A stretch of DNA of 64,000 bases from contig NC_057751.1 in NCBI RefSeq assembly GCF_004010195.1, positions 3,006,379-3,070,378 of the forward strand, in the 5' to 3' direction. The notes under the pieces are model-generated. The model ran no database searches, was not told the origin of the DNA, and saw only the letters and a program-made list of their open reading frames with translations. Shown piece after piece: positions 1-64,000 of this stretch. The translations under genes and the position numbers were made by a program. Numbering within the stretch: the first letter of the stretch is position 1; each line of letters opens with the position of its first letter. Source of the stretch: Chiloscyllium plagiosum. Taxonomy: Eukaryota.

Positions 1-289
1 CTCTTCTTACTCCAGCTCTGTCAATCAGCATCCAAGCCCAACTGAGCATGTATTTCATTCACAAGGTTTTGCTGGTTGCTCGTGGAATGAGAAGGAATTA
101 AAGCTTACATCTATCAGAGAATGATGGTCTCAGCACCAGATGATTTCTTTAGGCTCCCCATTCTTTGCTTGCATCTGTAGTGGGTGCAGACTGAGGGAAA
201 GCTTCCTCAGGTATGACTGTAACTGTGTGACTGGAACAGACAGCTTGTCTGTTTAAGAGGCAAGTCACAGCAAAATACAGCAGATGCTT

Positions 290-465
290 AAAAACCTGAA
301 ACAAAAACAAAGTGCTGGGCAAACCCAGCAGGTCTGGCAGTGTCTGTGGAGAGAGAAACGAGAACAGAGAGAGAGTCACAGTAGACTGGAAACATTCACT
401 ATTTCTCTCTCCACAGATGCTATGAGACCTGCTGAGTTTCTCCAGCACTCTGTGTTTTATGCCTG
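290..465. mobile_element. inverted pair of PLE-type terminal repeat fragments (family D)
   Basis: GTGCTGGGCAAACCCAGCAGGTCTGGCAGTGTCTGTGGAGAGAGAAA is mirrored by TTTCTCTCTCCACAGATGCTATGAGACCTGCTGAGTTTCTCCAGCAC. Related decayed copies near 4750, 7650, 19320, 25140, 33620, 33880 and 50100. Confidence 0.6.
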
Positions 466-1291
466 TTGTAGTGATTGGCTCAGTCCAGCATGCTCTAATC
501 CAATAGTTACAGCACTGACTGATGCTTGATATTTACCTGAGTGTACAAATTGGACTCTATTTTAGTCCTTCACTCAGTTTGTGCTGTTGAAGGGTTATAT
601 TTGAAGTTTGTGTGTTGCTGTTCCTGATGGAAGAGCCAGTTAGTGCATGATCTTGCATCTTCCAAGTGTTGGGGTGAGTTGGGGGTTCTTTCCAATCCAT
701 CCCTCCAACACAAAGTCAGGCAACAGCAAAGAGAGACTTTGGGTGTCAGAGGTGAACCCGTGTCATAGGGTACACAAAGTGTCTGTACAAGATCCTGGTC
801 AGTGTTGGGCCCCTTATCTCAGGAAGGATGTGCTGGGAATTAAATAGCCAGGGGTACCAGACTATTCGGAAGGATAGACAGGAATGCAAGGAAGGTGGTG
901 TAACTCTGATATTCGAGAACAACATCAGGGCAGTGCTGAGAGATGATATAGGCTCTTTGGAGCATACAGTCAAATCCATTTGGGTGGGAATTAGAAATTC
1001 TGAGAAGAAAAAGTCACTGTTAGGGGTAGTCTATAGGCCACCAAATAATAACATCACATCAGGGCGGGCAATAAACAAAGAAATTACTAATGACTGTAAA
1101 AATAGTAAGGCAATTATCATGGAGGATTTTAATCTACATGTCAATTGGTCAAACCAGCTCAGCCAGGGCAGCTTTGAGGAGGAATTCATTGAGTGTATCT
1201 GTGATAGTTTTCTTGAACAGTATGTAATGGAACCGACGAGGGAGCAACCTATCCTAGATCTGGTCCTGTGTAATAAGACAGGAATAATTAA

Positions 1292-1374
1292 GAAGGGCCT
1301 GTGCCCGAAACGTCGAATCTCCTGTTCCCTGGATGCTGCCTGACCTGCTGTGCTGTTCCAGCAATAAAGTTTCA
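1292..1374 (+). mobile_element. 83-bp PLE terminal-repeat insertion (family A), 14-bp TSD
   Basis: ACAGGAATAATTAA at 1278-1291 and 1375-1388; removing the insert restores the CR1 frame. Confidence 0.85.
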
Positions 1375-1814
1375 ACAGGAATAATTAATGACCTTATAGT
1401 TAGGGATCCTCTTGGAAGGAGCGATCACAATATGGTTGAATTTAGAATACAGATGAGGAGTGTAAAGATAAAATCCAATAGCAGGGTCCTGTGCTTAAAC
1501 AAGGGAGACGACAAGAGAATGAGAGAGGACTTGGCTAAAGAAGACTGGAAACAAAGAGTTTATGGTGGGGCAACTGACGAGCAGTGGAGGACTTTCAAAG
1601 CAATTTTTCAACGTGCTCATGAAAATTATATTCCAGTGAAAAGGAAGATCTGTAAGAAAAGGGGTACTCTGCCATGGGTGTCTAAGAAAATAAGGGACAC
1701 TATCAAATTGAAAGAGAAGGCGTACAAAGTGGCCAGAACAGCAGGAAACTAGAAGATTGGGAAAACTTTAAAGGTCAACAGAAAGCCACAAAAGAACTGT
1801 AAAGTTTTCCCAAT

Positions 1815-1916
1815 CTTGCAAACTCCACACAGTCAGTCGCCTGAGGCGGGAATTGAACCCGGGTCTCTGGCGCTGTGAGACAGCAGTGCTCACCACTGTG
1901 CCACCGTGCCACCCAC
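1815..1916 (-). mobile_element. tRNA-derived V-SINE 5' fragment (HE1-like)
   Basis: Reverse strand reads GGTGGCACGGTGGCACAGTGGTGAGCACTGCTG...GGTTCAATTCC, with A/B boxes. Confidence 0.8.
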
Positions 1917-3140
1917 CGTACCTCCGCTTTTGAGGAGGAGAAGAGGCATTTAGTTATGGGATATGATGAAACGGCCAAGGCACTGAAGAGGTGTTTGTAT
2001 TGGTCTTCACAGTGAAGGGCACCAATAACATGCCAGCAATTGACAAAGAGACAAATGTAAGTGAGGACCTGGAAAAAAAATCATTATTACTGCAGACGTA
2101 GTGTTGGGCAAGCTATTGGAGCTAAGGATAGACAAGTCTCCTAGCTCTGATGGAATGTATCCCAGGGGACTAAACAACATGGCGGGAGAAATAGCAGGTG
2201 GGCTGGCAGTAATTTTCCAAAATTCGCTGGACTCTGGGGCAGTCCCAGCAGATTGGAAAATTGCAAATGTGACGCCGTGGTTTAAAAAGGGAAGTGGACA
2301 AAAGATGAGGAATTATAGCCCAGTGAGCTTAACCTCTGTAGTGGGGATGATGCTTGAGTTTATTATTAATGAAGAAATAGCAGGGCATCATGAAAGAAAT
2401 TGTCCCATTGTACAGACACAGCATGGGTTCATGAAGGGCAGGTCATGCTTCACATATCTTTTGGAATTCTATGAAGACATTTCAAGCAAGGTAGACAACA
2501 GGGACCCAGTGGATGTGGTGTACCGAGATTTGTAAAAGGCCTTTGACAAGATACCACACATGAGGCTGCTGCATAAGATAAGAATGTGTGGTGTTAGGGT
2601 AGAGTATTAGCCGTGGATAGAGGATTGTTTGACTGAAGGAAGCAAAGAGTGGGGATAAATGAGTGGTATTCTGGCTGGCAATCAGTGACTAGTTGTGTGC
2701 CTCAGGGATCAGTGTTGGGACCACAATTATTTACAATTTAGAGAGATGATTTGGAGTTAGGGACCACGTGTCTGCAGGTACAACAAGTAATTAGGAAGGC
2801 AAATGGAATTTTTTCCTTCATTGCTGAAGGGGTTGAGTTTAAAAGCAGAAAGGTAATGTTACAGCTGTACAAGGTGCTGGTGAGGCCACACCTGGAGTAC
2901 TGTGTGCAGATTTGGTCTCCCTATTTAAGAAAGGATGTACTGGCACTTGAGGGAGTGCAGAGGAGGTTCACCCCGAGGTTGATTCCAGAGTTGAGGGGGT
3001 TGGCTTATGAGGAGAGACTGAGTAGACTGGGATTATATTCATTGGAATTCAGAAGAATGAGGGGGAGGGGGGAATCTTATAGAAATGCATAGAACTATGA
3101 AGGGAATTGATAAAATAAAAATAGACAGGATGTTTCTACA

Positions 3141-3283
3141 AGGTAAAAACAATGACTGCAGATGCTGGAAACCAGATTCTGGATCAGTGGTGCTGGAAGA
3201 GCACAGCAATTCAGGCAGCATCCGAGATTTTGCTGCTCGTCGGATGCTGCCTGAATTGCCGTGCTCTTCCAGCACCACTGATC
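3141..3283. mobile_element. inverted PLE terminal-repeat insertion (family A), 15-bp TSD
   Basis: CAGGATGTTTCTACA at 3126-3140 and 3284-3298; 46-bp inverted repeat at 3180-3225 and 3240-3285. Confidence 0.85.
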
Positions 3284-3609
3284 CAGGATGTTTCTACAGG
3301 TGGGTAAACCGAGAACAAGAGGGCATGGCCTCAAGATGAGAGGAAGCAGGTTTAGAACTGTACTGAGAAGGAACTTCTTCACCCAGAGGGTTGTGAATTG
3401 ATGGAATTCCTTGCCAGGGAAGCAGTTGATGCTACTTCAGAAATCACTTTTAAAGCTAAGGTAGATACTGCTGTGAAAAATAAAGGAATTAAGGGACATG
3501 GTGAGAGGGCGGGTAAGTGGAGCTGAGTCTAAGAAAGGATCAGCCGCGATCTTATTGCGTGGCAGAGCAGGCTCAAAGGGCTGGACGGCCTACTCCTGCT
3601 CCTTTTTTG

Positions 3610-4090
3610 CAAGGTTTTAGAAGGATTCCCGAGGAGGTTAATGTGAATGAATGCAGGGATGAAAGGCTTGTCGTGTGAGGAGCGGTTGATGATTCTGGGT
3701 CTGCATTTGATGGAGTTTAGAAGGATGAGGGGAATCTGATTGAAACTTACAGAACACTGATAGGTCTGGACAGAGTGGTCACAAACATGTTTCCACCAGT
3801 AGCAGAGACTAGGACCTGAGGGCACAGCCTCAGAGTGAAGGGACAACCCTCTCGAACTGAGATGAGGAATTTCTTCAGCCAGAGGCTAATTAATCTGTGG
3901 AATTCATTACCACAGAGGGCTGTGGAGGCCATGTCTTGAATGTATTTAAGAGAGAAACACAGAACCTTGATTATTAACTGCATCAAAGGTTCTGTGGAGA
4001 AGGCAGGTTAATGGAGTTGAGGAACATATCAGCCATTATCAAGTAGCAGAGCAGTTGATGGGCCAAATTATCTAATTCTGTTCTGATACC
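3610..4090 (+). mobile_element. CR1 LINE 3' fragment
   Basis: Same C-terminal and tail motifs as the element upstream (GAGATGAGGAATTTCTTCAGCCAGAGG...TGTGGAATTC). Confidence 0.8.
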
Positions 4091-4216
4091 TTTTAGTCAG
4101 CTGATAGTTAGATCCACATTAACAGCCAGTTTGGGTGGAACAGATTGCTTGGCCACACCAGAGACTGCATCTGTTCCTGCTGCTCGCTGTGTATTGGAAG
4201 GATTGACACCCTGGCA

Positions 4217-4338
4217 GTTCCTGATGAAGGGCTCCTGCCCGAAAAGTCGTTTTTCCTGCTCCTGAGATGTTGCCTGACCTGCTGTGCATTTCCAGCACCA
4301 CTCTAATCTTGACTGTAATCTCCAGCAGTCCTCACTTT
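4217..4338 (+). mobile_element. 122-bp hammerhead-headed PLE terminal-repeat insertion (family A), 10-bp TSD
   Basis: CACCCTGGCA at 4207-4216 and 4339-4348; begins GTTC-CTGATGA-A-GGGC-tcct-GCCC-GAAAA-GTC. Confidence 0.8.
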
Positions 4339-5217
4339 CACCCTGGCAATTACCTCCTCCTGTGGGTCAAGGCAGTCAGTCGACCTGCTAAGTGCATTCT
4401 AAATCATTGAGGGCGAAGAAATGAAACATTTACATTCCAAATGTTTTAATTAAAAATGAATCACTGCTGCTGTTCAATCAGAGATGACCCCCCCCCCCCC
4501 CCCCCCCCGATTCTCTGAAAGGATTCGGAAGATTCTGTTCTTTGTCCTGTCACAGGAAGGTTCAGTTTGGGGCCTGCTTGCTGTATTCTCCATGGTAGGG
4601 AAGAGATTACTTACGCAGAGTACTCATGAGGGTAGCTGAAACTGCAGCTCCGAAATGTTGCAGCAAAGATGAGGAATGACAGATTGCTGTCAATCCTCAC
4701 AGTGAAACACAGCGACATGCTCCACATTGACATGCTTTCACCATCTCTGGGAACATCTGTGAGTCTGAAAGACCTGCTGAGTTCCTCCGGCATTCTGCTG
4801 TTCATATTTTCCAGCCTCTGCATCCTTTTTATTTAATTTGAGTGATTTTCCCATGGCCTAAGGTAGACAAGCTCCAGTGCATCAGCCACTCAGGAAGAGA
4901 AGCAAGCCATTCACATCTTCTCCTCCAATTGATTCGATCTTCGTGAATCCCTTTCTTAATTCCACCAACATGTTTTGTCCCAATAAACCCAAGTGTCCGT
5001 GAACAAGACAAGTTTGGTAATTTTTCAACTGCTTCTTGAGACCTTGTGGGTCAGATTACCACTGCCCTTTCTTTGAAAGTATGCGTTAAGACGTCAGCTC
5101 TTAATCATTCTGATCTTGCCAAGCCCTGGCCCCCATTCAACTTCAACAATGGTGTCTCCAATCCGGTCTAGTTATTTACCACTTGCATTGTAGCTGTGGT
5201 CTTGCCTTGAGAAGACT

Positions 5218-5340
5218 GATGTGGAGGTGCTGGTGTTGGGACTCGGGTAGACAAAGTCAGAAGTCTCACAAAACCAGGTTACAGCCCGACAGGTTTATTT
5301 GAAATCCCAGGCTTTCGGGACACTGCTCCTTCATCAGGTG
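5218..5340 (-). mobile_element. PLE-type terminal repeat (family B) with decayed hammerhead motif
   Basis: Reverse strand CAC-CTGATGA-A-GGAGC-agt-GTCCC-GAAAGCC; related to 42640-42806. Confidence 0.65.
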
Positions 5341-5414
5341 TTTTTGATAAAGAAGAGCACTCAGACACAGAATTGAAAGGCAGGGAGCTCAAAAGCTCAA
5401 AGAATTCTCCTGAT

Positions 5415-5603
5415 ATCTGCGTGGGTTTCCTCCCACAGTCCAAAGACGTGCAGGTTAGGGTGAATCGGCCATGCTAATTTGCCCGTAGTGTTAGGTGCAT
5501 TAGTCAGAGGGAAATGGGACTGGGTGGGTTACTCTTCAGAGGGTCAGTGTGGACTTGGAGGGAAGAAGGGCCAGTTTCCACACTGCAGGGAATCTAATCT
5601 AAT
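5415..5603 (+). mobile_element. V-SINE 3' part
   Basis: V-domain CCTCCCACAGTCCAAAGACGTGCAGGTTAGG and tail ending in (AATCT)n. Confidence 0.8.
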
Positions 5604-6243
5604 CTCAGAACTGGTGTGAGTGGAATGTGGAAGCCGGGGACAATATTCGACACTCCACTCACAGCAGCATCAGGAGGGATATGGGCCAAGCGCTGGCAAA
5701 CGGGACAACATCCATTCAGGATATCGGCTCGGCATGGACGGGTTGGACTGAAGGGTCTGTTTCCGTGATGTACGTCTCTGTAACTCCGTGTGGCGAGGGG
5801 TGTGAGGGCTACGCCGGAGGACGGGACGGGACGGGACGGGGACGGAGTAACTCTTTCCGTGAGCCGGCGCCGTGAACCCGAGGAGCAAGTCAACGAATCA
5901 CACGAGGCCGGGCGAGGACCCAGCGGGTTCGCCCGAGGGACCACAGGCTTTGGGAGGGTGCCCCCCCCCACCCCCATCGTCGGGGGAGGGGGCAACGCCA
6001 CTGAAAAGCCTGTGATCTCAAAAAATGCCAAACCGCCGGGTGATTGTCGTTGCACTTGGTCCACCCCAGTCCAACATCATGAGGAAGCAGTGGCCTCGCG
6101 GGATCATGGGGTTGGAGGGGGCGCTGTGAATTTCGGTTGCGCACCCGGAATAGGGCAGCGGTGCGTCCTCGCTTTAAGAGGGAGGCGGGCTGTGATTGGT
6201 GGAGAGCTGGGCCCCACCCACCCCCCCTCAGGGCGGGGACAAG

Positions 6244-6303
6244 ATGGCGGCGAGCTGGTGGAGGAGGCGGCGGCGCCGCCGGAGAAGGAGAAGCTCCGAT
6301 TGA
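6244..6303 (+). other. candidate upstream ORF MAASWWRRRRRRRRRRSSD*
   Basis: AAGATGG is a strong start context; 19 codons plus TGA, ending 25 nt before the gmcl1 ATG. The TSS position is unknown. Confidence 0.45.
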
Positions 6304-6328
6304 GAGAGAAACAAAACCGGGAAGGTCA

Positions 6329-6501
6329 ATGGGCGGCCTAGGCAGCCGGCTGGTGTCCGCCGCCCTCCCCTCGGGCGCCTCCAATTGCCAATGCGAGTGC
6401 GAGCGGAGGAAGCGCAAACGGCGGCGCGGGGAGGAGGATGGAGACGACGACGACGACGAGAGCGGGAGGCCCGAGGCCTTGGAGGCGGCCGGGCCGCGGA
6501 G
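6329..6501 (+). CDS. gmcl1: gmcl1 exon 1, coding part (MGGLGSRLVS...RRKRKRRR...AAGPR)
   Basis: ATG in the CpG island; MGxxxS N-terminus; basic and acidic tracts; donor AG|GTGAGG, phase 2, joins exon 2 to give PRRKKLK. Confidence 0.9.
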
Positions 6502-9500
6502 GTGAGGGGCGCATGCGCAGCGTCTCCCCCGCCCCCGGCGGCGGTTGGTCACGTGGCTCCGCGCGCTGGAGGTAGGTCACGTGCCCCTCCGCGGCGTCGA
6601 GGGCGGAACTGGGCGCGTGCGCGACGTGGCCGGCTGGGAGTCACGTGACCCGTATAAGCTGAACAGTCCTGGTCCACTTTGTCCCTTGTACCTTTCCAAG
6701 CCCAGTGCAGGGAGGTTGCTGCAAACCACAGGACTCTGCACTGAGCATCCCCAGAGCAGGCATTTGTGCACTGGCACCTTGCCTTAAGTGCAGGGAAAGT
6801 GGAATTGTAGGAACCTCCCGCCTCTAGTGGTTAGCAGGAACCAAACGGGTAGAAGGGCCTCAGTGCATGCTGCGGGTACCTCCCTAGTACACCTCAATAC
6901 CCGTTCTCGCCCGTCATTGATATCTTGACTTGCGCCCAGGTCAGAGTGGATTCAGGGTTCCCGGAAATGTGGGTGCCCCTTCCTACCCCATTCCAGGGTC
7001 GGTGTGTCACGCTTGGGAATATTCTGATTGGTTTTGTGTCCTGTATCCTGATGTTAGAGGGGGGTGTCTGGAATAGGTTTCCACGAGTGGATTGGAAATG
7101 AAGGATTGTGGGTCTGTGTTTGATGGAGTTCAGAAGGAGTGAGGAGCGATCTGATGGTCGCATTGGGAATACTGAAGAGCCTGGATACAGGGCAGATCCA
7201 AAAGGTTCTTCCATGCGGAGGAGATGCTGGTATCCAAGGGCACAGTCTCAGAACGAAGGGACAACCTTTCAGAACTGACGTGAGGAGCAATTTCTTCGGC
7301 CAGAGGGTAGTGAATCTGTCCAATCATTACAACAGAAGACTGTTAAGGTCAAGTCATGGAGCATTTCTAAAACAGTCATACTTTGGTTCCTGATTTGGTA
7401 AAGGGATTATTGGTTAAGGGGAGAAAGCAGGAGACTGAGATTGAGTAACATTTCAGCCATGATTGAATGGGAGAGTAGACTTGATGGGTCAAATGGCCTA
7501 ATTGGACACTCATACCTTCTGGCCTTAAACCCGTCGTTCAAGAAACAGTGAATGACGCTGAGTGCCAGACAGACTTACGAACATGCAGAGAGGAAGGAGA
7601 TAGAGTGACCATTGCCAGCCCATTCATGCTCTCAAGAGGAGCCTGATTGCACTTGAAACATGCTCCTTTTTTCTCTCTCTGTGGATGCAGCTGAACTTGT
7701 GTTTCTCCAGCACATTGTTTTCATATTCCAGTATTTGCTGTCTGTCCAGGTTCTATTAACAGGGAGGCCATTCTGCCCGTTGAGCCTGCTCTGCCATTCA
7801 GTAAGGTCACAGTTGATCGAACTGCAACTTTGAAGCCACATTCCCACCTATCTCCGATAATTTTTCACCCCCTTGCTTGGCAACAATCGATCTGCCTTTG
7901 CCTTACAAAGATTTATTGCCTCTTTTCTTGAAGAGGTGAAAAGGCTAAAAGAGTAACTACCCTCGGAGAACAAACAATTTCACTAAACTTAGGGTGTAGG
8001 TTTGATATCCAGACGATTCATTACCTGGCTGGGTAACATCATCAGTGGCAACCTCCAAGTGAAGTGAAGCTGTTGCCTCCTGCTTTCTATTTATATCTAA
8101 TTATGGCCTAATTTCTGCTCCCATGTCTGAGGGTATCCATTCTCAGTGTTGTGAAATAACTTCTCAACTATTTCTCAATTCATTGCTGTTGACCGGTCGT
8201 TTACCAATTTACTCTACGACAATCTCCCTGAAATAATTTCTGAAAAAAAAAAGTCTCCCCTCCACACTGCTTAGAGTGATCGGTTATTTTCAGAGTCCCT
8301 ATAGTGTGCAAGCGGATCATTCAGCCCAGTGAGTCCAAAGGGACCTGCAAACAATATCCCACCGGGACTAATTCCTGAACCTATCTCTGTCACCCTGTAT
8401 TTCCCATGGGTAATCCATCTCGTCTGCACATGGCTGGGCTGTGGGAGGATATGCAAACTCCAGGCAGTCATCTGCGGCTGGAATCAAACCTGGGTGCCTG
8501 GTGCTGTCAGGCAGTAGTGCTAACCACCGAGGTTGGTGGGTGTGATGGCCAGACCTATCCTTCTGCAATTTAGACCCAGACCCAGGTGAGGATCCTGTGC
8601 TTGAGGTTAAGATAGGTAACCAGTAGCTGAACTGGTGACCATTCAGTGGCAGTGCCAGATTCACTGTAAAGTTCAGGAAGACAGTGCGCTGGATGATCCT
8701 TTGGGAAAAGGATGGTCTTTGTATGAGGTACGTGAGAGTCCAGCTGGAGGAAACTAGGTCATGCAGCCTTTTCCCTGGGCAGACTGCTGGTGACCCTGAA
8801 AGATTGGAGGCTGCTGCAAGTTTCAGAACAGCAAACTGTGAGGTTTGGAGTAATGCTGAGGACGAGCTGTGGGCATGTAGCCATCAGGTCTGACTCTGAG
8901 GGAGCTTGGTCAGTTCACACAGCACTCTGAATAAATCTCAGTCTTCACAGCGTGCTCCACCTTAGTATCCCAGCTGATTAAAGAACCATCCCAAATGTCT
9001 ACTGCATCACGATTTGTTTTAGTTGTATTATTACAGCAGGCTCCATTCTCTTCTTTTCACAGGAAAAAGTTGAAAAGCACTTCCAAGTATATTTACCAAA
9101 CTCTCTTCCTCGCTGGGGAAAACAGTGACATCACCATCTGTGCTCTGGGACAGGAATGGCATCTTCACAAGATTTATCTCTGTCAGGTAGGATATGTCCA
9201 CCTTTACGGGGTGTCCCTGTGTCAGAGAGAGGGCACTGTCCCCTTTACGGGGTGTCCCTGTGTCAGGGGGAGGGGGAGGGCACTGCCCCCTTTACGGGGT
9301 ATCCGTGTGTCAGAGAGAGAGGGCACTGCCCCCTTTACGGGGTGTCCCTGTGTCAGGGGGAGAGAGGGCACTGCCCCGTTTACGGGGTGTCCCTGTGTGA
9401 GGGGGAGGGCACTGCCCTCTTTACGGGGTATCCGTGTGTCAGAGAGAGAGAGGGCACTGCCCCCTTTACGGGGCGTCCCTGTGTCAGAGAGAGAGGGCAC

Positions 9501-12500
9501 TGCGCCCTTTACGGGGCGTCCCTGTGTCAGGGGGAGAGAGGGCACTGCCCCCTTTACGGGGTGTCCCTGTGTCAGGGGGAGAGAGGGCACTGCCCCCTTT
9601 ACGGGGTGTCCCTGTGTCAGGGGGAGGGCACTGCCCCCTTTACGGGGTGTCCCTGTGTCAGGGGGAGGGCACTGCCCCCTTTACGGGGTGTCCCTGTGTC
9701 AGGGGGAGAGAGGGCACTGCCCCCTTTACGGGGCGTCCCTGTGTCAGGGGGAGAGAGGGCACTGCCCCCTTTACGGGGCGTCCCTGTGTCAGGGGGAGAG
9801 AGGGCACTGCCCCCTTTACGGGGCGTCCCTGTGTCAGGGGGAGAGAGGGCACTGCCCCCTTTACGGGGCGTCCCTGTGTCAGGGGGAGAGAGGGCACTGC
9901 CCCCTTTACGGGGCGTCCCTGTGTCAGGGGGAGAGAGGGCACTGCCCCCTTTACGGGGCGTCCCTGTGTCAGGGGGAGAGAGGGCACTGCCCCCTTTACG
10001 GGGCGTCCCTGTGTCAGGGGGAGAGAGGGCACTGCCCCCTTTACGGGGCGTCCCTGTGTCAGGGGGAGAGAGGGCACTGCCCCCTTTACGGGGCGTCCCT
10101 GTGTCAGGGGGAGAGAGGGCACTGCCCCCTTTACGGGGCGTCCCTGTGTCAGGGGGAGAGAGGGCACTGCCCCCTTTACGGGGCGTCCCTGTGTCAGGGG
10201 GAGAGAGGGCACTGCCCCCTTTACGGGGCGTCCCTGTGTCAGGGGGAGAGAGGGCACTGCCCCCTTTACGGGGCGTCCCTGTGTCAGGGGGAGAGAGGGC
10301 ACTGCCCCCTTTACGGGGCGTCCCTGTGTCAGAGAGAGAGGGCACTGCGCCCTTTACGGGGCGTCCCTGTGTCAGGGGGAGAGAGGGCACTGCCCCCTTT
10401 ACGGGGCGTCCCTGTGTCAGAGAGAGAGGGCACTGCGCCCTTTACGGGGCGTCCCTGTGTCAGGGGGAGAGAGGGCACTGCCCCCTTTACGGGGCGTCCC
10501 TGTGTCAGAGAGAGAGGGCACTGCGCCCTTTACGGGGCGTCCCTGTGTCAGGGGGAGAGAGGGCACTGCCCCCTTTACGGGGCGTCCCTGTGTCAGAGAG
10601 AGAGGGCACTGCGCCCTTTACGGGGCGTCCCTGTGTCAGGGGGAGAGAGGGCACTGCCCCCTTTACGGGGCGTCCCTGTGTCAGAGAGAGAGGGCACTGC
10701 GCCCTTTACGGGGCGTCCCTGTGTCAGGGGGAGAGAGGGCACTGCCCCCTTTACGGGGCGTCCCTGTGTCAGAGAGAGAGGGCACTGCGCCCTTTACGGG
10801 GCGTCCCTGTGTCAGGGTGGGGCGGGGGAGGGCACTGCCCCCTTTACGGGGTGTCCCTGTGTCAGGGGGAGGGCACTGCCCCCTTTACGGGGTGTCCCTG
10901 CGTCAGGGAGGGGGAGGGCACTGCCCCCTTTACGGGGTGTCCTTGTGTCAGGGAGGGGATGCTGGCACCTCACTCTGTCTTGTGGAGAGAATGTTTTGAC
11001 CTTGTTCTGAACCCCATGCAAACCGCCCCTGGTGTGGAACAAGGAGAAATTTCTGAAAATGGCTGGGCTTCTGTACTCCTTTGTGTTTGCCTGTGACTGA
11101 AGATCAAGCTGTTTAGACTGTTGAGGTTTCTGGAGATTCGGGATCGGCAGACTGGATTGCACTGTGAAGTGCAGGTCAAATATGAACCATCATCTTCCTG
11201 AGCCTTGAGAGGCAGAATGGTCTGCTCCTTCCCTGTTGACCTGCATTCTTTCCCAGCTTGAAAAGCCTGCAGTATCACAGAGTCATACAACACGGAAATA
11301 GACCCTTTAGTCCAGCCAGTCTGTGCTATGTCATAGTCCCAAACTAAACTCTGTCCCACCTGCCTGCGATTGGCCCATATCCCTCCAAACCTTACTCTTT
11401 CATGTACCTCGTATTTTCTATTAATTCATGGGGTGAGGGCATTGTTACTTTGACCAGCTTTTGATGCCCATCCCTAATTACCCAGAGGGCAGTTTGGAGT
11501 CACCCACATCGCTGGAGGTCTGGAGTCACATGTAGACCAGACCAGGTAAGGATGGCAGTTTCCTTCCCTCAGTGGCAAGGGTCATTCACCAAAGTGCCTT
11601 TTCAAGAGGACCCACAGCCTCCACTTTGTCTGCAAGTTCATTCCACACACAAACCACTCTCTGTTTAAAAAAAATCACAAAGCCCCATCATGACCTTTCA
11701 AAATCTTTCTCATCTCGCCTTAAAACTCTTCTGCCGAGTCTTGAAATCCCCCATCCTCGGGAAAAGCCACATGCCATCCACCTTGTGAATGTCTGTCTGT
11801 AAGGTCACCCTTCAACCTCCTATTCTCCCATGACAAAAGCCCCAGTCTCTCTAACCTCCCGTTAAACCTCAAACTCTCGATTCCCAGCAATATCCTGGTA
11901 AATCTCTCTGAACCCTCTCCAGCTTGACAATATCCTTCCTGTAACAGGGTGACCAGGACTGGACACAGTACTCCAGAAGGGGCCTCACCAACATCCTGTA
12001 CAATCTCAACATAATCCCCCAACTCTGATACTCTAAGGTCTGAACAATGAAGGCAACTGTGCTAAGTGCTTAGTTAACCACCTTCTCTGTATGTGATGCA
12101 GACCTCAGATAATTATGTACCTGAACCCCTGATCTCTCTGCTCAACGACACTGCCCAAGATCCAACTTTTAATTTTTAGTTTTGTCTTTGTTTGGTTTAC
12201 CAAAATGTAAAACCTCATATTTATCCAAATTAAACTCCATCTGCCACTCTTCATCATCCCTTTGACCCAATCGATCAAGACCTTTTTATAATCTTAGATA
12301 ACCTCCTTCACTCACCACTATCAACCATGCTTTCAATATTCTCATCGAAATCATTTCTGTAAATGACAAACAAAAGTGGACCTAGCACTGATCCCTGTGG
12401 AACACTGCTGATCACAGGTCACCAGTCCAAAAGACAACCCTCTACCATTTACAATAGAATAGAATGGAATAGAAAAGTACAGCACAAAACAGGCCCTTTG

Positions 12501-15500
12501 GACCACGATGTTGTGCCGAGATTTAATCCTAATGTCAAATATAGTAACTTAACCTTTGCACCCCTCAACTCACTGCTATCCATGTGCAAGTCCAGCAGTC
12601 ACTTAAATGACCCCAACAACTCTGCTGATAGCTAAGTACTTGACCAATTTCAGATCCATCTCAAACAGAAATTCAGGAAATGAGACTTCATCCTGCCAGT
12701 GCTAAAAACACCAACTGGTGAGAGAGAGCAATGTCACAAAAACAGTAAGGATGCAGACAGCAGAAACCAGGAGAGGAGGCAGAGACCAGCATCCAAGAAC
12801 AACACCAACTGAGAGCTGTGTGATACAAGAGCAGAGGAAGGAATGACAACATAACAGCAGTGTGAGAGAGGAGATCAGCAGGGACTGTCAGAGAGAGAGA
12901 AACACTGTGTGTGTGAGAAAGAGGGAGACAAAGCAAGAGTGAGAAATGAGTACAGGGCGAGAAAGAGATATGGAAGGAAATGAGAGAGCAATGAGCAGCA
13001 GTGAGGCAGAAAGAGAACAGGACAGAAAGACAAACCTGGCTGGAGTGTATTAGGGAGTGTGGGAAAAGAGGTAATGATTTAAGAAATATTTGGTCATGTT
13101 CTTCAGGGAAGGAAATCTGTCATTGCCCAATCTGGCTTCCATGTGACTGCAGACCTCCTGACCTTGAACTGTCTTCTGGGTAATCAGGGCTGAACAAGAA
13201 ATGTTGGCCCAGCCAGCGACACCCACTCCCCATGACCATGGTTTCAGAAAGGAGAGAGATTACAGCATGAGATCGAAACAGCCACAAGGGCCATGCAGCT
13301 TTGATCGGAGAGCCCGGAAGTAACTGAGAGAGGTTCAAACTCAGGAAGTCTGTTCAGTCTCCTAGCCATACTGCCAAGAGGACTTTCTGGGGAGAAGCTG
13401 CTCCTGCCTGGTACTGTGTCACTGAGAGACCACACCTGGAGGGCTGAGTATTCAGGAAAGGATGTAATCCCTTCAGAAGCATCAGGGGAGGTTCAGTTGA
13501 CGGACTGTTACCATGTAAGGGTTTCTTCTGAGGAAAGGCCTGAACATATTGGATTTCTGAAAGATCACAGGATATGTGACTGAAACACTGAAGATCTTAA
13601 AGGGCCTGTTCCCCTGGAGAGAGCGATTGAACACAGGGCCATGCTTGAAGAAGAGGAGTGTCCCTTTTAAGGTGGTGAAGAGGAGGAGTGTTTCCTCTCA
13701 GAAGGTTGTTGGTTTAGAATTCTCTCTGCCCAGAAAGCAGCCAAGGCTAGGTCCTGAAGTCTCTACAGGGCTGAGTCATTCCTCCTCTGCATTGATGAGG
13801 GAGGGGAAAGGTTACCAAAGGGCAGACAATAAAGTGAAGGTCAAAGGGAGATGATCCAGCATCTGATGGTGTGTGGGAGCAGACTCAATGGGCTGAATGG
13901 TCTTTGCAGTTCTCCTTCCATCACCTCATTTTTTTCTGCTGGAGGATAGATTGGAATTTCCAACGTGCCACCCCTCTCCCTGTCATGTGGAGCTGATCGG
14001 GGCTCGCAGCTGTCTGGCTGTGCTGCCTCACCTGGCTGATCAGCTCTGCTTTGACTGAATAGATTCAGTGCAGTCTTTGCAAACAGCTCGTTTGGATAAA
14101 TGTGGACTCTGCTGTGAATCTTTGTTAGTGATCAGCCCCTACCTGTGGTTTCCAAGTTAGCTCACAGCCTGCCTGAACTTCTGTATGGAGGAGGAGTAGG
14201 TGAGGTGGGGGGGGTCAATTCACCTGGAGTTGAAATCCGGGTGAGCAGGAATGCCTCGAGTCTGTGATCAGGGACCGAGAGAAATATTTGTTGCCATTTC
14301 GGGAGCTGCTGTTTTTTTTTTTTGAACAGTGCAGGAGTTGACAGAATTAGCTCTCTAATTATAAGGGGCCAAGAAATTGCACATTTTGACGAAAAGAGGG
14401 AGCAATTAAATGGAGACCATTGATGAGAAGGGGCCAATTACTGTGAGACTGCTGTATAATTTCACATACCACTAGAATCCCTGGGTAACACAGCTAACTT
14501 TCTTTTAAAGTGAGAGGGATATCCTTGCAGGGATTTGTGTTTTTGGTTTTAAACATGTTCAGAACCATTCACTCTTGACCAGCCTGGAGAAACCTCACCT
14601 CTGAAGGAGTCTGATGTTCTGGGAAATCAGTGAATTCTTCCACGTGTCACATCACTGCATCCTTCTCCTTCGTTTCCCACAGACCTGAGAGGTTTCACTC
14701 AGTCAGGATCAGTCACTCCTCCTTCCGTACCGGGAGAGGCATGAGCCTCACCGTGCTATCACCGTGAGACTCTGAATCCAGAGACCCGGCTTTGAATCCA
14801 GTTGTGGCAGGTTTGCAAATTTGAACTCGATTTAAAATCTGGAATTGCCAGTTGAATGGTGACCATAAAACCAGTGTCGATTGTCAGGAAATCCCACCTG
14901 GTTCAATCGTGTCCTTTCGGGAAGGGAATCTGCCATCCTTAGCTCGCCTGGCCTACATGTGACTCTAGACCCACAGGGGTGTGAAGGAATCACAATTACC
15001 CTCTGTGCATTTGGGGATGGGCAGGAAATGCTGGCCCAGCCGGTGATGCGGTCGTTGCTGTTGAGAACTAACAGGCAAGTCCTTTGTTGGCTTGTGGGAC
15101 TGGAGTCTGAATGCTCAGCCAGTTGACAGCCTGCGACTATCAGCAGTTGACCTCAGGGTGAAGCTGTTCAGTGCTGATAGTGTCCACCTTGACCACCACT
15201 GAATGTGTGCCACAGGCTGCCCACGTCAAGCATCCCTTTCTTTTGCCCTGTTGACCCTCTGCCTCCTGCGAGATGGAGTAGAGCATTGGGGCCTGGACTC
15301 CATTTGACACAGCAAAGAAGCCAAGGGTCAGACCTCACTAAGGGACCAGTTCACGTCAAACCAACCTCTGTTTCCAGCTCTCTCTCCTTCAGTCCTGTGG
15401 GTAGGTCACGCTGGACATGAAGTGTTAATTCTGCACTCTCTCCATCGATGCTGCTAGATGCGCTGAGTTTCTGACCACATCGCACTAGCTGTAATTTTGT

Positions 15501-18500
15501 GTACTGTGGCTTGTCAGCAGCCAGGAAAGGCACCTAACCCGTGAATATTTTTGTTTGTTCTGTATTTTGCAGTCTGGCTACTTTTCAAGTATGTTCAGTG
15601 GGTCATGGAAAGAGTCCAACATGAGCTACATCGAACTGGAGATCCCTGACCAGAACATCGACACCGAAGGTACGTTTCTCTGTTTCAATGCTGGATCAAA
15701 CAGGAACTACCAACACTGATGTGTCATTTGAGAGTGGGTAGGTACAGCAATAGGGGTACAGTTTGCAGTTTACAAACAGTGTCTTCACTCAGGGTTGTCA
15801 CTGTTTGCATCTGTCTACCCTGGGGGGTTTTGGTGTCCTGATGTGGCTGATAGTTAAGGCTGGATGGCTACGTTGCTCTGTCAGGAAAGCGAGGGATACA
15901 GTGAGCACATGTGAAAGCAGCTTGGAAGGCCAGGTTGAGACACGATGGTTGAGATTGGTGGTGCAGGCTCAGGGGGCTGGACTGTCTGCTCCCACTCATG
16001 GGCATTATCATCTTTTGGCAGCAAACTCGTCTTGTCAGGTTTCTCATTTTGTTTGTTCATGAGCCGTGGGAGTCACTGGCTGGGCCAGTATTTATCTCTC
16101 GTCCCGAGTTGCCCCTTGTGAAGTGGGAGTGAGTTACCTTCTTGAACTGCTGCAGTCCATGTGTTGTGGGTTGACCCACCATGCCCTTCAGAGGGAGACT
16201 TCCAGGATTGTGACCCAGTAACAGTGAAGGAACGGTGATATATTTCTCAATCAGAATGGGGAGGGGCTCAGGGGAACTTGTAGGGGGTGGTGTTCCCATG
16301 TATCTGCTGCCTTTGTCCTTCTGGATTGAAGTGGTTGTGGGTCTGAAGGTGCTGCCTGAGGATCTTTGGTGAATTGTTGCAGTGCATCATGGAGATAGTG
16401 TATACTGAGTGTAGGTGGTGGAGGGAGTGAATGCTTGTGGATGTGGTGCCAATCAAGAGGGTGCTTTGTCCTGGATGGTGTCAAGCTTCTTGGACCTGCG
16501 CTCATCCAGGCAAGTGAGGAGTATTCCATCCCACTCCTGACTTGGGCAGACAATGGGGAGACAGGAGGTGTATTACTCGCTGCAGGATTCCCAGGCTCTG
16601 ACCTGGTTACAGACCTGAATGAGATCTCCAGACATGCTCCGAAACCCCTTCAGTGCAGATTGACAGTTGAATGATCTCTCTTCGTAAGACAAACCACAAT
16701 GGCCTAGGACTATTCTGTGACACAAAGGTGGAGGTGTCATGTCTCCCCAAAGCTGGGTTGACGTGGAACACATTCCCAGTGGGTTTCACGCTGCACTTGG
16801 TTTTAATTTCCCAGATAAGAGCTGTGTTGATACACACAGCTGAAATAGCCCTTTTAGCGGTGACCAATCGGCATTCAGTAAAATGCAAGAGGTGTATTTA
16901 TCTGGCACCTGTCACCAGCATTGGGTGACACACACCTCTTTGCAGCCACTGTGGTGTTTTTGAAGTGAAGTCATCGGAGCTGTGGAGCCCATCCTCAGGA
17001 AAGTCAGTCGGTGACTAATATCTGCATGACATCCACTGATGTGGAGAAGCCGATGGGCTGCAGCTACCCTGTGGCTTCTGGCTGTGCAGGAAGCTCTCTC
17101 TCATGGGCAACTTGGAGGGATTTACAGGGTCGCACTCAGTCATGAACATAACTAAGGGGTCTGTTCGCTCAGTTGGCTGGATGGCTAGTTGACAAAGCAG
17201 GGTCATGCCAAAAGCACAGCTTTCCCAAACTCAAAAGATACAGAGCAGCACGGTGATTGTGGTTAGCACTGCTGCTTCACAGCGTGAGGGACCATAGTTC
17301 GATTCCATTCTCAGGCTTTTGGTCTGTATGGAGTTTGCACATTCTCCCCGTGTCTGCATGGGTTTCCTCCGGGTGCTCCGGTTTCCTCACAGAGTCAAGA
17401 TGTGCAGGTTAGGTGGATTGTCCATAGTGTCCAGGGATGTGCAGGCTGGGTGGGTTAGCCATGGGAAATGCAGGGTTACAAGGATACAATAGGGAGTGGT
17501 GGGATGTACTTCAGAGGGTCAGTGTGGATTCGATGGGCTGAATGGCCTGCTTCCACACTGTCAGGGTTCTATAATGCTGAGCTGAGAGCCCCTGAGTCCA
17601 CAGAAGGGATGTGACGCACTGTACCACATGGTCTCGTGCCACAGTTCCTCTGACTGAGCAGCTGTCTGTCTGCCCTGCACTGGGAGCTTCAGCTGGGATT
17701 CTGTTCTCCAGGCTTTGCCTTGTGATTTTTTCCAATTCCCAGGTGTGAGCACAAGCTGACAAACTTCAAACAGCTCAAGCTGTCTCTTCCTCTCATGGTT
17801 TTTGTTTTGAAGTGAAAAGCTTCAAGGTGCCCTGAATAATTGACAGGGGCTGTTTGGCTGGCTGTGTCTCAGAAAGCTGCAGATAGTCCACATCCGAGGC
17901 TTCAACTTGCTGCTCTCTCTCTCTCTCAGAGCGAGAGAGACTGCTGGTGCTTCAGGGTGAACACGCAATAGACAGACATTGTAGTTATTCTGGTGCAGCT
18001 ATTTAAGGACCCCTTGAACAGGTCAAATTGTCTTGAAACCTGCGGGGATGCTTCATGAAGGGAACAAAGCCTGCATTTTCTGCCTACGCTTCAGAGAATA
18101 GCTTTCAAATGACTTCCTTTTTTATTTCCACCCTTTCCAGGGTGTAAGAGAACTGAGACTGCGGGAGAGTGAGCCCCTGGCTGCCCTCAGTGCTGTGGAG
18201 GAGCTTCAGTTTGGACACCATTGACCCTGAAAGGCTCCGAACCTTCGCCGCTGACTCCCTGGCAGACCACTTTCCCAGACAGGGTGGTGAGGATATGGAA
18301 ATGGCTGCCTGAGTTGGTGGTCGAGGCAGAGACACCATTTGATAAGATGGTGACTGGCCTGAGTTTTGTGGGCCACCTTTCAGATTGGTTGTATTCATGT
18401 GTTTCAAGAGAGTTTGCTGGTACATGGGGAGGGGTCATGGGTAGGAGACAAACACATGTTAGGCTGCATTGTGTAAATCAAACCCAACTTCACCAAGAGT

Positions 18501-21500
18501 ATCACTCTGGTTTCACACTTCATGTCGGCTTGGCATCAAAATTCCATCAGGAGTGTTGGATGTCACAGTTTCTTGACCTCCCTTTGGACTATTTCCTGAG
18601 TGGTTTTTGAACTCTGACCCCTGTTATTTTGGAAATAGCTCTGTGAAAGCTTGTGACATGAGAGACAGTGTAGTGGGCATTCTCGTCCTGACCTGACAGC
18701 CTGGTTATCCGCCGCTGCTATTCCCATGGTTAAGCAGGTGCTAAATCATCAAGCTGCCAAAATGCAAATTACAGTTTAAGAGCATGCTTGGAATCCAGTG
18801 AGTCAAGAGCATTTTAACTTTTTTTTGTTTTAATGGGTTGCTTAGGTGTGCAGCACAGGGCCTCAGAGGATTCTTAAGTGTGTGACTATATTGATGTCGG
18901 CTTACTGTTAGTTTGGGAACTGGAGAAAGCTCTTTAGCCACTTGAGCTTGCTTCAAGGTTTAATTCAATTAGTGCTGTCGTTTGCTTTGGTTCTTGTTGT
19001 GATTCTAAGTTGCCTATCCCTCAACACCCTGCCATGACATCAGTGCCTTCAGTGTTTCTTATTTCCAGGAAAAGACACCAGGCCATGATGAGAAAGCTGC
19101 TTCCAACTGTCACTCTGAAGTAGTTGTTGTGTTTTGAATGTTCTTCCCATTTCCCGAATGAGATTGGGTGTGAGAGGTTGGTGGCCTCGGGGTGGTGAGG
19201 ACAGTATGTTGCTGATGGCTATGGGGCTTCCCCCTGCCCCAAGCTTGATGTTGAGTGGTGCCCTTGAAGCTGAGTGATCACCCGCAGGGAGTGAGCCTCG
19301 CTGTGAATATCGCGTTCTGAAGAAGTGTGTGAAACATTCACTCTGTTCCTCTCTGCACAGACACTGTCAGAGCTGCTGAGTTTCTCCAGCATGCTGTGTT
19401 TGTTTCACATGTTCGGTATTCTGCCTTCAGTTTCCCGGCACAGTTGGGTTTGCTGTATACAGCCTTACAAATTCATTGAACATTTGCAACATATTGAGCA
19501 AGTCATCAGTTAACCTGTTAAATGCGAGGTAGCACAAGCCAAGTTTATACAAATGTTCCTCCTGATTTAATCCATTCAAGCTGCAAACACACCCTCTGGT
19601 GACTCTGCATTCTATTACTCACTCTCCAACTATTACATTACCCAACAGTGAAGAACTGAAATCGAACATTGGATTCTGACCATCCAATCATAGAGCTGTA
19701 CAGCATGGAAACAACCCCTTTTAGTCCATCCCGTCCACGCTCACCAGAAATCTAAAATTACTCTCATCCCATTTGGCCCGTATTCCTCACATACCCATCC
19801 AGATGCCTTTTAAATGTTGCAATTGTACCAGCCTCCACCACTTCCTCTGGCAGCTCATTGCATACATGCACCACCCTCAGTGTGAAACATTTGTCCCCTT
19901 AGGTCCCTTCTAAATCTTTCCCATCTTGAACCCATGCCTTCTAGTTTCATACTCCCCAACTCCAGGAAAAAGAAACCTTGTCTATTTATCTTATCCATGC
20001 CCATTGTGATTTTGTAAACCTCTGTAAGGTCACCCCCCAGCCTCCAACGCTCCAGGGAAAACAGCCCCAGCCTGTACCGCCTCTCCCCATAGCTCAAACC
20101 CTCCAACCCTGGCAACGTCCTTGTAAATCCTTTCTGGACCCTTTTTTGAGTTGGACAACATCCTTCCTATATCAAGGAGACCAGAATTGCACACAGTATT
20201 TTGATAGTGGCCTAACCAATGTCCTGTACAGCCGCAACATGACCTCCCAACTCCTGTACTCAGTATGCTGACCAATAAAGGAAAGCATACCAAGACCACC
20301 TTCACTATCCTATCTACCTGCAACTCCACTTTCAAGGAGCTCTGAACCTGCACTCCAAGGTCTCTGTTCAGCAACACTCCCTTGGACCTCACCATGAAGT
20401 GTGTAAATCCTGCTCTGATTTGTCTTTCCAAACTTCAGCACTTCATGTTGATCGAAATTATATTCCATCTGCCACTCAGCCCATTGTGAAGTAACCTTCT
20501 TCGCTATCCATGACACCACCAACCTTGGGGTAACTAGTTTTCATTTTTCTCGTTGCAGTTTAGCAGAGCTCTCCAGATGATTGAGGGAATATTTCCCAGC
20601 TGTGCTGTTGGGAAAACTTTGGGCAGCCAGTTGATGTTCACAACCTGCCTGATTTCACTTCACGTCGAAGCTTGTGAGGAGCAGTCTTGGGTGGGTGTGG
20701 AACAGGAGCTGGTTCTGATGTCTCAGCCACAGGCTCCAATTGGAATTATTCTCCTCTGATTGCAACACAAGCATGTGATTGCATTCTTGAGATTACTCAC
20801 TGGGAATGAGCAGCTTTTTGTTAACTTCCTCATCTTACAAATAAGACCCACAAGGAGAGAATTAGGTGCAAATTATTGCATTGTCAGGTAGGAAAATGAG
20901 TGAAGATATAAATTTAGTCAAAATGATTTATTTGCAATTCAATTTTGTACCGTTCTGCACATGAGCATCCAGTTGGATTTTGTGTTTCATAGCTACAGGC
21001 TAATTCATTATGCTTTGTCTCAATTTATCAGAATGTGAGCAATACTTCCTTTGAAAGATGACAAGCATTCATATTTTATTCACCTATTATTCTGGAATCA
21101 AATGTAAATTTCCAAACTTGCTGATGACCGTACACTTGCTGTCTCATGGAAGAACAGAGTGCAACTTCTTCTGGTTTGCAACTGAAGTGACATTTCACTT
21201 CCTGGATTGAGAAATAAAAAAGGTCTTTCTCTGTTCATGTCCTTTTTAAAATCCACTGGATTTGAAGTGATTTCTATTAAAAGATGAACATGCAGCAGGA
21301 GTAAGCGACCTGATCTGTCAGGGTTAGCTCCACCATTTTGAATGATCATTCTCTTCAAAGTTACTCTCCACTTGCTCCCCATCGGTTTTCTCATCGTTGG
21401 AGGTTTGTCACGTGATCTCATGTAAAACCATCCATCACTGACACAACACATGGCACAACTCTTTTGCAAGTGTTGGAATAAAGTTTGGAGCTGCATTTTG

Positions 21501-24500
21501 CCGCCTTATGGATAGTTACACTACATGCCAACTCACAACAAGGCCATCCACATCCCTTTGGAGACGTGCACTTCACAATCTCTTGTCATGTCCGAAAGAT
21601 AGTCGTTTCTTTTCTGGGGTTTTTTCGAGCAAACTGAACAACCTGTCACATTGGTCCCACTTGACATTTATCTTCCATCTGCCATGTTGCAGCATGTTCA
21701 TTTAGCCTGTCCCAGTCATCATGAAACCACCTCCTAGTCTCCCCACAATTTCCTCTTGCCCACGGTGGTGGTGCCAGGGAGTTGGAGATATTGGGGTGGT
21801 CCTGCTGACTCAGTGATGAGTAGAGATGGTGAATAGCTGGGGTCCAAGCACTGAGCCTTGTGGGACACCACCAGGAGCAGCCGACCATCCTGACAATGAT
21901 CTGTTCATTGCTTCTCCCTGCTTTGTGTTTTCACTCATTCTCAATCTGTACTTGTATATCACCGCCCCCCCCCCACCCCAATCCCATGGGCTTTAAATCT
22001 CTGGTGTGCCACATTGTTAAAAGTCTTCTGGACATCCAAATATAACAAGACTTCCATTGGTTCCCTTTGATCTGTGGTCCACGTGACATCCTCAACCAAA
22101 AACCTCCCAACAGGTTGGTCAAACATCATTTTCCCCTCCACGAGCCCACATTGACTCTGCCTAATTTGACCAGGCTTTTCAAAATGTCCGATTAATAACT
22201 CCTTTACAATGGATTATCACACATCATTCGGACAGACATCAGATAATGGTCTGCAGTTTGTCATTCTCCATCGCTTCTTAAATAGCGTGACAACTTTTGC
22301 TGCTTTCAATTTTACAGGAACCTTTCCAGAATTCATAAAATTAGAAAGGTAATCACCAATTCATACACGGTTCTTCCCTCCACCTCCTGTGAATACTGTG
22401 GGGTACAGCTCCTCTGATCCAGCGCATTCGTTAATCTTTGTTCCAGTTGACTTGTCAACCACTACCTCTTGAGTAATACCAGCTTCATTCAGTTGCTCAG
22501 TTTAATTCACCTCTTAGCTATCGAAAGTTTGTGTGAGGTGTTCTGTGTGAAGAGAGGAAACAAAAGAATTGTTTTGCTTCTGTCATTTTCTCCATCAAAA
22601 AAAGTCCACATTTACCCCCTGGAAATCGTTTCTTTTAACACAGCTGAGGGAGGCCTGTCAGGACTGGAGGAGGTTCCAGAGATTGTGATGGATGTAGGGG
22701 CTGGGGGACGATACAGAGATAGTGAGAAGTGTAGGGACTAGATCAGGTGAGAGAAAGAGGGAGGGATGGGGGTCGGGGCTGGAGGAGGTTAGAGATAGGG
22801 GATATGTAAGGCTAGAGAGAAACCTGAACACAGAACAAGTTTAAAACTCATCAGTTTGGTAACCAGTGTATCTCAGTGTGCACTGTCAGTGATGTTTAAG
22901 TGACATTGATTGTGAATTCAGGCCCTTGTTCTCAATGAATTCCACTTCACTGTTTGGGAGCTTTGACACACTCCAGTGATCTGTGTGTGTGATTATTGAG
23001 CTCTCTGCTCCTTCCCTCTGCCAAAGGAGAGTGTAGTCAGACTCTACATGGTACACACAAGAGAGGAACGAACACACTGAGTGACCCAAATCTCTTAACA
23101 CACCATCTCATCTTCCTTGTTTCAGATGTTGGCTGTATGGATTAGCTGGTATTTCATAAACTCTTCAGCTGTTCTCTCACACAAAGAATAGATGGAGCAG
23201 AGAACTCTTGCTCTGGTTCAACATCACCTTCACCCCCTAACATGACACTTGATCCTTTGGAGAAGTCAATGACCCAAACCTTGAGTCAGTGAGCAGGCTG
23301 TTGGTGAGCCAGCGGAACTTGATCATATCGTTAATTACCCTTTCCATTCCTTCATTGACCATGGAGAGTGGACTTGATGGGGAGGGTGCTAATTGGCCAG
23401 GGAGGATTTGTCCTGTTCTTTTGGTGCAGGACATGCATTGTTGTGTAGATGCCCATGTTGTAACTGTACTGGAAGAGCTTGGCTCAGGGGAGCAGCAAGT
23501 TCAGGAGCACAAGCCTTCAGAACTGTTGGTGGAATATTGTCATGAACCTTTGCCTTTACAGTATCCAGTGCCTCCAGCCGTTCCTTGATATCACGTGGAG
23601 TCAATCAAATTGGTTGAGCAGCGGTGCGTATGTAATCCTGTTGGTATCTTCACCAGGTTGCTATTCCGTCTGAAAGTCTGCCAGGTGCTGCTCCTGGCAT
23701 GTCCAGCTGCACACTCTGTTGAACCAGCGTTGATGCCCTAGTTTGACAGTAATGGTTGACTGGAGGGATTGGCTGGGCCAGGCCATGAGGTTACAGATTG
23801 TACTGGAGTACAGTTCTGCTGCTGTTGATGACCCATAGTGCCTCATGGATGCCCAGTCTTGAGTTGCTAACTCTATTTGAAGTCTGTCTCATTTAGCATG
23901 GTGGTAGTGCCACACGATGCGATGGGGGGTATTCTCAGTGTGAGGGTGGAATCTTGTCTCCACAAGCTCTGGTTGGTGGTTGTTCTTACCAATATGGTCC
24001 TGGACAGATGCATCTACAGCTGGCAGATTGTTAAGGATGTGGTCAGGTGTGTTTTTCCCTCTTGTTGGTTACCTCACCACCTGCCCAGACCCCGGAGCTA
24101 TGTCCAGCTTGATCAGTAATACTGCTGCTGAGCCCGTCATGGAGATGGAGATGGAAATGCATCACCCCACCCCCGAGAGGCGTGCTGATTGATCAGCTGA
24201 TGGGAGTGAGTGGGGGGTGTGAGGACGATGCAGCAAATCTTCCCGAGTTGGAATGAGGTACCGTTCTCACTGCACTCCCCCTGCAGCCACAACATGATGA
24301 TCAAATGACCTGGGACTGCTTCAGGAAGACCACATGGGAGCTCACTGAAGCTTCCACCCCAGCTGACTCCACCTCATCCATCTTCACATGGACCAAGCAA
24401 CACATTCAGGCAGTTGTAAGCTCTGCTCTTTCCGATCACGAATCAACAAGCAGGTTTTCCTATTCTGTTTGATGGCACAAGCTTTCAGGAAATATCTCTG

Positions 24501-27500
24501 TATTCCCCCGTGCTCACTGAAGTCCCTTCACAGTGGTATTTTGTTTTCTCTTCTCGCACATTTGTGATTTATAATCTGAGTATTTGTACTGTTGCTTTTT
24601 CTTCCCAGGCAGTTGAGGATTTTATTTTCTGGTCTATTTGCTTTTCTTTCCCCGCTGCCCACTGAATCCCTGCAGTGTGGAAGCAGGCCATTTGGCACAG
24701 CGAGTTCACACTGACTCTCTGAAGAGCATCCCACTCCTTCTCATTTCCCCTCATCTCAGTTCCAATCTTCCAGCTCAGCACTGTCCCCATGACTTGTCCA
24801 ACCTGCCTATCTTCTTTTCCACCTATCGGTCACCTCCACCCTCCTCTCATTTATCTCTCCACCCTTCAGGCTCTGCCTGTATTCCTGATGAAAGGCTTTT
24901 GCCCAAAACGTCGATTTTCCTGCTCCTCAGATGCTATCTGAACTGCTGCGCTTTTCCAGCAACACTCTAATCTAGACTCTGGTTTCCAGCATCTGCAGTC
25001 CTTGTTTTTACCATGTCCCTGTGACCCTGCATTTCCGATTGCTAACCCACCTATCCTCCACATCCCTGGAATTTAGCTTGGCCAATCCCTCTAACCTGGA
25101 CATCTTTGGACAGCAAATAGACAACAAATGGCTGGAATCTGAACTGAAAACAGGCAATGCTGGGAACACTGAACAGGCCAGTGCAGAGAGAGAGCGAGAC
25201 AAAGTGTGTGTGGAGAGGCGAGCACCCTGAGCACAGCTCTGCTTTCATCCAGTGTCCCATAACCTTAAGCTTTGATCCTGTGCTTTGAGACCTCCAGTCA
25301 TTGAATCTCTTCTGCCCTACACTGTGTCAATGACCTGCCCTTGTGTTTTGGACTCCACCTTGCCTGTTCCATTCCTGACTTTACACAGGAACGTCATTAC
25401 CCAAATTTTGGATTACCGGCAACATCGCAAGGTCCCAATGCTTGGCTAAACTGTGTTATCCAGCATTCGATTATACGAACAAAATACTCCCCGCTTGTGT
25501 CGTTCGGATAATTGAGGTTCCTCTGTACTCAACTCTGCTAAGGGATTAGCCAGCTGTGAACACTGCAGATGCTGGAGATCAGAGTCAAAAAGGGGTGGTG
25601 CTGGATAAGCACAGCAGGTCGGACAGCATCTGAGGAGCAGGAGAATCGATGTTTCAAACATTGTCATCAGGACTGTTGAGGGTGGGGGGAGGGGGTGAAT
25701 CACAAGGGGGCTGATTCAATTGGCAGAACTGGTTCTCACCTTCAATAATTTCTCCTTTGAATCCTCCCACTTCCTCCAAACCAAAGGGGTAGCCATGAGC
25801 ACCTGCATGGGCCCTAGCTTTGCCTGCCTCTTCATTGGGTACACGGAACAGGCCATCTTCTGAATCTACACCGGCAGCACTCCCAACCTTTGTCTCCGTT
25901 ACATTAATAAATCTATTGGTGCCACCTCGTGCCCCTGCAAGAAGTTCAGCAGTTCATCAACTTCACAAACACCTTCCATCCTGAACTCTAGTTCACCTGG
26001 GCCATCTGAGACACCTCTCTCCCCTTCCTGGACCTCTCCATCTTTATTTTTGGCAACCAACTCAACATAGACATCGACTTCAAACCCACTGTCTCCCACA
26101 GCTGCCTGGACGACACCACCACCTACCCTGCCTCTGGAAGAATTGCTGTCCCTTACTCCGAATTCCTGCGCCTCCACCGCATCTGCTCCAAGGAGGGGTA
26201 ATTCCACTCCACAACAAGGACAGAACTTCCTGGTTCTCCCCTTCCACCTCACCAACCTGCGGATACAACATATCATCCTCCACCATTTCCATCGCCTATA
26301 AACAGACCCCACCACCTGAGAGATATTTCCCTCCCCACCCCTGTCAGCATTCTGCAGAGACCATTCCCTCCGCCACTCCCTCATTAGGTCCACGCACCCT
26401 ACCAACCCACCCTCCACTCCCGGCACTTCCTGCCAAGAGGTGTAAAACCTGCATCCACATCTTTCCCCTCCTTCACCTCTATCCATTGCTCCAAAAGATC
26501 CTTCCTTGTCTGGCAGAGATTTACCTGCACATCCAAACATCTCATCTACTGTGTCTGTTGCTCTTCATGTTTCTCCTGTGCATCGGGGAGACAGGACAGT
26601 GATTCACGGAATGTTTTGGAGAACAAGAAACCCCACCACCCTATGGCCGAATACTTTGATTTCTCCCACTCTGCCAAGGACATGCAGGTCCTGGGCCTCT
26701 TCCATTGCCAAACCCTTACTACCCAACGCCAGGAGGAAGAATGCCTCATCTTCCAACCCCATGGCATCAGTATGGATTCCACCAATTACCTCATTCCCCC
26801 TCTCCCTCCCACCTCCCGCCCCCACCACCTGATCTCACATCCAACCCTCTAACTAAGCACCGCCCTCTTCATCTAGCTATCCATCTTCCTTCCCACCTAT
26901 CAACTCCACCCTCCCTTCTGGTCTATCACTCCCCCACCCCCTTCACCTCCATCTACCTAGTACATTCCCAGTTGCTTTCCACCCCCTCCCCCAGCCCCAC
27001 TACCCTCCCATTTCCCTCTCAGCCCCCTTGGCTCTTGCCCGAAACATTGACTCTGTTGCTCCTCGGGTGCTGTCTGACCTGCTGTGCTTTCCCAGCACCA
27101 CAGTTTCTGAGTGTGTCATGGGTTTGTGGAGCTGCACCTTGCCTGTACACATGGTGCTGCCAGACCGCCTGCGTTTATCCAGCACATTCTGTGGGCAGTG
27201 ACTTGGAAAGGGGAAGGTGGTGTCTTCCAGCGCAGGAGGTTGAGTTCCTCACCCCCAGATGTATCGAGCACCGTGGCACTGTGGCGACACTTTGAAGGGT
27301 TCTTCATTGGCATAGAAGCACTTTGGGTCATCCAGGGGATGCGACAGGTGTTAGTGCAATTCACATTGTTGCCTTGCTATTTCCTGGACTGGATATAGTT
27401 GGGTGCAGGCAGAGAGTGAGGTTTCCCCAAACTGCAGCCTGAGGCCCCGTCACTGCCTGGAGGCCCTGTCAGGATTGGCACTCAGTAGCAGAGTTGCTGT

Positions 27501-30500
27501 TTACTCTGAGCGGTTTCTGCCCTGTTTGAATCTCATGTGTTTGGAGAGATTGTTTGTTTTGGTAAATCCCAGCACAGGGATCTGTAGGGTGCTGCAACTT
27601 GAGAAAGGTGGAAGGAAGCAAGCATCATTTTGAGTTGTCAATGGGCCCTGAAGGATTGCAACCCCACTTGGGTGACCAGTTCCAGTGTCAGTGGTTCGCT
27701 TCCTGCTAACCTAACGGATTTTTGTTTGCTTTTCATCTTGGATGCTTCAACAATTACCCTGCAGCACTGCAGACCTATTTACTGTGTCTGCTCATGCCCT
27801 GTTCTTTGTCTGCGGTCTGTACTGTTGAGCATTTCCCAGCTGTATTGGTCAGTCAGACAAGGACAAGTGAGAGCTGGCCAAATGTTGGTCCACCCAGAGA
27901 TTAACTCCAGCATTTTCTCAACACTCCACCCCCATGAACATCACAGAGTTGGGGTGGAAGCAGACACTGCAGGGCAGTACCTTGGTCTGAGTGGGAACTA
28001 GGAACAGCCTGGGAAGGAGCTTTCCATTTTTACCTCCAATGCTTCTCCTGGTTGAGGGTAGAGGGAAAGCCTTGCCCCTTGAGCTCATTCTCAGGCAGAG
28101 CCCATGATCCATTATTGACTGATTGAAATGAAGGTGGTCTGGGAATGGTAGGATGGGTGGTGTGCTCCATCTGCCACCTGTAGCACAGTATCACTGCAAG
28201 AGTGTGTTTTGGGTTCTGAGCTGACATCCGAGACAGAGACACAGCAGGGAAATCAGCAAAGGGAGAAGGTATATGGGCCCTTCCATCCAGTAACTGGCTG
28301 GGACAGGAGGATAGCACTGTTGACACAGATGCAGGGATGATGGCTCGAATGGTCTCCTCATCTTCCACCACCACACTCTGGCACTGCAGTCATGTTCCTG
28401 GTGGGGTGGGCAGGAACGTAACTTTCCTGGCAGAACAGAGCAGAACAGTATGTAATGTTACCTCTCCAGCATGATGGCTGAAGGCCATTTCAGCAAACTG
28501 GAGATGTTCTGGGAGTGGTAGCTTATACATGACCCAGGACTGAATGAACCAATCACTTCAGGCGAAAGAAGTTCTCTCCCCCCCTCCTCCCTCTCTCACT
28601 CTCGTGCTGTTTCTCTCTTTAGTAAGTTGCATCCTGGGGGGGGGGTTGCTGACCATGAGTAACACACCACCTGACTCTGCAAAGACTCGATGCCATCTAT
28701 AAGGCACAAGACAGGAGTGTGATGGAAATCTCTCCACATCCTATAACACACAAGATGCTTGGCACCATCCAGGACAAAGCAGTCACTTGATTGGTACCTC
28801 GTCCACAAACATCCACTCCCTCCACCACCAACGCTCTGTGTCTCTACAAGATACACTGCAGTAATTCACCAAAGATCCTCAGACAGCATCTTCCAAACCC
28901 ACGTCCACTTCCAACTGGAAGGACAAGGGCAGCAGATACATGGAGACACCACCCCCTGCAAGTCCACCTCCAAGCCATTCCCCATCCTGACTTGGAAATA
29001 TATCGCCATTCCTTCAGTGTCGCTGGGTCAAAATCCTGGGAATTCCCTCCCAAGGGCATTGTGGGTCTACCTACAGCACATGAACTGCAGCGGTTCAAGA
29101 AGGCAGCTCACCCCCACCTTCTCAAGGGGGGTAACTAGGGACATGGTAATAAATATGGGCCCAGCCAGTGATTCCCACATCCCATGAGTGAATTATGAAA
29201 AAGTTCCAAATTTAAAAACAAGATGACAAAGGAAATGATCTCTCGCTTACTACCAGAGGGACAGGGTCAGACAACAAAGAGCCCAAAGGCGGTGGACAAA
29301 GACAGGTTTTGGTTAGTGGTTCTTGTCACTTGTTCTGGGAGCACCATCCTGCTGAATGAGGGCTGCACAAAAATGGTGTCGGCAGGGGAAATAAATGGAG
29401 AGAAAATGTTGGTCGATCCCAGGACTCTGTTGTGGTGCATGTCATGAACATCATCACATTTGTGCACAGAATCCTGCTGATTTGAGGAATCTGGCTGAAT
29501 TCCAAGTGCTGTGTGTGTGGGATGTTGAACTTCTATTCCGTTCTCCTCCTGCAGCTCTGCAAGTGGCTTTTGGCTCGCTGTACCGAGATGATGTCTTAAT
29601 TCATCCCAGTCGCGTGGTGACCATTCTGGCAGCAGCCTGCATGCTACAGCTGGTAAGATACACAGAGACAGTCTGTTGGTCTCAATTCAAAGATGGGTGT
29701 TGCTTTTTTTCTTGCCTCAGTGTTTGCAAGCACAGACAGTCCTCACCCCCTGACCCCTGCCTATTTCTGTAACTTCCTTCATCTTGATCACTTTGCTCCT
29801 GGTGGCTCTGCCTCCATACGCTGGAATGCACTGCACACACCCCTGTCCCACAGCACTTTGCCTGATTAGAAGCTGACATGAAAACCTCACTGTTTGACCA
29901 GGGATGTTTTTGGTCTTTCTCAACTGTATTTGTTTCTGTGTCTCAGTATCCTCATGCATCCTCGTACTCGCATCCTCGTACTGTATCAGAGGATTAGAAG
30001 GAATGCCTGACTGACCGGTGAACAATGTTGTCATGAGTCCTAGTTAATTTTATGATACCTCCTTTTGCAGTGTTTCGAGGAGAAGGCAGAATATTGTATG
30101 GAACCAGCAGACAGTGCTATAGAGTGAGACAAGTTCAGGTATCTGCTTAGCTGACCATGGAGCTGAGCTGTCTACATGTGCTGTTACAGCTGGTGCCAGG
30201 TTTAATCCACTCCCCCCCCCCCCCGGCTATAATCAGCTGGAGAGGGACAGAGGGAGTCAGTCTTGCTGCTGTGCTCTGCCTGTCGTGGTGACCTGATATA
30301 AGGCAATTCTGACTGGCACCACACAGGCAGCACAACCAAACAGCCCCAAGGGCCAAAGGGTTTCTGACCCCCTCCCCCACTCCCCCCAGGCAGCCAAGAA
30401 AAGCTGGGTCCCAGATGGACTGTTGGAAAGGAGGAGAGAGAGGTGCATTTCCAGAGCTCACAATGAAGTGACAATGCCAGAGCAGTTCAAATCAGGCATA

Positions 30501-33500
30501 TGCTCGAGTCCAGAATTGGGAAAGGGCAGAGATCTCCGAATGCTGTGAGGTTGCTGGGGTGCAGGAGCTAAATGTGATGAGAGGTTTATAACAGAGTTCC
30601 TGTCAGTTCCCATGCCTGTGTCAGTCATTGAGAGTGCACATGTTTCCTGCCTACTGCTGGTCACAGGGAGCTCACATCGCATCAGTGAGTTGTGTCAGCT
30701 CCTTGCCTTTGTCCCCTTCTGTTTGAGAGGAAAGCTGCTATATTTGGCTTTTTCCAGCTCCCTCCCTTGCTGGGAGATGCAGGCCGTTGCTAGGTTACCA
30801 CTCCACAGGCCTCCAGTGCATCAGCAGTGAAAGCCTGTTTGCTGTGAGACTCAGTGCTTGGATGTGTAGCCTGTTTGCTCCAGCTCAGAGAGCTGGCTGA
30901 CAGTTGCAGGGGCTCACAACATCAGGTCAGGTCAGAGATCCGGCCGGAATTCTTCTGTCGATCATCACTGGGGTCGGGGAGCTGGGGGAAGCATTGCCAC
31001 GGAATATGGTTCAGACCAGCACACACGATGCATTAGGATCAAACTGAATCTCTTGTCCTATCCATCCAAGTTCACTTTTATCAGCAGTGATTGGTTGGGC
31101 TGGGACTGGCTCTGGGGAAGATATACAAGGTGTAAGCCTTCACAGGAATCAAGTATTTCAGAGCTATCTGTGTGGAGATGGTCAGATAAGGACCATCTCT
31201 ATCATGCAGTCAATAATAAACCTTCAGACTGATATGAAACCTTGCCCAGTGAGTGATGAGGATGGAGAGTGGTTCGCAGACAGAACACAGGTCCATTTCA
31301 ATCACATTTGCACGATCCAGGTGAGAGGGAGATGATAAGGCCAAGGAGGCCCGTGCATCAACGATTTCAGTGCAGACCACTTCAGCTGAATTGCATCGAA
31401 CAGGAATTAGGGGTAGCCTTGGGAGCAGACTAGGGAGGTGAAACCGCTCCTTCAGAGGAGCTGGAAGCTCACTGACTGTATCAGTCACTCATGGGATATG
31501 GGTGTCACCACACAATACCCTGGAGAACGTGGTGGTGAACTGTGTTCTTAAATTGCTGCTCAGCTGTGACTTCCAGGATTCTGACCCAGTGACAGTGAAG
31601 GAACGGCGAGATATTTCCAAATCAGGATGGGGAGGGACTGGAAGGGCAACTCGCAGGGGTGGTATTCCTATGTACCTGCTGCCCTTGGCCTCCTTCATGG
31701 TACCAGTTGTGGGTTTGGAAATTGTTGTTGAAGCATCTCTAGTGAATTTTTGCAGGGCATCTTGTAGTTGGTGCACTCTGCTGTGACTGAGTCTCGGCAA
31801 TGGAGTGGATGCTTGTGGATGTGTTGCCAATCAAGTGGCTGCTTTGTCCTGGATGGGGATACGTTTCTTGCGTGTTGTTGGAGCTGCCCCTATCCAGGCA
31901 AGTGGGGAGTGTTGCATCCCACTGTTTTGTTGTGGAAGGGCTTTGGGGAGTCAGGAGGTGTGATACTTGATACCTGCTCTTGGAACCAGTGTGTTTATGT
32001 GGTCAGTCCAAAAGAGTTTCTGGTCCATGATAATGCCCAGGATGTTGACAGTGGGGGATTCAGTGGGAACAGTGATGTTGAATGTTACGGGGCAGTGGTT
32101 TGTTTCTCTTGTTTGTGGGGGAGGATGGGCCACAGTTACTTGGGGAGGGGATGGGTGAATGGGTAGAGACATCTCCCATTGCCAATGGTGACACAGTGGA
32201 GTGATAGCCAATGCCCAACAGTGCTCGGCTTCTGCTTGGAAGCATTCCTATTTCTCTTGGTCCACGAGGAATGTTGCAAAATATCTTTCCCCATTGAGTC
32301 GACAGCTCCAGTTCACATTGTGAGTCCGGTTTTGATAATTGTCCAAAGCAGGATATCCAGACTTCCCAAAACTGGGAAAGGATGTGTCCCCAGTGGATTT
32401 GGATCCTGCTCCCTGTCTGAATGGTTGACATTTCCTCATTGCTGTCCAGACTGTGTTGGGGTGGGGGTGTACACACATGTTTTCCACCAGGAGTGAGCAG
32501 ACACCCAGTTGAGTTTATCATCTCCCCACAGGCTCTGAATGAGGGGCATGTCTGAGTCTCTCCTGTGAGGATATTTGTAAAGCTTGCAGTCCCTCCCCCT
32601 CTGGGGTCAATGTGCTTACCCAGTGGGGACTGGGTGTTTGATCCATTTCCCGTGTAGCTGGAGCAGCTACCCCCTTTACCTGTGTTTCGCAACTCGGTGC
32701 ATTGTGAGGAACAATGAGCTGGATTAGCCCATTGTCACTTTGTAAGAGCAATGGGAAAATGATTGAGATGTATGGTGTTGTGTGAGCAACTGTGCAATGG
32801 GTTCCTTATTTACAGCAGCTCTCATTGTTAGATCAAGCCCATCATTGTGAACACAGGAAGTTGTCTCAGTGCAGCACACCTTTTCACTGTGGGATATCAC
32901 ACTGAGGTTGGACAGGAGGTTGATGCACTCTCTCCTGGAGTACTGTGTGCAGTTCTGCTCGCTCTGTGATCAGAAGGATACCATTATGCTGGACAGGTTT
33001 CAGAGAGATTTGCTGAGAATGAAGGGTTCGCGTAATAAGGAGAGGCTGGATAGGCTGGGACTTTTTCACTGGAGTGTTGGAGTGTGAGAGGGTTATAAAA
33101 TCACAAGGGGCATGGATTGCATGAACACCAGTGTCATTTGCCGAGGGTGGGGGATTTCAAGCCTACGGGCATGTTTTTAAGGTGATAGGAGCAAGATGTG
33201 AAAAAGACATGAGGGCCACCTTTGTTTTTACCAGGTGAGAGTGGTTCATGTGTGGTCTGACCTTCCTGAGGAAGTAGTGGAGGATGCAGGTACAGGGACA
33301 ACATTTGAAAGGTGTTTGGGTAAGTTGATGAACCAGAAATGTTTGGAGGGATAAGGGCTGAGAGCAGGCAGGTGGGATGAGCTGAGTGTGGGGTGAAAGT
33401 TGAATCGAGAGCTCTGTTTCCATGATGTGTGACTCGATGCCTGTCATTCAGATGTGTGTTACAGGTGAGCACTGGCAGGGACACATCCACCAGAGGGGTT

Positions 33501-36500
33501 AGGAGGGTAACGTCCATCTGTATGAGAGAGGCCATTCAACCCATTGCGGCTGTGTTGCCTCATTCAAATGGCTGTTTGGTAAGTGAAGATTTTGAATAAA
33601 GGTGAAGTACTCCATGTGCTGTTTATCTGAAATAAAATCAGAAGCTCAGCAGGTCCGGCAGCATCTGTGCAGGGCAGGGTTTGAATTACTCTTTCAGCAC
33701 ACCTTCTCTCTTCTGCTCAATCCCTTCTGGAGCATGATGCACTCTTCCTTTGCTCTTTCTGATTTGTTCTCCTTGCTTCTCCTCAGCCTGTCTGCAAGAC
33801 CAAAACAAAAATCAGCTTTCCGACTCCTACTCCTCCCCCCCCCCCCCCCCCTTCAGTTGGGAATTTGGACTCAGAACATTCCCTCCCCACAGGTGCTGCC
33901 AAACCTGCTGAATCTCTGCTGTGTTTTGATTTCAGTCACAAGGTCTCTTGCTTTTTCCAGAGCGAGAGCTGATCCCACATGCCCTTGGGAAGACAGTGCC
34001 TGGTCCTCCAGATGAATGTAGGCCATCTGCCAGTGTCACACAAGACCTGGTTTCTCACTTGTTGTTGGGCACTTGGTGCCAAGTGTCTGTGTGTTCTCAT
34101 CCTGGTGGTGGCTGGGTGGGCATGTGTGGGACTGAGGTGGGTGGAGCGGGGGGGGGAGAGGATCACACAGCCTCTGCCTCTGTGTCCGCTTTGCTGACCA
34201 CCTCTTTATTCTCTCCTGCCTGTTTCCCAAAGGACGCTCTGATTCAGCAGTGTGGAGAAACCATGAAGGAGACTATCACTTCCAAGTCAGTCTGTGGCTT
34301 CTATACAGCGGCAGGGACCTACGGCCTGGACTCTGTGAAACAAAGGTAAGTTCCTGATACTGTCCTGCCGTTTGCCAGTGCTGCTTCCTTGGGCTTGTTG
34401 TTGATATTGTCCTCTCCCCGCCCCCGCCCCAATGATGCAGGTACACTTGCAGTCAGAGGAATTGTTGTTCCTGCTCACCAGCACAGAAATACCAAGGTGC
34501 AGCAGTTCCAAGCCACTCACATCTTAATTGTTCCTTTGCAGATGCTTCGAGTGGCTTTTAAACAACCTGATGACACATCAGAATGTGGAGCTGCTGAAGG
34601 ATCTCAGGTAATGACCAACCACAGCGTTTGCCGCTGGAATGTTGCTTGTGGCTAGTGAATTCAAGGTGAAATTGTGAATTACTCCTGATAAGACACGTGC
34701 TGATTGGTGCAGAGTGCGGGAGGGGTGGGGGGAGTGAGCTGGAATGTCCCATACGAATATTAANNNNNNNNNNNNNNNNNNNNNNNNNNNNNNNNNNNNN
34801 NNNNNNNNNNNNNNNNNNNNNNNNNNNNNNNNNNNNNNNNNNNNNNNNNNNNNNNNNNNNNNNNNNNNNNNNNNNNNNNNNNNNNNNNNNNNNNNNNNNN
34901 NNNNNNNNNNNNNNNNNNNNNNNNNNNNNNNNNNNNNNNNNNNNNNNNNNNNNNNNNNNNNNNNNNNNNNNNNNNNNNNNNNNNNNNNNNNNNNNNNNNN
35001 NNNNNNNNNNNNNNNNNNNNNNNNNNNNNNNNNNNNNNNNNNNNNNNNNNNNNNNNNNNNNNNNNNNNNNNNNNNNNNNNNNNNNNNNNNNNNNNNNNNN
35101 NNNNNNNNNNNNNNNNNNNNNNNNNNNNNNNNNNNNNNNNNNNNNNNNNNNNNNNNNNNNNNNNNNNNNNNNNNNNNNNNNNNNNNNNNNNNNNNNNNNN
35201 NNNNNNNNNNNNNNNNNNNNNNNNNNNNNNNNNNNNNNNNNNNNNNNNNNNNNNNNNNNNNNNCGTTCCCCTTCCCCGTTACTCATCTCATTTTGGAGCG
35301 TGTCTTTCCAACCTCACGGTTACAAAAAAACCAAGGCCCACATTGCCTTGTTCAAGGATCTGCCTCATCGCATGTTTTTACAGCAATCCTGAAAATCTTT
35401 GAGGCTGATTTCATGTGCTCACCAGTTGAGCAGGTTCTTGTTGAAAGCCTGGCTATTTGTTATGTTTGAGTTGTTCACTCTGTTCCATTCCTTTGAATTG
35501 CCATTTGCAGGTTGCAGGAAGCACTGCACTGGCAGCAGGAATGTTGGGGAGCGCTGACAGTACTCTTGTGCTGCATCGTACACTGGCTCAATGGCAGTCT
35601 GACCACAAACACAAACACAGTTGCCATCAGTAGGCCATGTGCTGTCAGAATACTTCCTGTCCCTCAGTCTGGAATTCTTTGTTTTAACAGTGGATGTTCC
35701 TTCAGCTTGTGCCCTCCTGGAATGGCCCCTTGAAACAGTTGCTGTCTGATGCAGACAACTGGCTGTCCAAACGTAGGAAAGGTGAGTATTGTCCTGATCT
35801 TTCTGGGTACAGGCTCAATCATGATCACCTCTCCTGTCTTGTCAGCCTCAGCCAAGGTGATTCCATCTGCTCATATCCTGTGGAATCTGTTTCCGTGAAG
35901 CTGACTGGCTGAAAGCTGAAACAGTTACTTGCCCATTGTGTTAGGAAGGGTATGTCAGTGTTAGTGCAGTGGGGTCAAGGTACATTGGCTGTTCATGTTC
36001 ATATGTCCTTTTGCGATGTAGATGCACTTCCCTCTTGTTGGCATTAATCTGTTTCCATTCATGGAGGCATTTACTGGGTTTGATTGCCCTCTTCTTTCCT
36101 CCCAGCAAAGGATTGAAACCGTGTCCCTGAATCATTGCCAGGTCGAGGTGAAAGATGGTTCCCCTTGCTGGAAGGAAACCCACGGAAATCTCAGCTGTCG
36201 TGTTGCCCTGCAAGATTACATAATTTGCTTTTGTCCTCGAGAGCCATTGGCTTCTCTCTTTGTGACGATGAATTCTCTGTACTTTGTGGGGAATGGCTCA
36301 CAGTGCCGCTTTGTGGGCGGCACAGTGGTTAGCACTGCTGCCTCACAGCACCAGGGACCCGGGTTCAAATCCCGACTCAGGCGACTGACTGTGTGGAGTT
36401 TGCATGTTCTCCCCGTGTCTGCGGGGGTTTCGTCCGGGTGCTCCGGTTTCCTCCCACAGTCCAAAGATGTGCAGGGTCAGGTGAATTGGCCGTGGGAAAT

Positions 36501-39500
36501 TGCCCATAGTGTTAGGTAAGGGGTAAATGTAGGGGTATGGAAGGGTTGCGCTTCGGCGGGTCGGTGTGGACTTGTTGGGCCGAAGGGCCTGTTTCCACAC
36601 TGTAATGTAATCTAATCTAAACACAGGGGGCAAGCTGAGCAGACATTGTGTTGTCACTCCTGGTCTGAGTTAGAAACAGTCCACGACCAGCACATCTGGC
36701 ATTTCGAGGGAGACTCAGTGGGGAGATTCATGATGGGATATGGCTATTAAAAATGAGGGGGGGATTTATGCAATCATAGAGATGTACAACACGGAAACAG
36801 ACACTTCAGTCCAACTTTTCCATGCCGATCAGAGATCCGAAATTAATCCAGTCCCACCTGTCAGCACATTCCATATATGCACCACCCTCTGCATGAAAAT
36901 GTTGCCCCTTAGGTCTCTCTTATCTCTTTCCCCTCTCACCCTAAACCTATGCCATCTAGTTCTGGACTCCCCGACCCGAGGAATATTTACCCTATCCATG
37001 CCCCTCCTGATTTTATAAACCTCTGTAAGGTCACCCCCCAGCCTGCGACGCTCCAGGGAAAACAGCCCCAGCCTGTACCGCCTCTCCCCATAGCTCAAAC
37101 CCTCCAACCCTGGCAACTTCCTTGTAAATCCTTTCTGGACCCTTTTGAGTTGGACAACATCCTTCCTATATCAAGGAGACCAGAATTGCACACAGTATTC
37201 TGACAGTGGCCTAACCAATGTCCTATACAGCCGCAACATGACCTCCCAATTCCTGTACACAATGCTCTGACCAATAAAGGAAAGCATACCAAATGGCTTC
37301 TTCACTATCCTATCTACCTGCAATTCCACTTTCAAGGAGTTATGAACCTGCACTCCAAGGTCTCTTTGTTCAGCAACATTCCCCTGGACCTTCCCATTAA
37401 GTGATTGAAACTTAGAGAATACTGAGAGGTATAGATCGAGTGGATGTGGAGAAGGTGTTTCAATTAGTAAGAGAGACTCTGAGCCAAGGGCCCAGCCTCC
37501 GAGTGGAGGGACAGCGTTTTCGAACTGAGATGAGGAATTTGCTCAGCTCGAGGATGGTGAATGTGTGGAAATCATTGCTGCAGAGGGCTGTGGTGGCCAA
37601 GTTATTAAGTATATGTAAAACAGGTACAGAATCGTCATTGATGAGGGGATGAAAGGGAGAAGAGACAAGAATGCTCTTGAGAAGGTTATCAGCCTTGGGG
37701 TGGCACGGTGGCTCAGCGGTTAGCACTGTTGTCTCACAGCACCAGGCTCCCAGGTTTGATTCCAGCCTTGGGTGGCTGTCTGTGTGGAGTTTGTACATTC
37801 TTCCTGTGTCTGTATGGGTTTCCTCCAGGTGCTCCAGTTTCGTCCGACAGTCCAAAGATGTGCGGGTCAGGTGAATTGGTCATGCTGAATTGCCCATAGT
37901 GTTAGGTGCATTAGTCAGAGGGAAATGGGTCTGGGTGGGTTCCTCTGCGGAGGGTCAGTGTGGACTGGTTGTGCCGAAAGGCCTGTTTCCACACTGTAGG
38001 GAATCTCATCTAAAATGTTAGAACGGCAGAGTAGACTCAGTGGGCTGAATGGTCTCATTTGCCTCATAGATCTTGTGCTCTCCACCATAACCGTGTCAAG
38101 GCTTTTTTCTTCAGTGTTCTGCTGTTCACCTCCTTCCTTGCCCACTCGAAAGGAAATGGTTTTGGCTGAGTACAATTGAGGGGGGTCTTTGCTGTCCTTC
38201 CTGTCTTTGTAGCGAGCTGCTTGTTGCATTATGCCATTGACTTGGTGTGTCTCATTGTGAGACTGTGCATGACAGCTGTGGCACAAGACAGTGTTACTCA
38301 GCACAGTGGGTTGTCAATCCAGGGATCCACTCACAGCTACACTGCTAACTGCTGGCAGTCTCCGAGTAATTAGTGGATGTGTTCCCTCACTTCAGGAGCA
38401 ATCACTTCGCACTTTAGAGACTTGAAATTCTTGCTCTGCACAATCTTCCTCCTGTTGTTCTAAGCCTTCTGACAACAGTTCTTGAACAGGTCAGACAGAT
38501 ACATTGCGAGTGTAAAATTCATCTGTCTCTGGCCACCACAAGGAGAAGTACACTGAGTATCAGTAGTTGCAGCAGGGTTACAGAGATAATGGCACTGTCT
38601 CCTGTCTACAGGAGAAGTCTCGTTTCAGGGGCATCAGCTGCTCACAGTACTGTGCTGTTAGCTGAGCCTGCCCCTTCAAACACATTGCAACGTGTTCAAC
38701 AGAAACACCTCGCCCTGGATCTGAGTTCACTGGTGAACTTATCTTCTCCCACTCAAATCCTTCGCTAAATTAGAAACATGCAGTTTGGTCATAGTTTCAC
38801 CATTAAACTTCCCCCAGACAAACAAACCAGAGCTAATCAAAAGCAAGATAGCAGAACATTGCTCGGAAGGAAATGAAATATCGTCATCATTCCTGTACTC
38901 CTTCTGCACTGGAACATGCAGTTATCCACCAGCTCCCTATCTGTTTCTCGCGATCTGATATCCACTCTCTGATGCACGCACTATGTCTCATTAGCTCTCT
39001 ACCTCTCACTCTCTCACTCTGTACTTCCCCTCTCACCTGTCCGTCTCTATCTCCCATACATGTACTGTCATCTATCTCTCACCGACTGGGAAATCGCTCG
39101 CTCTCTCTCTCTCTCTCTCTAAGTATGTCCACCTCTCTCTTGTTTTTACAGAGCACTCACTCTGTCCTGTGTCATTTGTTCTCTCTCTCTCTTTCTAAGT
39201 ATGTCCACCTCTCCCTTGTTTTTACAGAGCACTCACTCTGTCCTTTGTCATTTGTGTGTTCTTTTGACTCTATCTCTTTCCTGTCTCTGCTCTCATTCTG
39301 TCTGTCTTGCAGTCCCTCTTTCTGTCAGTTCTCTCTCTGTCTGCCTGTCTGTCCCCTCCGGTCCTGTTGCCTTCCTGTAACTCAGCCCTCTCAGTCTCAC
39401 TCTCTCAGTTGTTTGTGTTGTGTCTCTCTCAGTCGATCTTGCTGTCTATCTCTCTCACTGTGTGTGGAGTGATGGAGTGTTCAGGTCACTGGGCTGGTTG

Positions 39501-42500
39501 TCTCAAACTCCAGGCTAATGTTCTGGGAGTCAATGGTGAAACTGGGATCAGGAACAGACAAAATAACATAAGTAACTTGAGACCCATAGCCTCGAAACAG
39601 TCAGTGGATTCCCAGTAATGTGAGACTGGGCCTTGATGGGATTTTGTTTCTCTGCTTCTGCTAGCTCTCTTGATTCTGGAGCTGGAACTCCTGATTTGTT
39701 CCTCAGTCTGTTCCTTGAGTTGCTGAAGTAATGTCCCCAACGTTACATGTTTCCCATGTTAGGGAATAGGTTCAGAACTCCTCTCAGAGTATATGACCTT
39801 ATATTAAGCAATAGGAATTGAATTTGGACCTTTGGCCTCTCAAACCTGCTGTGCCATTCAATAAGATCACGGCTAATTAGACATTGCTCACATCCACTTC
39901 ACTGCACTTGCCCTGGAACTCTTGGTTTCCCTCCTGGTCAGGACTCTATCAATTCCAGGCTTAAATATCCACGCGGACTCTGACCCCACAGCTCTCTGTG
40001 GCAAGGAGTTCCAAAGTCTCTCAACCTTCACACTGAAGAAATCCCTCCTCATCTCAGTCGGAAATTGGCCCCGTTTATTCTGAGCGCATGTCCTCTGGTC
40101 TGAGATTCTCCCATGTTGGGAAATATCCTCTCAGCATTGAACCTGTCAAGCCCCTTAAGCATCCTCTATGTTTCACTGAGATTGTTCTTGTGAACTCCAG
40201 TGAGTCGAGTCCCGACGTACTTTGCTTCTGCTCATTAGACAATCCCTCCATCCCAGGGACCATCCTGGTGAGTATTCTCTGAACTGCCTCCAATGAAATG
40301 TTACCTTTCCTTTAGTAAGGGGACCAGAACTGCTCCAGATATGGCGTCACCAGCCCCTTGTACAGTTTCTGGAAGACTTGCCCCTCTTAGACTCCATGAA
40401 ATAAGGACCCACATCCCATTAGCCCTTCCTGATTACCTGCTACCCCTGTGTGCTCGCTTTCTGGGTTTCATACAAGTCACCCAGAGTCCCTTTGTATTGC
40501 AGTTTCCTGCAGCTTTGCTCAATATCGCTAATACTCTGTTCCTTTCTTTATCCTTCTGAAATGATCAACTTCACATTTTCCTATATTATTGATTTGCTAA
40601 TTTTCTTATCCACTGAGTTCACCTCTCAATCGATGTCTGTCAGTGAACTGTTTGTATGCCCCTTGGAACCTGCTTTCCCACTTATTTTTGTGTGGTCTGC
40701 AAATGTGGCCAGAGTACACTGACTTCCTTCCTCTAAGTCATGAGTACATACTGTGAATAACAGCGGTCCCAGCTCTGATTTGCTGCTCTTCTCCAAAGGA
40801 GCATTGGAGCTTTCAGGAAAAGCTTGGTCACACAGTGAGTGGTTTGGATCTGGAATGCAGGAGTGTACTGGAGGCAGCTCCATTTGATGCTTTCTCAAGT
40901 GGGCAGTTCAGTTATGATTTGGAAAAGAAGAAGATGCAGGGTAACAGAGCAAAGGGGAACAGAGTGACACTGGGTGAAGTGCAGCTGCTGTGAGCTAGGG
41001 CCGGTACAATGGGCTGAATAGCCTCCTCCTGTGCTGAAAGCATTCTGTGATCTGTTTGCTGACCGAGATGGCAGAGCAGGCTGAGCAATCCAGTTGATAT
41101 GTCTGTTTGTCCTTTCCTTCAGACAGCTGCAATTACAGTAGTTTCCTGGACTCTGAACAAGGACAGAGGTTTGCTGGGGTCTTCAGTCATCTTCGCCTTC
41201 AGTATGTCATCAATGACCTGATATCGGCAAAGATTATTGAGCGAGATATGATCATTCCTTCAGGTAAGTTTTCTGTTGCTTTGGTCAATAGTTTCTCAGT
41301 TTCTTTCTGTATGTTGACTGTATACACTGAGATTCCGATAAGATTGTCCCTCCCTCTGGGTCAAAGGTTCCCGTCAGCTCTGGGGTTTGAATCCTGCTGG
41401 GTTGAGTGGTTGACAATTAGCAGTGTCTTTGAGGAGCCCCTCAGACCTGACAGTGATGGTGCTGCTGGCTGTAAGCTGTTTGGCAACCAGAAGTCTGCTC
41501 TGTAATATGATGCAAAAATCCAAATTCATCCTCGAGTACTTCTACACTTGGGGCATTATCATCTTGCTGCACTGAGCCAGGGACAACCCAAGCTTCAACA
41601 TTCAAAAACCAAGCATGACTATGCAGATGAAAATCCAGCATTGTCTTCCAACAATCAATATGTTATTTGATGAGGTGTTAGATTGGCAGAGATAATGGTG
41701 GGGCTGAATTTCTTAGGTGAGGTGTTAAGTCATGTCATGTATGTCATTGCTTCACAGCAATGCTTTGGCAGAAGTCTGGTGTGTGTGTGTGTGTGTGTTT
41801 GTCTGTTTGTCTGTCAGTGTGACTGTGAATCTAATAGTGAGCTCTGTTTCCCAGGCTGGCTGGTTTCAGTTTACAAGCAACAGTGGTTTACCATGCTCAG
41901 GACTGAACAGGACAACGATGTAGGGTAGGTGATCTCACTTGATTTTGTTGTGGAAGAATTACTCAATGTTCTATAAAATAAATTACCGGGAGACGCAGAA
42001 AATCCTTGATAAAATTAAACTTTAATCTGCAAAATCAAAGCTGTGGCAGCCAGAAAAATGCCTTCCCTAACTGCCCACATCCTCTTTATCTTTCTGCAGT
42101 TTATCCAGTTGTTGTTCCCGTGCTTATCAGATAACATTAACACAGCCAATCATGCTTGCTTGCTTTGTCTTTCTCAAGGAATCATCATCTGCTGCACTGA
42201 TCCCTACATTACACTTAACCTATCACATTACCCCACCACCATCTTCAGCATGAGCTCATCTCCTGGTGATTTAACTAACCTACCACAGTGCACTACCATG
42301 ATCTGTTCCTGGAACCCTGTAATATGGTCCCAGGCATGCATTGCAACACGAAGTTAACTACATAACTGCCAGAATAACTTTGATCATTTCTTCCTCTGAA
42401 ATGGAGCTGAAGGTTGTGTTGTTTTGATGAAATCCCAATCTCTGTCCCAGTACGAATGGTGTGAAAGTTCAGGGTTTGGGAGGATTCACTGTTGGACAGA

Positions 42501-45500
42501 GACACAGCTGGAGCAGCTCAGAGTCTGAGCACTGCAAACTCCCAGCCTGTCTGCCTGGAATGGTGCTGAAGTCAGGCACCCACATCAGTGTTCACTGAGT
42601 TTGAGAGGAGGGGATCACATCCAAGGCTGCTGGAATGATCAAGTCAGAGGTCACACGCAGACACCAGGTTCCAGTCCACCAGGTTTACTTGAAATCACAA
42701 GCTGATTAAAAGAGCATCACTCCGAAAGCTGGTCATTTTGAATAAACCTGGTGTGGTGTGACTCGGGACTTTGTCCATCCCAGTCCAACATGGGCACCTC
42801 CACATCAGGGCTGTAAAGATAATGTAGGCACTGGTATTCCATCCCAAACCCTTTCTTCCTGGTGGTCATGAACAGCCTGCATATACTGACCAGCTGATAG
42901 CTCACCCACTTGGCCTGCACTGACAAGTCTCCATAGCCGGGCAGACCTCAGTCCGAACAGACAAACACAGAAGCTAGGTGCAAGAGGAGGCCCTTCAGCC
43001 CTTCCAGCCTCCTCCTCCATTCAACATGATCATTGCTATTGCATCCAACTCAGCTCCTTGTTCCTGCTCTCCCTTTGGTCCCTTTCACCTGAAGAACTGC
43101 AACTGTTTGTGCAGAGTGGTGGCTCAGTGGTTAGCACTTCTGCCTGACAGCGCCAGGGACCTGGGTTCGATTCTAGCCTCGGCTGACTGTCTGTGTGGAG
43201 TTAGCACATTGGCTCCTTGTCTGTGTGGGTTTCCTCCGGGTGCTCCGGTTTCCTCCCACACTCCACAGATTGGCCAAGTGAGTTGCCCATAATGCCCAGG
43301 GATGTGCATGGGAAAAGGATGGGGGCTGGGTCTGGGTGTATTGCTCTTCAAGAGGTTGATGTGAACTCGATGGGACAAGTGGCCTGCTTCACATTGAAGG
43401 GTTTCCCTGATTCAAACTCTTTATTGAAAAAATTGAATGTTTTGGCCTCAGCTGCGTTCTGTGGCAGAGAATTCCACAGGCTCCCCACTCTCTGGGTGAA
43501 GACTTATTTTCTCATCTTAGTCCAGCATAGCCCTCGTTAACCCTGGGTTTCAGCTGCCCAGACATAAGGAAAATCCTTCTTCTGTTTACCATGTTGAAGC
43601 CATTACAATTTTGTCTATTCTTCTGAAGTCCAGTTTGAACTGATCCACTCTCTCTTAGTGTGTCAGTCCTGCCATGCCAGGGATCAGTCTGGGAACCCAT
43701 CTCTCCACTCCCTCCTGAGCCTGAACATCCTTCCTCAGAGAACTGCACCCAGTCCTCCAGGTGTGGTCTCACCAAAGCCAGCAAGCCCTCCCTGCTCCTC
43801 TCCCTGTGAAGCCCTCCTCACTGCATGCTGCAGCTGCACGCTGAGTTTCAGGGCACACCTGGGTCACATTGCACCTCCCCCTCGCCCACTCTGTCGCCAT
43901 TCACATTATCATCTGCTCTGCTCTCAGATTTGGTTCCCAAACTGAATGAACCCACATTTATCCAGATTACACTGCACCTGCAATGCACTTGTCCAAATCC
44001 CAGTGAAGTATCTCTGTATCGTCCTCACTGCTCCCCCTCACACCCAGCTTTCTATGATCTGTAAACTTGGAGAGATCCCTCGTCTAAGTCAGGACTGTGT
44101 ATTAAGAATGGCTGGAGCCTTGCAGCACCCCACTCGTCATTCCCTGCCTCTGGGAAAGTGACCCTGTTTATTCCTCCTGTTTGTTTGCTGTCTGCCAGCC
44201 AGTGCTCTGTCCATGTCAGTACACAGGCCTCCGTTCCATGTGCTTTAAAGAACAGTGGGTCTGACAGACATTCCCTGTGCACCCGTACATTAAGCCTCCA
44301 TCCATTTACAGGCAGATTTATAGACATGATGGACATGTTGTGTCTGATTTTCAAAGCCTGTCCAGACCTGAGAGCAAGGAAGAAACCTCTGTTGAACATA
44401 GAACATAGAAAAGTACAGCAAAAAACAGGCCCTTTGGCCCACAATGTTGTGCCGAGACTGAATCCTAATGTAAAATATAGTAACTTAACCGACACACCCC
44501 TCAACTCACTGCTATCCATGTGCATGTCCAGCAGTCGCTTAAATGTCCCCAATGACTCTGCTTCCACCACCACCGCTGGCAACGCATTCCATGCATTCAC
44601 AACTCTCTGTGTAAAGGACCTACCTCTGACGTCTCCTTTATACTTTCCTCCTAATATCTTCAAACTATGACTCCTCGTACCAGTCAATCCTGCCCTGGGG
44701 AAAAGTCTGTGGCTATGAAGTACTTTGGTCAATCTCCAAACAGCTCAATTAAAGCCCCTCTCATTTCTCTCAAGTCTTAAAATAAGATCAGAATTATTTG
44801 CAAAGCCACAGGTTAACAGCAAACAGTCTTCAGAGAGCTGGGTCTCAGATTCACTCATCGCGATCCACTCTGGCTCTTGCCAGCTCCATCCTGTCAAACT
44901 GGGGAAATATTCAAAAGACTTCAATTCCTCACATAACTTTTAGCACCTTGAGATGTCCCAACGTGTGTCTGAGCCAGTGATTTATTTTAAAGTATAGTCA
45001 CTGATCTCAGAAGTTCCCTCCCAGCAGAATTTCACAGACATCTGAAGCAGATTTGGTGGTATACATCGACATCGTATCCCTTTTTAATAAGGAGAAGGTT
45101 ATGTATTGGAGTGCTGCAGGTAGAGGACATCTCTACAGTCTTCTCCATAACACTGGCCTGAATTTGTCACATGGCACTTTGCTCGAGCATTAAAGGTAGA
45201 TTGTATTCATTTAGTACTGACCCTCCGACAGTGAGGCACTCGCTCAGCAGTGACCCTACGACAGTGCGGCATTCCCTCAGCACTGACCCTCTGACAATGT
45301 GGCACTCCCTCAGCACTGACCCTCTGACAGTGCGTCACTCCCTCAGTACTGACTCTCTGATAGTGCCTACTCCCTCAGTACGGACCCCTCCGACAGTGCC
45401 TACTCCCTCAGCACTGACCCTCTGACAGTGCCCACTCCCTCAGCACTGACCCTCTGACAGTGCAGCACTCCCTCAGCACTGACCCTCTGACAGTGCGGTG

Positions 45501-48500
45501 CTCCCTCAGTACTGACCCTCCGACAGTGCATTACTGACCCTCCGACAGTGCAGTGCTTCCTCAGTACTGAGCCTCCGACAGTGCAGCACTCCCCCAGCAC
45601 TCCCTCAGCACTGACCCTCCGACAGTGCGGCACTCTCTCAGCACTGACCCTCCGACAGTGCCCATTCCCTAAGTACTGACACTCCGACAGTGTGGCACTC
45701 CCCTCAGTACTGACCCTCAGACAGTGCAACACTCCCTCAGTACTGACCCTCCAACAGTGTGGCACTCCCTCAGTACTGACCCTCAGACAGTGCAACACTC
45801 CCTCAGTACTGACCGTCCCACAGTGCGGCACACCCTCAGCACTGACCCTTTGACAGTGCCCACTCCCTCAGCACTGACCCTCCAACAGTGCGGCACACCC
45901 TCAGCACTGACCCTCTGACCGTACGGCACTCCCTCAGCACTGACCCTCTGACCGTGCGGCACTCCCTCAGCACTGAGCCTCNNNNNNNNNNNNNNNNNNN
46001 NNNNNNNNNNNNNNNNNNNNNNNNNNNNNNNNNNNNNNNNNNNNNNNNNNNNNNNNNNNNNNNNNNNNNNNNNNNNNNNNNNNNNNNNNNNNNNNNNNNN
46101 NNNNNNNNNNNNNNNNNNNNNNNNNNNNNNNNNNNNNNNNNNNNNNNNNNNNNNNNNNNNNNNNNNNNNNNNNNNNNNNNNNNNNNNNNNNNNNNNNNNN
46201 NNNNNNNNNNNNNNNNNNNNNNNNNNNNNNNNNNNNNNNNNNNNNNNNNNNNNNNNNNNNNNNNNNNNNNNNNNNNNNNNNNNNNNNNNNNNNNNNNNNN
46301 NNNNNNNNNNNNNNNNNNNNNNNNNNNNNNNNNNNNNNNNNNNNNNNNNNNNNNNNNNNNNNNNNNNNCCTCAGCACTGACCCTTTGACAGTGCCCACTC
46401 CCTCAGCACTGACCCTCCGACAGTGCGGCACTCCCTCAGCACTGACCCTCCGACAGTGCGGCACTCCCTCAGCACTGACCCTCCGACAATCCAGCGCTCC
46501 CTCAGCACTGAGCCTCCGACAATCCAGCGCTCCCTCAGCACTGAGCCTCCGACAATCCAGCTCTCCGTCAGTAGAGTTTGGAATGTCAGCTGGAATGTTT
46601 GCCTCCATGCCTTGGCTGATTGATGTGAAGCTCATTGGATGAGCTTTGATTATGTTGTCGTTTGCTCTTTGCAGTCCAAAGGAAATCAACAAGGAGCAGT
46701 GTGAAGTCTGCAGCATGCGTTGTGGAAGGAAGTTGGTGAAAGATGGTGATGTAAGTCTTGAGAAAGTAGCAAAGAGACTTTGTGAACAGACTTGTGAAGC
46801 AGCAGAGCTGCTCTTAAGTTGCTAAACCAACAGCTGGCCAGGGTTAACTATCCTCCAGCCGCCTCCTAACCTTCCTGTCCTCACCTGCTCAGCATCTGCT
46901 TCTCTTCCTAGCTCCCTCTTGCATTTAATCCACACCCAGCACTGCCTGAGATACAGAGTTGCACATCCTCAGCACTTGCAAGGTGATTGGGATTCTGCTG
47001 AATCCCTTGCTGCCTTATTTGCAGTGATGGCCTTGAGTTTTGCACATGGAGATGTACGGCATGGAAACAGACCTTTTGGTCCAACCCGTCCATGCCAACC
47101 CGATATCCTCAATTAATCTCGTCCCACCTGCCAGCACTTAGCCCATAAATCTCTAAACCCTCCCTGTTCATATACCATTCAGATGCTGTTTAAATAGCGG
47201 GTTTTGAGATTTGTTGCTCAGTTTGACATTTTGGATGTAGGTTTGCTCACTGAGCTGCAAGGTTCATTTCCAGATGTTTCGTCACCATCACTTGGTAACA
47301 TCTTCTGTGGGCCTCAGGCTGAAAATTTCTGCTTTCTATTTATATGTTTGGGTTGGTGATGTTATTTCCTGTGGTGAGGTCACTTCCTGTTCCTTTTCTC
47401 AGCGGGTGGTAGATGGGGTCTAACTCGATGTGTTTGTTGATAGAGTTCCGGTTGGAATGCCATGCTTCTAGGAATTCTCATGTGTGTCATTGTTTGGCTT
47501 GTCGACTGGGGCAACACCTCCATCCTTGGGAAAAAAATACCTTCACTATTTATCCTATCCATGCCCCTCATAATTTTGTAAACCTGTATAAAGTCACCCC
47601 TCAGCCTCCAACACTCCAGGAAAAATAATCCCAGCCTGTTCAGCCTCTCCCTGTAGCTCAAACTCTCCAACCCTGGCAACATCCTTGTAAATCTTTTCTG
47701 AACCCTTTCAAGTTTCACAACATCCTTCCAATAGCAGGGAGACCAGCATTGCATGTTCGACGTGAAAGCTGACATGTTTGTTACAGGGTACAAGTTTGAA
47801 ATTGTTTGCGTTTGTCTGTAATGGACTGGTTTATGTTTGAAGGTCTGCAGCCTTCTTGGAATGTATTATTCAAATTGTTAGAGTGCTGTGGGGAAATTTC
47901 CCCAAGGACATTGCAGTCTCAGTGCTGTCCTCGTTTCTTGTATGGTAGCATCTGGGTCTGCTCCTGACAAAGTGTCACTTCCCCTTGGCAGATTGAAGGA
48001 CTTTGTCCTCAAAGATTGGTCTCCATTCCGTAGGCTGGCTGAATTTCCTTTATATACATCCGCTGCTGCAGCTCATCTGCAGTAACTGCTTGAATAAGCA
48101 GTATAAACAGCCCCTACAATGAGTATGGTTGCTGGTTTCAAAGAAGTGCAGCGATTGTAGAGTTCACCCTGGATAAATGCCAAGTGATTCATTCTGGAAG
48201 GTCGAATTTGAATGCTGAATATAGGGTTAAGGACAGGATTCTTGGCAGTGTGGAGGAACAGCAGGAACTTGGGGTTCATATACGTGGATCCCTCAAAGAT
48301 GCCACCCAAGTTGATAGAGTTTGTGCGACGATTTGTAGCTCGGGTGCTCGTTGTTGTGGTTCTGTTTGCCGAGCTGGAAGTTTTTGTTGCAAACGTTTCG
48401 TCCCCTGGCTAGGCGACATCATCAGTGCTTGGGAGCCTCCTGCGAAGCGCTTCTTTGATGTTTCCTCCGGTGTTTATAGTGGTCTGTCCCTGTCGCTTCC

Positions 48501-51500
48501 GGTTGTCAGTTTCAGCTGTCCGCTGTAGTGGCCGGTATATTGGGTCCAGATCGATGTGTTTGTTGATGGAGTTTGTGGATGAATCATTCACAAAAACTTC
48601 CAGCTCGGCAAACAGAACCACAGCAAGTTGATAGAGTTGTTTAGAAGGCATATGGTGTTTTGGTTTTCATTTATCAGGTAAATGAGTTGAAGAGCCGCGA
48701 GGTTTTGCTGCAGCTCTGTAAAACCCTGGTTAGACCACACTTGGAATATTGTGTCCAGTTCTGGTCACCTCATGATGGGAAGGATGCCGATACTTTTGAG
48801 AGGGTGCAGAGGAGATTTACCAGGATGCTGTCTGGATTGGAGGGCTTGTCTTAGGAAGGGAGGTAGAGTGAGCTAGGGCTTTTCACACTGGAGAGAGGAA
48901 GGAAGAGAGGTGAGTCATAGATAGCCAGAGACTTTTCCCTAGGGCAGAAATAGCTGTCATGAAGGGTCATAATATTAAGGTAATTGGAGGCGGGTATAGG
49001 GGAGATGTCAGAGGGAGATTCTTTACGCAGAGAGTAGTGGGTGTGTAGAATGCACTGCCAGCAGTGGTCGTAGAATCAGAGACGTTCGGGCCATTTAAGC
49101 AACTGCTGGACAAACACATGGACAGCAGTAAATTGTGAGGTGTGTAGGTTAGGTTGGTCTTCGATCAGGGGCAATGCTCGATACAACGTTGTGGGCCAAA
49201 GGGTCTGTACTGTGCTGTACTGTTCTCTGTTCTTTAAATGACCTGCTGATTGTTCTGTGTAAAGCTGCATCTTAAAATATTGACGTAACCCATTTCAGAA
49301 AAGAATGATGGCATTTGCACTCCTTAATCTGACTGCTAATGAATTGAATGACAGATTTATTCAGGGGAAATCATGTTTGACTGCATTAATCCAGTTCCTG
49401 GATGAAGAAGCAGATTGTACTGATGAGGGAAGTGCAGCTGCTGTTTGATCAAGTCCCACGTAATAGACTTGTCAGCAAGATTGAAGCGCAAGGGAATTTA
49501 TGGGACACTGCCTGCACAGAGATGTAATTGGCTTTGTGACAGAATGCACTGATTATTGGTGAGCGACTCTGTTTTAATTTGGAGGAAGGACTCTCCAGGG
49601 ATTGACTTGCAGAGCAGTGCTCTGTCTGTGAAGATATGATTGACTTGGACTGAGACTGAGAGCAGTCTGCTGATGCACTGGGTCATTTCCCAGCTTCAAA
49701 TCACACTGCAAGATTTGATGGTCAAGGGAGGTTTGTCTGTAATGTGGCCGGATAGGTCCAGCGGCAGATGGTCAGAATGGGAGAGATTCCTGGTCAGCCA
49801 CATGGATGGGGATAACCTTACAGTCTCTGCCATCGCAACCCTGAGCCCCACATGCTGCCTGCTGCTGCTGAGTGAAAGGGCACACTTGGGATAGTGTTTG
49901 CAAGATTTGAGGTGGTTGGGTGGGATGGGGGTGTAGACCGGAATGGACCCAGGGATGGAGTGTTGTAGCTACATAGAGAGGCAAGAGGAACTGGTGTCTG
50001 TCTCCTTGGAGTAAAGAGCATTTCCCCTGTTTCTCTGAGATGGAGGGGTCAGTCATGGTCATCTGCTCCAGTCTGTGTTCTGGCACATTTCAGAGGTGTA
50101 CTCTGCTGACATTGCTGGAGAAACTCAGCAGTTCTGAGCAAGGGTCCCTGGACGTCAAACATGAACTCTGTTCCTTTCTCCCCAGATACTGGGTTTCTGC
50201 CCCAGTTTCTGCTTTTGTTTCATGCTGACCATGATCTGGTGCACCGCCTGCTCACCTGGAAACCTCAGGCCCTGCAAAGCCAGAGAGGAGGGGGAGGTTC
50301 CGACGTAGTTTACAATCTGCCACAGCACATGGCTGCATGCTGGTGTTTGTCAACTTGTGACAATGAGCTGGAGCTGCAGGGGCTGCATGGACTGCTCAGC
50401 ACATCAGATTCGCCTGGAGTCATTCCATACAAAGAATGGTGGGTGCAATAGGGCACTAGCTGGTTTCAACACGCACTTCAAACTGGGCCATCGAATGAAC
50501 TGACCGAGCTGTTCACACTCCTGTTTCTGCTGTGTTAGTGTGGGAGTTTGCTTCTTGTCCCATTGCAGGCTTTTTCAGGTGGCTGTGGTTTTTGATCCAT
50601 GATAATTGACCGCATCCTCACAGAATGGTACTTCCGCCTTTCAGAAATGATGGGGGTGCTGATGTGGGGATTTGATCTGCTGTCTGGGAAATGATTGGCC
50701 AGAATATCAGGCTCATTCTCAGCCTGCAAAGCCACTGCAGCTGCCATCTCAGCAGAAAGTCGGAGCATTGAGGAGATTTGGAATGTAACACATTGGAGAT
50801 TGGTCAGGAGGTGAACACAAACTGGCCCCCCTCAGTGAAATGCTCACCGCTACACAAGGCCAAGTCTCCACGCTGAGGCTGAGGCTGAGGCTTTGCAGGC
50901 TCCTGTGGAGACTGTTCACCAACCAGAGTAAGATCCTCAACCCCAGCTCTTCGCAAAAACTCCAAAACAGGATTCACCTTGGAGCTGATGACAAGTGCAG
51001 TGTTTATTCTCATCAGTCAGCTTTCACTCGATGGAATGGTTTCACTTCTATTCCAGCTTGTGTTAACAAACAATGACTTCCTTAGTACAAAAAAGTCATC
51101 ATGTTGTATGTGAATTTTGGATGGAAATTTGAGATGTTTGCCTTCCAGCTCCAGTGATTTGATGAAAATGTTTAGTTGGGACATGATAGTGAGAGATTTG
51201 AACCTCCTTTCCCATCCCTGCAGTACATTGCACAGACTCACTCCCCATGGGCAAGAAAGATTCACCCAAGTTCCTAATTTTACCGATGTTGAACTGATCT
51301 CCCTGGCTCTCCCCCAAATCCTGAAACGTGGAAACCTCTCAGTTTGTGGACACGGTCAGTTCTTGACTTCTTGTTCCAGTCTCGATGTGGTCAGCCCCTT
51401 CAGCAGTGGCAGTCGGTTGTAAATACACTGTGAGACTGAGCGTGATCAGCTTGACATTGTCTTGTGGTCTGCTCAAAGTATTTTCCAAGCTCATCCAGCA

Positions 51501-54500
51501 GGTGGTAGTGAAACTGGTCGATGTGGAATCTGAGTCGTATCAAACAATGTGTGTGATTTGTCCCCACGCTGCACAGCACCACCACCCACCCCGGTCCCAG
51601 TCCCCTCTGCACAGGGTTGGTTATCAGTGAAAGTGATGTTGGAGCAATTACTGGTTGTGAGATGCTTTTGAGTGACAATGCTGTTGTGTCTTGCCTCTCC
51701 CCAGTACTGCTGGCGATGGACTGGTTTCAGCTTTGGCTTTGATCTGCTGGTGACCTACACAAACCGATTCATCATCTTCAAGAGGAACAGCCTGAGCCAG
51801 CCGTGTAATGGGGCTGTCAGCCTCCTTCCTCGCAGGAATATCGCCTTTCGGTAGGAGCGACCTTCCCACACTGGGCCAGACCCCTTCCTCTTCCCAGACC
51901 TTCCTTCATGTGGGTGACAGGAGACACTGGAAAGGTGCATGTATTGAGACCCTGTGTTCAGATGTGCAGCAGTTCCAACCTGTTAGTCAATAGCTTGAAT
52001 CATTCCTTGTACAGCAATCTGCCTTATTGGTGTTGCCCATTGATGGTCACTGCTTGTCGGTGGGAGAGTTCACATCTCCAGTTGAAACCCTATGTTGTAC
52101 ACCCGTGAGGTCCTGCTGAATCCCTGACCTCAAGGATTCTGTCTTTGTGTCATTGACATCTCACCGTTCCCCACACAGAGTCAGCTCTGTCCAAACCCCC
52201 TCCCATAAACAATCTCTCTCCTGGTGCTGTCTCCAGAACTGCACTGGAAAGGTGAGCCTCTGGCAGCACATGGCCAATTCTCACCATTTGTAAATAGCAA
52301 TCTCAGGACAGTCTCCGCGCAGGATCGCAACTCAACCAACTGGAGGCATACCAGGTGATGGATGAAGCTGAGGGGTCTGGGAATGAAATTCCCTTCCCTT
52401 CCTGAAAATGTCTTCTGAGGCATGTCCCTCCTTGCAGGTCTGCGCTGTCAGTGATACAGTTGCGTCCTTAGATGTCAGTGCCAGTTTCTGCTTCTCACTC
52501 CCATCAGTTGTGGAGAGGAGATGTGTGAGGGACGGTCTTTGCAGCTGTGTGGGAAGATGTTGGAGCTGCTGTCACTAACACTCCTGATGAGCTGTCTCCC
52601 CCAAAGGGCTCAGGGATAATGGTGCTGCCACATTGTCACATCCCAGTGGGAATTCCTCTGTACAGTCACAGGGTGGTTGCTGAGGTCTGTCTGAATCTTC
52701 AGGGGACCAAAGCAGTCAGCTTCAGACTTGTTCTTCCCCCCCCCCCCCCCCCCCAGTTCCCACCTCAATTACACTGGTGAACTCACTATTGCTTCCAGCT
52801 ACCCCCCACCCCTCGGTCTGTGTCCCCTCTTCCAGCTTCCCCCCCCCATTCTGTCTGTCTGTGTCCCCTCTTCCATCTCCCAGTTCATCCCAGGCTCTGG
52901 AATTCCCTGCGTAAATCTCATGTCCTTGGTGTAATCCGGTCCTTGCCCAAACCTTCAGCCTTGTTTGGTCTCCTTGGCATGGTGTGAATTTTGCCTTGTT
53001 GTACTCTGTACACTGTGGACCCATGAACCTGTCTCTCAGTGCAAATTCCCTACAGCTTGACTCCATTTTAATTCCACCCTGATCTGGATTCCTTGACATG
53101 CTGAACCCCTGGTGTCAGGTTTGAAGAGTTTGCTGGCTTCATCCTAACCTTGAGTCTTAGGGTGGACAGTTATCAGTCAAGCCCCAAAGACCTAGTCACA
53201 GAGATAAGAAAGTAGTGCCTCACCCATGGGATTTCCAAAGTGATTGCTCACAGTTCTTTTTCCAAAAAGGCTCCATTCTCTGCTCGACAGAGAATCCGCC
53301 CACATGCTGAGAGTGTCCGTTGTCTTGATTGCAATCTTTCTGATAAATGTCACCCAGTGGTGATTGAATTTGTTGCTTATTGAGAAGTGAGGGATGAAGC
53401 TGGAGTATCTGATCAGTCAGTTTGGGACATGGACTGAGAGTGTTTGATTTAATGTGCTGCCTTGTTCAGTCCAATCATTATGGTCCCAGCAGACACTGCA
53501 ATGACATTCACCTTCCACTCCAATGTCGCCTTGACCAAGTTGCTCTTAAACCTCTCTCATATTTCTCTTTAAGACATTGATTGATTGTGAGGCAAAGAGG
53601 GAACCGATTGGTGATCAGGAACAGCACCATTCACTCCATGCCAATCTGTGAAGCTGAAACCTGCGATTTTTCCTCACGCTTGTTGGGTTGTACCTGGCTT
53701 TGTGATGTGTTTGTGTGCAGTTCAGTAGGTCGGTGCCTTTATCAGATGCATACACAGTTTCTCTCTCAATGTGAAAGGTGCCCAATAGCAGTTGAGTGAG
53801 GAGAAATTGACGAGGAGGCCATTGGACCCTTCCTCGCTGTGCTAGCTCATTACCAGTGTGTTATGCTGTCATCCAGCTGCACCTTTGCATCCTCTTGCCC
53901 CTGAAACAGAAGCTGTTACCTCATCAGCCACTTGTGTAAATGTGTCCCACATGCACGCCCCCCCCCCCCCCCACCCCCAGTTGGTGAGGGTTTTATTTGT
54001 TGGTTCCTCTTTGTAATTTACACAACCCTGAGATGATAATCTCTTGCACTGACAGGTCTTTCTCAGGACCCTTGAACAGTTGGATAGCTTTCCCAATGTG
54101 AGCTGTGTAATATTCTCCAGATCTCTCCAGTGTCACACGCAGCCTCAACGCCACTTCCATCAATATGTCTGCGTGCTCACACAGTGATCATTGCTGTCAT
54201 TCCCAGTGTTACAGTGACGTTAATCCTTGGTTTGTTGTGAAGATCAAGAGAGCTTCCTGTTGCCAGGCTGCATGCCAGCTTTGTGGGACAGTGCGTTCCA
54301 GGAAGCCATTTGGTCCTTCGAACCTGTACTAGCTGCCTTGAGCTGTCACTCACCATCCCCTGTGCCTTCCCCTTTGGCCATGTTTGTACCTTGTTACTCA
54401 GCGACGGGAGTATCCAATTCTGTTTTGTCTGAATCAGTGTCCTCCACAGCCTCGCCACACTCTCTGTTTCACTGCAGTTTCTGCTTCTTGTACTGAAATG

Positions 54501-57315
54501 GTCTGAAATCACAGCCCCCAACTCGCGAGCCCTTTGCTCAGTGTGATTCCTCAGGCATGCAGAGGGTGACAGTGGGGGAGCTGTGAACCATGTTTATACC
54601 AAGCTGTGGGGAGGGACTGTGTCTGTCAGGCCTGAACTGCATGTCTGAACCCCCAGTCAGGGACCATCACTTCATTGGAGAAGCTGGGATTCTCTACACA
54701 GATTCCCATCTGATATGGGGTCAGAGCTGGAGACTGCTCCAAGGAGGAGGTTACCCAGAGAGGTCGATGTAATCCTCAGCACACTCATGGTGTGTCTGTC
54801 TGTCTGTTTGTGTGTGTGTCTCATTATGTCTGTGTCTGTATCTATGTGTGTGTGTGTCTGTGTTTGCGTGTGTGCACACGCGCTGGAGGGGTCAACGCCC
54901 ACAGATCTCTTCCTCCTCCTCTGCCCACTTTACATGCCCGTCTCTCTGAGTGGGTACTGCCAGTAAGGGAACAAATGGTGGACCCAATGTCCCCATGGCA
55001 ACAGGTTAAACTTGCACTGTGTTCCCTGTGCCAACCATGCTAGCACTGACTTTCCTGTCCACCATGATGTTCAGACTGGCTGTACCGATTCTGTCACTGT
55101 TGAGTCAGCCACTCCCTCTCCTTGCTTTAGCACATGGTCACTGCAGTCCTGAGACTGTCTGCGAACACTGAAGGGGATTGACAGAACAACACTGTAAGAA
55201 TGTGTCTGTCAGGCACAGCTACCCAGGAGATCTCCCTGGAACAGAGGTCAGTGCATCAGGGAGGCAGGGAGAAATCTGAATCCCTTTTGTGTTCCAGACA
55301 AGGTGGAGAGTGAACAAGAAAGGAGTTGGGGGATTGCTGGTCTTCTGATCTAATCGCTCTCTCTCCTGTCCATTGCAGGCTAAGACTGGCATCTTTTGAC
55401 AGCAATGGGAAAGTGATCTGTAGCCGATCAACAGGTTACCAGATCTTGTCACTGGAAAAAGACCAGGTACGTTGATGTGCAGTGACTGGGTGCATGGGGA
55501 AAGCAATCACTGCCAGGTTTTCAACTGAACCTCCCATTGGGTGTGCACAGTTTCCTCAACATCCTTCAAATCTCCAAGTTTGTGAGTCGTGCCTTTCCTG
55601 GTGAACCTTGAAACAAGAGCAGTCTAACAGGAAGAAGACAGAATGCTGAACTGCATTGTAAAGGATGTCATTGCAGAGCACGTAGAAGCTAGTGACAGGA
55701 TCACAATGAGTCAGCGGGGATTTCTGAAGGGGAATCTTCCCTTACAAATGTGCTGCAATGGTTTTCAGGGTGTGACTCGTAGATTGGGTAAGGTGGGAGG
55801 TGGGGGCATGCAGTGCCAGTGGTTGTGATTTGTTCAGACTTTCAGAAGGGTTTGAATAAGGTCCCATGTGAGAGATTAGCCTGTGAAATTAAAACCCTGT
55901 GGGATTGTGGCAGTGTCTTCAGATGGTCAGAAATCTGTTCAGCTGATCGCAAACCAAGGGAAAGAATAAATGGGCCCTTCTCCAAATAGCAGGCAATGAC
56001 TAGTGGGGTGTCGCAAGGGTCAGTGAAGGTCTCCAGTTATTCATAATGTATGTTAATGTTTCGATGAGGCAAGTACATGTCAGATCTCCAAATTTACACA
56101 TGACATAAAGCTGGGTGGGGAGGATGCAGTGATATTGCAATGTGATTTGGACAGGCTGACGGAGTGTAATGTGTTTCAGTGTGAGGTTATCAGCTGTCAT
56201 TAGTAAAAGCAGGAGGGCCATGACATGATAGGAATGGTCGTCAGCTGGGAAGACGGCAGTGTCCTGGTCCACCACTCGCTGAAGGGAAGCGAGCAGCTGC
56301 CATCAGTGGGTAAGAAGGCAAGTGAGACGCTGGCCTTCGCACTGTGAGAAATCGAGTACAGGAACACTGATGTCTTGTTGCTGTTACACTGGGCTTTGGT
56401 GTAACCACACCTGGAATCTTGTGTGCAGTTTTGGTCTCCTTACCCAAGGAACGAAGTTGGGGCTCATGAGGCACTTACTGGGATTGCAGGACTGACCTTT
56501 GAGAGAGACTCGATCTGTTAGGCTTGTATTCAGTTGAGTTTTGGAGAATGGGGTGGATCTCCCAGACACCGAGAAAATTCTAACTTGGCGAGATGCAAGA
56601 AGGATGTTCCTAATGACCAGGGAGTCCAGAACGAGAGGGTCGCAGTCTAAAGGAAAAGGAGTGGGCCATTTAGGACAGAAGTGAGGAGGGATTTTTTTAC
56701 CAAGGGAGTGGTGAACCTGAGGACTTCCCTAGCACAGGAAAGTGTTGAGGCTAAAACGTGAAAGACTTTCAAGAAAGCCGTAGATGCAATATTTCAGCCT
56801 GAAGGGATCACAGGCTATTGAGTGAAAGCAGGGAACAGGAGACTGAGTTCGATGATCAAGCATGGTCCTATTGAACACAGAGCACGTTCAAGGGGCTGAA
56901 TGGCCTAATCTTCCACCTGTGTTTCCCAATTCATCTCATAACCACCTGACTGATCCCATCATATCCCAACACAACATCCCAATGGATCTCGACCCCCACC
57001 CCCCAGCTCACTGTATGATGCCAGAGCAGAGGAGTTTGTTTTTAGGGGTGGGCGGAGGTGGTGGGAGGAGTGGAGAGTTAGTTTCCACGCTCAGCTCTGA
57101 GCTGGTGCTGGTGTCGAGTCTGGGTGTGAAGTGTGTTGCCTTTGTTCCAATGTGCTGCTCACACGCTGGGTTCTCTTTGGATGCAGGAACAGGTGGTGCT
57201 GAATCTGGACAGCAGACTCCTGATGTTCCCGCTCTACATCTGCTGCAATTTCCTTTATACGTCGGCAGATCCAAAACCAGAGACTGACGAGCAGCCAGAA
57301 CAGAGGGAGGACTGA
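6329..57315 (+). CDS. gmcl1: germ cell-less protein-like 1, whole coding span (13 exons seen, 1 inferred in gap; about 498 aa if the missing exon is 85 nt)
   Basis: Spliced translation gives RKKLKSTSKYIYQTLF...LHKIYLCQSGYFSSMFSGSWKES...LQVAFGSLYRDDVLI...YCWRWTGFSFGFDLLVTYTNR...LDSRLLMFPLYICCNFLY, matching vertebrate GMCL1 as I recall it. All introns are GT-AG and phases agree except across the N gap. Confidence 0.97.
7095..7525 (+). mobile_element. CR1 LINE 3' fragment
   Basis: Similar to 3610-4090. Confidence 0.75.
7990..8100 (-). mobile_element. PLE terminal repeat (family C) with near-intact hammerhead motif
   Basis: Reverse strand CCA-CTGATGA-T-GTTACC-cagcca-GGTAAT-GAATC-GTC-TGG at 8009-8048. 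Confidence 0.7.
8270..8530 (-). mobile_element. diverged V-SINE
   Basis: Reverse-strand GGTTAGCACTACTGCCTGACAGCACCAGG head and GGAGTTTGCAT V-domain start. Confidence 0.7.
9063..9186 (+). CDS. gmcl1: gmcl1 exon 2 (start of BTB domain)
   Basis: Acceptor ttcttttcacag; KKLKSTSKYIYQTLFLAGENSDITICALGQEWHLHKIYLCQ; donor CAG|GTAGG; 124 nt. Confidence 0.97.
9200..10955. repeat. GC-rich minisatellite, 45-bp unit (41-47 bp variants), about 40 copies
   Basis: Unit GGGCACTGCCCCCTTTACGGGGCGTCCCTGTGTCAGGGGGAGAGA; 15-aa periodicity in the ORF track. Confidence 0.97.
11270..12630 (-). mobile_element. nested CR1 LINE 3' fragments with a SINE tail (about 11420-11570)
   Basis: Reverse-strand LVRPLLEYCVQSWSP-type sequence near 11950-11990; tail ATAGAAAAGTACAGCACAAAACAGGCCC near 12470 is shared with 44400. 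Confidence 0.8.
14750..15050 (+). mobile_element. SINE (non-V type) sharing a tail with the CR1/L2-group LINE below
   Basis: Degenerate B-box-like head; body GGAATCTGCCATCCTT..GGCCTACATGTGACTC also seen reversed near 11520-11560; tail GGGATGGGCAGGAAATGCTGGCCCAGCC. Confidence 0.6.
15573..15669 (+). CDS. gmcl1: gmcl1 exon 3
   Basis: Acceptor tattttgcag; SGYFSSMFSGSWKESNMSYIELEIPDQNIDTE; donor AAG|GTACG; 97 nt. Confidence 0.97.
16058..16600 (-). mobile_element. CR1/L2-group LINE 3' end
   Basis: AQVRSGMEYSSLAWMSA C-terminal motif; homologous to 28650-29190 and 31490-32170. Confidence 0.75.
17248..17570 (+). mobile_element. V-SINE, near full length
   Basis: tRNA-like head, V-domain and CR1-like tail. 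Confidence 0.85.
19688..20530 (-). mobile_element. CR1 LINE 3' fragment
   Basis: PGLEGLSYGERRYRLGLFSLE..LGGDLTEVYKI; nearly identical to 37015-37405. Confidence 0.88.
21590..22450 (-). mobile_element. old CR1 LINE RT fragment
   Basis: Decayed GVPQGSVLGP and YLDVQKTF motifs on the reverse strand. Confidence 0.7.
23290..24130 (-). mobile_element. CR1/L2-group LINE internal fragment
   Basis: DNIPPTVLKACAPELAAPL, a pre-RT motif. Confidence 0.7.
24730..25012 (+). mobile_element. PLE terminal repeat (family A) nested in a minus-strand V-SINE
   Basis: ATTC-CTGATGA-AAGGC-tttt-GCCC-AAAAC-GTC-GATTTT at 24881-24918, then the full family A tail; SINE pieces on both sides. Confidence 0.75.
25384..25525. 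mobile_element. 142-bp MITE of Tc1/mariner-pogo (Tigger-like) type
   Basis: Imperfect terminal inverted repeats CACAGGAACGTCATTACCCAA and TCGGATAATTGAGGTTCCTCTG, with TA on both sides. Confidence 0.65.
25555..27105 (+). mobile_element. decayed Penelope-like retroelement (RT plus GIY-YIG), inverted terminal repeat at 5' end and direct one at 3' end
   Basis: From 25711: LAELVLTFNNFSF..FLQTKGVAMSTCMGPSFACLF..LRYINK, then HPEL*FT..LPFLDL, then FTCTSKHLIYCVCCSSC..IGETG. Contains stops and frameshifts. Confidence 0.88.
28650..29190 (+). mobile_element. CR1/L2-group LINE 3' end
   Basis: Homologous to the reverse complement of 16058-16600; tail CGGTTCAAGAAGGCAGCTCACCCCCACCTTCTCAAGGG. Confidence 0.75.
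29555..29652 (+). CDS. gmcl1: gmcl1 exon 4
   Basis: Acceptor ctcctcctgcag; ALQVAFGSLYRDDVLIHPSRVVTILAAACMLQL; donor CTG|GTAAG; 98 nt. Confidence 0.97.
31490..32170 (-). mobile_element. CR1/L2-group LINE 3' end
   Basis: ESPTVNILGIIMDQKLFWTDHIN motif; same tail family as 28650. Confidence 0.72.
32905..33440 (+). mobile_element. CR1 LINE 3' fragment
   Basis: LLEYCVQF..ERLDRLGLF. Confidence 0.75.
34233..34345 (+). CDS. gmcl1: gmcl1 exon 5 (BTB/BACK boundary)
   Basis: Acceptor tgtttcccaaag; DALIQQCGETMKETITSKSVCGFYTAAGTYGLDSVKQ; donor AAG|GTAAG; 113 nt. Confidence 0.97.
34542..34607 (+). CDS. gmcl1: gmcl1 exon 6
   Basis: Acceptor ttcctttgcag; CFEWLLNNLMTHQNVELLKDL; donor CAG|GTAATG, phase 2; 66 nt. 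Confidence 0.96.
34764..35263. other. assembly gap (500 N), probably hiding gmcl1 exon 7
   Basis: Run of N; exon 6 ends in phase 2 and the next visible exon starts in phase 0. Confidence 0.9.
35691..35781 (+). CDS. gmcl1: gmcl1 exon 8
   Basis: Acceptor tttgttttaacag; WMFLQLVPSWNGPLKQLLSDADNWLSKRRK; donor AAG|GTGAG; 91 nt. Confidence 0.97.
36314..36620 (+). mobile_element. V-SINE (HE1-like), full length
   Basis: tRNA-like head with GGTTCAAATCC B box, V-domain and (TAATC)n tail. Confidence 0.9.
36772..38065. mobile_element. cluster: CR1 on minus (36772-37405), CR1 on plus (37410-38065) with nested V-SINE (37697-38015)
   Basis: LYRTLVRPLSEYCVQFWSP on the minus strand; V-domain at 37780-37880. 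Confidence 0.82.
38980..39465. repeat. CT-rich low-complexity tract with a 76-bp tandem duplication (about 39105-39256)
   Basis: AAGTATGTCCACCTCTC..CAGAGCACTCACTCTGTCCT starts at both 39121 and 39197. Confidence 0.8.
39805..40780 (-). mobile_element. CR1 LINE RT and 3' fragment
   Basis: LGPLLFT..DLEEGSQCTLATFADHTKI (decayed FADDTK); EAVQRILTRMVPGMEGLS. Confidence 0.85.
41123..41263 (+). CDS. gmcl1: gmcl1 exon 9
   Basis: Acceptor cctttccttcag; DSCNYSSFLDSEQGQRFAGVFSHLRLQYVINDLISAKIIERDMIIPS; donor CAG|GTAAG; 141 nt. Confidence 0.95.
41855..41924 (+). CDS. gmcl1: gmcl1 exon 10
   Basis: Acceptor ctgtttcccag; GWLVSVYKQQWFTMLRTEQDNDV; donor GG|GTAGGT; 70 nt. Confidence 0.96.
42640..42806. mobile_element. 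inverted pair of family B PLE-type terminal repeats
   Basis: Antisense piece 42640-42702, then sense CTGATTA..CTCC-GAAAGCT..AATAAACCTG..CCCAGTCCAACA..CCTCCACATC. Confidence 0.65.
43112..44720. mobile_element. cluster: V-SINE on plus (43112-43410) and CR1 fragments on minus (43430-44260, 44395-44720)
   Basis: SINE head and V-domain; LVRPHLEDWVQF; RSFTQRVVNAWNALP. Confidence 0.8.
45213..46565. repeat. 33-bp minisatellite spanning a 387-N gap (45982-46368)
   Basis: Unit CACTGACCCTCCGACAGTGCGGCACTCCCTCAG; 11-aa periodicity in the ORF track. Confidence 0.93.
46675..46750 (+). CDS. gmcl1: gmcl1 exon 11
   Basis: Acceptor tgctctttgcag; PKEINKEQCEVCSMRCGRKLVKDGD; donor GAT|GTAAGT; 76 nt. Confidence 0.96.
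47048..47755 (-). mobile_element. CR1 3' fragment with nested family C PLE 3' end (about 47200-47510)
   Basis: KLERVQKRFTRMLPGLESLSY; nested reverse-strand EFLEAWHSNRNSINKHIELDPIY and a decayed hammerhead motif at 47270-47310. Confidence 0.82.
48322..48623 (-). mobile_element. family C PLE 3' end insertion, 15-bp TSD, terminal inversion
   Basis: CAAGTTGATAGAGTT at 48307-48321 and 48624-48638; reverse strand encodes SSTNSINKHIDLDPIYRPL. Confidence 0.88.
48389..48428 (-). ncRNA. minimal type I hammerhead ribozyme motif with intact core
   Basis: Reverse strand GCA-CUGAUGA-U-GUCGCCU-agcc-AGGGGAC-GAAAC-GUU-UGC. Confidence 0.75.
51705..51850 (+). CDS. gmcl1: gmcl1 exon 12 (C-terminal GCL domain)
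   Basis: Acceptor cctctccccag; YCWRWTGFSFGFDLLVTYTNRFIIFKRNSLSQPCNGAVSLLPRRNIAF; donor CG|GTAGG; 146 nt. Confidence 0.97.
54790..54875. repeat. imperfect (GT)n/(GTCT)n microsatellite
   Basis: Seen directly. Confidence 0.8.
55379..55466 (+). CDS. gmcl1: gmcl1 exon 13
   Basis: Acceptor ctgtccattgcag; LRLASFDSNGKVICSRSTGYQILSLEKDQ; donor CAG|GTACG; 88 nt. Confidence 0.97.
55640..56920 (+). mobile_element. old CR1 LINE RT to 3' end
   Basis: IVKDVIAEH..SQRGFLKG, decayed SGVSQGSV and CVQFWSPY motifs. Confidence 0.8.
57187..57315 (+). CDS. gmcl1: gmcl1 exon 14, last coding exon
   Basis: Acceptor ttctctttggatgcag; EQVVLNLDSRLLMFPLYICCNFLYTSADPKPETDEQPEQRED then TGA. Confidence 0.96.
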   Translation, partial: EQVVLNLDSRLLMFPLYICCNFLYTSADPKPETDEQPEQRED

Positions 57316-57346
57316 CAGAGGGCGTCCCTTCGTAATCTCTGTGTGA

Positions 57347-57377
<31 letters not shown>

Positions 57378-58424
57378 GAGAGCTGCCCTTCTCCAGGAGC
57401 ACTGGAACTGACCCGACTGGGGTCAGGACAGCATTTCCTCCCCATTCATTCCTGCTGGTCAGAAGGGGATATACATTAGCATCAACTAGGTCTTCCTGTT
57501 TGCTCTCTGTGCAGGATTTGTTTGTGATGCAGTCCTTACTTCAGACGTGGGTTAATGGAGAAGGGTATGGAAGCTTCCAGAAGCCACTGAACCAAGCTCT
57601 CCTTGTCTCGCAGTCTCCCAAGTTGTGAACCACTCTGGCATTTTAACCAGCAATAATGTTTGTAGGGGACATGCCCTGGACACCCTTTCTTTATCAGCTG
57701 GAGCTGGCATTCCCTCCCAGTTTGACCAATTCCACTTGATTCAGGGATTTGTGCACAGGGACCACTCCGATTCCTGGTCCCAACTAACCAAAGCGAGTTC
57801 AGGGACCACTGTGCGAGAATTCGGCTGATCACAAGGTCGGGAGAGGGGAAGCCGAACTCTGCAGACACTGCCTGATGACCCAGCAGCAGAGACAGACACT
57901 CAGCTTTATCCACCCCTCCCCCCACCGTCACCGACTCAGGGGCGTAGAGCGTGGCTCGGACCCCAGGACCACCTCACTTGAATGGGACACATCTCACTCT
58001 GGTCAAAGTAGAGCTGGGCTCACCTTCCACATCCAAGTCAGGAGCAGAGAAGGGCCGGATGAGACACTGTCCTCTCTCAGCACCCCCCAAAGAACATGTG
58101 CGTTTAACTGAAGTGTTGGTGCATCGTTTTACACAGCATTGTGTGCCTGGGAGGACTACACCATTCCGAAGCTCAGCAATACAGGTCTTATTTGTACATG
58201 GAGAAAGCTATCCATGCATGACAGCAGTGAGAAATATCAGTCGCACTCTGTTCACCTCGCTGTGTTGTATCATAGTCGAATGTGTTCGTCCCTTTTACAG
58301 ACGCAGCACGGCATAGTGTGCAGGAAGTGAAGGCGATGACTGATGGTGTACCTTCAGTTTGAAGTGTTGAACTCCAACACTTGTATTGTTTGTGTGTGTA
58401 TTGGACTCACGGTATTCTGCAATT

Positions 58425-58430
58425 ATTAAA
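58425..58430 (+). terminator. likely gmcl1 polyadenylation signal (ATTAAA)
   Basis: ATTAAA followed about 20-35 nt later by U/GU-rich CTGTTTCTTTTTGTTTCTC; implies a 3' UTR of about 1.1 kb. Confidence 0.55.
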
Positions 58431-61382
58431 CAGAGTGCACTGTTCACTGTTTCTTTTTGTTTCTCACAATGACTCAAGAAGAGAAAATTGTTTCAGGAAT
58501 GTAACTGTGAGGGGAGAGGCTATGGCTTCAGGGTGGTCCACATGCAGACATTGTAGTCAGCACCCCCTGTAACTCAACCCACCCTGACTTTGTTTTGAAA
58601 GGTTTGGTTCAGGGTCTGGATAAACACAACATTGGTAACCCCCTGAAAGAGGCAAACCTCCAACGTTTAACACTAATCCTTTCTGCAAATCTTAATCTCT
58701 GCCCATTCTCTCCCAGAACCTTTTCACACGACTTCCTTGGCTGGTTGCAATGATGTTATTTTGAAAAGTATCCTCTATTTGGAAGATGGTTTTCTCCCAA
58801 ACCCAAAGGACTTTCTCTTTGAAATGGAGTTGGACCTTCTTGAGTCAAACAGAAGAGTGAAGTTGTAAGTTACTCATTTTAGAGAGAATAACAAGGCACT
58901 GCACACATAGAAGACGTGGGTCTGAGAAAGATAAGACTTAAAACAAAAACAGGTGAGTCTCTTGAGTTCCTTGAAGCGTAGATGATGGGGTGCTGTAGTT
59001 TATTTTCAACTGCTTTGTAGGTCAGCTCAATGGGCTGCAACCTGTTTCCATTCAGTTGGAGCATTTGGAGTGAGAGAGGAGATTTTTCACTTATTACCTG
59101 CAGTGTTGGGATGTTTCACATCTAAACTCAAACAGTGGTGTCCACACATTGGAGTGGACTAACACAAACAGAGCAGGGTTGAAAGAAAGCTTATCACAAA
59201 TCACAATCCAGCTTGTTTTAACTTGCCGGTCTCCCTTTCCCTTGGTGCGTTCAGGTGTGAATGAAGCAGCTAAGGTGGGATGAGGAAGAAATGAACAAAG
59301 GCTTGGTGGAGGAGGTCAGTACTCATGGGAGGGAAGTGTCAGAGGCTGTATCTCCTGCCTGAGTCCCAGGAAACAAGGATCGCCCATTTCAGAATGAGAT
59401 GAGTAATTCCTTCCCTCAGGGGGCTGGGAATCTTGGGAGTTGCTCGTCATTACCTGTTCTCAGTACTAGGATTGGTAGACTTGTGAACACGAAGGGATTC
59501 AACAGCATAGAGGGAGCAAGTGTGGAAGTGAACAAAGGACCAGCTCTGATCGATCCCAACTTCAGACAGCTTGTTCCTGTAACAGGAGTGATCCACATGA
59601 ATCCCAGTGTTGTGCCTATTGGTGAGAGAAGACTAGCAGCCTGATCTTGTTCCAGGTGATGCAGACTCCCACCGCCCCTCCCCATGTGGATATCTCGGTG
59701 TGCTGTGCTGTGTATTCAGGGTCCTCCCTGCTGTCCACCTTCAGGCTTGGCTAATGTGTCCTGCCATGTGCCGAGACAGAGCCCCATTCAGGGAACGGTC
59801 TGAGCCTCTGGGCTGATTCAGAACTCACACCCCGGTGGAAAGGCAATGCTTTCTGCGAAACCAACTCTCTGTGAAGTGAGCAGTTCAGCCTCATACTGGG
59901 TGTACCATGACAACCTCAGATTGGAGGGATCAGGCAAAGACAATCATGTTTTTTTGCTGATTGGCAGCAAGCTGATGTTGTATTTTAACCCGATGTTAAC
60001 ACTGTCCAGGATGTAGAGCAGGCCCAGGCCTGCAGCTATAGGGCATTAATGCCAAGGGCTGTGTCTGTCTGCCTGGTGATGTGCTGACATGTTGGGGCCA
60101 TTGGTGACTGCCCATTGCCTGCCTGCAGGTGGCGGTGTTGAGCTGTCTGTCAGGTCAGTGACTTGAGCACAGGATTCTGACAGCATCGTGGTGAACCTGT
60201 AACATATTACACAGGCCCAGGCCTGCAATGCATCTTGTACTAATAAGCACACTGCTCACATGAAGGGGTCACCCATAAACCAGGAACTAACTCTCTCGGC
60301 GTGCAGTCACACCTTCAGGGACACTTTTTGTCAACCTCAGCACAGAATTCACACTGACATGCCAAAAGCAGGACTGAGGAGTGCCACATTGTCGGAGGGT
60401 CAGTGCTGGGAAAGGGACACACAGTGGGAAGAGGTGACCCCTGGTCTGCTGACAGATTTGTCAAGCAATCATTATGTAATTGCTGTTGGTGTGTTCTGAC
60501 TGTGTGAGCCATGTCTACTGCTGTGTCTCCGTCACAACAGTCAAAACTCTTACATCATGATATTGTTGACTCTAATTACGTGGGAATGTTGTGCTGTTTG
60601 AGATATCAGGAATAATCCTGCTGCTGGCATTGGATGGAGATGTGGTGCAGAGGATCAGGTATCTGTTTCTGAACCAGAAGTTCAGGTTTAATCCCTCTGC
60701 AGATCTTGACAGCCCTGGAAGGCGAGTTCAGAACAGGGATAAATGAGACTCTTTGTACTTCCTGTGTCAGTAACCCCCAACATGGCTGTTTGTACAGCAA
60801 TCCTGAAGGAACAGGAACACCCCATTCAGGTTTGTGAGTGAATCTCCAGTGTGATGACACTTGGAAGCAAGTCTGCCAAGCTACTGCATTGGAGCAGGGT
60901 CACAGGCTGAAGAAAACATTGGCAATTAAAACAACAGAGCCTCAGGACTCATTGGCGAGCTGACCCTCCTGTGTCAGAGCATTGTCTTCGGACATCCCTA
61001 ACTCCTGTTTCCCCATCAGACCCTGTGTCTCTGTTAGCTCCTGCTTCAGCACCTCAACAACTTAAAAATACTCATCCCCTGTTTCCAAGACCCTTCACAG
61101 AGTCAACTCCTATATCCCTCATCTCCCACCCTGCAGAATCTCCCTGTTCGTCCAAGCCTGGCCTCTTGAACATTAATAAACTGAATCATTCCAGGATGTT
61201 GGGTATGCTTTCCACTTGCCTGGCCCCTGCTCCTGGGATTCCCTACCCCTCTCCCAAACCCCAAGAGGTCATGACCCCAACACTGTCCTCTGTAAATGTG
61301 CTTCTCAAACAGTGCCTGACTGTAAATATTAGTGCCTGCTCGCCTGACATCATCTATGTGACCAGATGTCAGATTTTGTTGG

Positions 61383-61708
61383 ATTAGATTAGATTACTTA
61401 CAGTGTGGAAACAGGCCCTTCGGCCCAACAAGTCCACACCGCCCTGTCGAAGCGCAACCCACCCATACCCCTACATTTACCCCTTACCTAACACTACGGG
61501 CAATTTAGCATGGCCAATTCACCTGACCCTGCACATCCTTGGACTGTGGGAGGAAACCGGAGCACCCGGAGGAAACCCACGCAGACACGGGGAGAACGTG
61601 CAAACTCCACACAGTCAGTCACCTGAGGCGGGAATTGAACCCGGGTCTCTGGCGCTGTGAGGCAGCAGTGCTAACCACTGTGCCGCCCACTGCCACCGTG
61701 CCGCCCAC
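61383..61708 (-). mobile_element. V-SINE (HE1-like), full length
   Basis: Reverse complement closely matches 36314-36620. Confidence 0.9.
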
Positions 61709-62139
61709 AGGAGCAGGATAACACCGTGCCGCCCACAGGATAACAACAGGAGCAGCTGCTCAGGATGTTTGACTTGGTTAAAAAAGGTGCTGTGTAAATG
61801 CCAGTTGTTGTTCCAGCCATGCCTGTGGGTCTCGGAGCTGTACCTGACTGCTGCTCAGCTATGTATCAATGTAAGCCTTGCAGGAAGCACCATTCACTGA
61901 GATTTTCATGATAAGTCCCATCTCACAACTTCATCTCTTTATGGTCAGGTTCACCATGTTGGAACAGTATCATATCCTCTTGCAAGTTTTACTCCAGCCT
62001 CAGAGTCACAGTTTAATACAGTCCTATTATTCACATTTGTTGGTCATGATCGAAGCGAAATCAGTTAAGACAATGAGTTTCCCGAGGCTGATGGGAAGTG
62101 TCATTTCTGGTTCTGTGCTCCTTGACAGAGGTAGGATCT

Positions 62140-62950
62140 GTCCTGTGTCCTGTTGTTTGTCCCTGAGGAGTGGCAGATGCAGTTTAATCTGGATAAATGT
62201 GGCATATTGCACTTTGGTTTAAAAAAAAATGACTCTTTGTCCAGGTAATGGGAGGGTCCCGGGTGGGCTTGGAAAACAGAAAACCAAGCGGTTCAGAAAT
62301 CATATTCTTTGAACTTGGCATCACAGGTAGACAGGATAGTTAAGAAGGCATTTCGCACACTTACCTTCATTGCTCAGAGCTTTGAGTATCAGATTTGAAA
62401 TATCATTTTGAGGTTATGCAGGATGTTGGTCAGGCCACTTGTGGAGTGTACAGTTCTGGTCACCCTGCTATCGGAAGGATCTTGTTATATGAGAGAGGGT
62501 TCAGAAAAGATTTACAAGGATGTTGCAGGGTTTGAGTTGTAAGGATAGGCTGGGAGTTTTTCACTGGAGTGTCAGAGGTTGAAGAGTGACCTGATGGAGG
62601 TTTGTAAAGTCATGGGTGAACGCATATAAGGAGAATAGTAACAGTCTTTCCCTCGGGCAGGGAAGTTTAAAACAAGGGGGCGTAGATATAAGACGAGAGG
62701 ACAAAGATTTAAAAGGGGTTAAAGGGGAAAGGTTTTCACACACACGGTGGTTCATGTGTGGAATGAGCTGCCTGAGGAAATGCTGGATGTGGATGCACTC
62801 CGTGTTTAAGAGACATTTGGGGAGGTCAATGAATAGCAATGGTTTGGAAGGATATGGGCCCAAAACGTGCAGGTTGGGCTAGTTTAGTTTGGGAGCACGG
62901 TTGGCATGGCCTAGTCAGACCGAAGGGTCAGTTTCCATGCTGTGCAACTA
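62140..62950 (+). mobile_element. CR1 LINE 3' fragment
   Basis: GAGAGGGTTCAGAAAAGATTTACAAGGATGTTG and the tail shared with other copies. Confidence 0.8.
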
Positions 62951-64000
62951 TCTTTGCTGTCTTAATGTGCAGAGAGATCTAGGGGGACTGGCTATGGACA
63001 GGAAGAGAAAAAAGTGTAGGAAGTGAGGAGATGGAATTGTGCTGTTTCCAGGGACATAGAGCTCACACGAGGCTGTAGGATAACACAAACATGGAGAGCC
63101 TGAATGAATCCTTCAACCCTTGAGCCTGTTCTGCTATTCAGGAAGATTAACCTCTCAGCTTTACTTCCCTACCTGCTGTGCTAAACCTTAACACACTCAT
63201 CACTGAAAAACATCTCTCACTCAGCTGAGCACACATGAACTTCTGAGGAAATAAAACTCTCCTTCCATCTGAAACCAGCAAGCCTAATGTTTAAAACGTG
63301 TTCCCCGGTTCGGGATTGTTGGAGAGTGAGTAATCACCATAACCCTAACCTTTTAGACAAGACATTAATGAGGACCACAAATGCCATCTCAGCTGCATGA
63401 GAGAGTTTCAGGGATGGGAGTTTTCAAAGAACAGCGACGATATGGCGAGGGGCCTGACTGAATGAGATTTATAACTGAGCCCATGTCACTAACAACAGAT
63501 CAGTGGGTCACTCTTGCATTGCTTTCTGTGGGATCTTGCTGTGTAAGGCTGGGCCCCGACATCCTGCATTCCAAGAGAGACAACATCTTGGAAACCTGAC
63601 TGCTTCGAATGTGCAGCGCTTCCGAGTGTCCTGAGATGGAGCAAGACGGATTGGAAATGTGAGTTTTTGCCTGATGAATTCCGTAATGCATTACACCATG
63701 TCTCTGAAATGTGTTTGTGTAGAGGCCCCAGTGCCAGGGGATGGGTGGGCCTCTTGCTGAGCCTGTTGGGCGCAGCCTTCTGGGGGATGAGGCAGGGTCT
63801 CTGGCTGAATCCTCAGGTCAGGCAGCAGTGCCCTCTGCATTTTCACAATGACTTAGAGAAGTTCTGATACTTGAGTAACACTGCTACTCCGGTGCCATCT
63901 CAGCATCAGTCCTTACCTGTCTCCACCTATTCGCACCTCACCACCATACCCCGCCTCCCAGCCCCTTTATCTGCAGCTGCCTATTACACCCACCCCCAGT

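Follow-up and report, generated by a model that had tools for sequence, protein, structure and literature searches.

A minimal type I hammerhead motif in a gmcl1-like intron of Chiloscyllium plagiosum arrived with the truncated end of a young PLE and is likely an inert passenger

The window, a stretch of 64,000 nucleotides from Chiloscyllium plagiosum (contig NC_057751.1), carries on its plus strand a BTB gene that is probably gmcl1, to judge from its protein motifs. Weak BTB matches fall on three of 10 exons (E 0.04-0.12), and an Atlas search with the gene product came back blank, with no database giving a gene name. Thirteen coding exons were located and a 14th, inside a run of N, is demanded by the reading phase, which makes the intron of interest intron 11. 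Its splice joint (46750 to 51705, GT..AG) is present in contigs from three of four RNA runs, and the hammerhead motif within it lies on the minus strand, antisense to the gene, as the original prediction had it. Arrays of a 33-bp tandem repeat occupy intron 10 (45177-46612), and a decayed LINE ORF2 with endonuclease and RT fragments lies upstream of the first exon (about 750-3100, plus strand). Intron 11 also holds an older copy of a related PLE subfamily (47180-47480, minus strand), whose hammerhead, at about 47270-47310, is decayed, with two conserved positions altered. The features of the locus are:

46751..51704, plus strand: host intron, the 11th by exon count, of the gmcl1-like BTB gene (splice joint, exons)
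48180..49230, limits approximate, plus strand: older LINE 3' fragment split by the insertion (translations on both sides)
48307..48321, plus strand: left target-site duplication (TSD), 15 bp (sequence comparison)
48318..48584, minus strand: 5'-truncated PLE 3' end (pLTR plus tail), reaching the family's long 3' end (copy similarity, common 3' end)
48318..48351, minus strand: tail between the family's two clustered 3' ends, about +40 and +79 from the cut (3'-end tally)
48318..48419, minus strand: start of the next ORF unit, running through the tail (continues into the ORF in copies L045 and L046; open to YVDD in L187)
48389..48428, minus strand: minimal type I hammerhead motif (sequence, descriptor against shuffles, 3,519 exact genomic copies)
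48411-48409, minus strand: TAG stop in stem II/loop of the hammerhead (translation; RT-EN-TAG frame in L173, L174 and L188)
48409..48584, minus strand: C-terminal remnant of the element ORF (translation)
48585..48589, no strand: 5-nt junction between main copy and inverted stub (sequence)
48590..48626, plus strand: inverted stub of the same element, 37 bp, ending at the short 3' end (inverted repeat I3, 97%)
48624..48638, plus strand: right TSD, 15 bp (first 3 nt common to the stub)

The insertion measures ~300 bp and consists of a 267-bp main part on the minus strand, whose last four nucleotides overlap the target duplication, the 5-nt junction and the 37-bp inverted stub, flanked by the 15-bp TSD. 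The stub is devoid of a hammerhead core. The LINE fragment that the insertion split is presumably of CR1 type, to judge from its C-terminal peptide, and a second copy of it lies at 44400-44716. Stub and main copy differ at one site (48606-48623 versus 48354-48371) that is polymorphic in the family, and the difference is either a later mutation or a sign of two template RNAs in one insertion. No empty-site joint was seen among the 15 joints listed (136 more exist) in RNA contigs. The original prediction had left out this surrounding element, with its TSD, ORF end, tail and inverted stub, as well as its copy number.

Re-reading of the sequence recovered the predicted letters and coordinates exactly on the minus strand (48428-48389). 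The conserved CUGAUGA and GAAA core bases are intact, a single unpaired U sits between A9 and G10.1, stem I has 3 bp, and stem II has six of seven pairs, pair 4 being a G.G mismatch; the GUU triplet at 48394-48392 places the predicted cut between 48392 and 48391, again as first described. The motif thus combines the hallmarks of minimal hammerheads: a CUGANGA and GAAA core with an NUH triplet, an extra base between positions 9 and 10.1 followed by a G10.1-C11.1 pair, a palindromic 15.2/16.2 (ACGU) devoid of loop III, and a long helix II with a short helix I that show compensatory change between families. The exception to the otherwise paired helix II is pair 4, which is unpaired in the window copy's subfamily. 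The claim that stem III is the palindrome AAACGUUU stands in part: the segment is palindromic, but only its ACGU (4 nt) can serve as helix III. The rest of AAACGUUU covers A13 and A14 of the core, U17 at the cleavage site and stem I's U1.1, so that established hammerhead geometry leaves an active dimer nothing but ACGU for helix III. The same geometry is found in the Fig. 1 text of PMC4209133.

A chance resemblance or an assembly artefact could be argued from the folding z-score of the 40-mer, which is only -1.2, and from an Rfam scan of 44000-53000 that returned no hammerhead match at E<=10. The probability of this explanation is negligible: a minimal-hammerhead descriptor matched the window once, where 100 dinucleotide shuffles averaged 0.06 (loose) or 0 (strict) matches, the exact 40-mer has 3,519 genomic copies against 0 for the reversed control, the stems covary, and the copy is bounded by a TSD. 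The motif at 48389..48428 is a real PLE minimal type I hammerhead and an ordinary addition to a known type.

Minimal hammerheads were reported from the pLTRs of metazoan PLEs in 2014 (Cervera and De la Pena, PMC4209133), and the motif resembles them in its short helix I, its CUGANGA with one bulged base, its long helix II with G10.1-C11.1, its GAAAC-GUH devoid of loop III, and its thousands of dispersed single copies from truncated PLEs. Copy numbers are different, with 19,347 long-stem and 112,978 short-stem core matches genome-wide here versus about 4,000 in coelacanth and 9,000 in Xenopus (PMC4209133), counts obtained with differing descriptors. No cartilaginous fish appears in the searched text and supplementary parts of PMC4209133, and one preprint describes PLEs from five classes of vertebrates and retrozymes from a single chondrichthyan (bioRxiv 10.64898/2026.07.22.740005). 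A shark-specific description of the family was not found in the literature covered.

A genome search returned 2,075 candidates, of which 40 were scored: the window copy itself and 39 further ones at 97-98%. Set against the majority of 25 relatives of equal length, the window copy has five differences in 262 sites, and these relatives differ from one another by 1.4%; the copy is therefore young, which agrees with the original prediction (98% to its nearest copies). The intact motif at the window locus reflects this youth rather than local selection.

The longer copies disclose the parent element. Long relatives contain an RVT_1 match (E 5e-11) with YVDD, and longer copies carry a VVY..YIG endonuclease motif whose nearest Atlas clusters are GIY-YIG (0.92-0.93), a family annotated on 20-30% of the members of those clusters; direct Pfam scans of the longer copies did not detect GIY-YIG, and a PDB search with the RT had no match under E 0.1. 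RT, EN and the hammerhead TAG follow one another in a single frame at three of 17 loci (L173, L174 and L188), and none of the 17, which were best matches or first places on contig C1 and hence a non-random sample, holds an intact full-length ORF. The long open frames in four of seven full-length candidates turned out to be runs of N, and the full unit was put together from overlapping natural copies, so its continuity is presumed. One copy, L046, spans a whole unit, with 2,502 nt from one hammerhead to the next, so tandem units exist. Judged from translated sequence, the longer copies have the coding features of EN+ PLEs, an RT plus a GIY-YIG-like endonuclease at the C-terminal end of the same ORF, and they display the corresponding layout of partial tandems forming pLTRs, an inverted truncated copy and a one-ended tail, as in the scheme in the Fig. 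2 legend of PMC8557442. The translated RT-EN linker is, by eye, devoid of a Cys cluster or Zn-finger, which, by the linker criterion of PMC8557442, points to a probable place in the Penelope/Poseidon clade. The earlier assignment to a PLE minimal type I hammerhead is thus borne out by core, palindrome and stems, and by longer copies that encode RT and a GIY-YIG-like endonuclease.

Identity with a non-LTR retrozyme was considered and rejected: the window holds a single copy, and 20+ of 29 relatives have ORF sequence upstream. Non-LTR retrozymes (PMC7229834; bioRxiv 10.64898/2026.07.22.740005) share the type I hammerhead from PLE pLTRs, but they are non-coding tandem arrays, whereas what the window holds is one truncated end, not in tandem, from a coding element. 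One locus (L049:3743-4267) contains, inside a PLE copy, a run of about 12 tandem 45-bp repeats that consist of the inverted pLTR start; this array is a minisatellite born from the element.

The ORF ends and begins inside the hammerhead. An ATG (48419-48417) is formed by A9, the bulged U and G10.1, and the bulged base is U in 98 of the 100 listed matches where it was free to vary (by eye). The ATG is present in 145/145 copies, a count partly fixed by the search patterns used. The L187 copy has no stop from this ATG through YVDD, within an open stretch of 567 aa, and the ATG probably serves as the start codon. In L173, L174 and L188 the RT-EN frame closes at the TAG 8 nt past the ATG, in stem II/loop, and a stop at core+14 recurs in 127 of 145 copies across subfamilies. 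A continuous ORF requires a unit length of 1 modulo 3, which the L187 core spacing of 2,503 fits (hand count); L045, L046 and L061 are broken copies with unit lengths that do not fit.

Overlap of the ATG with the hammerhead has already been published for the Poseidon element of Anolis carolinensis, PAc (Frangieh et al. 2024, PMC11167929). As in PAc, the ORF starts at the base of stem II with the cut downstream (28 nt from ATG to cut here versus 26 in PAc), two 3' ends bound a tail inside the ORF start, and the protein would comprise an N-terminal region, RT and C-terminal GIY-YIG (PMC11167929). The positions of the 3' ends here, about 68 and 107 nt from the ORF start, differ from PAc. A stop codon in the same hammerhead is present here and goes without mention for PAc in the available text of PMC11167929; no report of one was found in the portions of the literature searched. 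It is conceivable, though we consider it unlikely, that the hammerhead is a triple-coded switch with start codon, stop codon and ribozyme overlapping in 40 nt. If so, the ~2,503-nt unit would have no untranslated region and its ORF would be 11 nt longer than the unit itself; the cut would end the upstream message 17 nt past the stop and strip the ATG from the next unit, and cleavage would limit expression, with whole protein made only from a tandem transcript or a re-ligated circle.

Stems I and II covary among subfamilies. A tally of 151 copies shows three states for stem I's outer pair (G-C, C-G, U-A) and three for stem II pair 3 (C-G, U-G, U-A); position 7 is free to be T, G or A, in line with expectation. 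Ten hand-picked copies had 91% of cells paired, against 30-44% in slid controls, and a covariation score of 0.289 that was reached in 0/500 shuffles, a figure that is no probability given that the rows are related. Three pairs show two-sided change, an unremarkable count that shuffles reach in 37/500. Stem I/II covariation across genomic copies, on which the original prediction had staked itself, is present over subfamilies (151 copies; 10-row test). Given this covariation, selection has acted on the fold within the lineage of the element.

The hammerhead is least ideal in the youngest subfamily, which combines a G.G mismatch with GUU. Pair 4 of stem II is A-U in older groups (36/43), A.G in subfamily B (29/31) and G.G in the youngest, A (73/77), and H17, which is C in older groups, is U in A and in some of B (GUC to GUU). 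The age order was drawn from copy divergence, and a loop-5 subfamily with 106 matches was added as an extra group. This drift, together with the stop conserved at core+14, could mean that the youngest subfamilies keep the motif mainly for two overlapping reading frames as catalysis weakens; folding further predicts that GUU strengthens the palindromic duplex, to 8 bp at -5.3 versus -3.1 kcal/mol, and a dimer would then have its cleavage site buried. We regard this as a tentative and rather unlikely reading: the core positions and stem I are all intact in A and B, GUU is frequent among published minimal hammerheads (PMC4209133 Fig. S3 text) and is listed as an active site (PMC3138052), and the trend relies on an order derived from divergence, not a tree.

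The 3' ends of the family bear on how copies are made. In the 136 copies that extend beyond cut+30, the ends form clusters near +40 and +79, and 30 of 31 inverted pairs combine one long end with one short end. The window insertion is of the same type, a long-end main copy with a short-end stub. The RNA that served as insertion template had likely not been cut at the hammerhead, or had been re-joined there. The motif of the source element lies where tandem units meet, at the end of one ORF and the beginning of another. Anolis PAc has two internal RT start sites with both strands extended (PMC11167929), and by analogy both DNA strands are likely to have primed synthesis here, using two internal sites that lie downstream of the hammerhead, which gave the long-end copy and the short-end inverted stub, presumably within one event. 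Many tail copies (L093-L122 and the breakpoint listing) join upstream element sequence via short microhomologies, suggesting frequent template jumps during reverse transcription.

Cut RNA as a template was considered after two inverted stubs were found to begin near the cut, that of the window at +4 and that of L020 at -1. The idea was dropped, since larger breakpoint samples were without excess. Tails lacking the stem II GG number 624 by pattern; breakpoints within -1..+1 of the cut were counted by eye in 12 of 100 listed among these (11.5 expected) and by script in five of 30 retrieved copies (3.5 expected), both counts mixing small internal deletions with true truncations. A broader version, in which hammerhead-processed RNA is the transposition template via the monomer release and circularisation proposed in PMC4209133, draws on the existence of tandem units (core spacing 2,502 in L046), on the start/stop overlap by which a re-ligated unit circle would hold a complete ORF, and on the fact that such a circle leaves the DNA unmarked, beyond the reach of the breakpoint test. 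We nevertheless judge it improbable: linear cut RNA is not favoured by the breakpoints, thousands of copies continue across the cut site, RNA run X18 is without a pile-up of RNA ends (a weak test), and PAc inserts from uncut RNA in vitro (PMC11167929).

The original prediction described the window copy as possibly still catalytic, a claim that folding models and published analogues speak against. The minimum-energy fold of the monomer (-11.1 kcal/mol) pairs the core with the triplet, the open-core fold reaching -8.7, and for two copies the prediction is an extended duplex, likewise inactive, at -29.7; these energies leave out tertiary contacts and help from protein. A lone monomer, which is what the window holds, is thus predicted to fold into an inactive rod. 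Published work saw no cleavage of minimal hammerhead monomers and weak cleavage of dimers (PMC4209133), cleavage was recorded in one of nine Xenopus dimers (bioRxiv 10.64898/2026.07.22.740005), and the PAc hammerhead needed the element's protein and was dispensable for insertion in vitro (PMC11167929). The source-element hammerhead likely cleaves weakly, as an ACGU dimer or with the element's protein.

Run X18 shows that the family is transcribed, with reads crossing the cut site. No RNA-end pile-up at the cut was reported in about 2% of X18, a single-cell library made from poly(A) RNA with fragmentation; ends at the cut were likewise not seen for PAc in the available text of PMC11167929. Many X18 reads pass into unrelated flanks at both 3' ends, as would read-through of dispersed copies. 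The search of RNA runs gave no run listed as holding the intron, and RNA reads at the locus carry the family letter, not that of the window copy, at diagnostic sites (91/91 at 48329). A domesticated window copy, active in cutting an antisense transcript and thereby affecting gmcl1, might be proposed from the intact core and the position in an expressed gene, but is highly improbable: the motif is one of 3,519 identical ones in a copy about 2% from its relatives, no same-orientation partner lies within the window, the motif is antisense to the pre-mRNA, and the local reads bear family letters. What lies at the locus is, with high confidence, the hammerhead motif of a PLE end, copied into the intron with a TSD, and the lone antisense copy is likely an inert passenger.

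For the host gene, gmcl1, the insertion is most likely without importance. For PLE biology, the family provides a natural test set of thousands of near-identical young copies, with subfamilies graded from a paired stem with GUC to a mismatched stem with GUU, strict pairing of long and short ends, and no trace of cut templates. Genomic DNA here supports what was found in vitro, insertion of PLEs from uncut RNA, and the family makes the role of the PLE hammerhead a testable question.

A second minimal hammerhead type, with a 4-bp stem II, was observed in the same genome, with 112,978 core-intact matches against 21 in the control. A tblastn search of RT/EN pieces against 12 short-stem loci gave no match to a coding parent. 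Of 23 short-stem copies at the loci examined (L152-L163), about 18 (by eye) start no more than a few bases upstream of the core, in the form of fold-back pairs or 90-130-nt elements, a sharp 5' boundary of which cleavage cannot be the source. Decayed copies of this type are present in the window at 4221-4244 (plus strand) and 5313-5337 (minus strand).
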